A DNA stretch of 64,000 nt. Origin: a virus. The number at the start of each line of letters is the position of its first letter. Positions within the stretch are counted from its first letter, which is position 1. The notes under the pieces are model-generated. The model did not search any database. It had not been told where the DNA came from and worked only from the letters and a program-made list of their open reading frames with translations. The stretch lies in the IMG/VR virus record IMGVR_UViG_3300046542_000074, positions 37,376 to 101,375 of that record. One strand, written 5' to 3'. This document shows, piece by piece, positions 1 to 64,000 of this stretch. Position numbers and translations under genes: made by a program.

Positions 1-953
1 TTCCTGATCCTGAAAAGAACGGCTTAACTCGTTACTTGCTCCGTGTTGAGGGCGAGTTGGTATGGGGCGATACATGGGAAGAGTTGTATGAGAAACATCA
101 TAAACCTGAATTCCCGGTAGACCACGAAGAACAAATTAGACCTATTCCTTTCCAAGTGTTGCTCGGGAATCTTTATGATAACCCAACACTTATGAAATCC
201 AACCCCGGCTATAAAGCTGCTCTTGAAGCACTGCCTGATGTAGAGCGTCGTCGCCTCCTGCTTGGAGATTGGAACGCTCGGGAAGTTGGTAGCACATACT
301 TTCAACGAGAGTGGTGTAAAGAGTTACTAGAAGAACCTCCGAAATCGGATATCGTTCGAACAGTCAGAGCATATGACTTTGCAGGTACGTTGAAGTCTTC
401 AGCTAACCCAAGTCCTGACTACACTGCTAGTGCAAAGATTAGCAAACTAAAGAACGGTGATTATTTTGTACATGATGTTCAACGGACTCGTATGCTCTTT
501 GGAGAATGGGAAAGTCACATTATTGCCAATGCACGTCGAGATGGTGGTGATTGCGAAATCATTGTCCCACTTGACCCCGGCGCACAAGCCAAAGTTGCAA
601 CTGGTATCATGACAAGATCACTGAGTGAGAAAGGTTATCGCGTTAGAACAATCAAGACAAGTCAATCAAAGCTTGATCGATTCCGTCCATTCTCTTCGCT
701 TGCTCATAATGGTCACATCTCTTTCCTTAAAGGTTGTGGATATGATTATGAGAACAACATTGAAGCCAACAACAACTTTGTGTTCAAAGAACTTGAAGCA
801 TTCAATGGTAAGCGGAAAGGTGGTGAAGCGGGCCACGATGATATCGTTGACGCCTGCTCTGACTGCATATCCATTCTCGCAACACGAGTAAACATCCCCA
901 ACATGGCGAACGCCTTGGGATCAATGAAACTAACAAACCCTACTTCATTCTGA
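1..953 (+). CDS. terL: Terminase large subunit, C-terminal part (gene starts upstream of the window)
   Basis: Frame is open from position 3. LLGDW motif, nuclease motifs RAYDFA..PDYTA and HDDIVDA; lies directly upstream of the portal. Confidence 0.9.
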   Translation, partial: PDPEKNGLTRYLLRVEGELVWGDTWEELYEKHHKPEFPVDHEEQIRPIPFQVLLGNLYDNPTLMKSNPGYKAALEALPDVERRRLLLGDWNAREVGSTYFQREWCKELLEEPPKSDIVRTVRAYDFAGTLKSSANPSPDYTASAKISKLKNGDYFVHDVQRTRMLFGEWESHIIANARRDGGDCEIIVPLDPGAQAKVATGIMTRSLSEKGYRVRTIKTSQSKLDRFRPFSSLAHNGHISFLKGCGYDYENNIEANNNFVFKELEAFNGKRKGGEAGHDDIVDACSDCISILATRVNIPNMANALGSMKLTNPTSF

Positions 954-965
954 TAAGGAGAAGCA

Positions 966-2465
966 ATGGCTGCTGAGTCAGACGATACAACACTCTCCTT
1001 GAAACAGGGAGACAATGATGTTCCCGCTATTACCAAGGGTGAAACAGGTTACAGTGGTTTAGTTACACTTGGTGGAAAGATTTGGGATCAATGCAATCAT
1101 GAGTTGATTTGGCCCCAAGCCTATCACACGTTCAAGAAGATGGCACTTGATGGTGCTGTCCATCCTTCACTGGACTTTGTTGAAACAAAGATTGCTGAAG
1201 CCACTTGGAAAGTTCGTATCCCTAAAGGGTATGAAAAAGAACTGAAAGAACATGCGAAGTTCCTAGACCAAGTTAAAGATGACATGGATCACAGTTGGAC
1301 ACAATTCATTCAGAACGCTGCAACCTTTAACCGCTACGGTTTCAGTGTTGTAGAGAAAGTATTCCGCTATCGCAACAAGGTTTACGGTAGTAAGTTTGAT
1401 GACGGCTTGTGGGGCTTGAAACGTCTCCCAATTCGTGGTCAAGGTACTATCCAAGAGTGGGACTGGCGCAACAGTGGTCGTGACCTAGACGGTTTCTGGC
1501 AACGTTGTGTAGTGCCCATTCCTTCGGCAGATAAGCTTGTCGATATGACTAATGCCCGCAAGCAAGAATACAAAGTTAAATGGATTCCACGTAAGAAGTT
1601 CATCCTCTTCCGCCACAACCCACAAGACGATAGCCCACAAGGTACATCGCCACTGACCGGTGTTTGGCAAGCGTGGAAAATGAAGCAGGCTTTCCAAGAA
1701 GCTGAAGCTATTGGTACAGCACAAGATAACAACGCCTTTAAGATTCTTTACCTTCCTCCTGAATATCTGGTTGACGATGCTGACGAAGATCGTAAGAAGA
1801 GTTATGAACTCTACCAGAAGATGATGGAGAACGCACACCAAGCTAAGTCGAGTGGGTTCATTCTGCCTATGCTTCTTGATGCTGACGGTAAAAAGATGTT
1901 TGACTTCGAACTGAAGAACATCTCTGGCGGTAAGTCTTACGATGTGAACATTATCATTCAACGTTACACCAAAGAGATTCAAGTTGGTTTGTTTACCGAT
2001 GTACTCTCGTTGGGTTCTGGAGGTGGTTCGTACTCTCTTGCTGAATCTAAAGTAAGCTTTGCAAACTTGGCTGTTAAGTCTCGACTGACAGAGATTAAAG
2101 ATCAACTTAACCACGACTTGGTTCCTCAACTCTTCGCGCTGAATGGTTGGCCTACCGATGTCATGCCTTACTTTGACTTTGATATGCCTGACCAAGAAAC
2201 AATGGACAACAAGGGTAAGTTCTACCAGCGTGTGAAAGCTGTTGGCTTGCTTCCAATTGTTCCTGCCACAATTAACCAAGTGTTGAAAGATGCTGGCATT
2301 GATTATTACGTTCCTGATGACATGAGTACAGAAGAACTTATGAAGTTACTGGGTACTCCCACTTCCGAAGCTGGCGGTGGTATGAAGTCTGGATTAAATG
2401 GGTCTAACGGTAGCGGCACTGGCAAGTCTGGTGATAGTTCTACTGGCAATAAGGAGAATTCTTGA
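966..2465 (+). CDS. Portal protein
   Basis: 499 aa after terminase; YGFSVVEKVF and GSYSLAESK (DUF935-like portal) motifs; AAGGAG RBS. Confidence 0.85.
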   Translation: MAAESDDTTLSLKQGDNDVPAITKGETGYSGLVTLGGKIWDQCNHELIWPQAYHTFKKMALDGAVHPSLDFVETKIAEATWKVRIPKGYEKELKEHAKFLDQVKDDMDHSWTQFIQNAATFNRYGFSVVEKVFRYRNKVYGSKFDDGLWGLKRLPIRGQGTIQEWDWRNSGRDLDGFWQRCVVPIPSADKLVDMTNARKQEYKVKWIPRKKFILFRHNPQDDSPQGTSPLTGVWQAWKMKQAFQEAEAIGTAQDNNAFKILYLPPEYLVDDADEDRKKSYELYQKMMENAHQAKSSGFILPMLLDADGKKMFDFELKNISGGKSYDVNIIIQRYTKEIQVGLFTDVLSLGSGGGSYSLAESKVSFANLAVKSRLTEIKDQLNHDLVPQLFALNGWPTDVMPYFDFDMPDQETMDNKGKFYQRVKAVGLLPIVPATINQVLKDAGIDYYVPDDMSTEELMKLLGTPTSEAGGGMKSGLNGSNGSGTGKSGDSSTGNKENS

Positions 2466-3827
2466 ATGACGGCTCACAGCCTCGTTAGGATCAAAGGTTC
2501 TCTGGTTAACACGCCTCATCTGATTGAACAGAATAGTTTCAATAGTGTAATGGACTATGTTAACCAGCGGATTAAAGGTGACGCTGTAATTGCTCCTGAA
2601 GTTAAGACTGAAGAGTATATGAGCGGTGCTTTGTATTACAAAGAATCTCGTACTGGTGTGATGAACATCGATGGCCCACTAACTTACAAGTCTTCCGGTT
2701 GGGAGGCATTTTGTGGTGGCACATCTTACGAGATGCTGAAAGAACAAATGGTTGAGTTGGTTGAATCCGGTGCGAAGACTGTAGCTTGGATTTGTGACTC
2801 TGGTGGTGGTGAAGCCTTCGGTATGATGGACACAGCCAACTACCTGCGCAAACTTGCTGATGAAAATGACATTCAAATCATTGCCTTCGTTGAAGGTATG
2901 TCGGCATCTGCTTGTTATGGTTTGGCTTGTGTAGCTGATGAAATCGTAATGACTAAAGACTCTCAAGTCGGGTCTATTGGTGTGTTGATTCAATTGATGA
3001 ACAACTCTAAGGCTCTTGAGAAAGCCGGTTATGAACGAACCTTCATTACTGCTGGTAAAGATAAAGTTCCATTCGACAAAGATGGTGCTTTCACTGAAGC
3101 CTTTACCACTCGCTTGCAAGACCAAGTTAACGCTCTGTATGACGAGTTTACTTCTCACGTAGCCACTCACCGTGAACTCTCGGTTGATGCTGTTAAAGGT
3201 ACAGAAGCTAATGTATTCCTCAGTGCTGATGCTGTAAGTCTTGGACTTGCTGACAAGGTAATGACTGTTGAGGAATTTTATGAATATCTTGCGGAAACCG
3301 CACAGACAAACGGAGGCTCTATGCGAAACCCGCTGGAACGCATTCTAACCCAAACAACTAAAACTCAAATCGAGGACACTACTGAAATGGCTAAACTGGA
3401 AGAAATTCAAGCGTTGCTGGACACCGCCACTGGTAAGCTGGAAGCATCTAATACCGAACTGGCTACAATTAAAGCCGCTTATGAGAAACAAGCCGCTGAT
3501 CTAACTGCTGCTAAAGCTGCACTGGATGCTATCGACCAAGCCGCTGCTGTTGCTGAAGTAGAAGCTCGTCGCACCAAACTCTCGGCTGTACTGCCTGCTG
3601 ACAAAGTGGAAGCTAACTTGGCTGCTCTGACTGCACTTGATGGCGCTGCTTTCAATATCGTTGTTGCAGGTCTGCAAGCTGGTAAAGATGCCGCTATGGC
3701 TTCCGAAAGTGCTCAGGAGCTGGGTGAAGAGGGTGCTGAACTGGAAGATAAAACTGTAGATGCTCAAGCTGCTCACGATGCAATTACGGCTGCTGCCATT
3801 GCTCGTATTAAAGCCCAACGCGCTTAA
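2466..3827 (+). CDS. Prohead protease (S49/SppA family) with C-terminal scaffold region
   Basis: DSGGG, ASACY and GSIGV S49 motifs; Ala/Glu-rich coiled-coil C-terminus. Confidence 0.9.
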   Translation: MTAHSLVRIKGSLVNTPHLIEQNSFNSVMDYVNQRIKGDAVIAPEVKTEEYMSGALYYKESRTGVMNIDGPLTYKSSGWEAFCGGTSYEMLKEQMVELVESGAKTVAWICDSGGGEAFGMMDTANYLRKLADENDIQIIAFVEGMSASACYGLACVADEIVMTKDSQVGSIGVLIQLMNNSKALEKAGYERTFITAGKDKVPFDKDGAFTEAFTTRLQDQVNALYDEFTSHVATHRELSVDAVKGTEANVFLSADAVSLGLADKVMTVEEFYEYLAETAQTNGGSMRNPLERILTQTTKTQIEDTTEMAKLEEIQALLDTATGKLEASNTELATIKAAYEKQAADLTAAKAALDAIDQAAAVAEVEARRTKLSAVLPADKVEANLAALTALDGAAFNIVVAGLQAGKDAAMASESAQELGEEGAELEDKTVDAQAAHDAITAAAIARIKAQRA

Positions 3828-3862
3828 TACACCAACTTACTAAACAAAGAGGAAACACACTA

Positions 3863-4297
3863 ATGGCTTTCACAAACGTACCTTACGAAAAACGCATCTC
3901 TGATGTCATTGTAGATCAATACCCTGATGGCGGTTACAACTTCGACAATGCCAACATCACCCCTGCCGGTGTCATCCCACTGGGTACTATTGTATTCCGT
4001 GCTAAGAGTCAGGATGTAGCTGCTGCTTGGGCAACTGGTCTGGTAGCTGCTGATCTGGTAACTACTAACGAATTCGCGCTGGTTTATGGTGATGGTTTCA
4101 GTTTCAAAGCTGACTTCACTCCAGTTGCTATTGCCGGTGGTCGTTACAACGCTGTCGTTATGAAACGTGGCCCTGCAACTCTGAAAGAGTTCTACATCAA
4201 AGCCGCTCACTCGGGCCTGAACGCTGCTCAACTGGGCACACTGAAGTCCCTGTTGGCTGCTCAAGGTATTGTCGTTCTCGACGGTATCAACGCTTAA
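3863..4297 (+). CDS. Head decoration/stabilisation protein
   Basis: 144 aa between protease and capsid (lambda gpD-like position); strong RBS. Confidence 0.7.
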   Translation: MAFTNVPYEKRISDVIVDQYPDGGYNFDNANITPAGVIPLGTIVFRAKSQDVAAAWATGLVAADLVTTNEFALVYGDGFSFKADFTPVAIAGGRYNAVVMKRGPATLKEFYIKAAHSGLNAAQLGTLKSLLAAQGIVVLDGINA

Positions 4298-4365
4298 TAC
4301 ACTCTTCATAGATTAGATGAGGACACTCAGAGAAAGTGTCCTTGTCCTTACAAAAGGAATAAATA

Positions 4366-5448
4366 ATGACTCTGGTACTTAATCGTTCGAACACCAACAA
4401 GTATGTTGACCGTACTGATATTCTGGTGGAACTGCCTCGTAACATTGGTCTGACTGGCGCACTGGGCCTGTTCAACGAAACATTTACAACTCAGAAGACC
4501 ATCGAGATTGCCCGTAAGCAATACAAAAACAACCTCGTAAAAGATAAAAACTGGGATGAGAAAGATCAGACAGTAGTTGATCGCCCAACTCGTGGCTTCC
4601 TGCAACTCAAGATCCCACACTTCCCACTGCGTGACGCAATCAAGCCTTCGGATATCGACGGTATCGGTAAAGTGGATTCGATTCTGGAAGCTGCTGGTCT
4701 GGAACAAGTTCAAGATGTTCGTCTGGAAAAGATGGCTACTCTGCAAAACGCGCACTCCCTGACTCTGGAAGCTGCTCGTATGCAACTGATCACCGCTGGT
4801 ACTGTATATGCACCAAACGGTACTCTGGCTACTTCCTACGGCCCAACTGTTGACTGCTACACCGAAATGGGTGTGAGCCGTGTAACTAAAGTACTGCCAC
4901 TGTCCGGCTCTGCTGATCCACGTTTGATGTGCCAAGAGATTGTACGTGACATGCGTATGGCTCTGCGTAACTCCGAGGGTGGCCTGAAGCGTATTCTGGT
5001 TCTGTGTGGTTCGGCGTTCTTCTCGGCTGTTATCACTAACGCCTACGTTACTGACGCTGTGAAGTACTTCCAACAAGCTCAATCGATCAACATCCTGACC
5101 GGTGTTGCTGATCAGGCTGCTGGTTTCGATGTAGGCTTCGGTCAAATCACTCTGTGGGGTCTGACTTTCGTTGACGCTGGTACTTCGGGCTACGACGACA
5201 ACGCTGGTACTTTTGTTCCGTTCATCGCTGATGCCGAAGCAATCGTAATTCCACAAGGCGTTCGTAACATGTTCCGTACTTGGTACGCTCCAGCCAACAC
5301 CTTCAGTTCGATCAACCAAAAATCGAAAGGTTCGTACTACTCGGAATTCGCTTCTGAAGAAGACGATCTGATCAAGATCAAAACTGAGCAAAACTTCTTG
5401 AACTTCTGCCTGTTCCCACAAGCGATTTTCAAACTCACCAAGTCCTAA
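4366..5448 (+). CDS. Major capsid protein (phage capsid E-like)
   Basis: 360 aa; IPHFP and YAPANT motifs; strong codon bias; followed by a terminator. Confidence 0.88.
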   Translation: MTLVLNRSNTNKYVDRTDILVELPRNIGLTGALGLFNETFTTQKTIEIARKQYKNNLVKDKNWDEKDQTVVDRPTRGFLQLKIPHFPLRDAIKPSDIDGIGKVDSILEAAGLEQVQDVRLEKMATLQNAHSLTLEAARMQLITAGTVYAPNGTLATSYGPTVDCYTEMGVSRVTKVLPLSGSADPRLMCQEIVRDMRMALRNSEGGLKRILVLCGSAFFSAVITNAYVTDAVKYFQQAQSINILTGVADQAAGFDVGFGQITLWGLTFVDAGTSGYDDNAGTFVPFIADAEAIVIPQGVRNMFRTWYAPANTFSSINQKSKGSYYSEFASEEDDLIKIKTEQNFLNFCLFPQAIFKLTKS

Positions 5449-5461
5449 TAAGGCGAACACT

Positions 5462-5489
5462 AGGGCTGGCGTCATGCTGGCCCTTTCTT
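5462..5489 (+). terminator. Intrinsic terminator after capsid gene
   Basis: AGGGCTGGC-gtcat-GCTGGCCCT followed by T-rich tract. Confidence 0.7.
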
Positions 5490-5505
5490 GTTTAAGGAGA
5501 ATGTA

Positions 5506-5877
5506 ATGACAGATGATGAAAAGAAGTCTCTCCTTGCCTTGATGATTGGTGATATTGCTGGCAATCCTTATTTCCCATTGTTTACAGTTGACCAATACGG
5601 ACAATTCCTGACTGGTTCATCTGGTAATGTTCAAAGGGCAGTTGTGACGGCTGCTACATCCGCTTCGTTTATTGTTGCTGGCAACCCTACACGGGAAGTG
5701 ATTGGTGATTTGCAAACATCTAATAACCTAAGTGCTAACTACCTGAAAGCCTTGGATTATCTGATTAAGAACGCATCAAGCACACCGCCATCAAATCTTA
5801 TGCCTTGGTTCGGTGGTATGGATAGTTGCCAACGTAACAAGTTGCTTGAGTTCACCTTGTGTGATCGTGGGTGCTAA
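5506..5877 (+). CDS. Putative head-tail adaptor
   Basis: Position after capsid; AAGGAG RBS favours ATG 5506. Confidence 0.55.
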   Translation: MTDDEKKSLLALMIGDIAGNPYFPLFTVDQYGQFLTGSSGNVQRAVVTAATSASFIVAGNPTREVIGDLQTSNNLSANYLKALDYLIKNASSTPPSNLMPWFGGMDSCQRNKLLEFTLCDRGC

Positions 5878-5880
5878 CTT

Positions 5881-6276
5881 ATGGCATTAGGTATTCAGGA
5901 AAGAATGCGTGGTGTCGCAATCAAGATGCTTGGTCTTGCACCTAAAGGATACGGTGGGCCACTGACACTGACACAAGTTACAGAAGGTGTATTTGATCCA
6001 AGTACTGGTGGAATTACTGATCCAGTGGTGACGACTTATAACTGTAGTGGTTTGCGGATGAACTATGAAAGTTGGGACTACAGGAACACAGCAATTGCTT
6101 CTGGTGATTATCAAATCTACCTATCCCCTGTTCTGATTGATGGCACAGAATGCCCTAAGCCAGTCACTGGTAACACTATCACACTCGGCACCGAAGTTGG
6201 TGGGGTTGTAAGCATAGAACCTTTCAACAGTGATGTTGTTAATTGTGGTTGGAAACTCCAGATGAGGCTTGGTTAA
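5881..6276 (+). CDS. Putative head closure/neck protein
   Basis: 131 aa; FDPSTG motif, ends W.LQMR like head-tail joining proteins; synteny. Confidence 0.55.
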   Translation: MALGIQERMRGVAIKMLGLAPKGYGGPLTLTQVTEGVFDPSTGGITDPVVTTYNCSGLRMNYESWDYRNTAIASGDYQIYLSPVLIDGTECPKPVTGNTITLGTEVGGVVSIEPFNSDVVNCGWKLQMRLG

Positions 6277-6677
6277 TGTCTTTCATGGATACCATTAATC
6301 AATGGAAAGCTGAAACAGAAGAGACATTGGATAGCATCCTACAGACCGTCGCTTACAGGATTGGTGAGTCAGTTGTAATGCTCTCCCCTGTTGATACAGG
6401 TCTGTTCAAGGGTAACTGGCAATTCAGCTTAACTGGTACTAACGCAAGTCTATTGCGAGAGGACAAAGACGGAACTGCTGTACTTGCTGACATGCTCTCT
6501 GGCTCTAAGACATTCACTGCTGGACAAGTTGCTTACATTCAAAACCATCTTGATTATGGATGGGATCTTGAGCATGGCTACAGTCCACAAGCTCGTGATC
6601 CAGACGGTATGGTAAGGGTTACAGCACTTAGGTTCACAGAGATAGTTAACGAGGCAGTAAAGCTTCACAGTAAATAA
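6276..6677 (+). CDS. HK97 gp10-like neck/tail completion protein
   Basis: SPVDTG..KGNW and LEHGYSPQA..GMVR motifs; ATG 6276 overlaps upstream TAA. Confidence 0.75.
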   Translation: MSFMDTINQWKAETEETLDSILQTVAYRIGESVVMLSPVDTGLFKGNWQFSLTGTNASLLREDKDGTAVLADMLSGSKTFTAGQVAYIQNHLDYGWDLEHGYSPQARDPDGMVRVTALRFTEIVNEAVKLHSK

Positions 6678-6688
6678 GGAGATATAGC

Positions 6689-7102
6689 ATGAGTCATGCC
6701 AAAGCGAGGAACTTGTTCAACAAGGCTCTCCAAGACTATGCAACAACTAAAGGATACAAAGTTGCATACGACAACGTGAAGTACTCTCCTGTTGTTGGTG
6801 AAGTGTATCTGCAATCACATTTGATTCCAGCAAGCACACTGACAGAGACATTGGGTGGTGATCATAAGATGTTTCTTGGTTTGTACCAAGTAAGTATCGT
6901 TACAGCATATGGAACTGCTGTACTTGTATCAGACACCATCGCGGCAGAACTTCAAAACATATTCACAATCGATAAGGTGTTTACAGACACCACTGGATTC
7001 CAAGTACAAGTATATTCCCCGTTCCATACACCAGAAGGAAAGGTGGTAGGAACTAGCTGGATTGTACCAAGTTACTTTGAATATCGCTCAGACACAAACT
7101 AA
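6689..7102 (+). CDS. Tail terminator-like protein (DUF4128-like)
   Basis: GLYQVSI motif; immediately upstream of tail tube. Confidence 0.65.
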   Translation: MSHAKARNLFNKALQDYATTKGYKVAYDNVKYSPVVGEVYLQSHLIPASTLTETLGGDHKMFLGLYQVSIVTAYGTAVLVSDTIAAELQNIFTIDKVFTDTTGFQVQVYSPFHTPEGKVVGTSWIVPSYFEYRSDTN

Positions 7103-7115
7103 AGAGGAAACACTA

Positions 7116-7763
7116 ATGGCTTTCAAACTTCCAAACGGTAGTACTTTCGACCACGCTGCTACATACAGCACTGCAAACACTATCACTTCCATTTCCAACG
7201 CTACTCAAGCTGTTGTTACTGGCACACACGCCTATTCGGTAGGTGACGTTGTTCTGATTACTTCGGGCTGGGTTAAGCTGACAGGTCGTGCATTCCGTGT
7301 TAAGACAGTAAGCACCACTGTATCGTTCACCATTGACCTCGATACCACAAACACTGCCAAATACCCTGTAGGTAGCTCGGCTGGTACTTCGAAGAAAGTG
7401 GCTACTTGGGTCAACATCCCACAAATCACTGCTGTAAGTTCGACCGGTGGCGAGCAACAGTTCTACACCTTCGGCTTCTTGGAAGACAGTGATGACCGTC
7501 AACTGCCTACAACTAAGACACCTTCTGTGTTGACACTGACTGTAGCGGATGACCCTGCTCAACCTTTCGTTCCAGTTGTTGAAGCTGCTGACGAAAACAA
7601 AACCATCGAAGTTCAACGTCTGAACTTGATCAACGGTGACGTTGTAATGTACGCCTCTGTTACCAGCATCAGTTACACACCAACACTGGAACGTAACAAT
7701 CTGATGACTCGTACAATTACACTGGCTCAACAAGGTCGTGTAACTCGTTACGTTGCTCCATAA
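7116..7763 (+). CDS. Major tail tube protein
   Basis: MAFKLPNGS start; GGEQQF..FLED motif (Phage_tail_3-like); GAGG RBS before ATG 7116. Confidence 0.85.
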   Translation: MAFKLPNGSTFDHAATYSTANTITSISNATQAVVTGTHAYSVGDVVLITSGWVKLTGRAFRVKTVSTTVSFTIDLDTTNTAKYPVGSSAGTSKKVATWVNIPQITAVSSTGGEQQFYTFGFLEDSDDRQLPTTKTPSVLTLTVADDPAQPFVPVVEAADENKTIEVQRLNLINGDVVMYASVTSISYTPTLERNNLMTRTITLAQQGRVTRYVAP

Positions 7764-7787
7764 GACAAACTAACGATGTAACCTTTG

Positions 7788-7820
7788 AAGCCTTGCCGCA
7801 AGGTGAGGCTTTTCTTATTT
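7788..7820 (+). terminator. Intrinsic terminator after tail tube
   Basis: AAGCCTTGCC-gcaa-GGTGAGGCTT followed by T tract. Confidence 0.75.
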
Positions 7821-7833
7821 CAAGGAGAATAAA

Positions 7834-8220
7834 ATGGCTAAACTATTCAAGATTGCTGTAGCACCAACTTTCAAATCCACTGTTAAAGTTCCTCGTGTTG
7901 GTGGTGATCCTCTCGACGTACAGTTCGAATTCAAAACTATGGATCGTAAGCAACTGGCTAAAGTGTACGGTGCTTGGGAGAAAGCAACTAAAGAAATGAT
8001 CCAAGAAGCAAATGATAAAGAGTGGAGTTTGGAGGAATGGGCAGACTCTGAGATTGCCCTGCAAGTAAGCCAACTGAAAGATGTTGTGGTTGGTTGGAAC
8101 TTTGATGATGAGTTCAATGACGAGAATATTGAAGCTCTGGTAAGTTCCAGCATCTCTGTTACTTCGGCTATCACAGAAGTTTATAACGAAGCTTACGTCA
8201 AGGCCAAGTCGGGAAACTAA
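7834..8220 (+). CDS. Tail assembly chaperone (gpG-like)
   Basis: PTFK..V.VP and VVGWN motifs; ends at a slippery site. Confidence 0.85.
   Translation: MAKLFKIAVAPTFKSTVKVPRVGGDPLDVQFEFKTMDRKQLAKVYGAWEKATKEMIQEANDKEWSLEEWADSEIALQVSQLKDVVVGWNFDDEFNDENIEALVSSSISVTSAITEVYNEAYVKAKSGN
8211..8217 (+). other. -1 programmed frameshift slippery site G GGA AAC
   Basis: X XXY YYZ in register with gpG codons; -1 frame is open into 8238..8555. Confidence 0.85.
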
Positions 8221-8237
8221 TCGACGTTGCCCATGCC

Positions 8238-8555
8238 ATGTACGAACCTGACACCAGCGAGAAACAAGCTGCCATGTTTGGTTTGAACCTTTCTGAAATC
8301 CCTAATGAAGTTATCGAAGTGTGGGATATCAACTGGCCAGCCTTTAGTGTGTTCTATGCAATGAATACACAATGGCGAATGGCGGGTATGGGTGGCGAGA
8401 GAACAGGATTAGATTACAACGCAATTCCTGTTGTGGCTAAACTTCTCGGCTTGAAGTCCAAACAAACACAAGAGATATTCTCCAGTATTCAAGTTATGGA
8501 GAATGAAGCCTTAACCACAATGAGGGAAAGCACACCAAATGCCAACGATAGCTGA
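8238..8555 (+). CDS. Tail assembly chaperone gpT part (DUF1799-like), probably expressed as a G-T fusion
   Basis: TQWR..G...GLDY motif; -1 frame relative to gpG. Confidence 0.85.
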   Translation: MYEPDTSEKQAAMFGLNLSEIPNEVIEVWDINWPAFSVFYAMNTQWRMAGMGGERTGLDYNAIPVVAKLLGLKSKQTQEIFSSIQVMENEALTTMRESTPNANDS

Positions 8556-11500
8556 GTTAGAAATTAGGGTAGACAGTACCCCAACAGAGAAAGCAACCAA
8601 AGCGTTGAATGACTTTGCCAGTGCCGCTGATAAAGCTGCTCAAGCTGGTAAGGCTAAAGTTACAGTTGACAGAGAAGCTGCTGCTGCAAACGAGATCACC
8701 GCTAAGTCTGAAAAGAACCTTTCTGAAGTTATCGACTACCAAGCTCGTAAGTTAGCAACACTGAAAGAACAACGACGTGAACTTAACAAGTCTGACATGC
8801 GCAGTACTGCACCAGAAGAGTTCCGTAGACTTAACAGTATTCTGGATGCAAACATTGCTCTGGTGTACAAACAAGGCACCGCAAAGGATGTTCTCAACGC
8901 GAAGGAAGAACGAGGCATTGAAAAGCTCAATGCTGTTGTAGCTGGTTACGACAAAGTTTCCAAAGCTACCCTTGAGTATGACCGGAACATTGCTGCACTG
9001 AATAAGGGTTATGACAATGGCCTTCTTAGTACAGTAGCCTACAATAAAGCTCTTGCTGACCAAGCTGCACAACTTGAGAAAGTTAAAGCTGCTCAACCGG
9101 GCAGTAGCCAGTCTGTTGCTGCTGGCTATGAGAATGCTTTGAACAAGCTTGTTCCATATCGTGTGGAGATGACAAACCTTGCTGCTCAGGAAAAGATTCT
9201 CCAACAACAACGTGATGCGGGTAGTGTTAAAACTCCGGCACAGATTGCTGAATGGGATCGTGCAACCGCTGCAATTGCCTCTCAGCGTAAAGAGTATGAG
9301 CGACGAATCAAAGCTGGTAATGAGATGGGTATCTCTGCCAAACAAGAGCAAGCTGCTCTCCGTGGACTTCCAGCACAATTCACCGACGTTGTTGTTTCCC
9401 TGCAAGGTGGTCAAAATCCACTGACAGTATTGCTGCAACAAGGTGGACAAGTTAAAGATATGTTCGGTGGTATTGTTCCAGCCTTCAAAGCTGTAAGTAC
9501 TGCTGTTCTCTCTATGATCAGTCCGCTCACTGTTGGTGTAGCTGCAATTACTGCTCTTGGTGTTGCTGCCTATCAGGGCAGTCAAGAGTTCACCAACCTG
9601 CAAAGATCATTGGTCAAAGGTGGTGGGTTCTCTGGAGCCACACTCTCAGACCTTTTGGTATTCCAAACAACATTGGATAAAACAGCAGGAACTGCCAGTG
9701 ATGCAGCCGAAGCGTTAACACTTCTTGAAGCCTCCGGTAAGATATCTAAAGAAGTTTTTGTGAGCATTGGTGCTGCTGCTATCCAAATGCGGGAAGCCAC
9801 GGGTCAGTCTATTCAAGACACTGTAGAGGACTTTGCATCTCTTGGTAAAGACCCTGTAGACTCTGCTGTTCGATTGAACGAGAAGTATAAGTTTCTTACT
9901 GCTTCTGTACTTGCTCAAGCTGAAGCATTGGCTAGAGCCGGGGAGGAACAAAAGGCTACAATCCTCCTGCAAAGCCAAATGTCAGATGCTGCCTCTGATT
10001 CAGCAGAAAGGATCATCGATAAAGCTGGTGGTATCGAACGTGCTTACCGTGGGGTAAAGGGTGCCATATTAGAAACTTGGAATGTTCTTAAGGATCTAGG
10101 TCGTACCGATGATGAGTACAGACTTGCTGATCTTACTGCAAGAGAGGCAGCACTAAAAGCTGAACTTGATAGGAACAAGAATGGAAACTTTCTTGATAAA
10201 GCCATGTCTCGCCCAGATGTCTTGGTGGAAGCTAAGCTCAAAGAAACACAGACAGCTATTGCCGAACTTAAGAAGAAGTCAGACAAGGAAGCTTCTGAGG
10301 AAGCCATCAAAAATGCGAGGATTGAAGCTGATAGGAAGGCTGCGGTTTCTCAAGATTACATCCGACGTATTGCTGCTGGGTACGGAACTGCATCTCAGAA
10401 GGCACAGGCAGAGTTAGACAAGATTGACCAGAAACAAAAGGAAGTCTTGGATGCTGGTGTGCCAAACAAAGACCAAATGGATTTGTATACCAAAGCACGA
10501 TCTGTAGCTCAAACCAATCTTGATAAGGCAAAGGAAGCAGAAGCTGCTGCGAACAAACCTAAGACTGATCCAGCTCAAACTCAAGAAGTCGTTGAAGTTA
10601 AGAGTAATCTAACTGCTCTGGAAGCTGAATACGATGGTTACTACAAACGTGTAACTGCACTAGGCAAAGCCAACATCGTGACTCAGGAAGCTACAGTTGC
10701 GAGCCAACAAGCCATTCTTGAGGCTGAAAAGAAGGCTATCTCTGAGAACTATGATGCACAGATTAAAGCCATTCAAGCCCTACAAGGTAAGAAGACTAAC
10801 TCTGCTGCTACCAACATCTCTCTGGATAACCAAGTAACTAAAGCTGAAGCTGCCAAGGTGGCTGCACTTGAGAAACTGAACACTCGTCAAGAAGTGCTGG
10901 CTGATCAAGAGAAAGGCAGACTGTCACAACGTTCTGCTGCTATTGCCGCTTATGCAGATGCAATGCAACTCCAAGTTGATAACATTGTTGAACAAGGAGA
11001 ACGCCAAGCTAAGGCTGTAGGTCAAGGTGCTCGACAAGGCAAGTTGAATGAAGACCTCCGTGAGAATGATCGTAACTTCGAAAAGAACACACTCTCTCTT
11101 GCCAAGCGTAAAGATGAGATGGACCCAATCGAATATGCCGCTAATCTGAAAGCTGCTACACAAGCACACGATGATATGCGCAATGCCATCATCAACAATG
11201 ATCGCCAGATTGCTGCTGCTGAAGCTGATTGGACTAATGGTGTTACTCGTGCTTATGAGGATTATGCAGATAAGTCTCGTGACCTTGCCAGTACTGTGGA
11301 AGGTGCTATTACGGGTGCATTCAGTTCGATGGAAGATGCAATGGCTGAGTTTGCCACAACCGGTAAACTTAACTTCCGCAGTCTTGCCAACAGTATCATC
11401 AGTGACATGGCTAAGATCGCTGCTAAGCAAGCCACAAGCTCAGCTCTATCCAGTTTGTTTGGTATGGCACTTGGTGCTTATGGTGGTGGAGCTAACGGCT

Positions 11501-11997
11501 TTGCCTCGGGTAGTGCAGCGGCTGCTTCCTCTTCTGCTGGTGCATCTCAGGCTGGTTATGCCAACTTGAGTAACTGGAACATTAACGCTAAGGGTGGTGC
11601 ATTCACTGGTGGCCTTAAGTACTTTGCGAACGGTGGTGCATTCACCAACTCTATTGTTTCCTCTCCTACTGAGTTTGGTATGAGTAATGGTCAACGCGGA
11701 GTTATGGGTGAAGCTGGCCCTGAAGCAATCATGCCATTGAGCCGCACTTCTGACGGTAGCCTTGGTGTTCGTATGACTGGCGGCACTAGTACTTCAACAA
11801 GTAATTCTGGTGGGGTTCAAGTAAACATCAGCATCTCGGATAGCGGAGTATCCAGTAAAACAGAAGGTGGTGCAGGTGCAGGCTTCGATCAATTCGGTAA
11901 AGAGATTGGCGACTTTGTTGACGCTCGTTATCGTGTTCTTATTGGTCGTGACTTGAGAGACGGTGGTGCGATTAAGACAGCAATGTCTGGTCGCTAA
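8539..11997 (+). CDS. Tail tape measure protein
   Basis: 1152 aa, Ala-rich helical; QFTD..SLQGGQNPL.VLLQQGGQ and MGEAGPEAIMPL motifs. Confidence 0.95.
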   Translation: MPTIAELEIRVDSTPTEKATKALNDFASAADKAAQAGKAKVTVDREAAAANEITAKSEKNLSEVIDYQARKLATLKEQRRELNKSDMRSTAPEEFRRLNSILDANIALVYKQGTAKDVLNAKEERGIEKLNAVVAGYDKVSKATLEYDRNIAALNKGYDNGLLSTVAYNKALADQAAQLEKVKAAQPGSSQSVAAGYENALNKLVPYRVEMTNLAAQEKILQQQRDAGSVKTPAQIAEWDRATAAIASQRKEYERRIKAGNEMGISAKQEQAALRGLPAQFTDVVVSLQGGQNPLTVLLQQGGQVKDMFGGIVPAFKAVSTAVLSMISPLTVGVAAITALGVAAYQGSQEFTNLQRSLVKGGGFSGATLSDLLVFQTTLDKTAGTASDAAEALTLLEASGKISKEVFVSIGAAAIQMREATGQSIQDTVEDFASLGKDPVDSAVRLNEKYKFLTASVLAQAEALARAGEEQKATILLQSQMSDAASDSAERIIDKAGGIERAYRGVKGAILETWNVLKDLGRTDDEYRLADLTAREAALKAELDRNKNGNFLDKAMSRPDVLVEAKLKETQTAIAELKKKSDKEASEEAIKNARIEADRKAAVSQDYIRRIAAGYGTASQKAQAELDKIDQKQKEVLDAGVPNKDQMDLYTKARSVAQTNLDKAKEAEAAANKPKTDPAQTQEVVEVKSNLTALEAEYDGYYKRVTALGKANIVTQEATVASQQAILEAEKKAISENYDAQIKAIQALQGKKTNSAATNISLDNQVTKAEAAKVAALEKLNTRQEVLADQEKGRLSQRSAAIAAYADAMQLQVDNIVEQGERQAKAVGQGARQGKLNEDLRENDRNFEKNTLSLAKRKDEMDPIEYAANLKAATQAHDDMRNAIINNDRQIAAAEADWTNGVTRAYEDYADKSRDLASTVEGAITGAFSSMEDAMAEFATTGKLNFRSLANSIISDMAKIAAKQATSSALSSLFGMALGAYGGGANGFASGSAAAASSSAGASQAGYANLSNWNINAKGGAFTGGLKYFANGGAFTNSIVSSPTEFGMSNGQRGVMGEAGPEAIMPLSRTSDGSLGVRMTGGTSTSTSNSGGVQVNISISDSGVSSKTEGGAGAGFDQFGKEIGDFVDARYRVLIGRDLRDGGAIKTAMSGR

Positions 11998-12037
11998 GAT
12001 GCCGATTAAGTTGCCTCTATCGATCACCAAGAATCGA

Positions 12038-12067
12038 TTGACAAAATCTATCCCTACCTAGTAGAAT
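12038..12067 (+). promoter_or_regulatory. Sigma70-like promoter
   Basis: TTGACA-18 nt-TAGAAT. Confidence 0.55.
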
Positions 12068-12079
12068 AGATACTTATAA

Positions 12080-12116
12080 GGGAGGACTATTCACTTAGTT
12101 CCTCCCATTTTTATTT
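12080..12116 (+). terminator. Terminator-like hairpin after tape measure
   Basis: GGGAGGACTA-ttcact-TAGTTCCTCCC followed by ATTTTTATTT. Confidence 0.6.
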
Positions 12117-12129
12117 CAGGAGATTAATA

Positions 12130-12477
12130 ATGGCAACACAGACATTTACATGGCGTGTAGAGAGAGCGCCTGCTCCAACTATCAACTATCGAACAATCGA
12201 AGCTCAGTTTGGTGATGGGTTCAAACAAGTTAGCGCTGATGGTATCAACACAAAAGATGAATCGTTTGATATCACCACCAACGGTACAGATGCTGTGATT
12301 CAGGCTATCGTGGATTTCTTTGATGCTCACAATGGAACTAAGAGTTTCTTGTGGAAACCACCTTTCGGTAAGTTGTCCCTCTTCACATGCAAGACATTCA
12401 AAGCTGTCCCTCAAGGACCAAATATCAATGTGCTGACAGCAACCTTTGTTAAATCATTTTCGAGTGGAGTACCTTAA
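12130..12477 (+). CDS. Minor tail protein M-like (distal tail)
   Basis: AQFGDG..Q...DGIN and SFLWKPP motifs. Confidence 0.9.
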   Translation: MATQTFTWRVERAPAPTINYRTIEAQFGDGFKQVSADGINTKDESFDITTNGTDAVIQAIVDFFDAHNGTKSFLWKPPFGKLSLFTCKTFKAVPQGPNINVLTATFVKSFSSGVP

Positions 12478-13211
12478 TGGCAGTAGTTGACATTCATCAG
12501 ACGATCCAGAATCTTGAAGCAGGCAACAAAGTTAAGTTGATCGAAGTGGATTGTACTGAGTTTGGTGGTTCTGTTCTGAGGTTCCATAATTACAACGTCG
12601 ATTACACAGAAGCTGAACTTCTGGCTTTAGCGGGTGCTGCAAGTATCCCTCCTAAAGCAATTATGTTTCAAGGTAAGGCTTACAGTTGCTGGCCTTATGA
12701 ACTAACAGGCATGGATCAAGATGGTACTGGTTCCAGTCCAACTCCAACACTGACAGTGGCTAACCTTGACGGAACAATCAGTAGCATGTGTCTTCAGCTT
12801 CAGAACTTGTTTGAAGCTAAGGTGACAGAGCATACAACATTCTTGCCCTATCTGGATGGTAACTCAGACGCTGACCCAACAATGGAATTTACCCAAACTT
12901 GGTATATCAGCCGTAAGAGTAACGAGGATAACGTAAGTGTTTCTTGGGACTTGTCTTCTCCTGCTGATCTAACTGGACAGCAACTTCCACGTAGGCAGAT
13001 TCACAGCATGTGCCATTGGGCCTTGAATGGTCAGTATCGTGGTGCAGATTGTGGATACACAGGCACAAACTACTTCACCGACAAAGGTGTACCAACAGCT
13101 AACCCAGCGTTAGATGTGTGCGGTGGACTATGTAGCGACTGTAAGTTAAGGTTTGGCGCAGAACAACCCTTAAACTTCGGCGGGTTCATTGCAAGTAGTT
13201 TGATTGCTTAA
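12477..13211 (+). CDS. Minor tail protein L-like
   Basis: PTLTVAN; C.W...G.YRG..CGY..D.C.....C..RFG Fe-S motif. Confidence 0.9.
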   Translation: MAVVDIHQTIQNLEAGNKVKLIEVDCTEFGGSVLRFHNYNVDYTEAELLALAGAASIPPKAIMFQGKAYSCWPYELTGMDQDGTGSSPTPTLTVANLDGTISSMCLQLQNLFEAKVTEHTTFLPYLDGNSDADPTMEFTQTWYISRKSNEDNVSVSWDLSSPADLTGQQLPRRQIHSMCHWALNGQYRGADCGYTGTNYFTDKGVPTANPALDVCGGLCSDCKLRFGAEQPLNFGGFIASSLIA

Positions 13212-13222
13212 TAGGAGTAGAC

Positions 13223-14011
13223 ATGGACGAGAAAATTGTAAATGCGATGCTCAGGCACGCTGAGAAAGAATACCCGAATGAGAGTTGTGGTGTAGTTGTC
13301 AAGTTGAAGACTACGGATAAATACATTCCGTGTAAGAACATTGCCAAAGACCCAACTACAGGATTTAAGATGTGCCCTGAGTCCTATGCTAAAGCAGAAG
13401 ACATTGGTGACGTAATTGGTATTGTCCATAGTCACCCTGACGGCACAACAGTTCCTAGCGCACATGACTTAGCAATCATGAGTGTAAATCGAGAGATTGA
13501 ACTAGCTGTTAACCCAAACAGCGACGTTATCCCTTGGCACATAGTATCATGGCCTGAAGGTGATTATCGTCAAATTGATCCTGTAATACATGGTGATCTA
13601 TTGGGTAAACCCTTTGTACATGGTGTATGGGATTGCTGGCAGAGTTGTGCAGACTTCTACAAGAAACATTATGGCATTGACTTCCCTCATTACGAACGTG
13701 AAGACCTCTGGTGGGAAAAGAAAGATGGTCCTTCGCACTATGAAGATTTCTACGAGAGCGCAGGCTTCTATATAGTAAGTGAACCTGAGTATGGGGACAT
13801 GATTGTCATGCAAGTGGGTCATTCATACCATCCCAACCATGCGGGTATTTACCTTGGCTCGGTTACTGAGTTTGATGGTACACCACTTGGTGGTAATGGA
13901 CCATTCATGTTTCATCACATGTACAACAAGAAAAGTGAAGTGGTTGTATACGGTGGTCAATGGTCACAACGTACCCGACTTATATTGAGACATAAAAACA
14001 AAGGAGTTTAA
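13223..14011 (+). CDS. Tail tip protein K (JAB + NlpC/P60)
   Basis: YPNESCG, VHSHP, GVWDC and NHAGIYLG motifs. Confidence 0.92.
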   Translation: MDEKIVNAMLRHAEKEYPNESCGVVVKLKTTDKYIPCKNIAKDPTTGFKMCPESYAKAEDIGDVIGIVHSHPDGTTVPSAHDLAIMSVNREIELAVNPNSDVIPWHIVSWPEGDYRQIDPVIHGDLLGKPFVHGVWDCWQSCADFYKKHYGIDFPHYEREDLWWEKKDGPSHYEDFYESAGFYIVSEPEYGDMIVMQVGHSYHPNHAGIYLGSVTEFDGTPLGGNGPFMFHHMYNKKSEVVVYGGQWSQRTRLILRHKNKGV

Positions 14012-14014
14012 TAG

Positions 14015-14629
14015 ATGGCAGAGAAATGGGTTGAGGTTCGCCTCGGTGGTTATCTCAGACAATTCGGTAAGAGTCATCGGTTCCTCGTATCCAAACCTGC
14101 TGAAGCAATCCGTGCAATGTGTTTGCAGATTAAAGGCTTTGAGAATGCCATGCGTACAGCACACCATAAAGGTATTAAGTTCGCTGTGTTCAATGGTACA
14201 CGCAACGTAGAGGATCCAGACGAACTCTGGCTGGGCACTAAGGATGTACTTCGTATTGTTCCTCAGTATGAAGGTAGTAAAAGTGGACTTGGCACAGCAC
14301 TTGTAGGTGCATTGATTATTGCAGCGGTTGTACTTGCTGGCCCCGCTGGCTATGCCGCTGCCGGTGGTTTCCTCGCTAGTGGTACGGCTGCTGCATCTAT
14401 CGCAATGGGTGTGGGTGTTTCCCTCTTACTTGGTGGTGTTACACAAATGTTAACGCCACAAACACAAGGACTTAGTACAACAGAGGATGCCGACAACTCA
14501 GCGTCTTATGCCTTTGGTGGCCCTGTAGTTACAACAGCGCAAGGTAATCCGGTTCCACTGTTTTATGGGGATCGAGAGGTAGGTGGAGCATGTGTTTCCG
14601 TCTATATGATTTCTGAAGATCAAGCTTAA
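14015..14629 (+). CDS. Tail assembly protein I
   Basis: EAIRA and SYAFGGPV.T.AQGNPVPL.YG motifs. Confidence 0.9.
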   Translation: MAEKWVEVRLGGYLRQFGKSHRFLVSKPAEAIRAMCLQIKGFENAMRTAHHKGIKFAVFNGTRNVEDPDELWLGTKDVLRIVPQYEGSKSGLGTALVGALIIAAVVLAGPAGYAAAGGFLASGTAAASIAMGVGVSLLLGGVTQMLTPQTQGLSTTEDADNSASYAFGGPVVTTAQGNPVPLFYGDREVGGACVSVYMISEDQA

Positions 14630-14646
14630 TTAAAGGAGAACGTACC

Positions 14647-17600
14647 TTGCTTGAATACAATATCGAGGGTAGTAAGGGTGGGGGTGATAAACCTCACACT
14701 CCGGTAGAAACCCCAAACAACTTGCTGTCCGTAGCTCAAGCAAAGATTCTGATTGCTGTTGCTGAAGGTACACTGGGTGGCACTCCAACCGGTAAGGATA
14801 TCTTTCTTGGTGGCACTCCACTCTTAGATGCAAATGGCAATCCAAACTTTGGCGGTGTTACTTGGGAATGGCGTTCTGGTACTTCCCCACAAACTTACAT
14901 TCAAGGTATGCCGGATGTAAGTAATGAGATGACTGTCGGTGTAGAACTGACCAGCACTACGCCATACGTCCGTGCAATCACCAAGAGCACATTGTCTGCT
15001 GTACGAGTTACCCTGTCTTGGGCTGCTCTTATGCAACAGCAAAGTAACGGTGACACCACTGGCTACAAAATTGATTACGCTATCGACATCGCTACCAACG
15101 GTGGTGCTTATGTCTTGTATTCCAACTACACAGTTGATGGTAAGACTAACACAACTTACGAGCGTACCCACCGTGTGAACTTGCCTACAGGCACTAACTG
15201 GTCGTTGCGTGTTCGTCGTATTACCCCTAACTCTCAGTCAAGTACTATTCAAGATACCATGACTATCAAGAGTGTGGCTGAAGTAATCGACGTTAAGCAA
15301 ACCTACCCGAACACGGCTCTGCTGTTTGTACAGTTTGATTCCCGTTTGTTCGGCGGTACTATTCCAAAGATTTCTGTTCGCACCAAAGGTAAAGTAATTC
15401 GTGTCCCTGACAACTACGATCCTGAGACACGTTCTTACTCGGGTACATGGTCTGGTGCGTTCAAATGGGCATACAGCAACAACCCGGCTTGGGTGTTCTA
15501 TGACATTGTTACTGGTGATCGTTATGGTTTGGGTAGTCGTGTTACTGCCGACCAGATTGACAAGTGGGCTTTATATGAAGTAGCTCAATACTGTGACGTT
15601 CTAGTGGATGATGGCAAGGGTGCTGGCACTAAAGAACCTCGTCACACTTGCAACATCTACATTCAATCGAAAGCTGATGCTTGGACTGTATTGCGAGATA
15701 TCGCCAGTATCTTTAACGGCATGACCTACTGGAACGGTAACAAGTTTGTTGCTGTAGCTGATAAACAAGAGCCTCTGGATAACATCCCGGTGTTCGGTCG
15801 TTCCAACGTTGTAAATGGTAAGTTCAACTATCAAACCACTGACGTTCGTAGTATCAACACGTCGGCTCTGGTAAGTTACGATGATCCAAACAACCACTTC
15901 AACACAGAAGTCGAAGCTGTTTGGGAGAAGAGTCAAATTCTGCGATGGGGCGGTGATAAGCAAACTACTATGTCTGCTATCGGCTGTACCTCCCGTGGTC
16001 AAGCTCAGCGAATGGGTAAGTACAACCTAATCACTAACATGTACAACCGTACTGTCGTGTTCAAAACTGGCCTGCAAGGTCTGAATGAGCAAGTGGCTCC
16101 GGGTTCTGTTATTGGTGTAGCTGATCCACTGATTGCTGGTAAACCCTTCACAGGTCGCTTGGCTTCGGGTACAACCACTGTCGTAACTCTGGATCGTACA
16201 ACAGAAGCTAAAGCCGGTGACAAGTTGTTCATCACTAAGTCGGATGGCACTACCCAAGGCCGTACTGTTTCTGCTGTTTCGGGTAAAGTGATTACTCTAA
16301 CTACAGCCTACAGTGAAGTTCCAAAGATTGATGCTGTGTGGTACTTGGAAGCGTCAGACCTCAAGTCTCAACTGTTCCGAGTTATCAAGATCACTTCCCC
16401 AAGTGAATCTATTTACGAGATTACGGCTGCTGAGTACAATGACAGTAAGTTCGCTGCTATCGACAACGGCGCACGTCTGGAAGCTCGACCAATCAGTAAA
16501 GTTCCTTCTGGCTCTCAAGCTGCACCAGCTTCTGTAACTGTATCTGCGAAGAGTTACACAGAACAAACTCTTGCTGTAACCACAATGACTGTATCTTGGC
16601 CTCAAACACCAAATGCAACCTTGTATGAAGGCCAATGGCGAGTTGGTAGTGGTGATTGGGTTCCATTGGGCACAACTGGTGGATTGAACTTCGATGTGAA
16701 GGGTATTTACACTGGCGCCTACATTGCTCGTGTTCGTGCAATCAATGCCAGTGGTGTTATGTCTGTCTGGAAAGAGTCTGTACAAACAAACTTGGCTGGT
16801 AAAGTTGGTGCGCCTCCTGCACTGACAAGTTTGACAGTTACACCAATAGTGTTTGGTATGCAAATCAACTGGACCTTCCCTCAAGGTGCTGAAGACAGCG
16901 CACGTACAGAAATTATGTATAGTCAAACTCAATTCTTTGCTGATGCCAAGAAACTGGGTGACTTCGCATATCCACAAGCATCACACGAGATGAACGGATT
17001 GAAGGCTGGTCAACGGTTCTTCTTTTGGGGTCGTCTGGTAGACAGGACTGGTAACGTTGGTCCTTACTTCCCACTGACAACTGCTGTTGGTGTAATGGGT
17101 GAGTCAAGCACAGACTTTAGCGAGTATGAGGAATACTTCAAAGATCAAATCAACAACTCTGCACTTGGTCAAGAGCTAGCTGAGCGTATTGACAAGATCG
17201 AAGTCATTGAACGCACCACTGAAATTATTGAAGCTCAGCTTGGTGCAACTGAGGCAAGTGTTGCTGAAGTTAAAGAATCTACCGATCTTGCTGTTTCTGA
17301 TTTGAACCGAGATGTTGACCTGCTGAATAATGACTTAGCTGCATTGCAGACACAAGTAGATAACATCAAGGATGCTGCACTTTATGATCCAACAAAGACT
17401 TATGTGAAGGGTGATAGTGTCCGTGTTGGAGATCGCCTGTATCAAGCTAAGCAAGCTGTGCCGATCAACACTTCACCACCTAACACCACTTACTGGCTCG
17501 ATGTAGGTCAGGTGGTTGAAGAGGCTGGAGCGGTAGCGGTACAGGTTGGACTTAACACTGTGGCGATTTCAAACCAAGGCGGAATTCTTACTGCACAAGG

Positions 17601-20115
17601 CCAGAAACTTGATGCCCTAGATGTTCGTATCGAAGATGCTGAAGGCGATATCATCACTCAAGCCGGTGCCATCTCTAACCTTCAAACAACAGTTACAACT
17701 CAAGGCAACACTATTACCTCTCAGGGTAATAGCATTACGGCGTTGAACAACAGCCTAATCACAACCAACACTAACGTTACAGCCGCTCAGAATGCCGCTA
17801 ACGCAGCTAACACTCTGGCTGGTGGCAAAGGTAAGGTACTTGTCCAATCCACTACTCCAGTTGCGGCTGATCAGCTTGCACAGAACTTGTGGATCGATAC
17901 AACAGGTGGTGCTAACACACCTAAACGTTGGTCTGGTAGTGCATGGCTCGCAGTAACTGATAAAGTTGCTACAGACGCAGCAGCAGCAGCTTCAAGCGCA
18001 TTGACGCAGGTAGCAACTAAGGCTGATTCCTCTGTTGTGTCTGCATTGACTGGACGTGTTACAACTGCCGAAGGTTTGATTACTTCTCAAGGCAGTGACA
18101 TTGTTGCATTGAACCAGAGCATCGGTAGTGTAGGTGGTGAAAACCTCCTGTACAACCCTTCGTTCGATAAGCCTAGTACAACTACCGGATTAGCGGATGG
18201 TTGGACATCAGGCGGAACAGCAGTTGTTGTGCCTACACTCGTAGCCTCTACCTTAGACCCTGCTGGGTTCACACAACGAGTTGATGCAACTAGCCTGAGT
18301 GCATCAGTCTATGCAGATGTGATCACCGCTGTAACTAAACGTCCAGTAGCAGTGACAGGACAGATCCATACCGTGTCTGCTTATGTTCGGGCAACGGTAG
18401 GGTGTAGTGTACGTCTTTATGTGCAGTGTGTTAACTCTGCTGGATCTGCAATTGGTACAACCAACGGAACTCTAGTTACTACAGATGGCACTTGGCAACG
18501 TATAGTTGTTACATCTAACGCAGCTCCAGCAGGTGTTGCTAAAATCTCCATTATCGCTCGTTTCTACGGAACAGCAGCAATCAATACAGGGTTTGCGGAA
18601 TGGGATCGGGCACAGCTTGAGATTTCCCCTGTAGTAACTGGTTGGAGGGATAGTGGACTTGCATTGTCGTCGGCTCAATCAGCAACCTCTACAGCACTAG
18701 ACGCTCTAACTTCTGTAGTTACAACTCAAGGCAACACTATTACTAGTGTAGGTGCTCGTACTACAACACTGGAAAACTCAGTAAACTCCCCAACTACGGG
18801 TCTGGGTTCTAAAGCCAGTGCGACCAGTGTTGACACCTTAACTAACCGTGTTACCGCCACTGAAACCGCAATCACTGCCTCTGCCCAAGATATCACCAGT
18901 CTGACAACAGAAGTTCACTTCCGTGAACTGGAAGAGTTGTATGCAGGTGACGAGACAGACGCGCAGATTGATGATAGTTTGCGCATCGCAAGTGGAGCGG
19001 CAAGTGCTACAGAAGCTCTAACATCTAAAGTGACACAAGTTGACGGTAAGGTTACAGCACAAGCAGAGCAAATTACTAACCTGACAGCTAGCCTGAGTAA
19101 TACTGATGGTGTAGTTGCAGGACAAGCCGCTGCTGTTTCTTCTTTAACTGCAACCGTTACCTCACAAGGTGACGCAATAACCAGTCAAAGTGCTTCTATC
19201 ACATCGCTTGGTAGTCGTGTTACAACTGCCGAAGGAACAATAACTGCTCAAGCTGGTGCCATCTCAACAATGGATACCAAAGTTACTGATCTTGATGGTA
19301 AAGTAACAGCTACATCCACTAAGGTTGACGGTGTATATGCTCAAGTCAACCCAACCTTGGCAGGTGAGGATGCTGGTTATGCTGGCTCTGATCAGGCGTT
19401 AGCTGGTGCATGGTCTGAACAGTCTGCACGTATTGAAGATGGTATTGCTATGGGTCAACGTGTTGATACCGTACAAGCTTCTATCGATGATGTGAGTGCT
19501 GCTGTACAAACCGAAACTCTAGCTCGCGTTAATGCTGACGGCGCACTTGCTAGTCAAGTCACTACGGTACAAGCAAGTGTCACTGTTGCTCAAAATACAG
19601 CAGACGCTGCATACAATGGTATGGTGACTAACACTGCCGCTGTTCAAACTGTCGCACAAGCACAAGTTACAGCAGACGGTAAGGCAAGTGCAATGTGGGG
19701 TGTTAAGTTGCAAGTCAACCAATGGGGTCAATATGTAGTTGCTGGTATTGGGCTAGGTATTGAAAACACTAGTGCTGGTTTGCAGAGTTCGTTGATTGTA
19801 AATGCGAACAACTTCTACATCTCTAACGGTGTGAATGCTAACGTTGCAGTTCCATTCGCTGTAGTTGGTGGTCAGACATTCATCAGTAGTGCAGTTATCC
19901 AAGATGCTTCGATTACAATGTTGAAGATTGGTGATAACCTACAATCAGATAACTACGTCGCTGGTGTATCGGGTTGGAGAATGCTGAAATCTGGCACTTT
20001 TGAAATCAATGGGAATATCGCCGGTCAAGGTCGTATGACAATGACTAACCGCTCGTTGCGAGTCTACGACGGTAACGGTGTTAAACGTGTGCAATTGGGA
20101 GATTTAACAGAATGA
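14647..20115 (+). CDS. Central tail fibre/host specificity protein J
   Basis: 1822 aa; GSKGGG start, YSNNPAW, GCTSRGQA.R.G, FN3-like repeats, long coiled coil, DUF1983-like C-terminus; TTG start behind AAGGAG. Confidence 0.93.
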   Translation: MLEYNIEGSKGGGDKPHTPVETPNNLLSVAQAKILIAVAEGTLGGTPTGKDIFLGGTPLLDANGNPNFGGVTWEWRSGTSPQTYIQGMPDVSNEMTVGVELTSTTPYVRAITKSTLSAVRVTLSWAALMQQQSNGDTTGYKIDYAIDIATNGGAYVLYSNYTVDGKTNTTYERTHRVNLPTGTNWSLRVRRITPNSQSSTIQDTMTIKSVAEVIDVKQTYPNTALLFVQFDSRLFGGTIPKISVRTKGKVIRVPDNYDPETRSYSGTWSGAFKWAYSNNPAWVFYDIVTGDRYGLGSRVTADQIDKWALYEVAQYCDVLVDDGKGAGTKEPRHTCNIYIQSKADAWTVLRDIASIFNGMTYWNGNKFVAVADKQEPLDNIPVFGRSNVVNGKFNYQTTDVRSINTSALVSYDDPNNHFNTEVEAVWEKSQILRWGGDKQTTMSAIGCTSRGQAQRMGKYNLITNMYNRTVVFKTGLQGLNEQVAPGSVIGVADPLIAGKPFTGRLASGTTTVVTLDRTTEAKAGDKLFITKSDGTTQGRTVSAVSGKVITLTTAYSEVPKIDAVWYLEASDLKSQLFRVIKITSPSESIYEITAAEYNDSKFAAIDNGARLEARPISKVPSGSQAAPASVTVSAKSYTEQTLAVTTMTVSWPQTPNATLYEGQWRVGSGDWVPLGTTGGLNFDVKGIYTGAYIARVRAINASGVMSVWKESVQTNLAGKVGAPPALTSLTVTPIVFGMQINWTFPQGAEDSARTEIMYSQTQFFADAKKLGDFAYPQASHEMNGLKAGQRFFFWGRLVDRTGNVGPYFPLTTAVGVMGESSTDFSEYEEYFKDQINNSALGQELAERIDKIEVIERTTEIIEAQLGATEASVAEVKESTDLAVSDLNRDVDLLNNDLAALQTQVDNIKDAALYDPTKTYVKGDSVRVGDRLYQAKQAVPINTSPPNTTYWLDVGQVVEEAGAVAVQVGLNTVAISNQGGILTAQGQKLDALDVRIEDAEGDIITQAGAISNLQTTVTTQGNTITSQGNSITALNNSLITTNTNVTAAQNAANAANTLAGGKGKVLVQSTTPVAADQLAQNLWIDTTGGANTPKRWSGSAWLAVTDKVATDAAAAASSALTQVATKADSSVVSALTGRVTTAEGLITSQGSDIVALNQSIGSVGGENLLYNPSFDKPSTTTGLADGWTSGGTAVVVPTLVASTLDPAGFTQRVDATSLSASVYADVITAVTKRPVAVTGQIHTVSAYVRATVGCSVRLYVQCVNSAGSAIGTTNGTLVTTDGTWQRIVVTSNAAPAGVAKISIIARFYGTAAINTGFAEWDRAQLEISPVVTGWRDSGLALSSAQSATSTALDALTSVVTTQGNTITSVGARTTTLENSVNSPTTGLGSKASATSVDTLTNRVTATETAITASAQDITSLTTEVHFRELEELYAGDETDAQIDDSLRIASGAASATEALTSKVTQVDGKVTAQAEQITNLTASLSNTDGVVAGQAAAVSSLTATVTSQGDAITSQSASITSLGSRVTTAEGTITAQAGAISTMDTKVTDLDGKVTATSTKVDGVYAQVNPTLAGEDAGYAGSDQALAGAWSEQSARIEDGIAMGQRVDTVQASIDDVSAAVQTETLARVNADGALASQVTTVQASVTVAQNTADAAYNGMVTNTAAVQTVAQAQVTADGKASAMWGVKLQVNQWGQYVVAGIGLGIENTSAGLQSSLIVNANNFYISNGVNANVAVPFAVVGGQTFISSAVIQDASITMLKIGDNLQSDNYVAGVSGWRMLKSGTFEINGNIAGQGRMTMTNRSLRVYDGNGVKRVQLGDLTE

Positions 20116-20438
20116 GTTATGGGCTAAAAACATGGAGTGATAATGGCACTCCTGAGCTTGATACAGATAATTTCACGTATCAAGTTATCCACAATGGGTT
20201 GTATCAGTTGACAGTAAACCAAGTGCTAACTATCCCCATTGCGGGGTTTAGCCCTTCAAACTGTGCTGCTGCAATTCTTCCGACACAAGCTGCTGGATTC
20301 GAAAACAGTGCAAATGCACTACCCTATGAAACGGTAAGTGAGGGTTCTGTGACTATTCGGTCGCGTAACCCTTCTGAGCCAAGTTCATCTATTGGATCAG
20401 CTATCGAGTTTAGACTTTTAGTAATGAGGTATGCATGA
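20112..20438 (+). CDS. Tail tip accessory protein
   Basis: MSYGL start; overlaps the J stop codon; typical post-J gene. Confidence 0.6.
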   Translation: MSYGLKTWSDNGTPELDTDNFTYQVIHNGLYQLTVNQVLTIPIAGFSPSNCAAAILPTQAAGFENSANALPYETVSEGSVTIRSRNPSEPSSSIGSAIEFRLLVMRYA

Positions 20439-21127
20439 GTTATGGATTAACGGCAATTAACGGTAGTAACTACGTTCAAATTGATTCGGAAACACCACGA
20501 TTGTGTTCTTTGTACAATGGGACATATCAAGCAACAAGTGATCACTATGCAAGGGTATACTTTCCAGCACCGATTACAACAAGTGAACCACCTTGCATTT
20601 TTATCCGCAATGATCCTTCCAGACCAAATGACCTTTACTATAAGATGACCTTATATGGAAGTCCCGGTAACTGGACAGGTTTTGAAGTGATGGCAGCTAA
20701 CGTAACTTTCAGACCACTTGGTAAATGGTTTGCTGCTGTATTTGCATCGGTGGCTAAGAACTCTTATGGTTTACGAATTTGGAATGCCGGTGGTGGTCTT
20801 TGTTATGACTCTGGTGCGATTCCAGTGATTGTAACTCGTGCTAATCATTCTTGGGCTTATGCTGGTAGTGCTCAACTTCCTGATTATGGTGCTCAATATT
20901 ACTGGCAGAATGGTTCAGTTGGAGCATTGGCATCTGATGAATACTTCATGATCAATCCCTTCTCTCGTGGTCTGTTACGACCTCAGAATAATGGGTGGAT
21001 TAACTTAGGGGTACGGTTCAACTACAATGAAAATAGATTGCAACTTTATTGTGTTGCACTTGGTGCTGGTCCTTGGACTGATAATGGTCAACCAGCAGCG
21101 GTATTTGCTCGACTACCCGGCACTTAA
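20435..21127 (+). CDS. Tail tip accessory protein
   Basis: MSYGL..IDS start with internal YGLRIW..YDS repeat. Confidence 0.6.
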   Translation: MSYGLTAINGSNYVQIDSETPRLCSLYNGTYQATSDHYARVYFPAPITTSEPPCIFIRNDPSRPNDLYYKMTLYGSPGNWTGFEVMAANVTFRPLGKWFAAVFASVAKNSYGLRIWNAGGGLCYDSGAIPVIVTRANHSWAYAGSAQLPDYGAQYYWQNGSVGALASDEYFMINPFSRGLLRPQNNGWINLGVRFNYNENRLQLYCVALGAGPWTDNGQPAAVFARLPGT

Positions 21128-21159
21128 TGCTTAATACACTTAATTAAGGAGAAACAGAA

Positions 21160-21888
21160 ATGGCTAAACAAACGATTAACTTGGGTACTTTACCAACTGG
21201 TGTTGGTGGTGATACACCACGAAGTGCTTTTACAAAAGCTCAGGCAAACTTTGATGAGCTTTATACTCAACTTGGTGGAACCACTTTACCCGCAGCATTA
21301 CCGGTAACAAAAGGTGGCACTGGTGGTACAACAGCAGCAACGGCTCGTACATCTCTTGGACTTGTACCACAAACATCAGCAACTGACACAACAGCAGGAG
21401 CATTGCTGACGCCGGGAGCTTTCGGTTGGGGTTTGAATGGTGGAACTCTTACAACTATTTCAGATGCTAACGGTCAACGACCATCGGGATTGTACTACAT
21501 TTTAAGTGGTTCTGGTAATGTGCCAGTCGTAGGCGATGGTCTGTTGGAGGTTAGAAACCTATCAAACGCCGTCCTATACCAAGCCCTCACTTATTGGGGT
21601 ACTGGTCGAAAGTTTGAGAGAATCTATGTTACAAACTCATGGTCTCCTTGGTTTGAAATTCTCACAACTAGGAACTTTGTAGTCTCTATTGTTCCGGGTG
21701 AGATTGGCTCGCTATCAATACTAAAGAACTTAACCGGTACTACTATTACGAGCAACAGCAACGTTGCTGGATCACAACTTAGTTACAGTGACACTGCTAA
21801 CGCTTCATGGGGTGCGCCACCGGGTAGTTGGAAATGTATGAGTGCTGTTGGTGCAAATAACGCTACTTTGTTCATGAGGGTCGCATAA
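21160..21888 (+). CDS. Side tail fibre protein
   Basis: MAKQTINLG.PTG.GGDT.R.AF.K..NF.ELY N-terminus; GGTGG..AATART.LGL; pyocin-knob-like segment. Confidence 0.8.
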   Translation: MAKQTINLGTLPTGVGGDTPRSAFTKAQANFDELYTQLGGTTLPAALPVTKGGTGGTTAATARTSLGLVPQTSATDTTAGALLTPGAFGWGLNGGTLTTISDANGQRPSGLYYILSGSGNVPVVGDGLLEVRNLSNAVLYQALTYWGTGRKFERIYVTNSWSPWFEILTTRNFVVSIVPGEIGSLSILKNLTGTTITSNSNVAGSQLSYSDTANASWGAPPGSWKCMSAVGANNATLFMRVA

Positions 21889-22412
21889 TGGAAGTTAGAA
21901 ATCTATGTTATAATAAATGTGGAACAATTGACTGTGAAATCTTACACGAAGATTTTGGTTGGATTCCCTTCACAGCCTCCCCTCATGATAATGTCGGTAA
22001 TGGTGCTGAAGTGTATGAATCAGCCATTTCTGGTGATTATGGTGACATTGAACCGTATATGGAAGTACCGCCAACTGAAGCGCAGTACAAAGCTATTATC
22101 GCTGAAAGACGATACAAGGCTGAAACGGCTGGAGTGACTGTAAATGGTGTTTCTGTTTACACTGATAGGACAACACAGAACAAACTTACGGCTACATCAG
22201 TAAGAGCACAACGTGATCCTAGTTATAAAGTTAAGTGGAAGCAGACAGACAACACATTTGTTGAGCTTACAGCGGAACAAATCATTATGATCGGTGATGT
22301 AGTTGGTGATTATGTTCAAGAATGTTACACACGCGAGTCTGAACTAATTCAAGCACTGGTAGACGGTTTGTTTACTGAAGAAATGTTAACGGAGGGATGG
22401 CCTAATGGCTAA
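21888..22412 (+). CDS. Tail fibre assembly protein (DUF4376-like)
   Basis: GWIPFTASP.D and WK..DN.FV.L.AEQI motifs. Confidence 0.75.
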   Translation: MEVRNLCYNKCGTIDCEILHEDFGWIPFTASPHDNVGNGAEVYESAISGDYGDIEPYMEVPPTEAQYKAIIAERRYKAETAGVTVNGVSVYTDRTTQNKLTATSVRAQRDPSYKVKWKQTDNTFVELTAEQIIMIGDVVGDYVQECYTRESELIQALVDGLFTEEMLTEGWPNG

Positions 22413-22983
22413 GCAAACTTATATCAACGCCACATCTGGTGGTGGTTGGGTTGATATTGTAGCAGGTGAATGCACGATTGCATCGCTCGTTATGAACGCA
22501 ACCTCTCAAGATACAATCGTGGCATTGCGGATTCTCAAGGGTGGAACAACACCATCTTTGATTATTCCTAGCAACATTCTGAAGTATAACTCACCACACA
22601 GACCAGCAGTGGGTGGTATCGCTCTTAAACCTACAGACAAGTTGCAATGCTTGTCTGAGTATTCGGTAGATTGGATCACCACTACTATCACTGGTGCAGC
22701 ATACAACACTTTGGTTGCAACATCTCCCGCTGGTAAAGCATGGGTAACTCTAGTTAGTGGTCCGGTTACTGTCCGTGCAATCTTTGCATGTGTTCCATAC
22801 GGTGGTGTTGTAGGAATTCGACTCCATAAGACAGCCTCCGATGCTGCCGTTGTCTTAGCAGAAGAGGTTACATCAGCGGGTTCTAAGCGGCTAGTTACTC
22901 CCATCGTTCTAGCTACGGGGGATTCAATTCAAGTTCAAAGTACAGAAAACGCCCAGTGGATTGCTACCGGTGTGGGTACATAA
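22405..22983 (+). CDS. Putative virion protein with two-fold internal repeat
   Basis: Two ~95 aa halves (WV.IV.G..T ... I.L...D..Q..S.....WI.T). Confidence 0.55.
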   Translation: MAKQTYINATSGGGWVDIVAGECTIASLVMNATSQDTIVALRILKGGTTPSLIIPSNILKYNSPHRPAVGGIALKPTDKLQCLSEYSVDWITTTITGAAYNTLVATSPAGKAWVTLVSGPVTVRAIFACVPYGGVVGIRLHKTASDAAVVLAEEVTSAGSKRLVTPIVLATGDSIQVQSTENAQWIATGVGT

Positions 22984-22998
22984 GTAAGGAGAAATAAT

Positions 22999-25677
22999 AT
23001 GAGTGCAATGGGTCTTGTGACCACGCTTCAGGGTGTGGACAACACTGCTAACTTGAACCTAGACTTCATTAACCAGAAGTATTCGGTTAACGGAGTTAAC
23101 AAAAACTTCAACGATATCATCACGTTCACACGTAGCAGCACAGCCACTTATTTTGGTAGTGACGGTCTACTTAAAACCGCTGATGTTAACACACCACGAT
23201 TTGAATATGACCCTGTTACCAAAGCCATGAGAGGGCTTCTGGCTGAAGAGTCACGTACAAACTTCCTAACATACAGCGAACAGATTGATAACACCACATG
23301 GACCAAAGCTGGCTGCACAATTGGCTCTAATATAGCTACGGCACCTAACGGACTTGCTTCTGCTGATAAACTCACCGAGACGGCTATCACAGGGTCACAC
23401 TATGTTGAGCAAGTTTACAACTCTACCTTCACATCAGGTGTAGTGTACTGTTTCTCTGTGTATCTAAAGGCAAGTGAAAGGACATTTGCAAGGCTCGCGT
23501 CATATTACGCGGTAGGGAGTTCTGGTGGTCTGAGTATGTGGGTGGACCTTGGAAACAAGACCGTGCAATCTACGTCTGCAAGCATCTTAGCTAGTGGTAT
23601 TGTTGATGTTGGGAACGGGTGGCTTCGCTGCTGGTTTACGGCAGCCGTCGATACTCCCGCTGAAGCCAGAGTTCTGTTCCGCATCCACACTACACTAGCT
23701 GGTCAAGTTAGTTCTTATGCTGGTGACGGTGTTTCGGGTGTATATGTTTGGGGTGCTCAACTTGAGACTGGTTTGTTTGCAACATCGTACATGCCGACAC
23801 AGCCAGTGTTCACTGGGAGAACTAGTACAGCCACTTACTTTGACAATACTGGTGTGTTGAGAACGGCTGCATCGGGTGTTGCTCGTAACGGTTTCATCTT
23901 GATTGGAGCAACATGGGTTCCACAAGGACTGGTACTAGAAACTGCTGCAACTAATATCACAACATACTCTGCATTGAATCATTCTGTCTGGACAAGAGGG
24001 ACAGGCGCTACATGGACCGATGGGCAGGTATTTGTTGATGGCACTAATACAGCAATACTAGCTACAGGGCTTACAGGTAGTTCAATTGTCTTTTCAGGTA
24101 CAACCATGTATCGTACACTTATCCCTGTGACTGCTGCTTCGACCTACACATTCAGTGTGTTTGCTAAGTTGAAGACTGCAAGCACTACAGGGCTTAGGTT
24201 GCGGGTACAGTCCAACCCGTCTGCCACTAACTTCAACGTTGATATCCCGCTGACAACAACCGACTGGACACGAGCATCTATCACTGTAACGATCCCGGCT
24301 GGAGACACGAGTGTTGTACTTCTAATGGGTACTGCTACATCACCTATCGATGTTTACCTTGGCGGTGTTCAACTGGAGTTAGGGACATATCCAACATCCT
24401 ATGTTCCGACACCAGCAACTTTTACATCTCGTTCAAGTGTAGCCACTTACCAAGATTCCGCTGGAGTATTGCAGACAGCAGCAACTAACGTGGCTCGTAG
24501 TAGTGCTTACAGTTACGACTCGACAGGCACGTTACGTCCAATCGGTCTGTTGATTGAGTCTACTGCTGCAACCAATCTTCAACCATACAGTGAGCAGTTT
24601 GAAAATGCGGTGTATACGAGGGCAGGTTCCTCGGTTGTTGCAAACTCTACAGCCGCTCCTAACGGTACAACCACTGCTGATAAACTTGTTGAGAGTACAG
24701 CGGCAGGTGCCCACTACACGGACTACACATATAATGGAACTTTTGCGACAGGGGATACATATACTTACTCGGTATTTGTGAAACCTGCTGGTCGCACGTT
24801 TGTTCGGCTCAACCTCTACTATGCAATAGGTGCGTCTGGTGGTGCTAACGCGCTATTTAATCTGACGAATAAAACAGCAACTCCGGGTGGTGTGTCGTCA
24901 ACTCAGGGTGTTGTTGACATGGGTAATGGTTGGCTGCGTTGCTGGATTTCTGGTGTTGTTGACACACCGGCTGAAACACGCCTTCTTGCAAGAACAATGA
25001 TTAGCGACGGTACTGTTGGTAGCTCGTACACTGGTGATGGTGTTTCTGGTCTGTTTCTGTGGGGCAGTCAACTTGAGGCTGGTAAAGTACCTACTAGCTA
25101 TATCCAGACAGTGGCAACAAGTGCAACTCGTGCGGCAGATGTTTCTACCAGCGTTGCTGCTACAAGAACTGCTGATACATCCACTAGCTCTACTACAACT
25201 CGTGTGAAAGATGGTGTATCTATTAATACACTAACTCCTTGGTACAACCAGTCGGCTGGTACTATCGCACTTAACTATACACCACTTGGGCCACGGAGTG
25301 GATCGGGATTCACTGCTTCGTTTTCGACCGACGCTAACAACTACTTAGGCTTCTGTTATCAGAATACTAGTCCTACTGGTGCTGTTGGTAACACTTATTG
25401 GAGGAATGGTGGTAGTGGTCTTATTTCCACTTTCGTCAACGGGAACTTCAATATCCGACACAAAGTGGTTAATGCTTGGTCAGGAACTACGCTGTCTACT
25501 TCTGCTGATGGGGCAACAACCCTGACAGGCACATCTGTTACAGCCATCCCTGCTGCGACGAAGTTTGAACTTGGTGGTAGATTGAGTGGTTATGACACTT
25601 CTAACTACTTCAGCGGCGTTCAATTCTATTCTCGTAGATTGACTGACAGTATGCTTCAAGTAATGAGTTCTTCATGA
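22999..25677 (+). CDS. Head/tail spike-fibre protein with three carbohydrate-binding-like repeats
   Basis: 892 aa, Thr-rich; three FT.R.S.ATY..GL..E..TN / G.QLE.G..TSY..T units; LamG-like C-terminus. Confidence 0.75.
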   Translation: MSAMGLVTTLQGVDNTANLNLDFINQKYSVNGVNKNFNDIITFTRSSTATYFGSDGLLKTADVNTPRFEYDPVTKAMRGLLAEESRTNFLTYSEQIDNTTWTKAGCTIGSNIATAPNGLASADKLTETAITGSHYVEQVYNSTFTSGVVYCFSVYLKASERTFARLASYYAVGSSGGLSMWVDLGNKTVQSTSASILASGIVDVGNGWLRCWFTAAVDTPAEARVLFRIHTTLAGQVSSYAGDGVSGVYVWGAQLETGLFATSYMPTQPVFTGRTSTATYFDNTGVLRTAASGVARNGFILIGATWVPQGLVLETAATNITTYSALNHSVWTRGTGATWTDGQVFVDGTNTAILATGLTGSSIVFSGTTMYRTLIPVTAASTYTFSVFAKLKTASTTGLRLRVQSNPSATNFNVDIPLTTTDWTRASITVTIPAGDTSVVLLMGTATSPIDVYLGGVQLELGTYPTSYVPTPATFTSRSSVATYQDSAGVLQTAATNVARSSAYSYDSTGTLRPIGLLIESTAATNLQPYSEQFENAVYTRAGSSVVANSTAAPNGTTTADKLVESTAAGAHYTDYTYNGTFATGDTYTYSVFVKPAGRTFVRLNLYYAIGASGGANALFNLTNKTATPGGVSSTQGVVDMGNGWLRCWISGVVDTPAETRLLARTMISDGTVGSSYTGDGVSGLFLWGSQLEAGKVPTSYIQTVATSATRAADVSTSVAATRTADTSTSSTTTRVKDGVSINTLTPWYNQSAGTIALNYTPLGPRSGSGFTASFSTDANNYLGFCYQNTSPTGAVGNTYWRNGGSGLISTFVNGNFNIRHKVVNAWSGTTLSTSADGATTLTGTSVTAIPAATKFELGGRLSGYDTSNYFSGVQFYSRRLTDSMLQVMSSS

Positions 25678-25689
25678 GGAATCTGTGAA

Positions 25690-26052
25690 ATGACAAGCGA
25701 GTTTGCAACAACACTAAAGACTGAGCAATTGGAGCGAACGAAGTTTAGGCTTCTCGCTCCGCTGCACTTCCGTGATCCAGTTGGTGACGTAATTGTACCT
25801 GCTGAGTTCACCACAGACTTCGCCAGTTTGAAAGCTGTACACAACATGTTCCTGTATCCTCTGTATGCTCTTGTGAGTGGGTATGGGAACTACGGTTCCA
25901 CTGTTCATGACTACCTTTACACCACTAAGATGGTAAGCCGTAGGGTAGCCGACAAGTATCTCTATCGTGCCTTGCGTGCAGAAGGAGTAGCTAAATGGCG
26001 CTCTTTCCTCTTCTATATCGGTGTACGTCTAGGTGGTTGGAAGCATTACTAA
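25690..26052 (+). CDS. DUF1353-family protein
   Basis: VPA.F.TD.AS, VHDYLY, AD and VRLGG motifs. Confidence 0.8.
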   Translation: MTSEFATTLKTEQLERTKFRLLAPLHFRDPVGDVIVPAEFTTDFASLKAVHNMFLYPLYALVSGYGNYGSTVHDYLYTTKMVSRRVADKYLYRALRAEGVAKWRSFLFYIGVRLGGWKHY

Positions 26053-26064
26053 AGAGGGTAAAAT

Positions 26065-26622
26065 ATGGGTGTTAGAATAACTGATTCACTTAAGAAGAAA
26101 ATACTGGTGGCCCTTGTGGCTGCTGGTATCTCTGGCCCAAGTGCTTATGTCGCCACACAACTTACTGTTCCATCAGAAGGCTTTGAGTTGGTTGTCTATG
26201 CTGATCCAGTGGGATTGCCCACCGTGTGTATTGGTCACATGGATAAGAAGCTTGTTGTCGGAACAAAGGTGACAGAAGAGTATTGTGTTCGAACATTCGT
26301 TGAGGATTGGAATAAACATGAGAAACTTCTGAATGGAGTTGTCAAGGTTGACTATAAGTCTGAGTGGATGTACGGGGCACTGACAGACTTCACATTCAAC
26401 AAAGGCATTGGTAATGTCCAATCCAGTACGCTGCTTAAGCTGTTGAATAATAAGAAATATGACCAAGCTTGTGAGCAACTGTCTCGCTGGGTCTACGCAA
26501 AGAAAAATGGAGTTGCTGTTGTACTGCCGGGGCTGGTAATTAGGGCAAGTAAACAATACTCCTACTGTATGGGTATTGAGCCTGCCGATTATAAACAAAC
26601 GATGTCTAGATATCTAGAATGA
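26065..26622 (+). CDS. SAR endolysin (GH24 lysozyme)
   Basis: Ala/Gly-rich N-terminal SAR segment; E-x8-D-x5-T triad (EGFELVVYADPVGLPT); PGL..R. Confidence 0.9.
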   Translation: MGVRITDSLKKKILVALVAAGISGPSAYVATQLTVPSEGFELVVYADPVGLPTVCIGHMDKKLVVGTKVTEEYCVRTFVEDWNKHEKLLNGVVKVDYKSEWMYGALTDFTFNKGIGNVQSSTLLKLLNNKKYDQACEQLSRWVYAKKNGVAVVLPGLVIRASKQYSYCMGIEPADYKQTMSRYLE

Positions 26623-26632
26623 GGAATGCTGA

Positions 26633-26890
26633 ATGAAAACAAAGTTAGATCGGTGGTTGAGTAAGTTCTACATTCACTTGCTGAATCACTACGCTGCCTA
26701 CTCGGTGGCTTCCAACATCTTGATTGCTGTTGCAATGTCTGGACTGGCTCTCTTGGGTGTGCTGAATAGTGTGCTTACACCATACGCATTGATTGTATGG
26801 GGTTTGATTCTTGCTGCCATGTACTCTGTTGGAAAGTGGCTTGATTCAGAAGTGGATGACGCTGATAAAATAAGGAATCGGAAATGTTGA
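26633..26890 (+). CDS. Putative holin/pinholin
   Basis: 85 aa, two hydrophobic segments, charged tail, inside the lysis cassette. Confidence 0.55.
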   Translation: MKTKLDRWLSKFYIHLLNHYAAYSVASNILIAVAMSGLALLGVLNSVLTPYALIVWGLILAAMYSVGKWLDSEVDDADKIRNRKC

Positions 26891-27267
26891 GTGTGCTATC
26901 CAAATACGTCACAACAGGTCTTCTTGTTCTACTGGTGGCTTCTGTTGGCTTGAACAGTAAGTTGTACAAAGACAACATTACTCTGCATAAGAGTATGTCT
27001 GAAACGACTCTGGCTAACACAGGCTTAGTTGAACAGGTGAGCATTCTCCAACTACAAATCGACACAGAGATTCCCCAAGTGATTTACATCGCAAAGGAAG
27101 TTGACAAAGAGATTTGTGATTCAGAGAAGCTGGCAGAAGGGATACTCAGCTTACCTCCTACAAACATCGAAGGAAAACGAGAGAATGAACGGGAAAACAC
27201 CACTCAAAACGACGTTGTTGATATTGACGGTAAGTTGCCTACTGAGCTTATCAGGCTGCTCCAATAA
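26884..27267 (+). CDS. Rz-like inner membrane spanin
   Basis: N-terminal TM, coiled coil, C-terminal ID..LP.EL..LL. Confidence 0.75.
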   Translation: MLSVLSKYVTTGLLVLLVASVGLNSKLYKDNITLHKSMSETTLANTGLVEQVSILQLQIDTEIPQVIYIAKEVDKEICDSEKLAEGILSLPPTNIEGKRENERENTTQNDVVDIDGKLPTELIRLLQ

Positions 27268-27520
27268 GCCTACAGAGCCTACAATCGTCTATCAAACAAA
27301 GCAGACATACATTCCGTCTGAGTTGCTGGTGGTTGATTGTAAAGAGCAAGGTGCAGGAACAACAGTAAGGACACTAGCGCATGGCTACGTGGTTAACAGA
27401 GGATGTCTCAGGGCTTATGTTAAGCTGATTGAAGGTATTCGACAAACATATACTAAAGAAGGGATAGATAATGCCAAACACAACACCGCAAGTACCACAA
27501 GCACCAGTGACACAAGATAA
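27185..27520 (+). CDS. Rz1-like outer membrane spanin lipoprotein
   Basis: Signal peptide with lipobox LSGC from ATG 27185; overlaps Rz in another frame. Confidence 0.8.
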   Translation: MNGKTPLKTTLLILTVSCLLSLSGCSNKPTEPTIVYQTKQTYIPSELLVVDCKEQGAGTTVRTLAHGYVVNRGCLRAYVKLIEGIRQTYTKEGIDNAKHNTASTTSTSDTR

Positions 27521-27824
27521 CAAACTTCAAGCACTGATTGAGAAATTCGGAGGCTGGACTGCTGTTGCTCTTTTGAGTTTGGTTGTTTACTCCTACCAAT
27601 CTGGTCAGGCAGAGAACCAAGCCAAGTTTGATCAGATTAACGCTCGATTCACCGTAAGTGAGAAAGCTATTAATCGTCTGAGTGAGGGCAAGGCCAGCCG
27701 AGCGGAGTTGAAAGAGTTGCAAGAATCTTTCCTTCGTGAAACTGCCGGTCTTCGTCAGGATATGCGTGAGGGATTCGCTGTCATCCGAAGTGATATTGCA
27801 GCAAGGAATGGTTTTCAGAAATAA
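27471..27824 (+). CDS. Single-TM coiled-coil membrane protein (possible lysis regulator or holin)
   Basis: One TM followed by heptad-rich tail; last gene of the late operon. Confidence 0.5.
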   Translation: MPNTTPQVPQAPVTQDNKLQALIEKFGGWTAVALLSLVVYSYQSGQAENQAKFDQINARFTVSEKAINRLSEGKASRAELKELQESFLRETAGLRQDMREGFAVIRSDIAARNGFQK

Positions 27825-27860
27825 GAAAAGCCCCGGACATTACGTCGCGGGGCTTCTTTT
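27823..27860. terminator. Bidirectional terminator between convergent operons
   Basis: AAGAAAAGCCCCG...CGGGGCTTCTTTT, A tract 5' and T tract 3'. Confidence 0.85.
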
Positions 27861-27870
27861 CGTCTGCTAG

Positions 27871-28800
27871 TTACAACTGAGCAACAAATGCAGTTCGTAC
27901 CACTTGAGTTGCTTCTTTGGTGAACAGTTTGTTAATAACCTTCCACTCTTCACCAGCGGCTGTCTTGGCGTGATAACCTTCCTCACGTTCGAACTCGTCC
28001 AGTACATCTAGCATGAACTCTCCAAACAACAAACCAAATTGCTTGTTAGTAAGTTCACCAAGCTTACTCAGCACATTACTTACACGAGCTTCAGTACAAC
28101 GGGAAGTAAGAAGTTCCAGAAGCTCACCGCCCTCTTCGCTCACTTCAACTTGTGGTTTGTGGACTGGCTTATCTTTCTTCTCTTTGAAAGCAGCAGATTT
28201 ATGCTTTAAGTAGACACGCTTACCACTTCTCAAGTAAGTAGGAATCACAGGCTCAAACACAAAACCTTCAGAGCTATCACGATCACCTACAACGGCAGCC
28301 TCTTTGGATACGAACTCTGGAGACAGTTCAAGAAGCTCTTGCAGAGTACCAAACTTAATAACTGGTACAATGGGGAAGCCCGCTTGCAGTGCGAAGCTAC
28401 CAAGTGCAACATCTTTCTTCAGAACTACACCGTCGATGGTTACATCAAAAGCTGCAAACCGTTTCTCACCGTAAAAGATTCCGGGTGAAACCTTACCACC
28501 AATGAGCTCACCGTAAACAACCACAACACTGTTTGGGTAATGTTCTTCACAGAACTCAGCAAAGTTGGCAGAGTGTTTGTTGATTACATTAGTGCAAGAG
28601 TAAAAGCTGCCATCAACAAAGTCGGAGCGGTTGGCTACACGAACACCATTCACCTTATCCCACCAGAAGCTGAAGTTGGCACCATGAAGTTTCTCAGTGG
28701 CAATCCACTCTTCCTTATAGCAAGGTTCGAATGCGATCATCTCAAGGAACTTCTTGTTGTAGGTGTTCTCTAGCGAGTTGAACTTACGGAACTCGGTCAT
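27871..28800 (-). CDS. RNA ligase, Rnl2 family
   Basis: Motif I EKLHGANF, GEL.G, AFDV, EGFV, K.K...FKE. Confidence 0.92.
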   Translation of the reverse strand: MTEFRKFNSLENTYNKKFLEMIAFEPCYKEEWIATEKLHGANFSFWWDKVNGVRVANRSDFVDGSFYSCTNVINKHSANFAEFCEEHYPNSVVVVYGELIGGKVSPGIFYGEKRFAAFDVTIDGVVLKKDVALGSFALQAGFPIVPVIKFGTLQELLELSPEFVSKEAAVVGDRDSSEGFVFEPVIPTYLRSGKRVYLKHKSAAFKEKKDKPVHKPQVEVSEEGGELLELLTSRCTEARVSNVLSKLGELTNKQFGLLFGEFMLDVLDEFEREEGYHAKTAAGEEWKVINKLFTKEATQVVRTAFVAQL

Positions 28801-29411
28801 TTCTTTTCTCCTTTAACTTCAGGCGTTAGTGCCTTATTCTCAACTTTCAGTAGAAAAGCAGAAGCCAGTCGTTCACAATTAATGAACTGAAGCAACTGCT
28901 TACTAGTCTTTATCCGTGCGTCCAGCCACGCTGTATGCGCTGCCTCGGGTGTAGTAAAGTATCCCAAGTGTGTACGCTTACCGTCGATATCATTGCTTTG
29001 TGCGACATATCGCCCTTTCTTCTCATGAACACCTGTCGGCAGAGTAGAACTCTTCGACTTTCTGTGAGTCAGGAACCGATTTATCCGAGTATGCACGAAA
29101 ACACAATGGTCTGGTGAGTATATCTGCCCAGTCCCTAGGATATCTTTATCTAAATCCTTCCCTTCCCAACTTTGTGCCTCCATCCAAGTCTTGAATACAG
29201 AGAAGGTGTGCCACTCTTCGGCAACTAATACGCCTCGATAGGTTGGGTGCTTATCTTGAAACTTCTCAGAATAGCACCGCTGTATCATCCCCTTCCAGAT
29301 CGAAAAGAAGGGGCAGATCCACAAGAGCTTCTTTTCACTAGTGTTGATCTGCACTACATAGCCAGCATCATTTATGCCGACCCCATAAATCAGACTACGC
29401 CTACTTCCCAT
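28797..29411 (-). CDS. Putative free-standing homing endonuclease with AP2-like C-terminus
   Basis: W.GM.QRCY, LDKDIL..YSP..CVF and HLGYF.TPE.AH motifs. Confidence 0.75.
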   Translation of the reverse strand: MGSRRSLIYGVGINDAGYVVQINTSEKKLLWICPFFSIWKGMIQRCYSEKFQDKHPTYRGVLVAEEWHTFSVFKTWMEAQSWEGKDLDKDILGTGQIYSPDHCVFVHTRINRFLTHRKSKSSTLPTGVHEKKGRYVAQSNDIDGKRTHLGYFTTPEAAHTAWLDARIKTSKQLLQFINCERLASAFLLKVENKALTPEVKGEKK

Positions 29412-29838
29412 CCGCGATCTTCTCTACCTTTTTCTGTGGGATTAATTTCGGTTCATCCAGAGCTTCACTTATTTTTTGTTCCAGCAGGTCAACGGCCTTG
29501 CCACCAATACGCTTGCCAGTTTCACTTGTTACAGCTTGGTAGGTAACACCAGCACCGACAATGATTGCCAAGTTCTTTTGGTCAGGAATCAGTTTACTTG
29601 CGCCAACCAAAACAACTCCGACAACAACAAATACAATACCCCATTTTCGTGCCTTCTTGATTACGGGGTTTTCCATTCCCTCTTGGAAGTCCTCAAGGTC
29701 GGTTGAGTTAAACGCTGCAATGAGTGTAGGGATAGCTAGCAGAAGAAATCCGATAAAGATCATAAATCCCATATCATCAAGCACGCCAGAAATTGCCTCA
29801 CACATCACCATCAAGTAAATCAAGAAAAATTCCATCAT
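29401..29838 (-). CDS. Membrane protein, unknown function
   Basis: Multiple hydrophobic segments; coupled overlaps with neighbours. Confidence 0.65.
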   Translation of the reverse strand: MMEFFLIYLMVMCEAISGVLDDMGFMIFIGFLLLAIPTLIAAFNSTDLEDFQEGMENPVIKKARKWGIVFVVVGVVLVGASKLIPDQKNLAIIVGAGVTYQAVTSETGKRIGGKAVDLLEQKISEALDEPKLIPQKKVEKIADGK

Positions 29839-30167
29839 TTGTTCTCCACTTGTTTAATACGTTCAAAGAAAGTTTCACACATCTTTTGTACACTTCGTTC
29901 TACTTCAGAACAGAAGTTGATACTTGGGCCTGCCTCACGGCAAGAAGGGTAGTCCACTGTACCATCCTCGGAACAAATCTGAAGAACGTTCTCTACCAGT
30001 TCCTCAAACAATCCCTTCCGTTCTTCTCGCTTGTTAATCTCTTCCAACGAGACGTTATAGAACGACCAATTCTCTACACCGTGTACAACTAGACAACGGT
30101 ACTTCTCAGCTTCTAGTTTGAGTCGTGCAAGTTCCTTTACACAGATACTGGTACTCACAATTGTCAT
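29835..30167 (-). CDS. Hypothetical protein
   Basis: GVENW..Y motif common in phage proteins; operon context. Confidence 0.65.
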   Translation of the reverse strand: MTIVSTSICVKELARLKLEAEKYRCLVVHGVENWSFYNVSLEEINKREERKGLFEELVENVLQICSEDGTVDYPSCREAGPSINFCSEVERSVQKMCETFFERIKQVENK

Positions 30168-30301
30168 TGTTCGCTCAACCGTTTCAATGCTTTACGGTAG
30201 TCCTTAACTGCCTCATCAGCAGTAGCCACGATGAAACTCTTCCCTGCACGCACACAGGCAACATATACCTCCATCCACAATTGACGCTCATCAGTATTCA
30301 T
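30164..30301 (-). CDS. Small hypothetical protein (45 aa, not in ORF track)
   Basis: MNTDERQLWMEVY...; GGAG RBS; fills the gap in the operon. Confidence 0.55.
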   Translation of the reverse strand: MNTDERQLWMEVYVACVRAGKSFIVATADEAVKDYRKALKRLSEQ

Positions 30302-30524
30302 TTCTTTTCTCCCGAATAATTTTAAATGCTTCAACTTTAGTGAAGTCTGGAATCATCTCAGCGTTGTACAGAATACGCCAAGACCCGTCTGGTAGTTGAT
30401 CAAAATGGATGAATTTAGGCCCAACCTTAATAGCAGCAGCCTTTGTAACCTCCAAGGTGATGTCACACCCTACTACCTCAATTGCGCGTCTTTCAGTGCT
30501 AGCAGCAGTACTCGATTTACCCAT
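30291..30524 (-). CDS. Hypothetical protein
   Basis: AAGGAGG RBS; operon context. Confidence 0.65.
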   Translation of the reverse strand: MGKSSTAASTERRAIEVVGCDITLEVTKAAAIKVGPKFIHFDQLPDGSWRILYNAEMIPDFTKVEAFKIIREKRNEY

Positions 30525-30526
30525 AC

Positions 30527-30946
30527 TTACAAACCCTCCTTACGCATCTTTTGAAGTAGCTCTTTAGCCGAGGCGAGTAGTGTATCATCAGCACCGTAAA
30601 CTACAAGCATTGTTAGCAAGTCTTTCATTTCTTTCTGGTAATTTGACACAACAGCTTTTCTCACAACGTGCTCAGGATAAATACCACTGATTGGCGGAAT
30701 ATCTAAGGTTTCACCTACCCGATATATCACAAAGGCGAATCCATCTGCTCCGGGAAGGACCTGAACCAGACCATCTTTATGCACTTGAGAGCGAACGAAT
30801 TGAGCAACCTCTGCTGCTCTATCAGAGGAAACTCCAATATTCACCAGTTCACGGTACAATGCTTGAGGACTTACAGCCTCCACTACAGGTACTACGCTAC
30901 CAATATACTTACTTACCATCAAACACTCCCTCCACATACTTTCCAC
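30527..30946 (-). CDS. Hypothetical protein (start may be ~30919)
   Basis: Operon context. Confidence 0.55.
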   Translation of the reverse strand: MESMWRECLMVSKYIGSVVPVVEAVSPQALYRELVNIGVSSDRAAEVAQFVRSQVHKDGLVQVLPGADGFAFVIYRVGETLDIPPISGIYPEHVVRKAVVSNYQKEMKDLLTMLVVYGADDTLLASAKELLQKMRKEGL

Positions 30947-31134
30947 AAATGATGGTCACGAGACAAGCCTTCCATCTCCAGACGTTTGTTAATACGGAGT
31001 TGAATCAAATCATCCGCATTCTGTTCACCCATGTTCTTGCGAACAATGTCTTGACAATCCCAATGGCATTTAAGAAGGCCATTGAGCGCTTGACCATCTT
31101 TCATGGGTTTGTTACAGCCGGGGCAAGTACTCAT
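30919..31134 (-). CDS. Small Cys-rich, putative zinc-binding protein
   Basis: CPGC...CHWDC. Confidence 0.55.
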   Translation of the reverse strand: MSTCPGCNKPMKDGQALNGLLKCHWDCQDIVRKNMGEQNADDLIQLRINKRLEMEGLSRDHHLWKVCGGSV

Positions 31135-31232
31135 TAGTTGACCACCATCACGACAGAGACGATTGCCACAACAACAATCCCAACAGTTTGAAGTGCTTCA
31201 CAAAACATATAAAACTCCTGCATCAGTTACTC

Positions 31233-31535
31233 CTATTTGAAAATGAAATAAGGTTCGGAATCATCGTAGTACGGTGGTTTGTGGTATTCCACAGTCCATC
31301 CTGCCTTACGGTAATAATCCTCCACATCAAGCAAGTTGGTAGCAAACACTTCCCGACGGTTTGTGTTAGGGTTAAGTTCAAGGATACGATCCATCACTTG
31401 ATTCTGACCAACACGGTTTGTGTGTTTGATCCTTGATTCCCGGATGCACTCATTGAATGCTTGGATAATGTAGTCAGGGAACTCACGACTTTCTATGGCT
31501 TCATTCAGTTGTTCTTTAGTGATGGCTTGCATCAA
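31233..31535 (-). CDS. Hypothetical protein
   Basis: LDVED.YR.AGW.V.Y.KP conserved-looking motif; AAGGAG RBS. Confidence 0.7.
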   Translation of the reverse strand: MMQAITKEQLNEAIESREFPDYIIQAFNECIRESRIKHTNRVGQNQVMDRILELNPNTNRREVFATNLLDVEDYYRKAGWTVEYHKPPYYDDSEPYFIFK

Positions 31536-31873
31536 TTACTCCTTGCACAAATGGCTTCAGTACCAACAAGCTTGCTGAAATAGCGCTTGCTCTCAGGGTA
31601 GACGTATTGTACTTCAACTACATCCCAACGACTACCGATTTTTATATTCTTTGCCTTAGTCTTTGAACAACTCAAACGTTGGTCACGGTAGACATAGCCA
31701 CCCTTGACTTCACGCAAGTCTACTTTACTGTTGGACTTTGAGTTTAGCTTGACAGAAACAACTTCCATCAGGATGCGTTTCTCACTGACAACTTGTGGTT
31801 GTTCACAGCCTGTCAACAGGAGTGAGGCCAGCAGGATGACGCTTAGTTTAGTTTTCATTCTGACAGGTTCCAT
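31532..31873 (-). CDS. Putative lipoprotein
   Basis: MKTKLSVILLASLLLTGC lipobox. Confidence 0.7.
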   Translation of the reverse strand: MEPVRMKTKLSVILLASLLLTGCEQPQVVSEKRILMEVVSVKLNSKSNSKVDLREVKGGYVYRDQRLSCSKTKAKNIKIGSRWDVVEVQYVYPESKRYFSKLVGTEAICARSN

Positions 31874-32070
31874 TCAAACACTTCATCCTTGAGGATAGAA
31901 GCCGCTGACACAAAGATATGAGTAACATCCCACATCTCATTATGGAAAACTTGACCTGCTTGGAATACAGCATGAACAAGGTTGTCGCCCACGACTTGGT
32001 ATTCTCGTGTCTTCATTTCTTTTGTATCACAGTGCTGTCTTGTGCAGGTTACATCATAGATGTTTTTCAT
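31855..32070 (-). CDS. Hypothetical protein, first gene of the leftward operon
   Basis: AGGAG RBS downstream of the leftward promoter. Confidence 0.65.
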   Translation of the reverse strand: MKNIYDVTCTRQHCDTKEMKTREYQVVGDNLVHAVFQAGQVFHNEMWDVTHIFVSAASILKDEVFEWNLSE

Positions 32071-32106
32071 TTCAGCTCTCCTAGTGGTTCGTTTCTGATG
32101 GCGGCA

Positions 32107-32135
32107 AGGTTACAGACCACCATTCGTCGTGTCAA
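32107..32135 (-). promoter_or_regulatory. Leftward sigma70 promoter
   Basis: TTGACA-17-TAACCT on the minus strand. Confidence 0.75.
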
Positions 32136-32177
32136 CAGTTATTTTGCAAAAGATTTACACACAGGTTGGCACGAATG

Positions 32178-32206
32178 TTGACATGGCTTGCCTGAGTCTG
32201 TACAAT
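32178..32206 (+). promoter_or_regulatory. Rightward near-consensus sigma70 promoter
   Basis: TTGACA-17-TACAAT. Confidence 0.85.
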
Positions 32207-32212
32207 GGGTGC

Positions 32213-32620
32213 ATGTGGTAGGGAAAGCTTACCTCGGAATGAGAGTTTTACGTTATCACTCGGGTTGCTCATTCTTAAAGCGCATTAACGGCAGCGGGCG
32301 CAACGTGTGGAAGTGGATCTTAAATGGTTCTGGTGTGACACGGCGGTCTGTCCTCAACGACAGAAACACACCACGGGAAAGACTTGTTGTGAAAGTTGAT
32401 CCTACTCTGCACATCTCTTCTATATAGATGTGTGTCTCGCTCAGCGGGAGAATATTGCGGCTCGGGGGTGATGTATCCTTGAGGGTGAATTCACGAGGAC
32501 TCTCCTATAGTTCTTCTTAGGTGTCTTTATGGCATATGGGGAGCTATAGGGGAAGTCTACTCAGAATTTGCTCTCAAGGGTGATATAAGAGATAGGGTCT
32601 ATAGAACAGACCAACATGAT
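32213..32620 (+). ncRNA. Putative ~400 nt structured non-coding RNA of unknown class (ends approximate)
   Basis: Own promoter, no credible ORF, tandem hairpins and a ~107 nt rod with 10 G-U pairs on this strand. Confidence 0.65.
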
Positions 32621-32654
32621 AGAAACAATCAATCAAGAAATATCAAATAAACAC

Positions 32655-32683
32655 TTGCACTGCCAGATTCATCACGCTAGTAT
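32655..32683 (+). promoter_or_regulatory. Sigma70 promoter with A-rich upstream element
   Basis: TTGCAC-17-TAGTAT. Confidence 0.65.
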
Positions 32684-32842
32684 TCATCTCAAGCAGCCAA
32701 ACATGCTGCAAAGGAAAGACAACAGCGTTGCTAGGGTAGCTTCTCAGGAAGCAAGGAAAGAAGTCAGGAACGCTAGGCACTTGTCTACATAGACACGTAC
32801 AAATGTCCTAAACAACTTTACGAACATCCCAAGGTGAATCTG

Positions 32843-33106
32843 ATGAACACTGAACAAACTGTAAACACCACTGCAAGCCGTCCACGTACCACTCGTTCGG
32901 TTAAGAACCGTACCACTGTCAAAGGTAAATTCAGCACAGTGTCTGGTACTACTGTACGGCATGTATACACCACCGATGGTCAACTGTTGGGCTTCATTCG
33001 TAAGCAAGCAGATGGAACCTACGAAGTACACCGTACCACTGACAACAAACGTCGAGTGAAACCTACATTGGATCAGGCTTTTGCCACCATTGCAAGGGCG
33101 AACTGA
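32843..33106 (+). CDS. Small basic early protein
   Basis: Arg/Lys/Thr-rich; AAGGTG SD; own promoter and terminator. Confidence 0.7.
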   Translation: MNTEQTVNTTASRPRTTRSVKNRTTVKGKFSTVSGTTVRHVYTTDGQLLGFIRKQADGTYEVHRTTDNKRRVKPTLDQAFATIARAN

Positions 33107-33124
33107 CCAAACCCGATGTACCCC

Positions 33125-33152
33125 AAGCCCTCCCTAACCGGAGGGCTTTTTC
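33125..33152 (+). terminator. Intrinsic terminator
   Basis: AAGCCCTCC-ctaacc-GGAGGGCTTTTT. Confidence 0.9.
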
Positions 33153-33202
33153 ATGCCTGTAGATAAGTTCAAAAAGAAATGAATTATTTTTCATAAAGGC
33201 TA

Positions 33203-33231
33203 TTGCTAAAGGATTGGATCACATCTATGAT
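33203..33231 (+). promoter_or_regulatory. Sigma70 promoter
   Basis: TTGCTA-17-TATGAT with AT-rich upstream region. Confidence 0.65.
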
Positions 33232-33302
33232 GCACCCACACAACGAAGACACCGGGAGTCACGGGGAGTGATTCCCACCAACCATAGCCACTAGGAGAAA
33301 TA

Positions 33303-33554
33303 ATGAACTGTTCACAAGCGATGTTGTCTGCAATTGGTGAAGCTTCCGTAGCACAGAACATGATTCTGGAGGCGCTTGTAGAGATTGATGACATTCGCTT
33401 GACAGATGCACAGAAAATCAAGGCTCGTGTCTATCGTGCCAAAGGTTGGGAAGTGTACATCGAAAGCAAGAATGACCGTCACATGGCAGTGTTGGTAGAA
33501 TGGGAAAACAATGGTTTCAAGGTAATTGATGAGCTTGGAACTGACATTGCTTGA
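33303..33554 (+). CDS. Hypothetical protein
   Basis: AGGAG RBS. Confidence 0.7.
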   Translation: MNCSQAMLSAIGEASVAQNMILEALVEIDDIRLTDAQKIKARVYRAKGWEVYIESKNDRHMAVLVEWENNGFKVIDELGTDIA

Positions 33555-33578
33555 CATAGCGTAAAGATCCTGTAGACT
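33551..33578 (+). promoter_or_regulatory. Possible sigma70 promoter
   Basis: TTGACA-16-TAGACT. Confidence 0.5.
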
Positions 33579-33635
33579 GCTAGGCACAAGGGGAGGGTGA
33601 TAACACCTTCTCCACAACATACAAAAGGAGAAGAA

Positions 33636-33950
33636 ATGAGCACTGTATCTGTCAAACCAAGTGAAGTTATCCGTATGGCCTTGAGTGATCCATCCTACCT
33701 TGATGGGCAGAATTGGTTCTGTTCTGTGGTGTGTGATTTACAAGAAGCTGGTAAGTTTTCTGAAAACGAGCACCAAGATACAAGCGATGAGATTTACCTG
33801 TCCCTTGGCAGTTCGGCGTTGCTTCGCCGGAAGTTGATTAATGAAGGAATAATCACAGGCAACACTAAATACTACAGCGAAGAGTACAAAGTGGCAGCAC
33901 ATGCCCACTGGAATGCACTTATTCTGAAACTTGAACAGGAGGGTAAATAA
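33636..33950 (+). CDS. Hypothetical protein (likely paralog of 56589..56867)
   Basis: AAGGAG RBS favours the MSTVSVK start. Confidence 0.7.
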   Translation: MSTVSVKPSEVIRMALSDPSYLDGQNWFCSVVCDLQEAGKFSENEHQDTSDEIYLSLGSSALLRRKLINEGIITGNTKYYSEEYKVAAHAHWNALILKLEQEGK

Positions 33951-34924
33951 TGAAGTTGGTAGAACTGTTGGCAGCACATCTGACAGTGTGGCCGAATGAG
34001 TACCGTGACCGAGGTGAAACAGAAGCGATGACACAGGACGAAAACAAATGTCTGAGCACCTTGGATGGTGGTAAGGAAGCTGATGTTAGCCAGTTCCGTA
34101 GTGAGGGTGGAATTGGTGACGGTGTTTGGGCTGGGAGCCATTGGACTCATGCCGGTATCAGCGCTCCTAGTGAATTGGCAGAAGACTACAAGACAGCAAT
34201 CGTAACTAAAGAAATGTGGGAAGCTGAGAAAAATAAAACAAAAGGGCAAGTGAACGAACAGGCCCAAGAGCCACAATGGAAACGTCATCGTGGTGGTAAA
34301 CAACCTGTTGCTGATGGTGTTATGGTTGAGGTTAAGTTTCGTTGTGGTGAGACTAATACGGGAATTCTTGGGGATAGCCCAATCGCTGATTGGTCACACA
34401 CAAATCACAGTTACGACATCATGCAATACCGTGTTGTTGACCAACCAGAAGAACAAACCAAAGAACAACCTCAAACTAAACAGGAGAATGAAATGCCAAC
34501 CGTAGCAGAACTCAAAGTCAACGTGGACGTAGTTGTAGGCTTCAACCCAATGTTCGCTCGTGACCGTATCCGTGCAATCAACAGTCAGTTTGAAGTACTT
34601 ACCGCCGAGCGTGCAGCATTGATTCAGGCTCTGGCTGATGAGGGTTTCACTCTTGTTTCTGAGACGGCTATTGACCCTCTGTTGATGCCAGTCGTGGAAG
34701 GTAAGGTACAACCTAAACAGCCACGAGAGTTTCAAGTTGGTGATAGCGTGCGGTTGTTCCGAGAAGTTAATAGCAGTACCTGTATGGAAGTTGGCGAAGT
34801 TGGAACCATCACTGGACTGTGCCTTTCCGATGAAACAGCTATGGTTATCAAGGATAATGATAGCTACGAATACTGGCCTAGCGTAAAAGACCTTGAACTG
34901 GTTAAAGCAGTAGAGGATAAATAA
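33950..34924 (+). CDS. Multi-domain hypothetical protein
   Basis: Mosaic of common phage domains (W..H.GG..PV..VEV..R.G..W; C-terminal FQVGD.V SH3-like). Confidence 0.7.
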   Translation: MKLVELLAAHLTVWPNEYRDRGETEAMTQDENKCLSTLDGGKEADVSQFRSEGGIGDGVWAGSHWTHAGISAPSELAEDYKTAIVTKEMWEAEKNKTKGQVNEQAQEPQWKRHRGGKQPVADGVMVEVKFRCGETNTGILGDSPIADWSHTNHSYDIMQYRVVDQPEEQTKEQPQTKQENEMPTVAELKVNVDVVVGFNPMFARDRIRAINSQFEVLTAERAALIQALADEGFTLVSETAIDPLLMPVVEGKVQPKQPREFQVGDSVRLFREVNSSTCMEVGEVGTITGLCLSDETAMVIKDNDSYEYWPSVKDLELVKAVEDK

Positions 34925-35364
34925 TGGAGATTGATATCTCTGAGTACTTGTCTCAAAGTGAGATGAAACTCATCGCTGAAACAGAATGGCGAAGGATGTG
35001 TGGTGCGAAGTTTCTTTCAGATAGTGAGCGAATCTTTTCCAACGCTGCTTATGCCTCTGTCCAAAAGATGGTCGATGAGCAAATGGGCGGAAAGCTTGAA
35101 GAGATTATCCGTGACAAGGTGATAGTGATCCTAAACAAGATGTCTGATTTCAACGTCTTCAAGAAAGCAGATGCTTGGGACAGGGATGAGTCGAAGGGCT
35201 GGACATACCTTCAACAAGCAGTAGAGGACAATAAGCACTTGATTAATGATAGAGTAAGGCGTATCATTAGTTCTGTTGATGAAGGATACATTCGTGGAAA
35301 ACTTGAAGACTTAATGTATCAAGTTATCGAAGATCGATTAATTGGAAAGAAACAAGATGACTGA
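34924..35364 (+). CDS. Hypothetical protein
   Basis: GAGG RBS, operon context. Confidence 0.7.
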   Translation: MEIDISEYLSQSEMKLIAETEWRRMCGAKFLSDSERIFSNAAYASVQKMVDEQMGGKLEEIIRDKVIVILNKMSDFNVFKKADAWDRDESKGWTYLQQAVEDNKHLINDRVRRIISSVDEGYIRGKLEDLMYQVIEDRLIGKKQDD

Positions 35365-35617
35365 GAAAGTATACAAACTGGATGTGTCTGACATGGGCAA
35401 CCCAAAGTATACCCTGATGCGTGACCAATACGGACAAATCAGAGCACTTCGACATGGGGAGCCTTGGTATGCAAAGAACGTCGATTTATTGGGTGACAAT
35501 CTTACAGCAGCTTTATTGAACCGAATAGACGAGTTGGAGGATAAGGTTTACAGGCTGGAAGAACAAATTGAGGATGCTTGGCACGATCAACGGGAACGAA
35601 GTGAACGGGAGGACTAG
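35357..35617 (+). CDS. Hypothetical protein
   Basis: ALRHGEPW motif with coiled-coil tail; start approximate. Confidence 0.65.
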   Translation: MTEKVYKLDVSDMGNPKYTLMRDQYGQIRALRHGEPWYAKNVDLLGDNLTAALLNRIDELEDKVYRLEEQIEDAWHDQRERSERED

Positions 35618-35620
35618 AGA

Positions 35621-35821
35621 GTGATTGAAGTATTTGAAAAGCCAACAGATGGCACACAGTTTATTGCAGCTTGGACTTATCAGGGGAATCTTTGGTCTGG
35701 TAATTATCGTTACTGCAATGATGCAGAGGACTTCCAAGAATACAAAGACGAGGATGAGAGCTGGGGTCGTGCTGGATTTCCCATTGATGAGTCCTCTATT
35801 AAATATTTCGTAGCAAACTAA
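35621..35821 (+). CDS. Hypothetical protein
   Basis: GGAGG RBS, GTG start. Confidence 0.6.
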   Translation: MIEVFEKPTDGTQFIAAWTYQGNLWSGNYRYCNDAEDFQEYKDEDESWGRAGFPIDESSIKYFVAN

Positions 35822-35832
35822 AGGAGAAACAA

Positions 35833-36168
35833 GTGAAACGTTCCACAATCAAATTTGTATGTAACATTGTAGCAGCCACATCACTGACAGCCATGTTGGG
35901 TATTGTAGCTCTCACACCATCTCAAGCTAATGCCAAAGCAGAAGATGAATATTGCGCAGGCTTGTACAATCTTGCCAGCACCATCATGGATGCGCGACAG
36001 TCTGACGTTCCACTGCCGGACGTACTCAAGATCGTCAAAGGTAATGAAATAAGCACTCTGCTGGTGAAGCAAGCTTATTCCAAAGACCAGATGGTTACTG
36101 ACGAATACAAGCAGCGTTCGATTAAGCGCTTTGCTGAAGAAACCTTCGCCATGTGTACCGAGGCTTAA
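35833..36168 (+). CDS. Secreted/periplasmic hypothetical protein
   Basis: Signal peptide; C..LA..IM.ARQ...C. Confidence 0.7.
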   Translation: MKRSTIKFVCNIVAATSLTAMLGIVALTPSQANAKAEDEYCAGLYNLASTIMDARQSDVPLPDVLKIVKGNEISTLLVKQAYSKDQMVTDEYKQRSIKRFAEETFAMCTEA

Positions 36169-36270
36169 GTATGCCACTGTTCGCTGTCGCTTGGTACATC
36201 GGCATCATGGTTGTGCCACACTACAAACGTAAGTTGTTTCGTAAGGTGAGTATTTGGAAAGGAGACACCA

Positions 36271-36513
36271 ATGAAAAGTTATTGGGTTGACTGTAACAAG
36301 CTGAAAGACGTAGAAGAGTGGAAAGGGTACGACTACGAGCCAACAGATGTTGATATCGAAGTTGTCCTTATGTCCACTCACAAACTGGAAATTCATAAGT
36401 TGAAGCACGCACTACTTGAGATATCTTTGATCCAAGACCGGTTTAATTGCGGTGACTGGGATGAGATTGAAGAAGCCCGTGGTATTGCAAACAAAGCTCT
36501 TAAAGAACTCTGA
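36271..36513 (+). CDS. Hypothetical protein
   Basis: AAGGAG RBS. Confidence 0.65.
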   Translation: MKSYWVDCNKLKDVEEWKGYDYEPTDVDIEVVLMSTHKLEIHKLKHALLEISLIQDRFNCGDWDEIEEARGIANKALKEL

Positions 36514-36538
36514 CAACTTTAAACACTAGGAGAAATAA

Positions 36539-36709
36539 ATGAACGATTTGATTATCAACAGCAGTGACTGTGACGGTGTGTTCCATGTTCACGCCATCTC
36601 GGAAACAGAGTTTCATATCGATGGTGCAGAGGAACTAGACCTTGATGTGGATGACGCCAAACAACTGCGCGCATGGCTAGACCGATTCATTAACCTACAA
36701 GGAGAGTAA
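36539..36709 (+). CDS. Small hypothetical protein (56 aa, not in ORF track)
   Basis: AGGAG RBS; MNDLIINSSDC...LQGE. Confidence 0.65.
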   Translation: MNDLIINSSDCDGVFHVHAISETEFHIDGAEELDLDVDDAKQLRAWLDRFINLQGE

Positions 36710-36710
36710 C

Positions 36711-37175
36711 ATGCAAGTATTTGGTAATTGGTTGACAAACTGTGCCACTCAAGATGGTGCTGAGTTCTTTCTGTCACTGTACGACATGACGGCTCAACAA
36801 ATGATTGAGCATTACGAACTTGAGAACAACGCAACACTGACCAAAGATGATGTGCAAGCAATTGTCATCCTTGAGTCTGATAGTGATGTGAACCAAGTGT
36901 TTGTATTGGAAGACGGAGATAAGGTGTGCGTGTATGCCGAGGGTTGCTGTGATACTATTTTCAATACTGATGGTTTTGCCTTCATGGAAGTTTGGAATAG
37001 TGGGGTGCTGAGCGGACTCTATGCCATTGACAATTCCCCATACCAACTGGTAGATGCTTGCGACATGGCTGATAATGAAGACATTGACTTTACAGACTTG
37101 AAAGAACATCTGCTGAAAGAGTATAATCTCAGCCGCGTAACATTTGAGAACACGATTTTCATTCGTCAATTGTAA
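36711..37175 (+). CDS. Acidic hypothetical protein
   Basis: AAGGAG RBS. Confidence 0.7.
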   Translation: MQVFGNWLTNCATQDGAEFFLSLYDMTAQQMIEHYELENNATLTKDDVQAIVILESDSDVNQVFVLEDGDKVCVYAEGCCDTIFNTDGFAFMEVWNSGVLSGLYAIDNSPYQLVDACDMADNEDIDFTDLKEHLLKEYNLSRVTFENTIFIRQL

Positions 37176-37185
37176 GGAGGGTACG

Positions 37186-38853
37186 TTGGGGTACGAGAAA
37201 AAGAAGTTCAATAAGTCTGGAGAAGTAATGCAGGAGTATGTACCAAAAGAAACAATCAAGGATATTGCTGAGTATAAAGCTCGTGATATCCCTGAGCGGG
37301 GCATTCGTAAAGAAACACTGGAGAGGTTTGGTGTAAAGGTTGCTGTCGATACCAAAGATGGCGTGACACCAATTGCAGTATACTTCCCGTCGTTCAACCA
37401 GAAAGACCAAGTAACAGGTTATACCAAGCAAGACCTTACCAAGTCAAAGGAAGAGAAATACCACTGGAGTACGGTAGGTTCTGTTAGTATCAGTAACAAG
37501 TTGTTCGGTCAAAGTGTAGCAGAGAAACAATCCCGTAAGCGTAGCAACTTGATTATTACCGAAGGCCAGTGGGACACAATATCCGTATGGCAATCTGGTG
37601 TTGATTCTGTCGCAGGAACCAAGTACGCAGGTATTGAACCTCTAGTTTCAAGTATCCCACTTGGTACTGCCAATGCTGTAGAAAGTATTTTGCACAATGG
37701 TAAGTTTGTGGAGTCTTATGATGCACTGACTATTTTCTTTGATGACGACCACTGTACACCAGCGGAACTCAAGAAAGGAATCATGAAAGGTCATGAAGCT
37801 CGGGATGCTGTAGCTAGTGCAATGGTGGGTAATGGTCAATCGTTGTTCACAATTACACCAGACGATGGATTCAAAGATGCCTCGGATTACATTCAGGCAG
37901 GTAAAAGTGCTGACCTTGCGAAGTTGATTCAATTTGGTAAGCGAGCCTACTCTTCCGAGAAGATCGTAAAGTCTTCTGACATTACTTTGGATGAACTACT
38001 TGAACCACGAGTTGAAGGTTTATATGTAGATTGCTTCCCTGAGCTGATGCGTAAGATTCACGGCTTCCGCTTGCGAGAGTTGGTATTGTTGACCAGTCCA
38101 TCTGGTGTTGGTAAGAGTACTGTAACATCTTTGTTTGCTTCGGCATTCATGGAGAAAGACGAACGACTGGGCATGATCTTTCTGGAAGAGGGTAACAAAG
38201 AAACTCTTCAACGATTGATTGCATTCAAACTCAAAGTTAACTTCCTTGAGTTCAAGAATAACCCGCTGAGTGTTGCAAGTCGTGAGGATATTGCTCGTGC
38301 CAAGGCAGAGATTGATGAGAACGACAAACTCATCATGTTGGGTCACTTCGGTAGTATGCCAATTACTGAGTTGATGGCTAAGATCAAACACATGCACTTG
38401 GTTGAAGGTTGTAAGTACATTGTACTTGATCACTTGAGTTTGGTTATCTCTGGCTCTGGTGTTGCTGATGAACGGAAAGAGTTGGACATGGTGATGACTG
38501 AGCTTGCCGCATTCTGTGCAGCCAATGATGTTTGCATTATCGCCATTAGCCACATTAACCGGACTGGTGCAGAACAATTCAAACCACCACGACTACGTGA
38601 CGGAGAAGAACCACAACCATTTTGGGTTCAAGTGACTAAAGAAATGATGCGTGGTTCTGCTGCACTGGAACAACTGTCTTGGATTATTCTTGGACTTGAA
38701 CCTGAAATTCTGGTTGATCGAAGTCGGGGACGTGTACGACTTGTTGTGTTGAAGAACCGACCTTGGAGTTATCTTGGTGAGGCAGATACATTCTCGATTG
38801 ACAATGAAACTTGGGAAGTGGTGCTATCAGAGGGAGAAGACCGAAGCTATTGA
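37186..38853 (+). CDS. T7 gp4-like primase-helicase (TOPRIM + SF4 helicase) with no N-terminal zinc-binding domain
   Basis: RGI, ITEG..D, FDDD, KDASD; Walker A SPSGVGKST, LDHL, ISH, RGS..LEQLS; AAGGAGG RBS before TTG 37186. Confidence 0.92.
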   Translation: MGYEKKKFNKSGEVMQEYVPKETIKDIAEYKARDIPERGIRKETLERFGVKVAVDTKDGVTPIAVYFPSFNQKDQVTGYTKQDLTKSKEEKYHWSTVGSVSISNKLFGQSVAEKQSRKRSNLIITEGQWDTISVWQSGVDSVAGTKYAGIEPLVSSIPLGTANAVESILHNGKFVESYDALTIFFDDDHCTPAELKKGIMKGHEARDAVASAMVGNGQSLFTITPDDGFKDASDYIQAGKSADLAKLIQFGKRAYSSEKIVKSSDITLDELLEPRVEGLYVDCFPELMRKIHGFRLRELVLLTSPSGVGKSTVTSLFASAFMEKDERLGMIFLEEGNKETLQRLIAFKLKVNFLEFKNNPLSVASREDIARAKAEIDENDKLIMLGHFGSMPITELMAKIKHMHLVEGCKYIVLDHLSLVISGSGVADERKELDMVMTELAAFCAANDVCIIAISHINRTGAEQFKPPRLRDGEEPQPFWVQVTKEMMRGSAALEQLSWIILGLEPEILVDRSRGRVRLVVLKNRPWSYLGEADTFSIDNETWEVVLSEGEDRSY

Positions 38854-38855
38854 AC

Positions 38856-38893
38856 AAAGGAGCCTTGCGCTCCTTTTTGTTTTTGTGTAGAAT
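38856..38893 (+). promoter_or_regulatory. Overlapping terminator and promoter before DNA polymerase
   Basis: AAAGGAGC-cttgc-GCTCCTTT plus T tract; TTGCGC-17-TAGAAT. Confidence 0.6.
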
Positions 38894-38921
38894 CAACGGG
38901 TTAATTCAATAGGAGAGAATT

Positions 38922-40538
38922 TTGAAGGCCATTACAAACTGGAGAAACGCAACAGTATTTGACGCGGAGTCTGATGGATTCCTTGATGTTGCAACTAAGC
39001 TACATGTACTGTCGTATCAAATGCAAATGAAGGGTGTGTCAAGCTTTAATGCTGCACTACAAACAGAGCGTATCAAGGCTTTGTTCATCTGGCATATGGA
39101 TAATAAAGTACCTGTCGTCGCACACAATGGTATTTGTTTCGACATTCCACTGATCGAGAAACTTCTTGGACTCGACCTGACAAACTTGATGGTGATCGAT
39201 ACCCTTGCTATTAGTTGGTATTTGAATCCCGAGAGGAACTTGCATGGTCTGGATTCCTTTCACGAGGATTACGGTATTGCGAAACCAAAGGTACAAGATT
39301 GGGATAACCAACCGTATGAAGTTTACGAGAACCGTTGCCAAGAAGACGTTAAGATCAACAAAGCACTTTGGGAAGACCTGAAGTCTCGGTTGATTGACAT
39401 GTACTCACGCGCCAAAGTTGAGATTGATCTTGGTAAAGTGGGTGGCAAGCGTATGTTCCCAACTGAGGTCATTTACATTGACCAGTACAAGGGGAGTACT
39501 GTAGACGAAGCAATTGATCGTATCCTGACATTCCTGATGTTCAAGATGGATTGTGCCCGTCTGCAAGAGCGTACTCAGTGGGAAGCGGACGTTGTTTCAT
39601 TGACTGCTTCACAAGAAAAGCTGAGTAAGATCGTACTTGAGGCAAAGGCTAAGCTTGAGTCTGTAATGCCTAAAGTACCTAAGTACACGTTGAAAAAGAA
39701 GCCAGCAGACCCATATAAGATGAGTGGTGACTTGTCTGTTCATGGTGAGAAGTGGTTTAAGGTATTGGCTCAGTTCGAAGCTAAAGAGGTTGATGACCTC
39801 GGCAACTTGATGGTTAAAGAGTCCAACAAACCAAACGAACTTAAGACCTTGAAAGAGTATGAACCACCTTCTGCATCGTCACCTTTGCAGATTAAGTCTT
39901 TCTTGTTCTCCAAGGGTTGGGTGCCGTTAACTTTCAAGTATGAGAAAGATGAGGAACTGTTTGCAGCATGGGTTGCCAGTAAACCAAAGGAAGGCGCTCA
40001 ACGGGGATCTTGGACTGCTTGGAAAGCTAAGAAGCCACCAGAGCGAGAGATTCCACAAGTAACTAAAGCAGGCGAAGACGGAAAAGAGTTGTGCCAATCT
40101 GTCTTGGACTTGGCCGAAGAAATTCCAGAGATTATGTTGTATGCCGATTACAACGTAGCGAAACACCGTCTTGGTGTAGTGGATGGATTCCTTCGTGACT
40201 TGCGGGATGGTAAGTGGTTGCAAGCTCGTATTGGTGGTTTCACTAACACATTGCGAGTACAACATCGGGAACTTGTGAACTTGCCGGGAGTTGATAAAGC
40301 TCACGGGGAAGACATTCGTGGGGGTTTGATTGCTGGATTCAAGAAAATTCTTCTTGGTTCTGACATGTCAAGTCTTGAGGATAGGATTAAAATTAACTTC
40401 ATGATGACACACGACCAAGTTTATGTGGAACAGCTTAGTGAGAAGGGGTACGACCCACACCTAGCAATGGCTGTGGTTGCTGGCATGATTACAGAAGACG
40501 AGAAGGAGTTCTACAAATGGTACAAAGCGAACCACTAA
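38922..40538 (+). CDS. DNA polymerase family A, N-terminal fragment (3'-5' exonuclease, thumb, motif A)
   Basis: Exo motifs FDAESDG, AHNG..FD, C..DV; TNTLR, NLP, motif A SDMSSLEDR, DPH. Confidence 0.92.
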   Translation: MKAITNWRNATVFDAESDGFLDVATKLHVLSYQMQMKGVSSFNAALQTERIKALFIWHMDNKVPVVAHNGICFDIPLIEKLLGLDLTNLMVIDTLAISWYLNPERNLHGLDSFHEDYGIAKPKVQDWDNQPYEVYENRCQEDVKINKALWEDLKSRLIDMYSRAKVEIDLGKVGGKRMFPTEVIYIDQYKGSTVDEAIDRILTFLMFKMDCARLQERTQWEADVVSLTASQEKLSKIVLEAKAKLESVMPKVPKYTLKKKPADPYKMSGDLSVHGEKWFKVLAQFEAKEVDDLGNLMVKESNKPNELKTLKEYEPPSASSPLQIKSFLFSKGWVPLTFKYEKDEELFAAWVASKPKEGAQRGSWTAWKAKKPPEREIPQVTKAGEDGKELCQSVLDLAEEIPEIMLYADYNVAKHRLGVVDGFLRDLRDGKWLQARIGGFTNTLRVQHRELVNLPGVDKAHGEDIRGGLIAGFKKILLGSDMSSLEDRIKINFMMTHDQVYVEQLSEKGYDPHLAMAVVAGMITEDEKEFYKWYKANH

Positions 40539-41083
40539 CGTTGTATGGGTTCACAAAAGAAGAGTTCCTTGGTTTCACCTATGTGGATGTAACTTCGCCG
40601 TCGGGTTTGAGGTGGGCGAAGGGCGCCAGTTCAACGGCAACAAAGGGAAGTGTTTTCGGCACATACTCCCGTGCTGTAAAGCACCCATGTTGGCGAGTGA
40701 AGTACAATGGAGTTCCCATGGTGGTGGCAAGGGTGTTGTATTTTCTGACAAAAGGAATCCCACCAGTTGGTTTTGTAGATCACAGGAATGGGGATACTTA
40801 TGACCATAACCACGATAACTTAAGGGATGTCGTGATTAAGGTTAACTGCGAGAACAGGGTTGTGCTAAATGAAACAGGCGTACCCGGTGTTTATTTTTCT
40901 GATGGAAGGTGTCCGTCTTGGAGATGCCAAGGTGTTTCTGCTGATGGCGTTAGGTGGGTGAAAAGTTACTCAGTAAATAAATACGGCTATGAAAATGCCT
41001 TGTCCCTTGCCAAAAAGCACCGTCTTGGTAAAGAGGAAGAAAACAACACACAAACTAGGAGAAAGACACTTGTTGACACTTGA
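40517..41083 (+). mobile_element. HNH homing endonuclease gene inserted into the DNA polymerase gene
   Basis: VDHRNGD...N..DNLR.V....N..N; AP2-like C-terminus; AAGGAG RBS at 40503. Confidence 0.88.
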
Positions 41084-41660
41084 CCAAATGAAAGCCCTAC
41101 CACCAGAGAAGCAAAAAGAAATCATTGCAAAAATCACGGCAGCACGTAAAAAAGGCAAGACAACCAACTACGCAAGTGTGTATAATGCAGGTGCGGCAGC
41201 GATTGCTCGGGCTGCTGGTGTTAGTTTGGAAGAGGGTAAGATTCTACACGAGGCTTACTGGAAACTGAACTGGGCAGTAAAAGCTATTGCCGAAGAACAG
41301 ATTGTCATCACAGACAAACGCGGTAATAAGTGGTTGATCAACCCGGTTAACGGCTTCCTGTATTCCTTGCGTAAAGACTCTGACCGATTCAGTACGTTGG
41401 CTCAGGGTACTGGCTCATATATGTTTGATATGTGGGTTGACGCAGTGTTGGAAGAGATGTATAGTCTGTTCAAGCGCAAGACTCTGACTGGATCTTTTCA
41501 CGATGAGCTGATTTTGTGTATTGCTGACGACGAGAAGTGGAAAAATCTTTTCAAAGAAATTGTTGAAAAGGCTATTGACACCATCAACGAACGGTATAAA
41601 CTACGACGGCTGCTGGGTTGCGATGTTCAATTTGGCTACCGTTATTCGGAAATTCACTAA
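41070..41660 (+). CDS. DNA polymerase family A, C-terminal fragment (motifs B and C)
   Basis: R..GK..NYA..Y motif B, FSTL.QG, FHDE motif C, ends EIH; AGGAG RBS 41057-61 before TTG 41070. Confidence 0.9.
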   Translation: MLTLDQMKALPPEKQKEIIAKITAARKKGKTTNYASVYNAGAAAIARAAGVSLEEGKILHEAYWKLNWAVKAIAEEQIVITDKRGNKWLINPVNGFLYSLRKDSDRFSTLAQGTGSYMFDMWVDAVLEEMYSLFKRKTLTGSFHDELILCIADDEKWKNLFKEIVEKAIDTINERYKLRRLLGCDVQFGYRYSEIH

Positions 41661-41674
41661 CTAGGAGAAACTAA

Positions 41675-42028
41675 GTGACAGCTAAAACAAACTTCGCTAT
41701 TCGCACCACCGATAAGACATTCAAGTCCAACGTTAATACACTGGAAGCTCTTGGGTATCAAATCTTCCCTGATACCAAAAAAGCAGCACAACGTGGCGAT
41801 AGAATTTCAAACCGCATGGATGGGTGGGATGCTCTTAGTCCACAGGATGGTGGGATCGCTCGTGCTAGTTTTAGTAGCAGCCACCGCTTCCTGTTCGAAA
41901 ACATTTCCGACTTCCTAGAGTGGCACTTCACACCAGAACAAACACAAGAACAACTGGAAATTGCTAAGTTGGAAGGTAAGATCAAAGTTATGCAAGATCG
42001 TATTGCGTGCTTGAAGGAAGTTTCGTAA
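41675..42028 (+). CDS. Hypothetical protein with coiled-coil tail
   Basis: AGGAG RBS, GTG start. Confidence 0.7.
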   Translation: MTAKTNFAIRTTDKTFKSNVNTLEALGYQIFPDTKKAAQRGDRISNRMDGWDALSPQDGGIARASFSSSHRFLFENISDFLEWHFTPEQTQEQLEIAKLEGKIKVMQDRIACLKEVS

Positions 42029-42029
42029 G

Positions 42030-42344
42030 ATGCTAGGCTTTACAGCCCGCTGGGTATTTCACTTCTACGATGGTGAGTACATTGAAACTCTGGAGAGCGA
42101 GATTACGGAGTCTGAATTTACAGCAGACGATGATATCTGCGACGAAGAGATTGGCACTTATATGCCTTTGTGGGAGTCTGCTCTAGAGGAAGCAAAGAAA
42201 TACAAAAGTGGTGATCACACTGAGATGGTGGAAGTGCTTGCAGGATGTGAAGTGTGGTATTCCCGTGATGACTTCACGAGAGAAGTGGACGCTGATTATG
42301 GCTTCGAAGTTATTTCTGTTAAACAAGTGGAGGATGTATATTGA
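42030..42344 (+). CDS. Acidic hypothetical protein
   Basis: D/E-rich; operon context. Confidence 0.65.
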   Translation: MLGFTARWVFHFYDGEYIETLESEITESEFTADDDICDEEIGTYMPLWESALEEAKKYKSGDHTEMVEVLAGCEVWYSRDDFTREVDADYGFEVISVKQVEDVY

Positions 42345-42613
42345 GCAAAAGAAACAAACAACAAGTTATGGGTGTAAGTGTTGACCTGAAACGTGGTGAC
42401 TTCTCGGAGTCATTCGATTTAGCAGCACAGTTTGAAGTGGTGATTGAGTACAAGAAAGGTGGCACTCCAAAGGATTTCGTTAGTCCTCTTGACACCATCG
42501 GGATTGACGGTGAATACTTGCGAGTCACTAATCACATCAGCGAATATTGCTACAAGTACTTGCTGAAAGATTTGAAATCTGTCATGATTATCCCCACAGA
42601 GTTTTCTTTCTAA
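42341..42613 (+). CDS. Hypothetical protein
   Basis: GGAGG RBS, TTG start. Confidence 0.65.
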   Translation: MSKRNKQQVMGVSVDLKRGDFSESFDLAAQFEVVIEYKKGGTPKDFVSPLDTIGIDGEYLRVTNHISEYCYKYLLKDLKSVMIIPTEFSF

Positions 42614-42620
42614 GAAAAGG

Positions 42621-42650
42621 TTGCAAAACAAAGGATAAGGGTTGTATAAT
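42621..42650 (+). promoter_or_regulatory. Sigma70 promoter for the SSB-like gene
   Basis: TTGCAA-18-TATAAT. Confidence 0.7.
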
Positions 42651-42754
42651 AGACCTTCATCCAGCTAGACATCTAATGGATGTAAAACTGCAAAACTGCT
42701 GTACATATCGGGAATTGTCCCACAAACTATAATCTGCAAAAGGAAAATAAATTA

Positions 42755-43801
42755 ATGTTTCAGTTTCATATCGAAGGCGCCCCAACCAACACTAACACTT
42801 CCGGTGAGTCCACTGGTTCTAAAGTAGATTGGGATGGCCGTCGTGAATATCTGGTAGCGAATTGCGGTACTGCTGAGAAGGCCGAGTCTACCATTGCAAT
42901 TGTTTCTGCTATCGTTGATTGTGGTCTTCAGCCTCAAGAAGACGCCAAGATGGAGTGGAAAGGTACTGATGCACAAAAGTCCGAGATTGAAGCCAAAGGT
43001 GTTGCTGGTCAAACCAAAGAGTACTTCGAAGTATTGCCAAACGATAACAAAGTTCCAACCCTGTATAAGCGCTGGCCTGTAAATGCAACACAGTCCTTCG
43101 CAGTGTTTGTGGATATTCCAAGTGTTCAACTGAATCAAAGCAAGTTCTTCGGTGAAGACGATGGTGAAAGTCACCCACTGCGTATGCTGCTGAACAACGA
43201 ATACTACCAACAAGGTGTTGGCAAGATCGTGAACAAAGGTGGTTACATTGTTAAGGAGAAGAACCATAGCACCACTGGTGGCAAGCAGTATGGTTTGGCT
43301 AAGACCAACACTCTGCACAAACTGGCTGATGCTACTGACAACTTGAACGAAGACAAGCTGTTCAAGCCTCAACAACTGGGCGCTCTGCTGGGTAAAGCAG
43401 TATTGGTTGAATACCAAGTAAATGAAACAGAGTCCAAGGGCAAGAAGTACTTGAACGAGAAAGTTTCTCTGAAAGGTCAAGTTCCGGGCATGATGAAAGC
43501 GATGATCCCAACTCTTGATCCTAAGTATATCTTTGGTGTAAGTTTCAAAGGTGAGCAAGATGAGGCTGTACTGAAGCAGTTGCGTCAATCGGTGATTACC
43601 ACCATGCAACAAGCAACTAACTTCAAAGGTAGTACTCTGGAAGCTGCACTTGTTAAACTTGGTCGAGTTAAGGCAAGCGAAGGGAATAGTGAGGGTGAGC
43701 AAAAAGAACCTGAGCCACAACCGCGTCAACTGGCTCCACAACAAAGTACTCCGCAACCGGCTCCGGATTTCGACAGTTTCGATGACGATATCCCATTTTA
43801 A
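42755..43801 (+). CDS. Putative single-stranded DNA-binding protein
   Basis: Acidic SSB tail DFDSFDDDIPF after a P/Q-rich linker; replication context. Confidence 0.7.
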   Translation: MFQFHIEGAPTNTNTSGESTGSKVDWDGRREYLVANCGTAEKAESTIAIVSAIVDCGLQPQEDAKMEWKGTDAQKSEIEAKGVAGQTKEYFEVLPNDNKVPTLYKRWPVNATQSFAVFVDIPSVQLNQSKFFGEDDGESHPLRMLLNNEYYQQGVGKIVNKGGYIVKEKNHSTTGGKQYGLAKTNTLHKLADATDNLNEDKLFKPQQLGALLGKAVLVEYQVNETESKGKKYLNEKVSLKGQVPGMMKAMIPTLDPKYIFGVSFKGEQDEAVLKQLRQSVITTMQQATNFKGSTLEAALVKLGRVKASEGNSEGEQKEPEPQPRQLAPQQSTPQPAPDFDSFDDDIPF

Positions 43802-43862
43802 TTTGGTTGACTAAAGTAATAAGGCTGGCTAACAAAGCAGCCTCATGAATAAAGGAGAAAGT

Positions 43863-44039
43863 ATGAAAAGTGTAATTGTGTTTGTTCGTAACTACCACGA
43901 TGAAACCGATTGGGTTGAAACTGCGACATTTGGTACTGATTGCCATTATCACAGTGCTGCTCAATTTGTAAGTGAGCTTCAGAAGTTGTATAAACAACAC
44001 AATCCTGATAATGTAATTACTGATGTGGTGATTGGGTAA
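43863..44039 (+). CDS. Small hypothetical protein
   Basis: AAGGAG RBS favours the MKSVIV start. Confidence 0.55.
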   Translation: MKSVIVFVRNYHDETDWVETATFGTDCHYHSAAQFVSELQKLYKQHNPDNVITDVVIG

Positions 44040-44221
44040 TGGGCAGTCAAATGTACACAAAGCAACAAATTCAACAGGCTTTCAAACAATGGCACGCTGA
44101 GAGCATTGCAAACCCTGAAGACTTCGATCAAGCCTACATTCACGCTAATGAAACAAGCGAAGACTACGGCAAAGAAATGGCTGAAGGTCTTATCAACTAC
44201 ATCAACAAACAACCTGTTTAA
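44039..44221 (+). CDS. Small hypothetical protein
   Basis: Coupled to upstream stop. Confidence 0.55.
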   Translation: MGSQMYTKQQIQQAFKQWHAESIANPEDFDQAYIHANETSEDYGKEMAEGLINYINKQPV

Positions 44222-44238
44222 TAATTTAGGAGAAACAA

Positions 44239-44517
44239 ATGACTGAAGAGAATCGCATCACCCTGACCGAAGACCAACTGGCTTCCCGTCTGGTAGAACT
44301 GGAGAAACAAATCGAAGTACTGAAATCTGATGTCAAGGCTGTCAAGAAAGATGCTTCTTTCCATAAAGACGACAACCCAAAGGGTATCGCCAAAGATGAT
44401 GTAAAACGTATTCACAACTCGGCTAAGTTGTTTGTTAAGGATAACTTCTTTGAGAAGCGTGCTGAAGCTCTGGCAACCTTCGCCAAGTTCGAAGAACTGA
44501 ATCCAGATTACAATTGA
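44239..44517 (+). CDS. Putative dsDNA-binding protein (DsbA/GapR-like)
   Basis: RL.ELE..I..L..D.K.V...A..G....V pattern; strong RBS. Confidence 0.45.
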   Translation: MTEENRITLTEDQLASRLVELEKQIEVLKSDVKAVKKDASFHKDDNPKGIAKDDVKRIHNSAKLFVKDNFFEKRAEALATFAKFEELNPDYN

Positions 44518-44542
44518 ATTACAATTAATACATAGAAGTATC

Positions 44543-44575
44543 GGCCTCGCATTCTTCGGAGTGCGGGGCTTTTTG
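44543..44575 (+). terminator. Intrinsic terminator with UUCG tetraloop
   Basis: GGCCTCGCATTC-TTCG-GAGTGCGGGGCT-TTTT. Confidence 0.9.
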
Positions 44576-44599
44576 TTGACTTAAATAAAGGAGATGTAA

Positions 44600-44878
44600 A
44601 TGGGTGTTGAGTATAAAGCCAAACTTTTGGTGGGTTTACCTTACGAGAAACTTGAAGAGTTCCTAGACGGCAAAGATCCTGAAGACTTCGGATTGGACTA
44701 TGCAAGTCCTTATTACGACTCTGATCCAAGCGAATGGATTGTCGGTGTAGAGGTCGCCTCCACAGAGGATTTTAGTTGGTGTGAAGTTGACGTACACGAA
44801 CATAAGAAAGCATTTGAAAAGTTTAAAGAAATTACAGGGTTGGTCGGTGAACTGATTCTTAGCCCACACGGACATTAA
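44600..44878 (+). CDS. Hypothetical protein
   Basis: AAGGAG RBS; SPYYD motif. Confidence 0.7.
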   Translation: MGVEYKAKLLVGLPYEKLEEFLDGKDPEDFGLDYASPYYDSDPSEWIVGVEVASTEDFSWCEVDVHEHKKAFEKFKEITGLVGELILSPHGH

Positions 44879-44880
44879 GG

Positions 44881-45510
44881 ATGAACAAGTTTGGTAGACC
44901 ACTAAAGCCAAAGAACCTCAGTGCTGATGGATTCTACAATTCAGGTGGTAAGTACAAAACACGAATAAACGGCATTAAGGAGCCTGCTTGTAGATTGTGG
45001 GAGAACATGAAGTCCCGTATCTACTACCTGCCAAAGATGAACGAGGGTAAGTTTGGAAAGTACTCTGACCAAGTTATCTGTGAGGATTGGAAGGATTATC
45101 AGAACTTCGCTGCTTGGTTTGAGGATGCAACTTCCAAGCACTATGACAAGGGTTGGCAACTTGACAAAGACTTAATAAGTACAGAGAAACTTTACTCACC
45201 AGAAACTTGTGTATTCTTACCTGAAGAGGTAAATAAGGCTCTCAACATTAAGAGTCGAGCACGGGGTGAGGTTTGCTTGGGTGTAAGTTACAGCAAAGAC
45301 GCCACCAAATTGTATGTTCAATACGCCTGCAAACACTCTGATTTCGCAGTTAGAAAGTGGTTCAGCTTAGATAAATTGCAAGAAGGGTTCCAGATGTACA
45401 AGACTGCTCGTGAGCGGTACATCAAGCATCTGGCAGAGAAGTACAAAGATAAGCTTGACCCGAGGGCATATGCTGCTCTTGTTTCATATAAAATTACAAT
45501 GGAGGATTAA
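44881..45510 (+). CDS. Putative homing endonuclease (same family as 28797..29411)
   Basis: W.NM..R, W..YQNFA.W, LDKDL...YSPETCVFLP..N. Confidence 0.75.
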   Translation: MNKFGRPLKPKNLSADGFYNSGGKYKTRINGIKEPACRLWENMKSRIYYLPKMNEGKFGKYSDQVICEDWKDYQNFAAWFEDATSKHYDKGWQLDKDLISTEKLYSPETCVFLPEEVNKALNIKSRARGEVCLGVSYSKDATKLYVQYACKHSDFAVRKWFSLDKLQEGFQMYKTARERYIKHLAEKYKDKLDPRAYAALVSYKITMED

Positions 45511-46475
45511 TGACTAGAAGTTTTTGTGCAATCGACGGAGATTTGGTGGGGTTCAAGGCAGCAGCCGCTTGTGAGACCCGGACAATTGAAGTATCCAAAG
45601 ATGATATTTCGGTTGGGAACTTCCCAAACAGAACTAAGTTCAAAGCTTGGCTGAAAGACCAAGTTGGAAGTCCAGACTACTCAGAGTTCACAATCAAAGA
45701 TGTTCAAACTGTTGAGGACATTGCAAACTGCCTGCACACAGTCAAAGTAATGATCCAGAGTATTCATGCTGCTACAGGCTGCGATGATGTTCGTGTGGTT
45801 GTGCAAGGAGAAGGCAACTTCCGAGATAAACTGCTGTTGCCAAGTAAATACAAAGGTAATCGTAAAGATACACTCAAACCCTTGTACTTGAAAGAGGCGC
45901 GTGAGTACTTGATTATCCGCTTCGATGCAGAACTTGCACACGGTAAAGAAAGTGACGATGTGTTGGCTGCCTATGCTTATCAGGGTTACATGAACAAGAC
46001 TAAAATTGTTCAATGCTCTACTGATAAAGATGCGAACAGCAACGTCGGTTACTTGTACAATTGGGATAAGATGGAAGAACCTGAGTTGATCCAAGGTCTT
46101 GGACATTTGATTCGAAACGACAAAGGGGAGGTTAAGGGTAAAGGTCGTAAGTGGTTCTATCACCAAATTCTGTTCGGTGATCGTTCTGACAACTATATCC
46201 CATATGCCCTTACTAAATCGAAGTTTGGAGAGAAGGCAGCGTTCGACGTGATTAACGAACTTGCGACTGATAAAGAATGTTGGCAGGCAATTTACAACAC
46301 ATACAAGACTTGGTATCCAGAGACTTTCGAGTACACAGCTTGGGACGGGACGGCTGTGCAAGGCGATGCACTGCAACAAATGCAAATGTATATCGACTGT
46401 GCGCACATGCAACGATTTGAAAATGATCGTTTGATTGCCGCAGATATTCTTGACCGCATGGGGATCGAACAATGA
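45510..46475 (+). CDS. 5'-3' exonuclease (T7 gp6/T5 D15-like)
   Basis: IDGD, YKGNR, ESDD, DKD and GD.SDN motifs. Confidence 0.9.
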   Translation: MTRSFCAIDGDLVGFKAAAACETRTIEVSKDDISVGNFPNRTKFKAWLKDQVGSPDYSEFTIKDVQTVEDIANCLHTVKVMIQSIHAATGCDDVRVVVQGEGNFRDKLLLPSKYKGNRKDTLKPLYLKEAREYLIIRFDAELAHGKESDDVLAAYAYQGYMNKTKIVQCSTDKDANSNVGYLYNWDKMEEPELIQGLGHLIRNDKGEVKGKGRKWFYHQILFGDRSDNYIPYALTKSKFGEKAAFDVINELATDKECWQAIYNTYKTWYPETFEYTAWDGTAVQGDALQQMQMYIDCAHMQRFENDRLIAADILDRMGIEQ

Positions 46476-46693
46476 GTTGGGTTGTAATTACAGATAATCC
46501 GTATTACCCAAGTGTGTTGGTAGTGGCTACAGCCAATGAGGCGTGTAAGGTGTATGATGCCATCAAAGAAACCCGCGACTACCGAGATGACAATGAGTAT
46601 GCGTATGCTGTTGAAATCACACACATTCCGGGTACTAAGTTAAAGACACAAGACTGGGAACATGTTACTGTCGAAGGTGTTACTTATCTATGA
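46472..46693 (+). CDS. Hypothetical protein
   Basis: Coupled ATGA overlaps. Confidence 0.6.
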   Translation: MSWVVITDNPYYPSVLVVATANEACKVYDAIKETRDYRDDNEYAYAVEITHIPGTKLKTQDWEHVTVEGVTYL

Positions 46694-47277
46694 CAGTACC
46701 CTCACCAGCAGACCTAAAGAAACGGGAAGCCAAACTTAAAGAGTTCACGAAACGATTGACAGATGAAGGTAAACCTCAAGAAAAACATGTGGTTGCAGTG
46801 GTTCGCTCAGCCATCCGTCAGGCGTGGATGAAATCGGACGTGAAGTTGAGCTTTCTGTATAAAAACACTATTCCTGATATGGATCCACTTACCCGGACAA
46901 AGTGGTTGTACAAGTGCGAGATTTGTGGGAACATGTTCAAACAAAATGAAATCGAAGTTGACCACCGACATACTGGTGGTACAAAGTTCACAGAGGTACA
47001 TGAGTTTGAACAGTTCTTCAGGAACGTACTGATGGTGAGTGAAAATGACTTGCAGATTCTTTGTAAGGCAGACCATGCAACTAAAACGCTGTCGGAGGTT
47101 TTAGGTATTAGCTTTGAAGAAGCAGTAATTGAGAAGCTTGTAATCGGCACGATGAAAGAATCAGCTAAAAATATTGATAGCTTTCTCGCTCAACACGGTG
47201 TATCATGTGCCCGTAACAAAGATGCAAGGCGAATTGCAGTGCGGGGAGTACTTACAAAACTAGGAGTAAAAGAGTGA
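46690..47277 (+). CDS. HNH endonuclease
   Basis: CEICG...EVDH...LQILC..H..KT. Confidence 0.8.
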   Translation: MTVPSPADLKKREAKLKEFTKRLTDEGKPQEKHVVAVVRSAIRQAWMKSDVKLSFLYKNTIPDMDPLTRTKWLYKCEICGNMFKQNEIEVDHRHTGGTKFTEVHEFEQFFRNVLMVSENDLQILCKADHATKTLSEVLGISFEEAVIEKLVIGTMKESAKNIDSFLAQHGVSCARNKDARRIAVRGVLTKLGVKE

Positions 47278-47450
47278 AAACAGTTCGTGTGACGGTTGAT
47301 TATGCCCATGATACAACCAAGGGTAAGTTGTACCAGACAATCGCAGAGCCGTATGAGTGTTACACGCCGAATAGCGTGTGGATTGTGGACGACGTTGGAG
47401 AAGAGTACATACTATTAGCTGGAGAGTACGAAGTGCTTTCCGAATGCTAA
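47274..47450 (+). CDS. Small SH3-like protein (58 aa, not in ORF track)
   Basis: AGGAG RBS, GTG start; similar to 48008 and 48211. Confidence 0.65.
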   Translation: MKTVRVTVDYAHDTTKGKLYQTIAEPYECYTPNSVWIVDDVGEEYILLAGEYEVLSEC

Positions 47451-47671
47451 CCCACAACTACCGAATTCTCCGTGATTATGACAAAGAGTTCGGAGGTCAT
47501 CTGTATAAAATGGTTTGTGTATATTATGTAGATGACAAGCTTAGTTCTTTCTCTTACACTGATACTGGTAGCGCTGAGACTCGTGAGGGCATCTACTTTG
47601 ATGTTCTTCGCTTGAATCAAGCGCTTTCCCTTCCAACATTACACCCGGAGGACTTTCCTGATGAAAAGTAA
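47444..47671 (+). CDS. Hypothetical protein
   Basis: Likely start MLTHNYRI. Confidence 0.6.
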   Translation: MLTHNYRILRDYDKEFGGHLYKMVCVYYVDDKLSSFSYTDTGSAETREGIYFDVLRLNQALSLPTLHPEDFPDEK

Positions 47672-47915
47672 ATTAAGCATTGAAGAGTTGGCTCGCATTG
47701 TTGCAGACTTGCAGGTTAGAGTTCGTGCATTGGAGATTGGTCAACAACAGTCACGACATGACAACCCGGACAAGAGTTACTGGCAGAATCCAAACGGTAT
47801 CGGTCATAGCCACTCTATCACCTCTATTGGTGCAGTAGATGCTTACGGAGATACACACCAGCCATTCTCGATTACCTGTTCTCCAAGACTCAAAGACTTG
47901 GATCAAATTAAATGA
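47661..47915 (+). CDS. Hypothetical protein
   Basis: GGAGG RBS. Confidence 0.6.
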   Translation: MKSKLSIEELARIVADLQVRVRALEIGQQQSRHDNPDKSYWQNPNGIGHSHSITSIGAVDAYGDTHQPFSITCSPRLKDLDQIK

Positions 47916-47918
47916 CGG

Positions 47919-47947
47919 TTTACAACCTGATAAGTTTCGACTATACT
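47919..47947 (+). promoter_or_regulatory. Sigma70 promoter
   Basis: TTTACA-17-TATACT. Confidence 0.6.
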
Positions 47948-48007
47948 GCTCAGCTTATCCAATGCTGTTTGGTATTCCAATACCTGATTGATTAAAGGAG
48001 AGACAAA

Positions 48008-48214
48008 ATGAGAGTTAAGTGTCTGGTTACTGAGTACGATGTAACTGAGGGTACTATTTACGAAGTGGCTAGTTCGTATTCGTTTGCTGGCAGTAATCTG
48101 TTTGAAGTTGAAGTGCGAGATAACGTCGGTGAACTCTGGAGTCTTCATAATAATGAACACCTCAACGAGTTTGAAGTTGTGGAAGAAGAGGATGTAATCG
48201 TGTGTGAAGAATGA
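48008..48214 (+). CDS. Small SH3-like protein
   Basis: AAGGAG RBS; T.G..Y...D..G...EFEV pattern. Confidence 0.65.
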   Translation: MRVKCLVTEYDVTEGTIYEVASSYSFAGSNLFEVEVRDNVGELWSLHNNEHLNEFEVVEEEDVIVCEE

Positions 48215-48387
48215 GTATGATGAAAGTTAGAATGATCGCTGATCTTGGGGAGGGCACTGAGTTTGTCACAGTGGGTAAGGTGTACGACTGCAAGCGTGTA
48301 AGTACGCAAGGTACGGCTTATATCAGCGATAACGAAGGCATGACTTCTGAACTTTACAAAGGTGAATGGGAGATGGTTGATGAATAA
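48211..48387 (+). CDS. Small SH3-like protein (58 aa, not in ORF track)
   Basis: ATGA overlap; VTVGKVY...ISDNEG...EWEMV. Confidence 0.65.
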   Translation: MSMMKVRMIADLGEGTEFVTVGKVYDCKRVSTQGTAYISDNEGMTSELYKGEWEMVDE

Positions 48388-48673
48388 TGTGTTTCCGCTG
48401 TATCCAAATGGTATTCCACACGATGTGCTCGGTCGTCTTGCTAAGATTAGCGTAGATAAGCGCGGCCAAGTAAAAGCAACTGGAACTTTTGCTGACAGTA
48501 TTGCGACCAGCATTGAAGAGGAACGACAGTTTCTGCACAACACTTTGAATGATACTTTGGCAGCCTTGCACACGATGAGTGTTAACGAGAAGTATGAGAC
48601 TTTTGCAGGGTTGAGTGAGAGTATGAAGGATGTCTTTGACTTGTACATTAACGAGAAATTGAAGGGGAATTAA
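48380..48673 (+). CDS. Hypothetical protein
   Basis: Likely start MNNVFP behind GGAG. Confidence 0.6.
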   Translation: MNNVFPLYPNGIPHDVLGRLAKISVDKRGQVKATGTFADSIATSIEEERQFLHNTLNDTLAALHTMSVNEKYETFAGLSESMKDVFDLYINEKLKGN

Positions 48674-48897
48674 TGGCATACGCAATTAGTCTTAAAACTG
48701 AGAGTGGTGACGATTACTTGTACTGTGTAGATGTTTTGGATGACGCTGTATTCAAAATCAAACAAGGCATGGGCGAAGAACTCGCTTACGTGTATAGTGC
48801 CGGCATTGCATCTAGTATTAGCCCTGACGAGAAGTGCATCAATCAACTACGAGAGTTGATTGGCGAAGCAATTGAAAAAGCCCAAGAATCTATTTAA
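48673..48897 (+). CDS. Hypothetical protein
   Basis: TESGD.Y motif; RBS. Confidence 0.65.
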   Translation: MAYAISLKTESGDDYLYCVDVLDDAVFKIKQGMGEELAYVYSAGIASSISPDEKCINQLRELIGEAIEKAQESI

Positions 48898-48906
48898 GGA
48901 GAATTA

Positions 48907-49878
48907 ATGCAATACACTATGCGACCACTGAAGGATTGGCATCAAGAAGCTGTACAGCTTAAAGGTTTGGGTTACAGCAGTCGTCAGATTGCTAAGTTGT
49001 TGAACGTAGGTAAGACTTCGGTTAACGATATATTGTCGAAGCTAAACGGTAGTTTCTACGGCTGGAAAGATGAAACAGACGTTGCACTAGAGGGTGAGTA
49101 CATACCCAAGGGTGGCCCGCGTATCCTTGTTTACGACACAGAAACAGCACCACTTTTAGGTTATGTTTGGAAGTTGTGGGATAACAATGTTGGGCTGAAT
49201 CAGATTCATTCTGACTGGCACTTCTTGTCTTGGGCTGCTAAGTGGCTGGGCGAAGAGGAAGTGTACTATGAAGACCAGAAAGATGCTGCAAACATCGAGG
49301 ATGACTTCCTGTTGCTGCAAGGTATCTGGCGTCTGTTGGACGAAGCGGACTTTGTAATCACACAGAATGGTAAGAAGTTTGACCAGAAGAAATTGAATGC
49401 CCGCTTTGTATTACACGGCATGAAACCACCTTCGGCTTATCGACACATTGATGTTCTGCAAATTGCTAAGGCAGTGTTTGGCTTCACTTCGAATAAATTG
49501 GAGTACATGACTAACGCGCTGTGCAAGAAGTACAAGAAGTCTGGACACCCAACCTTCGCAGGGTTTGAGTTGTGGAGTGAATGTATGAAGCGCAACCCAT
49601 TGGCTTGGGCAGAGATGAAGGAATACAACATTCTGGATATCTTGAGTCTGGAAGAACTGTTTTACATTCTGGCTCCGTGGGATAACAAACTTCCAAACTT
49701 CGATGTGTACCAAGATGAGGTAAGTGATAATAGTGACTGGACTACCAATGGGTTTGTATATTCTAATCTTGGTAAGTACGATCGTTATGTTCATTCTGAG
49801 ACTGGGCAACAACGTCGTGGTGCTGTAAACTTGCTGAGCAAAGAGAAACGTAACAGTCTTATGAGGAACATTGTGTGA
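48907..49878 (+). CDS. HTH + RNase H-like (DEDD) 3'-5' exonuclease
   Basis: N-terminal GYSSRQIAKLL HTH; YDTETAP, QNGKKFD, HID.L, YN..D. Confidence 0.85.
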   Translation: MQYTMRPLKDWHQEAVQLKGLGYSSRQIAKLLNVGKTSVNDILSKLNGSFYGWKDETDVALEGEYIPKGGPRILVYDTETAPLLGYVWKLWDNNVGLNQIHSDWHFLSWAAKWLGEEEVYYEDQKDAANIEDDFLLLQGIWRLLDEADFVITQNGKKFDQKKLNARFVLHGMKPPSAYRHIDVLQIAKAVFGFTSNKLEYMTNALCKKYKKSGHPTFAGFELWSECMKRNPLAWAEMKEYNILDILSLEELFYILAPWDNKLPNFDVYQDEVSDNSDWTTNGFVYSNLGKYDRYVHSETGQQRRGAVNLLSKEKRNSLMRNIV

Positions 49879-50102
49879 AAGAAGCACTGATTAAACTGAT
49901 TGCTGGCCTTGAGGGTCAGTACAAGCATGAAAGCAACTTCTACAACGCTTACATGGGTTTGGACGATAACGATGGTGATATCAGCAACTGGTGTAATAAC
50001 CACTTCGAAGACTCTGTTGAAATGGGTTTTGGTGTAGGAGAACGCTCAGCTACATTTGATATCATTGAACAACTTAAACAAATCGTAGGAGAACACGCTT
50101 GA
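49875..50102 (+). CDS. Hypothetical protein
   Basis: GAGG RBS, GTG start. Confidence 0.6.
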   Translation: MKEALIKLIAGLEGQYKHESNFYNAYMGLDDNDGDISNWCNNHFEDSVEMGFGVGERSATFDIIEQLKQIVGEHA

Positions 50103-50533
50103 AAGGCTTGAAAGTAAAACTGAAGAAGCTGCACCCAAAAGCAATTACCCCAACTTATGCTACCGATGGCAGTGGTTGTTTCGATATCTACAGCCTTACA
50201 TCAGGCGAAGTAACACAGACCCTTACTGTTGATACCGGGTTGGCCTTTGAAGTGCCAGAAGGCCATGTGATGCTTGTGTTCTCTCGTTCTGGACACGGAT
50301 TTAAGAACAATGTACGGCTGGCAAACTGTGTTGGTGTGATTGATGCAGATTACCGGGGAGAGCTGAAAGTAAAACTAACTTCTGACACTGAGTGGAATTC
50401 GTTCTACGTCAATGTAGGTGATCGAATTGCTCAAGGTATGGTGTTGCCAATCGAGCAAGTGCAGTTTGAGGAAGTAGAAGAGTTGTCGGATACAGAACGT
50501 GGTGCGGGCGGTTTTGGCTCTAGCGGGCAATAA
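50099..50533 (+). CDS. dut: Trimeric dUTPase
   Basis: RSG, GVIDADYRGE, GDRIAQ and RGAGGFGSSG motifs. Confidence 0.97.
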   Translation: MKGLKVKLKKLHPKAITPTYATDGSGCFDIYSLTSGEVTQTLTVDTGLAFEVPEGHVMLVFSRSGHGFKNNVRLANCVGVIDADYRGELKVKLTSDTEWNSFYVNVGDRIAQGMVLPIEQVQFEEVEELSDTERGAGGFGSSGQ

Positions 50534-50543
50534 GGAGAATAGT

Positions 50544-51416
50544 ATGAAAGTTGAGTTCCAAGTAGGCGACATGGTTGAGGTAATCACAAACACATTTGAG
50601 GGTAAACACCCTCGTGCAGTGGCTAAGGGTACACGGCTAAAAGTCGTAAAAGAGCTACCACCAGAGGATGATGGTTGGTGGATCAGTAAGAATGGAGTGA
50701 AGCCTTATAACATGAATGTAAATCGTCATGACTTCAAACTTGTAAGTACAGGTACGCAGCTTCTGGATGTTGAGGTAGGTGATACACTCAAGTGTGTTTG
50801 TGTTGACCACTCCAATTGGTACAAAGTTGGTGATGAGGAAGTTGTTCGCACTAAGTTGTACGCTAAAGCTCCCCATAGTTACTGTGTTAATGTTGAGTCC
50901 AACCCCTCTAATAGTGTTTGGGTTGATCTGAAGCACTTCCGGGTCATTAAGAAGAAAGCTGATGAAATGGCTGACCCTGTAAATGTTGTAAACATCACTG
51001 TGAATCCAAGTGATAATACCCACCCTGATAAGGGCTTTAGTGAAGAAATTGGTAAGTTTATTGCGGACAAGTACAAAGCTGTACTTAGCAAGGATGCTGG
51101 CATGTTCCGACCTGTATTGGAAGAACGTAAAGTTGGTAAAGTGAGTATTGAGTTGTTTGATACAGGCTTCCCGAATGCTGTGTGGGAAATCAGCAAGCTG
51201 ATGTCATGGGCTGCCGAGAACAAAGGGTACAAACCTAATGACTGGAAGAGTCTGCCTAATGCAGAAGTAAGCCTGCCAGCAGCGGCAAGTCGTCACCGTA
51301 TTAAACCTTTGTTGGGTGAGAAGTATGATGATGAAAGTAAGTTGCTGCATAAAGCACACGAAGCTTTCAACGTACTTGCAGAACTTGAGTTGATGTTGAC
51401 TGGAGTTATCAAGTAA
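50544..51416 (+). CDS. Two SH3-like domains fused to a dATP/dGTP diphosphohydrolase-like (DUF5664) domain
   Basis: GK..EL..P.A...I...M..A..Y..NDW..A..RH..D.ES.L.H.AH..N; AAGGAG RBS before ATG 50544. Confidence 0.7.
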   Translation: MKVEFQVGDMVEVITNTFEGKHPRAVAKGTRLKVVKELPPEDDGWWISKNGVKPYNMNVNRHDFKLVSTGTQLLDVEVGDTLKCVCVDHSNWYKVGDEEVVRTKLYAKAPHSYCVNVESNPSNSVWVDLKHFRVIKKKADEMADPVNVVNITVNPSDNTHPDKGFSEEIGKFIADKYKAVLSKDAGMFRPVLEERKVGKVSIELFDTGFPNAVWEISKLMSWAAENKGYKPNDWKSLPNAEVSLPAAASRHRIKPLLGEKYDDESKLLHKAHEAFNVLAELELMLTGVIK

Positions 51417-51444
51417 GATTAAGTAAGTATCAAGTAAATAAAGA

Positions 51445-51473
51445 TTGCAATATAACGAGTGTTCCTGTAAAAT
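51445..51473 (+). promoter_or_regulatory. Sigma70 promoter
   Basis: TTGCAA-17-TAAAAT. Confidence 0.7.
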
Positions 51474-51505
51474 GGACACTCAACCCCGAATAATAGGAGA
51501 GTAAA

Positions 51506-52219
51506 TTGTCCCAAGTTTCCAACGTTGTAGAATTCGACCAAGAGTACCTGTCGTTCATTAAGACCCGTCTGATTGGCATCACCACTCCCGTAGTTGATTT
51601 TATCCCCGATAGTGAAGGCATCCTCAGTTTCTGCGCCCGTGTAAGTAGCCCACAAAACCAAGACAACTTCGAAACAGCCAACAAACTTCTGGCGTATTGT
51701 GTCCGTCAAAGTCACTGGTCAGTCTTCGATATGGTGAACGTAGTTGTTGAAGTTGAAGTTCCTCGTGACATTGCTCGCCAGTTTCTTCGTCATTCGTCTA
51801 TCAAGTTCCAAGAATTCAGTCAGCGTTATGCTGAAGCCCAAGAGTTTGTGATTCGTGAAGCTCGCCTGCAAGATAGTAAGAATCGTCAGAACAGTATCGA
51901 CCTTGATGTGTTGGTGTATGAAGACGCTCAGATGTTGCAACGAGAGTGGAACAAACGACAACGCGAAGTTATCGACCTTGTTAAGAAGAACTACCAATGG
52001 GCAATTGATAACGATATCGCTAAAGAGTGTGCCCGTGTTGTACTGCCAGAAGGTAACACCATGAGTTACTTGTACGCAAATATGACAGTCCGTCAACTAA
52101 TCACTTACTTGAAAGTTCGTGATGATGTAGGTGTAACACAGAAAGAGCACGTTGATATGGCTCGTAAGATTCGTGTGGTTGCTTTGGATAAGCTGCCAAG
52201 TATTGAGGGTCTGGTATGA
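51506..52219 (+). CDS. thyX: Flavin-dependent thymidylate synthase
   Basis: ARVS, HWSVF, RH-x7-SQRY (RHSSIKFQEFSQRY), ECARVVLP. Confidence 0.95.
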   Translation: MSQVSNVVEFDQEYLSFIKTRLIGITTPVVDFIPDSEGILSFCARVSSPQNQDNFETANKLLAYCVRQSHWSVFDMVNVVVEVEVPRDIARQFLRHSSIKFQEFSQRYAEAQEFVIREARLQDSKNRQNSIDLDVLVYEDAQMLQREWNKRQREVIDLVKKNYQWAIDNDIAKECARVVLPEGNTMSYLYANMTVRQLITYLKVRDDVGVTQKEHVDMARKIRVVALDKLPSIEGLV

Positions 52220-52644
52220 CAGAAGTAAAACAAAAGAAACAAGAAACATGTGAATACACTCAGTACCTCACACAACTGGATTTGGAACATCACCCGGACT
52301 TTGCTGAAGCTTGGAAGTCTCAAGACCAAACTAAGTTTGAGAAAGTTCTAAATGATATGGGTGTCGATCTAAGTTACGGTTATGAGATTAGTGTGTGCCA
52401 GTGCCGGAGTCGTATCTCACAGAAAGTTGAAACAGGTATGCGTATCAGCTTCCGTGAACGCTCCGACCAATACTGGCTGAAGAACGGAGCTGCCGTAGAA
52501 GACATCATTGAACTAACCCCACCGGGAATTGGTCGTTTGGGTATGATCAACGCCTTGAACAGCAGCCGTAATGTCGAGGAAGAACAACGACTGAAAGTGG
52601 CAATTGATTTTGATGAATTGGAAGAGAAGGAAAAGGCGAAGTGA
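52216..52644 (+). CDS. Hypothetical protein
   Basis: Coupled overlaps. Confidence 0.65.
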   Translation: MTEVKQKKQETCEYTQYLTQLDLEHHPDFAEAWKSQDQTKFEKVLNDMGVDLSYGYEISVCQCRSRISQKVETGMRISFRERSDQYWLKNGAAVEDIIELTPPGIGRLGMINALNSSRNVEEEQRLKVAIDFDELEEKEKAK

Positions 52645-52883
52645 AGATTGAATTGTTTGGTGCGGATTACTGCGCAGGGTGTAAGGTTGTTGAAAAAGTT
52701 CTAACTCAACGTGAGGTTGCATTCGACAAACTCAACATTGACAACAGTGAGGTGATGGAACAAGCCATGCAACTGGGTATACGACAAATCCCCGTGACAG
52801 TGTTCACGTTTGAAAATGGTCGTGAAACAGTGGTTGGTGCTTCGAAAGAAGCGATTGACCGTATTATTGAAATTGTGCAGTAA
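52641..52883 (+). CDS. Glutaredoxin/NrdH-like redoxin
   Basis: CAGC, GIRQIP; precedes RNR genes. Confidence 0.88.
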   Translation: MKIELFGADYCAGCKVVEKVLTQREVAFDKLNIDNSEVMEQAMQLGIRQIPVTVFTFENGRETVVGASKEAIDRIIEIVQ

Positions 52884-52892
52884 GGAGTAACC

Positions 52893-53915
52893 TTGAGTAA
52901 GCCAGAAAAGAAGTACCTCAGTCAGATTGAAACACCAACCGATTCATATGTAACACACTACCCTTGGGCAACTGAGATGGCGATTCAGCAACAGTCATTG
53001 TTCTGGCCTGCCGAAGAACTGGGTGTAGATGAGGATGAACAAGACTTCCGAACTAACCTTCTTGGAGGTGAACTACACGGTATCCTGACAGCACAGTCTA
53101 TCCTGACTCAATACGAGTTGCTGATTGGTGGTGAAGAACTTTGGGGCGGTAAGATTGCTAAGCTGTTCCCTCGTCCAGAGATTCAACGGATGTGTGCGTG
53201 CTTCGCTAACGTAGAACTTGGTTCACATGCACCGTTCTATGCTTTGGGCAATGAAGTGCTGGGTAAAGCGACAGACGAGTTTTACACTCAATGGAAACAA
53301 GATCCAGTCTTGGCTGAGCGTATGAAGTTCATTAGTGAGTGTGCTGCCAGTGATGATGCTTTGGAAGTTACTGCTGCACTGGCGTTCTTGGAAGGTGCAA
53401 TTCTGTTTAGTATCTTTGGTTACTTCAAAGGTTTCAACAGCCGTGGTTACAACCTGATTTCCCACTTTGTCAGTGGTATCGATGGCAGTACAAAAGATGA
53501 GAACTTTCACAGCATCGCCTCGGCTAACTTGTTCCGTCAATGTAAGTCTGAGCGTACAGAGTTGGGCAATCACAGTGCTCGTCGTGAGAACGCACTGAAT
53601 AAGAAAATCGATAAGATTGCTTTGGACGTGTACAACCACGAACTGCTGATCATTGACAAGATGTTTGAAGTTGGTACTAACCGAGTGGTTAAGAAGCAAG
53701 AGTGCATTGAGTTCCTGCAAGATCGTTTGAACGTAGTGTTGAATCGCCTTGGTCGTCCTCCTATGTTTGAACGTGTACAAGGTGTGATTAGTAAGTGGTT
53801 CTACCAGCAACTGAGTACAGTAAAGATTCCTGACTTCTTTGCAGCAACACAACTCCAGTACACACGTAATTGGAAGAAATATAAACTAGGTTTTAAACGA
53901 GATTTGGTACAGTGA
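52893..53915 (+). CDS. nrdB: Class I ribonucleotide reductase small subunit
   Basis: FW..EE, E..SH...Y, EG.ILFS.F, DE..H, PDFF C-terminus. Confidence 0.93.
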   Translation: MSKPEKKYLSQIETPTDSYVTHYPWATEMAIQQQSLFWPAEELGVDEDEQDFRTNLLGGELHGILTAQSILTQYELLIGGEELWGGKIAKLFPRPEIQRMCACFANVELGSHAPFYALGNEVLGKATDEFYTQWKQDPVLAERMKFISECAASDDALEVTAALAFLEGAILFSIFGYFKGFNSRGYNLISHFVSGIDGSTKDENFHSIASANLFRQCKSERTELGNHSARRENALNKKIDKIALDVYNHELLIIDKMFEVGTNRVVKKQECIEFLQDRLNVVLNRLGRPPMFERVQGVISKWFYQQLSTVKIPDFFAATQLQYTRNWKKYKLGFKRDLVQ

Positions 53916-54436
53916 TTCACCCTCTTAAATCTGAAATCATGGAAAGGTTTGAGTATGTAGACGGTAAAATCCTCGTAAAGAAAGCCGGACAATGGAAAGG
54001 TAAAGTTGGTGAGGAAGCTGGTAGTGTGAGGGGTGATGGTCGTAGAATAATTCAAATAAAAGGTGTTAGGTTATTCACGCACCAAGTTGTTTGGTTGATG
54101 TTCAATGATGACTTGCCAGATGAAACGATTGACCATAAGAATGTTGATTGCTCTGCTAATGAAATCGAGAATCTACGACCAGCTACAACCACGGAACAGC
54201 AAGGCAACAAGAAGGTTCAGAGTAACAACACCACCGGGTACAAAGGTGTAAGTTATTCTGACACCAGAAACAAAACTAAACCTTGGCGAGCCTCCATAAC
54301 AGATCAAGGTAAAGCTGTACACCTTGGGTACTTCGCAACAGCAGAGACTGCTGCTAAAGCATACGACATTGCTGCGTTAGAAAAGTTTGGGAATTTTGCA
54401 CTATTGAATTTTAAGGAGTATATTGATGTTGTTTGA
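53912..54436 (+). mobile_element. HNH-AP2 homing endonuclease between nrdB and nrdA
   Basis: IDHKN....N.IENLR.AT; SNNTTGYKGVS..HLGYF.TAE.AA.AYD.AA...FG.FA.LNF. Confidence 0.9.
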
Positions 54437-56156
54437 AGATATTATGGGTGAAGATATTGAGGAACTGCAACGTTTAGAGCAGTTGAGTAAGGAACGGAAA
54501 GAGTTGCAAGAAAAAGGGTATCTACCGTCGTGGTATACGACTCAGGGATATCAAATGTTCAAAGAAAAGTATCAGTACGACGGTGAAGAGGCTGTACTTG
54601 GTCGTCATACCAAGATCGCTCAGACTCTCGCCAAACACATGAAAGGTCGTGAACAAGAGTGGGAAGAGAAGTTCTTCCATGAACTGTGGGATGGTGTGCT
54701 GTCTCCTAGTTCCCCGGCGCTGGCTAACACTGGTACTGACCGTGGGATGATGGTTGCTTGTTCTGGTCAAGTGGTAGGGGATAGTGTAGAAGAGTTCTAC
54801 GACGGCATGAAAGAAACTGCACTGCTGTCTAAACAAGGTTTCGGTACTAGTGCAAACTTCAGTCACATCCGACCTCGTGGAAGCAAGATTTCTAAAGGTG
54901 GTAAGGCCAACGGTGCGGTACAGGTAATCAACCGTTACTTTGAGACTGTGTCTGATATCAGTCAAGGTGGTAAACGTCGTGGTTCGATTGGTGCTTACTT
55001 GGATATTGAACACGGAGACTGGGATGAAGCCTGTGACTCTCTGGCTCACGACCACAACGGTAAGAACTATGGTTGGATCGTTAAAGATACTTTCATTGAG
55101 AAGTTGAAGAACGATGATCCAGAAGCTAACCGACGTTGGATTAAGGCTGTATACACCAAGCTGATTACTGGCAAGGGTTACATCTTTAAAGTGGACTGTG
55201 CCAACCGTCATCGTCCAAAGATGTACAAAGACTGGAACTTGTTCATTGAAGCTTCCAACCTGTGTACTGAGATTATGCTACATAGTTCGGAAATGTTGAC
55301 TTACTCGTGTATTCTGGCTTCGTTGAACTTGGTACATTGGGATGCCATCCCTGAGCGGGAATCGGTGTTCATTGGTACTGTGTTCCTTGATTGTCTGTGT
55401 TCTGAGTTTATTGAGAAGTCTGCTGGTATTGCCGGACTGGAGAAGGTAAGAGAATTCACCATTAAAGGTCGTGCGATTGGTTTGGGTATTATGGGTTTCC
55501 ATACTTACTTGCAATCGAAAGGTATTCCTTACATTGGTTTGGAAGCTCAGTTCCTGTCTAACCAGATTGCCAAGCATATGCACGATGAATCGTTGCGTGC
55601 AAGTCAATGGTTGGCTCAAGAGTATGGTGAACCTGAGTGGTGTGCTGGTTATGGTGTTCGTAATACACACCGTACAGCGTATGCCCCAACTAAGACAACT
55701 AGCCTGCTAATGGGCGGTGTATCGGAGTCGTGGTTCCCTGATCCGGGTATGATCTTTGATGCTGGTAGTGCAGTTGGTGAGCTTCGTCGTATCCCGCCAA
55801 TCTTTTATAAGTTGATGAAAGATAAGGGTGTTTACAACGAAGAAACTATTCAAGACATTATCAACAACCTTGGTTCGGTGCAACACGTTGACTGGATGAC
55901 AGATGCTGAGAAACTTGTATTCCTTCATGCATATGAAATGGATCAAATGATTCTGCTTCGCCATGCGAGTCAGCGACAACGGCATACATGTCAAGGTCAA
56001 AGCTTGAACTTCTATGTACCAGAGGATGGTAGCGAGGATTTGATTGCGATCCTGTTGACAAAGCTATTGTTGGACGACAATGTAATCAGTCAATACTACA
56101 TCTACTCTCGCTCGGGTGTGGTGATTAAGGATGAATGTGTAGCATGTAGCGCGTAA
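54423..56156 (+). CDS. nrdA: Class I ribonucleotide reductase large subunit (short, no ATP cone)
   Basis: SNLCTEI, SCIL.SLNL, RAIGLG, APT, QGQSLN; C-terminal CVACS. Confidence 0.95.
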   Translation: MMLFEDIMGEDIEELQRLEQLSKERKELQEKGYLPSWYTTQGYQMFKEKYQYDGEEAVLGRHTKIAQTLAKHMKGREQEWEEKFFHELWDGVLSPSSPALANTGTDRGMMVACSGQVVGDSVEEFYDGMKETALLSKQGFGTSANFSHIRPRGSKISKGGKANGAVQVINRYFETVSDISQGGKRRGSIGAYLDIEHGDWDEACDSLAHDHNGKNYGWIVKDTFIEKLKNDDPEANRRWIKAVYTKLITGKGYIFKVDCANRHRPKMYKDWNLFIEASNLCTEIMLHSSEMLTYSCILASLNLVHWDAIPERESVFIGTVFLDCLCSEFIEKSAGIAGLEKVREFTIKGRAIGLGIMGFHTYLQSKGIPYIGLEAQFLSNQIAKHMHDESLRASQWLAQEYGEPEWCAGYGVRNTHRTAYAPTKTTSLLMGGVSESWFPDPGMIFDAGSAVGELRRIPPIFYKLMKDKGVYNEETIQDIINNLGSVQHVDWMTDAEKLVFLHAYEMDQMILLRHASQRQRHTCQGQSLNFYVPEDGSEDLIAILLTKLLLDDNVISQYYIYSRSGVVIKDECVACSA

Positions 56157-56162
56157 CAAGTC

Positions 56163-56196
56163 AAGCCCTGCACCTAACCGTGTGGGGCTTTTCTTT
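56163..56196 (+). terminator. Intrinsic terminator
   Basis: AAGCCCTGCAC-ctaacc-GTGTGGGGCTT-TTCTTT. Confidence 0.85.
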
Positions 56197-56211
56197 GTCT
56201 GAAATAAAGTG

Positions 56212-56240
56212 TTGACAGGGTGTTCTGGTTCACGCATAAT
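56212..56240 (+). promoter_or_regulatory. Sigma70 promoter
   Basis: TTGACA-17-CATAAT. Confidence 0.75.
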
Positions 56241-56273
56241 CCTCCCAACAAAATGAAACAAAGGAATTGACAG

Positions 56274-56567
56274 ATGATCCTAAACATGCAACAAGACTCC
56301 ACACGTAAATGGATCGCTTGTGTTGTGGCAGCCAGCGATGGTGTTCTCAGTAATAAGTTTAACCAGATGGTGAATGCTCCCGGTTGGAGTGATGAGACAA
56401 TTGACTTCCGTGTCACAATGAATGGTGTAGAATTCACCAATCTGGATGACATGTTTGATCGTCTTCACAAGCACTACACAGAACAGAATAATAAGATTCG
56501 TGAGTTAGAGGAAGCTCTGATTGACACTCCCTTTGATATCAAGGATACTGACGATGAACCAATTTGA
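56274..56567 (+). CDS. Hypothetical protein
   Basis: AAGGA RBS after the promoter. Confidence 0.65.
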   Translation: MILNMQQDSTRKWIACVVAASDGVLSNKFNQMVNAPGWSDETIDFRVTMNGVEFTNLDDMFDRLHKHYTEQNNKIRELEEALIDTPFDIKDTDDEPI

Positions 56568-56588
56568 AGAACTAAAGGAGAAACAACA

Positions 56589-56867
56589 ATGAGCATTAAC
56601 GTACAAGACGTATTCACTAAAGTAATGAACGCTGGTATTTACAGCGAAGGCCAACAAGAGCTGATGTGTCACGCACTACAGCAGGCTGCTTACGATGGTG
56701 TTATCACCGAAGCTGAGTGGTGTGCAGCACGAGGTGAGATTAACGGATACCTCCGTGGTTTTGGTTCTCTTGGTGGTTTTCTGGATAAGAATGGTCATCC
56801 GTTCTACTTCACGGACCGATTGGCTATCTACTTGGATTGGGCCAACAAACCAACCTTTAAGAAGTGA
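56589..56867 (+). CDS. Hypothetical protein (likely paralog of 33636..33950)
   Basis: AAGGAG RBS. Confidence 0.7.
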   Translation: MSINVQDVFTKVMNAGIYSEGQQELMCHALQQAAYDGVITEAEWCAARGEINGYLRGFGSLGGFLDKNGHPFYFTDRLAIYLDWANKPTFKK

Positions 56868-56877
56868 GTAGAAGCAA

Positions 56878-57210
56878 ATGAGTATAGTATTACCAGATTT
56901 CTTGGAAGACCTGATTAAAGCTGGCATCCAAGTCACGATTGAACAAAGCGACAAGTATGCGGATGGTTATTACTTTGACCTGAACCTTCAATCCAAGAGT
57001 CACATGCACTTGTTCCGTCACGAAGGTGGACAGTGGCGAGTGGACATGCGATATGGGGAAGAGTATGTCATTGAGGAATTCAGTGATTTGTTGTATTCCG
57101 CTAAGAAGGGAATGCACGGACGTGATTTTATCCACTACAAGTGGGAACAGTTGCTTGTTAAGCACGAATACCTTAAAGTACACATCACCACAACCAAGAG
57201 CTATTCCTAA
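56878..57210 (+). CDS. Hypothetical protein
   Basis: Operon context. Confidence 0.65.
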   Translation: MSIVLPDFLEDLIKAGIQVTIEQSDKYADGYYFDLNLQSKSHMHLFRHEGGQWRVDMRYGEEYVIEEFSDLLYSAKKGMHGRDFIHYKWEQLLVKHEYLKVHITTTKSYS

Positions 57211-57527
57211 TGAACAATGACAAACCAAAGATCCTAATACTTGGTTTTGAACCCGGTGTAAGTTATCACGACATCTGGAGCCATACTTCTCGTGGTAAGT
57301 CAATGGTGTTTGGTATGCTGAAAGGTCTTGAAGCTGAAGGTCTGGTTGAACTCGTGTATGATATCGAGGCATACGAACCAAACTTTGACAAGCTTGAGGA
57401 ACGCTGCACTCAGTTCTGGTTTGATGAGGCTACAAACCTCCAAGAATCGTTTGACATGCACACACCACTTACGTACAATTCGCTTCGTAAGCCTAAACCC
57501 TACTACCGACAAAAGGAGCGGTATTGA
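57210..57527 (+). CDS. Hypothetical protein
   Basis: Coupled TAATG overlap. Confidence 0.6.
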   Translation: MNNDKPKILILGFEPGVSYHDIWSHTSRGKSMVFGMLKGLEAEGLVELVYDIEAYEPNFDKLEERCTQFWFDEATNLQESFDMHTPLTYNSLRKPKPYYRQKERY

Positions 57528-57528
57528 C

Positions 57529-58659
57529 ATGAGTGTATTCCAACGAGCATCAGCTCAACCCTCAGTGTTGAAAGAAGTGAATGTCGGTTACGCAACTGAC
57601 ACAAACCCAGTCAACCTAAGCCCACTGAAGCCAAGTGTATTTGGTACACAGATGGTGGCTCCAACACAACTCCGTCAACTGACTGTCGTGTCTGATGATG
57701 ACATCGATAAGATTGGTGAAAGTGTTAGCCGTGAGATTGGGCAAACCACTCAAAAGATTATTGACAAGATGGCAGTGGGCAAGTTCGATGAGCTTGGTGC
57801 TATCCTGACAGCGATTAATGGTGAAGTGGATAAACTTGACCCAGCTTCGTTGCAGAAAGGTGGTGTTGTAGGTTGGTTCCAATCCAACTTCACAAACATG
57901 AAAGCAAAGTTGACAATGCGCCTCAAGTCTGCACAAGATGTCTTCACTGATCTTGAGGGTAAGATTGGTAATCACATCACTGTACAGCAAGAGTGGGTGC
58001 GTGATTTGGAACTGTTGTACAATGAAAACTATGCTCACTACCAAAAGATCAACGAAGAGAGTGTATCAGCTCAATCTCTTATTGACTATGTTGTGAATCA
58101 ACTGCAAACTTGGCCTGAGATTGATCTGAATGACAATACGGCTGCCATGCAAGTGCAGATGAAACGAGACGCTGAGACTCGCTTGAACCGTCTTCGTATG
58201 AAACTTGACAATCTTGGTCGCTTGCGTGTAATGACGGAAACCAACAGTCCAAAGATTCGCCAGCAACAGGATACAAGTCGGATGACTATCAGCACGTTGA
58301 AAGATGTGATTAGTCAGACGATCCCGATTGTCAAGATGGAATTTGCTATGTTCTTGCAAACACTGGACGTACAGAAGAGTGTAAGCCTGACAAATGAAGT
58401 ACGAAATCTTGCAACAAAGACGTTGACACAGGGTGCTGACAGCGCTAAGATAGCTGCCATCGAGAGTGCTAAGGCAATGAATACTTCGGTAATCACCACT
58501 GACACTCTTCAAACAATTCGTGCTCGTATGCTGGAAACAGTTGTCGAGGTTAAGCGGATTGAGAACACAGCTCAAGTGCAACGTGAGACTGATGCAAAAC
58601 TGATTCAAGATGGGCAAAAAAGTTTGTTGACAGCACTACAGCAAATGAATACAATTTAA
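57529..58659 (+). CDS. TelA/KlaB-family toxic anion resistance protein
   Basis: D.LG..L..I....LDP..L...G..GWF; L..LY.EN; R..Q.....L......TIP; AAGGAG RBS before ATG 57529. Confidence 0.82.
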   Translation: MSVFQRASAQPSVLKEVNVGYATDTNPVNLSPLKPSVFGTQMVAPTQLRQLTVVSDDDIDKIGESVSREIGQTTQKIIDKMAVGKFDELGAILTAINGEVDKLDPASLQKGGVVGWFQSNFTNMKAKLTMRLKSAQDVFTDLEGKIGNHITVQQEWVRDLELLYNENYAHYQKINEESVSAQSLIDYVVNQLQTWPEIDLNDNTAAMQVQMKRDAETRLNRLRMKLDNLGRLRVMTETNSPKIRQQQDTSRMTISTLKDVISQTIPIVKMEFAMFLQTLDVQKSVSLTNEVRNLATKTLTQGADSAKIAAIESAKAMNTSVITTDTLQTIRARMLETVVEVKRIENTAQVQRETDAKLIQDGQKSLLTALQQMNTI

Positions 58660-58681
58660 CACACCAACCAAGGAGCATGTC

Positions 58682-58888
58682 ATGAAAGAACACCAACAGA
58701 TGTTCTACTTTGATGCAGCTAACACCCAACCAAAGTTTGAAGACGCAGACAAGAACCACAAAGTTCTTGCCTACCATGTTGATGGTTTCTGGATGGAAGC
58801 TCGTTACACACAGGTACACCAGTACTCTGAATTCACCCACTGGATGCAGATGCCAAAAGCACCATCCGATAAAGACTTTACTTACTAA
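58682..58888 (+). CDS. DUF551-like small protein
   Basis: THWMQMPKAP C-terminal motif. Confidence 0.65.
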   Translation: MKEHQQMFYFDAANTQPKFEDADKNHKVLAYHVDGFWMEARYTQVHQYSEFTHWMQMPKAPSDKDFTY

Positions 58889-58902
58889 CTAAGGAGAAAT
58901 AA

Positions 58903-59547
58903 ATGGAACTGCTGAATCTGAACAAAACTCTGGAACTGAACCTCGTCAAAGCCGGTATCACTATCGTGCCAAAGATGGAAGTCAAGATGGCACTGGACAT
59001 TTCTGGTTCGATGGACGATGAAATTCGTTGCGGTTGGGCACAGGATACAGTAGACTTGCTGTTGGTTGCAGCGATGAAGTTTGACGACAACGGTAAGATG
59101 GAATTTGGTACATTCAATACCCAATTCAAACAACTGGCTGATGTCACTGAAGCTGATGCTGGTCGTTACATCCGTGACAAAGGCATTCGTGCAAATGGTG
59201 GTACTTGCTTTGCTGATGCGATCAAGGATCTGAAAGGTGGCTTCGCCAAGAAGGGTTTCTTTGGTTTTGGTGCTTCCAAACCACAACACCCGACTCACAT
59301 TGCACTGATCACTGACGGTGATAACTCCGACAAGCACGAGTTTGAAGCACAACTTCACTCTCTGGAAAACACCTTTGTGCAAATCATTGCCATCGGTACT
59401 GGTGTGAACAAGCGCTACATTGATCAAGTTGTGCAGCAATATAAGAACGTTGGTGTGGTGTACCTGCCTAACCCTCGTGAAGTAACTCCAGATGCTTTCT
59501 ATGAGAAACTTCTGAATGACAAGTTCAAAGCTTTCATCGGCGCATAA
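58903..59547 (+). CDS. vWA domain protein (Ter-associated)
   Basis: MIDAS LDISGSM, FDDNG, GGT, ITDG. Confidence 0.88.
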   Translation: MELLNLNKTLELNLVKAGITIVPKMEVKMALDISGSMDDEIRCGWAQDTVDLLLVAAMKFDDNGKMEFGTFNTQFKQLADVTEADAGRYIRDKGIRANGGTCFADAIKDLKGGFAKKGFFGFGASKPQHPTHIALITDGDNSDKHEFEAQLHSLENTFVQIIAIGTGVNKRYIDQVVQQYKNVGVVYLPNPREVTPDAFYEKLLNDKFKAFIGA

Positions 59548-59554
59548 ATAACAG

Positions 59555-59583
59555 TTGACACGGTAAGGGCTAGTCATTAGAAT
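59555..59583 (+). promoter_or_regulatory. Sigma70 promoter for the TerC-TerD genes
   Basis: TTGACA-17-TAGAAT. Confidence 0.8.
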
Positions 59584-59629
59584 AGCCCACAAGCCAAAAG
59601 GCTAGAACCCAAACAAACGGAGAAATAAA

Positions 59630-60319
59630 TTGGAATACGTACAAACCCTGCTGAGCACCATTGACTACTCAGCCATCCTCAAGATCGTAATGATTGACTT
59701 GCTATTGGGTATCGACAACGCTGTTGTTATCGCTCTGGCATGTGCAACACTGGCAGTAAGTGTACGAGGTAAAGCAATCTTTATTGGTACAGCAGGTGCT
59801 GTTATCCTGCGAGCAGTTCTTCTGGTGTTTGCCACCTTCTTGCTTGGTGTGCCATACTTGAAACTTGTAGCCGGTGCTTACCTCTTGTGGATTGGTTACA
59901 GTCTGCTGACAGCAAGTGATGATGGACATGAAGTGGAACAGAAAGATACAATCTTTGGTGCAGTATGGACTATCATTGTAGCTGACTTCATGCTCTCTCT
60001 GGATAACGTAATGGCAGTAGCCGGTGCAGCAAGTGGTACAGAACACAGTACAGTGTATGCAATTGCCGGTATCGTCTTCAGTATTCCAGTGATCATTTAC
60101 GGTGCTAAGTACCTGACCAATTGGATGGATAAGTACCCTGTAATTATCTGGATTGGTGCAGCAATGCTCGGTGTTGTAGGTGCTGAAATGTTCGTAAGTG
60201 ATCCACTGATGGCTGACTATGGGATTAACCATATCGTGGCTAAAATTGTAGGTGGTAGTGCAGTTGTAATCCCTGCATTCGTTGTTAAGAAGCTTTACAA
60301 GAAACCCGTGACGGCGTAA
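59630..60319 (+). CDS. terC: TerC-family (YjbE-like) integral membrane protein
   Basis: IDL.L..DNAVVIALA and TII.AD..LSLDNV.AVAGAA motifs; multiple TM segments. Confidence 0.92.
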   Translation: MEYVQTLLSTIDYSAILKIVMIDLLLGIDNAVVIALACATLAVSVRGKAIFIGTAGAVILRAVLLVFATFLLGVPYLKLVAGAYLLWIGYSLLTASDDGHEVEQKDTIFGAVWTIIVADFMLSLDNVMAVAGAASGTEHSTVYAIAGIVFSIPVIIYGAKYLTNWMDKYPVIIWIGAAMLGVVGAEMFVSDPLMADYGINHIVAKIVGGSAVVIPAFVVKKLYKKPVTA

Positions 60320-60373
60320 GCTGTCACTCCCAACCAAACATAAAGAACCAAATAAACCTTTAGGAGAAACAAA

Positions 60374-60952
60374 ATGGAGATGCTGAACTTGTCTAAGACT
60401 ACTATGATGCTTGACCTGACCAAAGCTGCACCGGGCCTGACCAAACTGCGTGGCGCACTTAACTGGGACGTACACCCACTGAAAAACAACGGACATGAGT
60501 TTGACTTGGACATTTTCATGTTCATCACTGGTGGCGGTAAAATTGGTTCTGCAAGTGACGTAGTGTTCTTCAACAACCAAAATGCTTACAACGGTGCAGT
60601 AGTGTACCCTCGTGATAACCGTAGCGGCGCTGACGTTGCTGGACAAGATGACGAAGAAGTGTTTGTTGAAATCGCTAAGATTCCAGCCAACAAAGATAAG
60701 GTTGAACACTTTGTCTTCCTGCATGATGCACAGGCTCGTGGTCAAGACTTCTCGGCAATTTCTGGTGGTAGTTTCTGCCTGTATGACCAGAACAACAAAC
60801 TGATTCAAGAGTACAAACTGCAACAATTCGTGAATGGTACTGTTCTGCATGTTGGTACTTTGACCCGGTTGTCTGGTGATTCGTGGGGCTTCCAACCAGT
60901 AGGTGAGGCTAACACCCTTGATCCAAACCAAGTAATGCAAGCGTTCATTTAA
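60374..60952 (+). CDS. terD: TerD-family protein
   Basis: FDLD, VFFNN, DNR.G....DDE, W.F..VG motifs. Confidence 0.92.
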   Translation: MEMLNLSKTTMMLDLTKAAPGLTKLRGALNWDVHPLKNNGHEFDLDIFMFITGGGKIGSASDVVFFNNQNAYNGAVVYPRDNRSGADVAGQDDEEVFVEIAKIPANKDKVEHFVFLHDAQARGQDFSAISGGSFCLYDQNNKLIQEYKLQQFVNGTVLHVGTLTRLSGDSWGFQPVGEANTLDPNQVMQAFI

Positions 60953-60970
60953 CACATAGCCCTACCTAAC

Positions 60971-60996
60971 AGCCCTCCCCAACCGGAGGGCTTTTT
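60971..60996 (+). terminator. Intrinsic terminator
   Basis: AGCCCTCC-ccaacc-GGAGGGCT-TTTT. Confidence 0.9.
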
Positions 60997-61023
60997 CGTG
61001 TCTGAAATAAATGAATAAAGTTG

Positions 61024-61052
61024 TTGACAGAGGTAGTTGCCAGTGTCATAAT
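61024..61052 (+). promoter_or_regulatory. Sigma70 promoter
   Basis: TTGACA-17-CATAAT with A-rich upstream element. Confidence 0.78.
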
Positions 61053-61082
61053 TCTCGGCACAAACAAGGAGATACAACTGAA

Positions 61083-61313
61083 ATGAGTAAGCTTAGTTAC
61101 AAAGAAATTGATCAGGCTCACGATGATATTGCTGTTGAAGACTTCCCTGATTTTGATCTACAATTCATTCCAGCAGAACACGATGAATGTGTGGAAGAAC
61201 CTTATGACTACTCACAAGATGACTGGTTGTTTGACGACTATTACCACGACTTGGAACCAGAATACGATGATCGTTATTATGATCCATACCCATACGAAGG
61301 AGAATACCTGTGA
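61083..61313 (+). CDS. Small, highly acidic Tyr-rich protein
   Basis: AAGGAG RBS; 76 aa with 26 D/E and 11 Y. Confidence 0.7.
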   Translation: MSKLSYKEIDQAHDDIAVEDFPDFDLQFIPAEHDECVEEPYDYSQDDWLFDDYYHDLEPEYDDRYYDPYPYEGEYL

Positions 61314-61702
61314 AAATTAATGCACAACTCAGCATCAACCGAAGTAGCCGTGATGTGATTACCCTTGAAGTGAACTGTGAAGATTCTCATACACGATTCC
61401 TTCAGATTGAGATGACACCACACGACTTTGCAATGATTATCACTGGCTTGAGTCGTTACAATTTGGAAGCCGAAGTGTTGGGGCTTGATCGTGTTGGCAA
61501 AGTACGAGTCCGTGAATCACGTTCAATTGTGATGCCTTCAAGTACATACAACCGGGATGAACAAGAGGCTTGGCTGAAAGAGAACGCACAAGAGGAAGGT
61601 TGGATTCTTGATCCAGCACTCCGTTCTCAAGGTAGTACAAGCAGTGTCAAAGATGGCACTAAACTGAATTACAGTGTTTATAAATTTGTGGAGAAAGAAT
61701 AA
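61310..61702 (+). CDS. Hypothetical protein
   Basis: AAGGAG RBS, GTG start. Confidence 0.7.
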   Translation: MKINAQLSINRSSRDVITLEVNCEDSHTRFLQIEMTPHDFAMIITGLSRYNLEAEVLGLDRVGKVRVRESRSIVMPSSTYNRDEQEAWLKENAQEEGWILDPALRSQGSTSSVKDGTKLNYSVYKFVEKE

Positions 61703-62073
61703 TGAAGCAGTTTAAAGTTGAAGACTTGAGAACAGGTATGCGTGTGGTGTACGAGTGCGGTATCGTCGGCTTGGTTATGAAAGACATCGGCGTTATCGCA
61801 ATGGCAAGACCACCCGTGATAGGTGAATGGGGTCAGTTTGGGTATAACTGTATTAAAGAAATCCAGTGCGAGTCAAACTCAGACTACGATATCATCAAAG
61901 TCTACGAAGGCTTCACCACTTGGGGTATACTTAACCTTGAGAGTCTTGGGAAGCTCTTGTGGAGTAGGGACTCTGAGAAAGACTTTACAGAACTTCGGAA
62001 GTTAGAAGAGGCACAGGAATTTCTTGAGGATAAAATCAAAGACTTGAAGACTAAACTAGGAGTGTTGGAATAA
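61702..62073 (+). CDS. Hypothetical protein (likely paralog of 63271..63684)
   Basis: DLRTGM.V...DI.KVY...LLW.R plus coiled coil. Confidence 0.7.
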   Translation: MKQFKVEDLRTGMRVVYECGIVGLVMKDIGVIAMARPPVIGEWGQFGYNCIKEIQCESNSDYDIIKVYEGFTTWGILNLESLGKLLWSRDSEKDFTELRKLEEAQEFLEDKIKDLKTKLGVLE

Positions 62074-62291
62074 TGGGTGTCATGTCCTGTAATCGGAGTG
62101 GTTGTGATCGTGTATGTTGCGACCACTACAGCAGTAACTACGGCTACCTGTGCTACGGGTGTCGAGAAGAGTTGAAGGACAAAGGCCCGTGTAATGTGGC
62201 TGAGTTCATGGCAACAGCGCCACGAAAGCTGTCAGACGATAAAGCTTGGAATCGTTATGTGGATGATGAGTTTGAATGGAGTCATGGCTGA
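62073..62291 (+). CDS. Small Cys-rich protein
   Basis: C.R.GC...CC...GYLC..C..EL. Confidence 0.65.
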   Translation: MGVMSCNRSGCDRVCCDHYSSNYGYLCYGCREELKDKGPCNVAEFMATAPRKLSDDKAWNRYVDDEFEWSHG

Positions 62292-63268
62292 TGACAGCAC
62301 CAACGCCGCACTTGCCAGTATTGAAAGTGGTTAGTATCACTGACCTCGGGATCACAGTTGTTGAACTGCCTCAAGGCCGATTCTTGATTGACAGTGAGAT
62401 TGTCACTAACGAGGGATTCAACAGTTACAACCAGAAACGACAAGTAAGTGTACGGGATGTGGACAACATACGTCAGATTCACACAAAGAAAATCATCAGT
62501 AAGTACCAAGATGAGTCTGGTAATGAGATGACAGTAAGTCGGTACGATGACCGAACAACAGAACTACTCTCAAACGCTGAACACTATGATGATGAAGTGC
62601 AATGGAAGAACTTAGACGACGAGTTTGAGTATCGCAGGTTTGTATCTACGTGGAAGCCAGTGTACAAAGAAATAGTTCAATACAGTGAGCCACTTCTGGT
62701 TGAATTCACTTACATCAAACAAGATACAGGCAATCCACACATCACCGCTGGCTTCATGACTAACTCTGGTAGTCCTTTGTACGACTACAACCGAAGTACT
62801 GCTGTCGCTTCTTGTCTTCATGCCAAGTTCAAGTCGCTCGGCATGGAATACAAAGAGGGTGTGAACTATGGTGCCACCGAAGGTAAGAAATTGTATGGCA
62901 ACAGCACTCATTCTGGTCTTGAGTATGTGACTGCCTTCGGTAAGTATATTATCGGTAAGGACTTGGTTCGTAAGACTGTAGGCCAGTTCAAAGGTTCTCT
63001 TGAGCATCTAGAATCAATGTATGAAGCTGATAAGAAATGGATTGACGATCATATTCAAGGTCTGTACAATCTGCACTTCAGAAACGAAGCTGCATCTGGT
63101 GTCTTGATTGGTGAAGTACACAAGAAAATGCTGAATGTACGAGCCTTTGTGAATACAATGGATGTCAAAGTAAAATCGGAAACAAGTAAACGATCAGCCT
63201 TGAAAGTGATTGATGGTTTGATCGATCTGGTTAATAAAGAAATTCTTGAAAATACACAGGAGAGCTAA
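62276..63268 (+). CDS. Hypothetical protein (start may be 62291)
   Basis: 330 aa ORF in operon context. Confidence 0.7.
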   Translation: MESWLMTAPTPHLPVLKVVSITDLGITVVELPQGRFLIDSEIVTNEGFNSYNQKRQVSVRDVDNIRQIHTKKIISKYQDESGNEMTVSRYDDRTTELLSNAEHYDDEVQWKNLDDEFEYRRFVSTWKPVYKEIVQYSEPLLVEFTYIKQDTGNPHITAGFMTNSGSPLYDYNRSTAVASCLHAKFKSLGMEYKEGVNYGATEGKKLYGNSTHSGLEYVTAFGKYIIGKDLVRKTVGQFKGSLEHLESMYEADKKWIDDHIQGLYNLHFRNEAASGVLIGEVHKKMLNVRAFVNTMDVKVKSETSKRSALKVIDGLIDLVNKEILENTQES

Positions 63269-63270
63269 AA

Positions 63271-63684
63271 ATGAATAAAAGTGAATTGCGTACTGGTGAC
63301 TTGATCCTGACTACTATCAAAAATGATGTAGCACCGTTCGGGAAGTTTGTGAAAGTGTACATTGACCATCATAATCGGTATGACGACTTGGTGAGTGGCT
63401 GTACTTGGTTTCCACTAAAGTCGCGAAACGATGAACACCTCTTTGAGTGGGATAAGGTTAATCATTTTGGTGATCAGTTTGTAGAAGTGTGGCGTCCAAA
63501 GGCAAACATTGGTTTCAAAGAAAACATTCCATCGGTCCATACACACGATCTGATCTGGAAGAAAGAGATCAAACCAGTCAATACAGCGAACCAGATTCAA
63601 TTGGAAGCTGTACAACTGAAAGCCTTCGAACTTAACGAAGAGATTACTCGCCTACAACAACTGATTGCCGGAGAACAAGCATGA
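63271..63684 (+). CDS. Hypothetical protein
   Basis: AGGAG RBS; ELRTGD...LIW.. plus coiled coil. Confidence 0.7.
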   Translation: MNKSELRTGDLILTTIKNDVAPFGKFVKVYIDHHNRYDDLVSGCTWFPLKSRNDEHLFEWDKVNHFGDQFVEVWRPKANIGFKENIPSVHTHDLIWKKEIKPVNTANQIQLEAVQLKAFELNEEITRLQQLIAGEQA

Positions 63685-63947
63685 CCACTGTAGTTAAGAT
63701 TGATACAACTGTCGCACCAGAGGGTGATGAGGGTATCTTTGTACCGGGCAACTTGGTCCGTTATGTGAAAGACACTAGCGTTGTAGTCATGGTTATTTCA
63801 AGTGAGCACGACTACAAAGGCAGCGATTTGTTTTCGGGGATTGCAATCGCTGGCTCACTTCATGATTTGTTTGATTACGACTATACTTGGGATAAAGATA
63901 GTTTTGAACAGTTTGTGGGTACTGTCACTCTTACAGGGAGTTTGTAA
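63681..63947 (+). CDS. Hypothetical protein
   Basis: ATGA overlap; FEQF.GTVTL C-terminus. Confidence 0.65.
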   Translation: MTTVVKIDTTVAPEGDEGIFVPGNLVRYVKDTSVVVMVISSEHDYKGSDLFSGIAIAGSLHDLFDYDYTWDKDSFEQFVGTVTLTGSL

Positions 63948-64000
63948 TGGATCAGAATATTTGGGAATTGTTTATAGATGATCCAGCACACTGTGCAGTT

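Follow-up and report, generated by a model that had tools for sequence, protein, structure and literature searches.

A family of structured leader RNAs heading the rightward operon of ~100-kb phiPMW-like phages

Behind a strong promoter at a point where two blocks of phage genes diverge, positions 32213-32620 of the DNA analyzed here raise the question of whether they hold a gene, an independent RNA, or the untranslated head of an operon. The analyzed stretch of 64,000 nucleotides (the window) comprises bases 37376-101375 of a 101,375-bp IMG/VR record with direct terminal repeats; its phage and its copy of the element are labeled G000 in the family comparisons. A previous reading made from the letters alone (the sequence-only reading) took the segment for a self-contained non-coding RNA of a new class. 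The region from 32207 to ~32590 is the G000 member of a family of leader RNAs, ~330-420 nt long and with about ten helices. The leader heads the rightward operon, which runs into the primase-helicase and DNA-polymerase genes, of ~100-kb phiPMW-like phages. We regard it as nearly certain that this is a conserved family of leader RNAs structured on the plus strand and previously undescribed.

The divergence point and its promoter

With its counterparts in the Pseudomonas siphophages phiPMW and vB_PpS_SYP (SYP), the major capsid protein of the source phage shares 52-55% identity, and a small lipoprotein adjoining the locus is common to Pseudomonas syringae phages. A near-identical copy of the locus is present in a rhizosphere metagenome. 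The hosts of the ~100-kb phiPMW-like phages are probably Pseudomonas.

The minus-strand genes, among them those for an HNH endonuclease and an Rnl2-like RNA ligase, extend to 32070; beyond this point, genes on the plus strand reach a primase-helicase (37144) and a split DNA polymerase. Thus, the leader is located at a true divergence point. The promoter TTGACA-17-TACAAT that had been noted here is present as written (Table 1); it scores 11 of 12 against the consensus and is the best match within 27-38 kb. A promoter of the form TTGACA-17/18-TAnnnT precedes the leader in all 12 members of the family, 74-117 nt upstream of its central domain. The rightward -35 box is itself preceded by an inverted copy (window 32131-32183; L086, ~1471-1490; L041, ~17703-17684), which reads TTGTCAA...TTGACAA in G029 and SYP. 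As judged from its sequence, this arrangement would fit either two divergent promoters placed back to back or an operator that overlaps the -35 box of each. A search across the genome for a second copy of the leader element found none, and the motif GGGAG(G/A)GTGG(G/T)CG has no match within the element.

Downstream of the leader, a 58-aa ORF at 32616 (window 32616-32842) lacks a ribosome-binding site and matches no family. The interval 32600-32845 shows no significant structure (z = -1.4), and the first gene to have a good ribosome-binding site begins at 32843. The non-coding region may measure ~635 nt here, as in the relative G001. The next genes after the leader are small ORFs; the first large ORF encodes 324 aa, and its only matches are PHROGs without a known function. 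Further inside the rightward block, strong intrinsic-terminator-like hairpins are observed on the plus strand at 38856-38876, directly 3' of the primase-helicase gene, and at 44543-44570; promoter-like sites are found at 37098 and 41437. Thus, the rightward block is probably divided into several transcription units.

The folded strand and the RNA family

The plus strand of 32213-32620 folds at -151 kcal/mol with z = -5.8, a value as good as which was seen in none of 100 shuffles, and the minus strand yields z = -1.8. All helices named in the sequence-only reading were re-derived base by base, and every one is present (Table 1). The three stacked helices of the rod contain exactly 18, 15, and 5 pairs, of which 4, 4, and 2 are G-U, with no other type of mismatch. 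The rod alone folds at -60 kcal/mol (z = -7.3). When all 120-nt windows on both strands of the whole 101,375-bp genome were scanned, it was the top outlier at -6.8 SD after GC correction, followed by a window at -4.2 SD.

Table 1. Positions of the promoter, the leader elements, and the overlying ORF in the window
Feature	Position	Strand	Description
Sigma-70-type promoter	32178..32206	+	TTGACA 32178-83, 17-nt spacer, TACAAT 32201-06; predicted start near 32213
79-aa ORF	32188..32427	+	Overlies the RNA; not a gene
H1 hairpin	32217..32233	+	6 bp, purine-rich loop
H2	32236..32275	+	8-bp stem, conserved 24-nt loop; covariation
H3	32280..32301	+	Short G+C stem, 14-nt loop, then conserved AAC
H4	32315..32330	+	5-bp hairpin; GNRA tetraloop in some members
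P5 + H5	32331..32373	+	P5 (7 bp) enclosing H5 (6 bp); third and fourth helices of the sequence-only reading
H6	32375..32403	+	Two-part hairpin: outer GGGA/UCCU, inner part variable
H7	32409..32433	+	8-bp hairpin; predicted fold, covarying type-B equivalent
H8	32435..32449	+	6-bp hairpin; covarying type-B equivalent (helices 3 and 4 of alignment A12)
X1	32450..32463	+	Conserved GAAU...GGCUC segment; from sequence comparison
Rod	32471..32585	+	Outer 32475-92/32564-81; middle 32502-16/32538-52; apical 32521-25/32531-35
Family-wide rod core	32495..32562	+	5' strand CUCC(U); 3' strand nearly invariant purine tract GGGGAAGUCUA
Y2	32573..32586	+	Second copy of a direct repeat; first copy Y1 (32479-92) precedes the rod

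The absence of a match to known RNA families holds at the gathering thresholds of Rfam 15 for the whole window; the families covered include RNase P, introns, riboswitches, and C4/put-like RNAs. A permissive search of 32050-32900 (E up to 10) returned two eukaryotic chance hits only (E about 3), the models of RsmY/Z, 6S, and CrcZ had no match up to E 10, and ARAGORN found neither a tRNA nor a tmRNA. The paper on the phiPMW genome does not mention the region as RNA (PMC5587285).

There was no blastn match for the region in 50,697 phage records with the own or near record masked, and single-protein searches via the neighboring genes yielded no relatives in IMG/VR. The primase-helicase module also occurs in unrelated phages such as KLEP7. 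No leader homologue was detected by blastn, nhmmer, or covariance model (CM) at 31 IMG/VR loci sharing the primase-helicase (56-80% identity), or in KLEP7 (73% identity), where the divergence gap measures only 167 nt. Among environmental contigs, one from wastewater (11 kb) matches only 32260-32315, with flanks that look diverged rather than unrelated. A pattern derived from the core identified G001 (IMG/VR 3300036466_000103, 96.6 kb), a phage whose capsid protein is 57% identical. It carries the whole element behind TTGACA-17-TAGAAT, again at the divergence point, and the element folds with z = -3.3 on the plus strand and -0.4 on the minus strand. The core, H3, is 82% identical between the two phages at the nucleotide level, and the flanking proteins are undetectable or 22-32% identical. 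The equivalent gaps of phiPMW and SYP have the same layout.

Covariance models R1 and R2 were built from these first homologues and run over the capsid-related IMG/VR records. The resulting family has 12 strong members, which include the window, the isolate phiPMW, G001, and several of G018-G030; SYP provides an additional, divergent copy. With R2, which describes the central domain (H4-P5/H5-H6), the window scores 113 bits (E = 4e-33) and the 11 other phages 75-130 bits. All homologues occupy the same genomic place, and the member phages are all 96-107 kb, G020 being an incomplete record of 90 kb. The CM search found no recognizable copy in nine complete relatives of 84-91 kb, or in two complete relatives of ~104 kb, G023 and G025; a weak R2 match in G025 falls within coding sequence and was rejected. 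A pattern scan of genome_contigs gave two contigs from MAGs, both rejected by the CM, and only chance hits in bacterial genomes.

Two sets of contigs deserve separate mention. A pattern scan of metagenomes yielded a single contig, the GC-rich bacterial MAAA01014664.1 (L036:7360-7440), in which a 22-nt H3 block and a 13-nt block (AGCCTTAAGTGGC) are found in the same order as in G001. They lie beside TGGCCGACAA iterons, at the margin of an AtuA-like ORF with a partial duplication 0.5 kb away. The CM matches H3 only (E = 0.14), and this is probably chance, otherwise a fragment. The wastewater runs X3/X4, labeled as RNA-Seq, contain an 11,141-nt contig at a depth of ~36; around the leader, its flanks are an exact match to G001. 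Probably it is DNA carry-over, hence not evidence of expression, and it represents a G001-like relative rather than the window phage.

The family architecture consists of H1-H8, an H9/X1-Y1 element, and a terminal rod. The prediction of a structure under selection is borne out by compensatory changes in the syntenic copies of the 12 phages. The central domain (H4, P5, H5, and H6) was analyzed in the model-fitted alignment A9 of 12 sequences. Here, 91.9% of cells pair, versus 76% in column shuffles and ~43% with slid partners, and double changes are seen at 19 of 27 pairs; none of 500 shuffles reaches the observed values. The share of pairing cells is 95% in H4 (helix 1 of A9; double changes at three of five pairs), 98.8% in P5 and 88.9% in H5 (helices 2 and 3; 12 of 13 pairs), and 87% in H6 (helix 4; four of nine pairs).

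Because fitted alignments lean towards their own model, the count was redone on plain MAFFT alignments. For H2, the MAFFT-only alignment with all 12 members shows pairing in 97% of cells versus 72% in shuffles, double changes at four of six pairs, and four pair types at one position; the covariation of H2 is 0.65 versus 0.13, with no shuffle out of 500 as high. Among the type-B members, of which there are eight, 94.5% of cells pair in H7, H8, and the rod apex taken together, with double changes at 10 of 32 pairs (reached in 0 of 500 shuffles). Their H7-equivalent helix pairs in 100% of cells and has double changes at three of seven pairs. At the 5' end, a hairpin in the place of H1 is visible in SYP and in 10 of the 12 members with at least six different stem sequences, and is absent in G029 and G030. 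The counterpart of H3 in other members is GGC...GCC. The sequence-only reading had argued from G-U pairs in the rod that the plus strand is the folded one, and this argument extends to the family: across its helices, G-U pairs stand against A-C pairs at 93 to 10, so the plus strand is the one that folds.

The rod is present as had been described; its 18-bp outer helix, however, is confined to the subgroup of G000, G018, and G020 and is not family-wide. Within this subgroup, the changes in the outer helix are compensatory, and G018 and G020 retain the whole rod with 46 consensus pairs, eight of them with double changes. What all members share is at least 20 bp of near-continuous double-stranded RNA, the size of RNase III hairpins, together with the rod core. 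The pairs of this core are invariant or differ by G-U only, and the apical hairpin covaries at four of five pairs. Conservation of the core in sequence, rather than by covariation, suggests a sequence-specific partner and not a mere requirement for double-stranded RNA.

A soil contig (run X2) that covers 32190-32486 with ~98% identity carries two changes that keep helices, 32229 T>C (G-U to G-C) and 32242 A>G (A-U to G-U). It also has a GC insertion after 32472 and diverges completely at 32486, in the 5' arm of the rod. Thus, the rod appears to be the fastest-changing module of the leader.

The Y repeats that flank the rod are 9-13 nt long, and Y1 and Y2 change in concert between subtypes. In other members, X1 pairs with Y1 to form the hairpin H9; in G000, comparison of the sequences suggests that X1 could compete with X2 for Y1. 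A further pairing is seen in the type-B2 leaders (L097, L095, L094, L092, and L096), where the H2 loop CACUCACCG is complementary over 7-8 bp to CGGUGAG at Y1; in G021 and G024, the terminal part of the pairing carries a single compensatory difference. This pairing may represent a long-range pseudoknot competing with the X1:Y1 hairpin. Y was also considered as a genome-wide operator or promoter motif and rejected, as outside the leader it occurs at chance level only.

Possible functions of the leader

In none of the 12 copies is the rod followed by a T-run terminator. In seven of the eight type-B members, Y2 forms the 3' tail of the leader and directly adjoins the initiation signals (Shine-Dalgarno sequence plus start codon) of the first gene. 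Since there is no terminator in any copy and the 3' end leads into the first gene, the element is the 5' leader of the rightward operon rather than an independent gene. The earlier proposal of a self-contained new RNA is thus upheld as to the structured plus strand, the promoter of its own, and the new family, but not as to self-containment. The rod of G000 and G001 is separated by 170-260 nt from the first downstream gene whose ribosome-binding site is convincing, so translational coupling is not universal.

We propose that the leader would act in cis on the early transcript, in its control and processing. The rod, at least 20 bp of double-stranded RNA before the first ribosome-binding site, could be an RNase III target, a translation-control hairpin, or both, and alternative pairings among X1, Y1, X2, and Y2 could couple its state to the first cistron. 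Cleavage of the rod would release a stable, highly folded 5' RNA of ~270 nt, which might act further in trans. Sequestration of the Shine-Dalgarno sequence by one conserved partner was considered and rejected, since single-sequence MFE folds differ among members; RNAalifold gives only a 3-bp UCC:GGA contact to it, without covariation. Taken together, a structured leader family with this mechanism of cis control and processing, which is deduced from sequence comparison, has in our judgment about an even chance of being right.

About ten helices and many conserved unpaired bases exceed what a processing site or stabilizer needs, which hints at an additional function. Candidates would be the binding of a ligand, a protein, or RNA polymerase, or catalysis. 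The size of the leader, the number of its helices, and its conserved unpaired tracts leave room for a function richer than housekeeping. More speculatively, the leader may belong to a new class of large ornate functional RNAs, as an RNA polymerase modifier (a larger analogue of put), a switch gating the replication operon, a ribozyme, or a sponge released by cleavage; we offer this as a tentative possibility, well short of an even chance.

A trans-acting RNA is the alternative that survives best. The leader would then serve as a sponge, decoy, or scaffold for a host or phage factor such as RNA polymerase, Hfq, RsmA, a nuclease, or a defense protein; a consensus promoter would supply it abundantly and at once, and its place before an operon would be incidental. 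Its size and complexity resemble those of large ornate phage RNAs that are not cis-regulatory, such as ROOL and GOLLD (PMC12286853). Strong conservation is seen in many unpaired stretches, for example the rod's purine tract and the junctions next to H4 and H6; the near-consensus promoter is very strong; and the leader is kept whatever gene comes next, the first genes being of several unrelated kinds among the members. However, no copy has a terminator or another defined 3' end, and in most members the 3' tail adjoins a ribosome-binding site. This explanation also lacks a known partner, the models of RsmY/Z, 6S, and CrcZ being unmatched. As regards sponges of CsrA/RsmA, which present several GGA motifs in hairpin loops, conserved tracts containing GGA are found around H4, H6, and the rod, most of them in stems or linkers and not in loops. 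We consider a trans-acting RNA rather unlikely, though not negligibly so.

Another scenario is a replication pre-primer or origin transcript, similar to ColE1 RNA II or the T7 primary origin, whose RNA-DNA hybrid would prime the leading strand. This would agree with the location of the leader, which directly precedes the primase-helicase and polymerase operon at the point of divergence, with its G-rich and C-poor composition (28% G versus 19% C), and with ColE1 RNA II being likewise a multi-hairpin RNA of several hundred nucleotides. However, the G run at 32464-68, which the sequence-only reading had offered as an RNA II-like clue, is shared by G000 and G020 alone, the other ten of the 12 copies lacking it, which leaves the idea without its main clue. 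There is no promoter-like site on the minus strand of 32213-32620 and no iterons or AT-rich unwinding stretch nearby, and the 3' tail is tied to the ribosome-binding site rather than to a conserved hybrid-forming site. The turn in GC skew was rejected as evidence of an origin because the switch in gene orientation accounts for it. A pre-primer thus seems improbable.

An element acting at the DNA level, that is, a cruciform or a single-stranded initiation or packaging signal folding in the plus strand, is very improbable. Single-stranded DNA tolerates G-T pairs, and strand asymmetry alone does not prove RNA. However, the first helices start no more than ~10 nt from the predicted transcription start and the promoter is at a fixed distance in all 12 members, so the element is defined relative to the 5' end of a transcript; moreover, multi-branching together with GNRA-type loops is typical of RNA.

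Finally, a small protein, encoded either by the 79-aa ORF here or by the annotated phiPMW gp181 and SYP gp113, can practically be dismissed: some copies do have ORFs of 72-81 aa, and two GenBank records annotate CDSs across the region, but the length, frame, and position of the ORF differ in every member, and the substitutions are compensatory in helices and not codon-periodic. Across the 12 leaders, the longest ORF measures between 25 aa, as in G001, and 81 aa, with 43 aa in G020, and its frame and place vary. In a near-identical environmental copy (run X5), one C is inserted after 32395, inside the 79-aa ORF, and searches of this ORF against Pfam and PHROG gave no match. The earlier statement that the segment holds no credible gene therefore stands. 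The two GenBank CDSs, L002:16179-16568 (phiPMW gp181) and L041:17462-17707 (SYP gp113), start upstream of the promoter or across it and are probably false genes.

Comparison with known RNAs

With the operon leader as the preferred reading, the closest functional parallels are found in early phage transcripts. In lambda and T7, a long leader hairpin is cut by host RNase III, with effects on translation and stability. The N-leader of lambda PL and T7 R0.3 share with the present family an untranslated leader of several hundred nucleotides, a strong early promoter for the host RNA polymerase, and a long double-stranded hairpin before the first cistron. However, there is no sequence relation, the leader described here is built from about ten covarying helices with long conserved single-stranded tracts, and cleavage is only proposed for it. 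A lambda-type nut site, with a conserved boxA and a boxB hairpin, was not found in the family: a boxA-like UGCUCU is present only in the type-A rod 3' arm and is absent in the eight type-B members.

The put element of HK022 is also a cis-acting folded RNA located just after early phage promoters, where it heads long operons with terminators inside them; the rightward block here likewise has its terminator-like hairpins at 38856 and 44543. It is an RNA-only processive antiterminator of ~70 nt, for which two stem-loops are sufficient. By contrast, the leader is five times larger and differently built, its conserved unit comprising at least 330 nt and about ten helices, and it does not qualify as a put-type element. 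Given the internal promoters of the rightward block, antitermination is not obviously required.

ColE1 RNA II is a multi-hairpin RNA of several hundred nucleotides, and as a pre-primer it resembles the leader in having a constitutive promoter beside replication functions. The differences are that the G run is not conserved in the leader family, that there is no promoter of the type that drives the antisense RNA I, and that the 3' end joins a ribosome-binding site. Two other comparisons were rejected. 6S RNA is a rod of ~180 nt with a large central bubble, whereas the leader fold is multi-branched, has only small internal loops in its rod, and has no Rfam match to 6S. A retron msr-msd is likewise rejected, as there is no adjacent reverse-transcriptase gene.

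Large bacterial and phage RNAs with about ten covarying helices are rare, and RNase P, OLE, ROOL, GOLLD, and raiA are each said to have opened a line of work. ROOL and GOLLD are, like the leader, large multi-helix RNAs borne by phages, of unknown function, and recognized by comparative analysis; they are found near tRNA islands and measure 580 to >800 nt (PMC12286853). The leader differs in having no Rfam match to either, in being promoter-proximal and heading an operon, and in being confined to one phage clade.

The leader is well placed for experiment: it has a defined promoter, heads a replication operon, occurs in the cultured pair of phiPMW and Pseudomonas putida, and is short enough for chemical probing and cryo-EM. 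It also corrects two GenBank CDS annotations (phiPMW gp181 and SYP gp113) and can serve as a marker for a clade of soil and water phages of ~100 kb. Should the leader indeed gate early gene expression, it would be a new case of RNA-based control of a virulent phage program.

The opposite side of the divergence point offers a separate observation on RNA metabolism. In the leftward block, window 27871-29411 contains the genes of the Rnl2-like RNA ligase (PHROG 548, E = 5e-67) and the HNH endonuclease, and a tRNA cluster lies upstream of the window. This combination suggests a counter-defense based on tRNA repair.

Follow-up and report, generated by a model that had tools for sequence, protein, structure and literature searches.

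A phage family-A DNA polymerase gene interrupted by an endonuclease gene and probably expressed as a two-chain enzyme

In the viral genome IMGVR_UViG_3300046542_000074, the gene of a family-A DNA polymerase (PolA) is split into two open reading frames (ORFs) with an HNH-AP2 endonuclease ORF between them. The same break and the same extra peptides beside it recur in many unrelated phages, which therefore points to a working enzyme in two pieces: with a probability that we put at about 0.85, the replicative polymerase is made as two separately translated polypeptides that assemble non-covalently, the split being borne by an endonuclease cassette that comes with peptide tails. A preliminary description of the locus had favoured a PolA of two subunits that build one composite active site, with neither an intron nor an intein. 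Comparative evidence supports this reading, because the split and its end peptides are kept in many phages (even in some that have no endonuclease gene in the gap), because the catalytic residues are kept, and because the split gene encodes the only polymerase in a complete genome.

Organization of the locus

The analysis concerns a stretch of 64,000 nucleotides of this genome (hereafter the window). Its features, with coordinates confirmed base by base, are as follows.

38922 to 40538, plus strand: PolA-N, 538 aa, with the 3'-5' exonuclease, thumb, palm motif A and first finger helices; it starts at a TTG behind GGAGA and ends in WYKANH-TAA (CAC 40533-35, TAA 40536-38)
40350 to 40385, plus strand: motif A strand LLGSDMSSLEDR, N residues 477-488
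40503 to 40508, plus strand: AAGGAG, Shine-Dalgarno sequence of the endonuclease gene, inside PolA-N codons and 8 nt before ATG 40517
40509 to 40535, plus strand: C-terminal tail of PolA-N, FYKWYKANH, whose codons also hold the endonuclease start AAATGGTA
40517 to 41083, plus strand: HNH-AP2 endonuclease ORF, 188 aa, from ATG 40517 to the stop codon TGA 41081-83
41057 to 41061, plus strand: AGGAG, Shine-Dalgarno sequence for PolA-C, within the endonuclease ORF
41070 to 41660, plus strand: PolA-C, 196 aa if it starts at TTG 41070, with motif B, the rest of the fingers and palm motif C
41070 to 41138, plus strand: N-terminal head of PolA-C, LLTLDQMKALPPEKQKEIIAKIT, which contains an invariant Met at ATG 41088
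41145 to 41183, plus strand: O helix (motif B) RKKGKTTNYASVY, in PolA-C
41499 to 41507, plus strand: palm motif C (HDE), in PolA-C

The break lies between motif A and motif B (C residues 26-38). The endonuclease ORF shares 22 nt with the N half and 14 nt with the C half, and its frame differs from that of both; the two polymerase frames are in the same phase, with 534 nt (40536-41069) between them. The preliminary description, which had placed the split between motifs A and B with an HNH ORF covering the insert, is accurate at every coordinate, and the two Shine-Dalgarno sites that it named (AAGGAG in the polymerase gene, AGGAG in the HNH gene) are both present. Candidate starts for PolA-C are TTG 41070 and TTG 41073, which follow the AGGAG at distances of 8 and 11 nt, respectively, and ATG 41088, the invariant Met, which lies 4 nt past the endonuclease stop and was chosen by the gene caller. 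The RNA around this AGGAG is less structured than shuffled sequences (z +1.9).

A family-A polymerase on two polypeptides

Both halves match PHROG 17 (DNA polymerase), PolA-N at an E-value of 4e-54 and PolA-C at 1e-30. PolA-N is 52-54% identical, over 98-100% of its length, to the uninterrupted PolA of Otagovirus, Vibrio and Shewanella phages. PolA-C alone scores 34.0 bits against Pfam DNA_pol_A (cut-off 34.3), and positions 18-198 of its family profile (alignment A2) align to residues 507-703 of T7 gp5. Motifs A, B and C of family A are all present, but not on a single polypeptide, given the TAA at 40536 and the separate start at 41070 or 41073. The residues D481 and E486 of motif A (D..SxxE) in PolA-N are invariant (alignment A4), as are R26, K30, Y34, Y38, H144, D145 and E146 of PolA-C (alignment A2).

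A stop codon and a selfish gene interrupt the polymerase, as they would in a broken gene whose phage replicates with host enzymes. Such decay is very improbable here: all catalytic residues are kept in both halves, the same split is conserved across dozens of phages along with the tails, and a primase-helicase gene stands immediately upstream, in the same gene order as in relatives. Moreover, the genome is a complete record of 101,375 bp with terminal repeats, and it holds one PolA locus and no match to another polymerase of the PolB or DnaE kind. A megablast search with the locus found no close cultured relative.

Extra peptides at the break

The end of PolA-N, WYKANH, reaches past the end of uninterrupted homologues. 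The tail pattern FYxW(Y/F) is found in 14 of 14 split loci and is missing from the contiguous forms compared; the conserved head TLxxMKxLPxxxQK (TLEEMKxLP type) is found in all split loci and in 65 clusters of stand-alone C fragments, and is missing from the uninterrupted sister polymerases compared. The tail is kept regardless of where the endonuclease starts, and the head is kept over differing endonuclease C-termini; conserved whatever the cargo, both are therefore constrained as polymerase protein. Nucleotide identity between clades is 73% in the tail and 57% immediately before it. At the position of AAGGAG 40503-08, GAGGAG or a similar sequence stands in most relatives. By analogy with the phage Aeh1 ribonucleotide reductase NrdA, whose tails are essential for activity (PMC3045599), the tail FYKWYKANH and the head (L)LTLDQMKALPPEKQK most likely help to dock the two halves.

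The preliminary description had noted that deletion of the 534 nt gives a continuous frame. The shared phase is real, but the ancestral protein would not be restored: KANH joined to LLTLDQ would not rebuild it, because the linker in uninterrupted homologues is about 16-20 residues shorter. What that description missed are the extra conserved tails on the halves and the recurrent, apparently horizontally distributed nature of the junction.

The head might in principle be a duplicate of the helix before the break: an alignment of five sequences placed tail and head over one and the same homologue segment, and about 11 positions of the PHROG 17 profile are matched by both PolA-N and PolA-C. In the larger alignment, however, tail and head behave as an insertion, and some long-linker contiguous polymerases have an LPxEKQ stretch similar to the head; a duplication is therefore not adopted here as the origin of the head.

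The same junction in other phages

The identical junction was found in 13 fetched metagenomic loci (from IMG/VR and JGI), whose polymerases are 33-70% identical to that of the window. The 65 clusters of stand-alone C fragments (144-204 aa, starting with the same head) are joined by about 8 more called from an inner Met, and several sit on contigs of 50-92 kb. The gap between the halves contains HNH-AP2 genes, Endonuclease_7-type genes, a Mom-family gene, endonuclease remnants (of 47 and 51 aa, in loci L049 and L115) or just 14 nt (in L119). In the collection of cultured phages, a tblastn search with a 60-aa query spanning the head and motif B of locus L031 found none with this junction; the sole match was a contiguous Vibrio phage gene, aligned from residue 10. 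No near-identical pair of genomes with and without the cassette was found, and the ends of the element are therefore mapped at the protein level only.

The window's own endonuclease matches PHROG 99 (HNH endonuclease; E-value 5e-19) and, below the curated cut-offs of Pfam, AP2 (1.9e-5, 25.3 bits against a cut-off of 33.3) and HNH_3 (1.3e-3, 18.8 bits against 24.8). Aligned to the endonucleases found at this junction in relatives, it is 24-28% identical to them; that of the closest split relative, L089, shares with it 36% identity over only 59 residues. It retains the DH and NLR motifs but has Ala in place of the His of the usual VHR motif; because of this substitution and of the scores under the HNH_3 and AP2 cut-offs, its activity as an endonuclease is uncertain. 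We looked for a hairpin hiding the endonuclease ribosome-binding site, as is the case for mobE: AAGGAGUUCU (40503-12) pairs with 40561-70 in the minimum-energy fold, but the segment does not exceed shuffled sequences in stability (z 0.84) and no counterpart was seen in L089, and we therefore make no claim for it.

Splicing and ribosomal bypassing

Two processes could in principle turn the split gene into a single polymerase. The first is a cryptic self-splicing intron (group I or II) that carries the HNH ORF and is removed from the mRNA, giving one polymerase of about 735 aa. Some phage PolA genes are known to contain group I introns that carry HNH genes (SPO1-type phages, Bastille and Pf-WMP3; cited in PMC10580990 and PMC3428280), and introns were suggested by the authors who described Aeromonas phage MQM1 (PMC10410586) and the OM43 phages MEP401 and MEP402 (PMC10580990), in which polA is in two ORFs with small ORFs between them, one of them HNH. 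Against an intron, an Rfam scan of positions 39800-41900 matched no intron family even at E-values up to 10, just snoRNA and miRNA families at chance level; the ORF fills the insert and leaves no room for a ribozyme core; and the junction RNA is not more structured than shuffled sequences. In addition, conserved translated tails and separate ribosome-binding sites mark both ends, and the stop and restart are kept in relatives with only 14 nt (L119) or about 100 nt (L115, L049) between the halves. An intron of either group is thus rejected as highly unlikely. An intein or split intein is ruled out by the stop codon, by the out-of-frame ORF and by the lack of a Hint or intein family of Pfam in any of the three proteins; the tails amount to only about 6-9 and 14-23 residues. 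The earlier exclusion of both kinds of element accordingly holds.

The second process, which the preliminary description had listed as its less favoured variant, is a ribosomal bypass, with take-off at CAC 40533 and landing at CAC 41067: a hop of 534 nt like that in T4 gene 60, about ten times further, yielding a fused polymerase. The matched His codons, the stop codon after the first and the AGGAG before the second are all present in the window, as is the CACT repeat that had been put forward as a possible insertion scar. In the 13 relatives, however, the last N codon and the codon before the C start are matched in none, and in 5 the halves are in different frames; since neither the matched codons nor the shared frame is conserved, bypassing is not supported, and the match in the window is better called chance than a signal or a scar, a 4-nt repeat being expected by chance. 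The supposed gap is moreover filled by a translated ORF of 188 codons, and the fused product would be about 16-20 residues longer in the linker than uninterrupted polymerases. Of all the readings considered, we regard this as the least credible.

A model of the two-chain enzyme

Under the preferred reading, that of two chains, one transcript would give rise to two polypeptides, each translated separately. PolA-N would supply the exonuclease, the thumb, the catalytic motif A and the first finger helices, while PolA-C (about 195 aa), which would begin just before the O helix, would supply motifs B and C. Because the halves would join without a covalent link, the palm sheet and the active site would both be formed by the two chains together. 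The coding signals are interleaved in the DNA: the ribosome-binding site and ATG of the endonuclease sit in the tail codons, and the last codons of the endonuclease carry the ribosome-binding site of PolA-C, such that tail, stop codon, endonuclease, restart signals and head may be regarded as one cassette.

Prediction of the two-fragment complex, a check proposed in the preliminary description, gave an ipSAE of 0.84 for PolA-N with PolA-C, compared with 0.00 for the best control (the mark used is reached by 58 of 80 solved complexes and by 2 of 110 mismatched pairs), although, single-chain PolA structures having been solved, the pass may stem from resemblance to those folds and not be independent evidence; any split of a known fold would be expected to do as well. 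At least 95% of contacts are common to the runs, and the pLDDT of the partner is at least 87. In the predicted complex the strand that bears motif A contacts C residues 148-151 and 186-190 and is paired with the strands that follow motif C and those at the C terminus; the tail (511-534) and the head (1-8) are part of the interface.

Distribution of the split and its origin

On a polymerase tree computed without the columns of the junction, at least 6 changes of the split state are required (gains and losses are not distinguished by the tree). Forcing the split forms into one clade costs 592 lnL units and is rejected (p-AU 7e-7); per column, this cost is about 0.25 lnL next to the junction and about 1.0-1.1 elsewhere, a sign that the split forms resemble one another locally around the break. 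As the split forms are not one clade, the split allele has moved between lineages or has reverted repeatedly, and the associated endonuclease most simply accounts for either course. The site is the same in separate lineages, and the endonuclease is swapped or lost while the split persists, as would be seen if copies of the cassette had entered several PolA lineages, or had passed between them by exchange, and its endonuclease had later been replaced or deleted. The patchy distribution of the junction is the evidence that supports mobility of the endonuclease, presumably by homing.

Two further proposals concern what the cassette is and which of its parts came first. The tail and head could form a portable protein clasp and be part of the mobile element instead of the polymerase, such that any endonuclease or even a Mom gene may ride along, and a cassette with its own stop, restart signals and docking peptides could invade divergent PolA genes without killing them. 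We offer this tentatively, as somewhat less probable than its converse; if true, the cassette would represent a separate class of mobile elements, able to compensate for the break they make, and a natural source of docking tags for split proteins.

The other proposal, which bears on the origin of the split and not on its function, is that the split allele (tails, stop and restart signals) is older than the present endonuclease, the HNH gene not being the cause of the split and cargo genes having repeatedly colonised a harmless gap. Three unrelated cargo families at the identical junction, split forms without an endonuclease, the slight similarity between the endonucleases of the window and L089, and the many close C-fragment relatives that are split all speak in its favour. 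On the other side, the failure of the split forms to group as one clade implies movement or repeated reversion, and in most loci the conserved tail codons include the start of the endonuclease gene; we consider this order of events doubtful.

Comparison with known systems

A close parallel to the proposed two-chain polymerase is the nrdA-a / mobE / nrdA-b locus of phage Aeh1 (Friedrich et al. 2007; Crona et al. 2011, PMC3045599), in which a free-standing HNH gene likewise splits the gene of an essential enzyme near its active site, and the halves are translated separately with insertion-derived C- and N-terminal tails. It differs in that the target here is PolA and not RNR, and the endonuclease HNH-AP2 and not Mob-family; the tails are shorter and recur across several polymerase lineages with interchangeable cargo, and the present case is known from sequence.

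The MobA element in the T4 topoisomerase gene 39/60 (Manning and Atkins 2022; bioRxiv 10.1101/2022.08.31.505936) adds tails to both halves of its target and has the same layout: the first half is extended at its C terminus and the second at its N terminus, and the HNH gene overlaps them out of frame. It too was inserted repeatedly at one site in different clades, and its endonuclease has given way to other families or has disappeared without loss of the split and tails. Its target gene and endonuclease family differ, and its 50-nt bypass cassette has no equivalent in the window, where no sign of recoding was seen. The window's locus is a PolA counterpart of the MobE/NrdA and MobA/topoisomerase cassettes.

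Phages MQM1 and MEP401/402 are cultured phages with a split DNA polymerase I gene, and are likened to the window by their published description, in which tails were not analysed. The group I introns of phage PolA (PMC3428280) are mobile elements that likewise hit the conserved core of this gene, and in relatives inteins are found in motif B, as in-frame inserts at TNYA|C about 20 codons downstream (L002, L027/L107 and L030/L105). Introns and inteins restore one polypeptide by RNA or protein splicing; in the window's PolA, by contrast, nothing is spliced.

Implications

Annotations of split polymerase genes like this one often speak of introns, pseudogenes or 'part I / part II' (PMC10410586, PMC10580990), and the comparative evidence, drawn from sequences, suggests that they encode working two-chain enzymes. 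The natural series of loci in which the endonuclease is present, swapped, decayed or absent provides material for testing if a polymerase cut before the O helix can be reassembled by means of short tails alone, and the natural split site with its docking peptides could help in the engineering of split polymerases. That the tails come with the endonuclease cassette itself is a principle for which the evidence is biochemical only for Aeh1 NrdA and comparative for T4 topoisomerase; the present locus would extend it to a replicative family-A polymerase.

Anatomy of the split polA locus

The family-A DNA polymerase of the window is encoded as two separate halves, PolA-N and PolA-C, with an endonuclease gene between them, and a base-level check of this junction found every coordinate of the preliminary description correct.

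Features of the split polA locus
TTG 38922 to TAA 40536-38, + strand: PolA-N; start behind GGAGA, C-terminal end WYKANH
ATG 40517 to TGA 41081-83, + strand: putative HNH endonuclease ORF, 188 codons; AAGGAG 8 nt upstream, within polymerase codons
From TTG 41070, stop ending 41660, + strand: PolA-C; same phase as PolA-N, AGGAG at 41057-61

Uninterrupted phage PolA genes share 52-54% identity with PolA-N across 98-100% of its length and about 60-68% with PolA-C. Those that match best belong to Otagovirus phages of Pseudomonas and to Vibrio and Shewanella phages of roughly 135 kb. Motif A (palm) is in the N half and motifs B (O helix) and C (HDE) are in the C half; because positions 18-198 of the PolA-C profile map to T7 gp5 residues 507-703, the break can be placed just before the O helix, and in this mapping the extra N-terminal peptide of PolA-C (the head) has no counterpart in T7 gp5. 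Within 38856-38924, a terminator-like hairpin (8 bp, then a T run) comes after the primase-helicase gene and is followed by the TTG start of PolA-N.

The middle ORF shares 22 nt with PolA-N and 14 nt with PolA-C. It matches PHROG 99 at E 5e-19, with Pfam AP2 and HNH_3 matches below their respective cut-offs, and by sequence similarity we identify it as a probable HNH endonuclease. Its Shine-Dalgarno region (40503-40512) is able to form a 10-bp helix, two of the pairs being G-U, with codons 15-18 of the ORF (40561-40570), resembling the hairpin that limits translation of mobE, although the fold over this site is no better than that of shuffled sequences.

The C half of some relatives begins five codons before L-T-L (MSKQG..), that of others at the Leu position itself (MTLEEMK). 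In the window the position of the upstream ATG reads GGA and forms part of AGGAG, so the likely start is TTG 41070 or TTG 41073, 8 and 11 nt downstream, respectively; TTG starts may be common to both polymerase halves. The ATG at 41088, which codes an invariant Met and was picked by the gene caller, lies 4 nt past the endonuclease stop and could be used by reinitiation. RNA around the PolA-C start is unusually unstructured (z +1.9).

Relatives with the same junction

A PolA-C protein search restricted by length returned 120 short proteins, 65 of which (144-204 aa) open with this head, (M)TLEEMKxLPxxxQK; in about 8 further C-fragment proteins the gene call begins at the inner Met, and several stand-alone C fragments are encoded on contigs of 50-92 kb. 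Of the 168 loci fetched (L numbers), 146 carry the gene uninterrupted, whereas in 13 distinct loci the break falls precisely at the window's junction (L135, on the same contig as L052, was counted once).

Content of the gap in the window and the 13 split loci
HNH_3/AP2 endonuclease: window, L032-34, L089
HNH_3 endonuclease, second subtype: L052, L136
Endonuclease_7-type endonuclease: L031, L048 (Pfam); L045 (same signature, by eye)
Mom-family gene: L116
47-aa endonuclease remnant: L049
51-aa endonuclease remnant: L115
14 nt only: L119

The 218-aa Mom-family gene of the metagenomic relative L116 (548-1204; PF25680, E 1e-27) replaces the endonuclease and starts at the same ATG within the tail codons. 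In L119 (3965-4010) 14 nt separate the N stop from the C ATG, and the reading frame in which the endonuclease starts elsewhere (GTG in the K-W codons) continues in phase into PolA-C; the C half may here have taken over the endonuclease initiation region.

Insertions of another kind occur elsewhere in the gene. In Vibrio phage vB_CoeS_P1 (L002:4052-4516) and in L027/L107 and L030/L105 (about 1.07-1.09 kb), in-frame inserts with Cys as first residue follow TNYA within motif B, some 20 codons 3' of the split junction. These inserts resemble inteins, of mini size in the former and of full size in the latter. The exonuclease domain of Vibrio phage 496E54-1 PolA (L003:2870-3085) carries an in-frame insertion of about 70 residues absent from other homologues.

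The N half of all split forms ends in a tail, ..ITxEExxFYxW(Y/F) plus 3-5 residues, and the C half begins TLxxMKxLP; the contiguous forms compared have neither, and their linker is about 16-20 residues shorter. The endonuclease starts in the K-W codons of the tail, AAATGGTA, in most loci (earlier in L048 and L049, later in L045), the tail motif being kept regardless of this position and the head across unrelated endonuclease C-termini. Between polymerase clades the 21 tail nucleotides average 73% identity (up to 95%), as against 57% for the 111 nt directly upstream. Tail and head are thus conserved at the protein level.

When the junction columns are left out, a tree of 115 polymerases requires at least 6 changes of the split state (the tree is unrooted, and gains are not separable from losses). 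Forcing the nine split forms of a 49-row maximum-likelihood tree into one clade lowers the fit by 592 lnL units across 583 columns (p-AU 7e-7). One clade is not rejected for the segments of 40 and 54 columns next to the junction (p 0.24 and 0.26, about 0.25 lnL per column) but is for a distal 113-column segment (p 3.8e-5, about 1.1 lnL per column), a pattern suggestive of co-conversion around a mobile cassette, though short segments are low in power. Judged from these trees, the junction allele has moved between lineages, whether the changes are gains or losses.

Alternative readings of the split

The preliminary description had favoured a two-subunit PolA with no intron or intein. An intron is made very unlikely by an Rfam scan of the junction region that gave no intron family at E up to 10, by the ORF filling the insert, and by junction RNA no more structured than shuffles; an intein is ruled out, with no Hint domain found and the insert out of frame behind a stop codon. 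A pseudogene is very unlikely as well: the record of the source genome, 101,375 bp with direct terminal repeats, is complete and contains a single PolA locus but neither PolB nor DnaE. Moreover, the split persists past endonuclease decay, because the gap holds remnants or 14 nt in some relatives, and neither an intron nor an intein nor a dead gene would readily explain this.

Ribosomal bypass, earlier considered less likely, would require a 534-nt hop across a translated ORF. The matched His codons are present in the window but are not conserved, the last N codon and the codon before the C start being equal in none of the 13 relatives; the halves lie in different frames in 5 of the 13, and a hypothetical fusion would mismatch the uninterrupted polymerases. 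Bypass thus finds no support, nor does the CACT repeat as an insertion scar. A two-subunit PolA is supported instead, the split and its tails being kept across relatives even after endonuclease decay.

Complex modelling, with a separate alignment for each half, gave an ipSAE of 0.84 in three runs versus 0.00 for the best of three controls (of 80 solved complexes 58 attain that mark, and of 110 mismatched pairs 2), with at least 95% of contacts agreeing between runs and partner pLDDT of at least 87. Two strands of PolA-C, one following motif C (C 148-151) and one at the C terminus (C 186-190), pair with the motif A strand (N 476-479), and the confident interface includes tail residues 511-534 and head residues 1-8. 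The model suggests that the halves can rebuild the PolA fold; binding is not thereby demonstrated, and the pass may reflect mere likeness to solved single-chain PolA structures.

Parallels in known systems

Among experimentally studied systems, nrdA-a/mobE/nrdA-b of phage Aeh1 comes closest; its tails, which derive from the insertion, are indispensable for activity (PMC3045599). A second HNH_3/AP2 endonuclease gene of the window (53912-54436, + strand; 174 aa, Pfam matches over cut-off), weakly similar to the polA endonuclease, lies between the ribonucleotide reductase small-chain (52893-53915) and large-chain (54423-56156) genes, overlapping both by a few bases, in the position of mobE in T-even phages.

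Among systems known from sequence comparison, the T4 MobA element comes closest. It combines C- and N-terminal extensions with an HNH gene that overlaps out of frame, several clades acquired it independently at one site, and split and tails are retained where the endonuclease is swapped or lost (bioRxiv 10.1101/2022.08.31.505936). The polA element shares each of these traits, but lacks a bypass cassette. Near-identical pairs with and without the insert were not found among the loci examined. Split polA has been reported in phage MQM1 (PMC10410586) and the OM43 phages MEP401/402 (PMC10580990), for which the authors guessed at introns; what the present analysis adds is evidence for the PolA junction as a recurrent cassette with conserved tails and interchangeable cargo.
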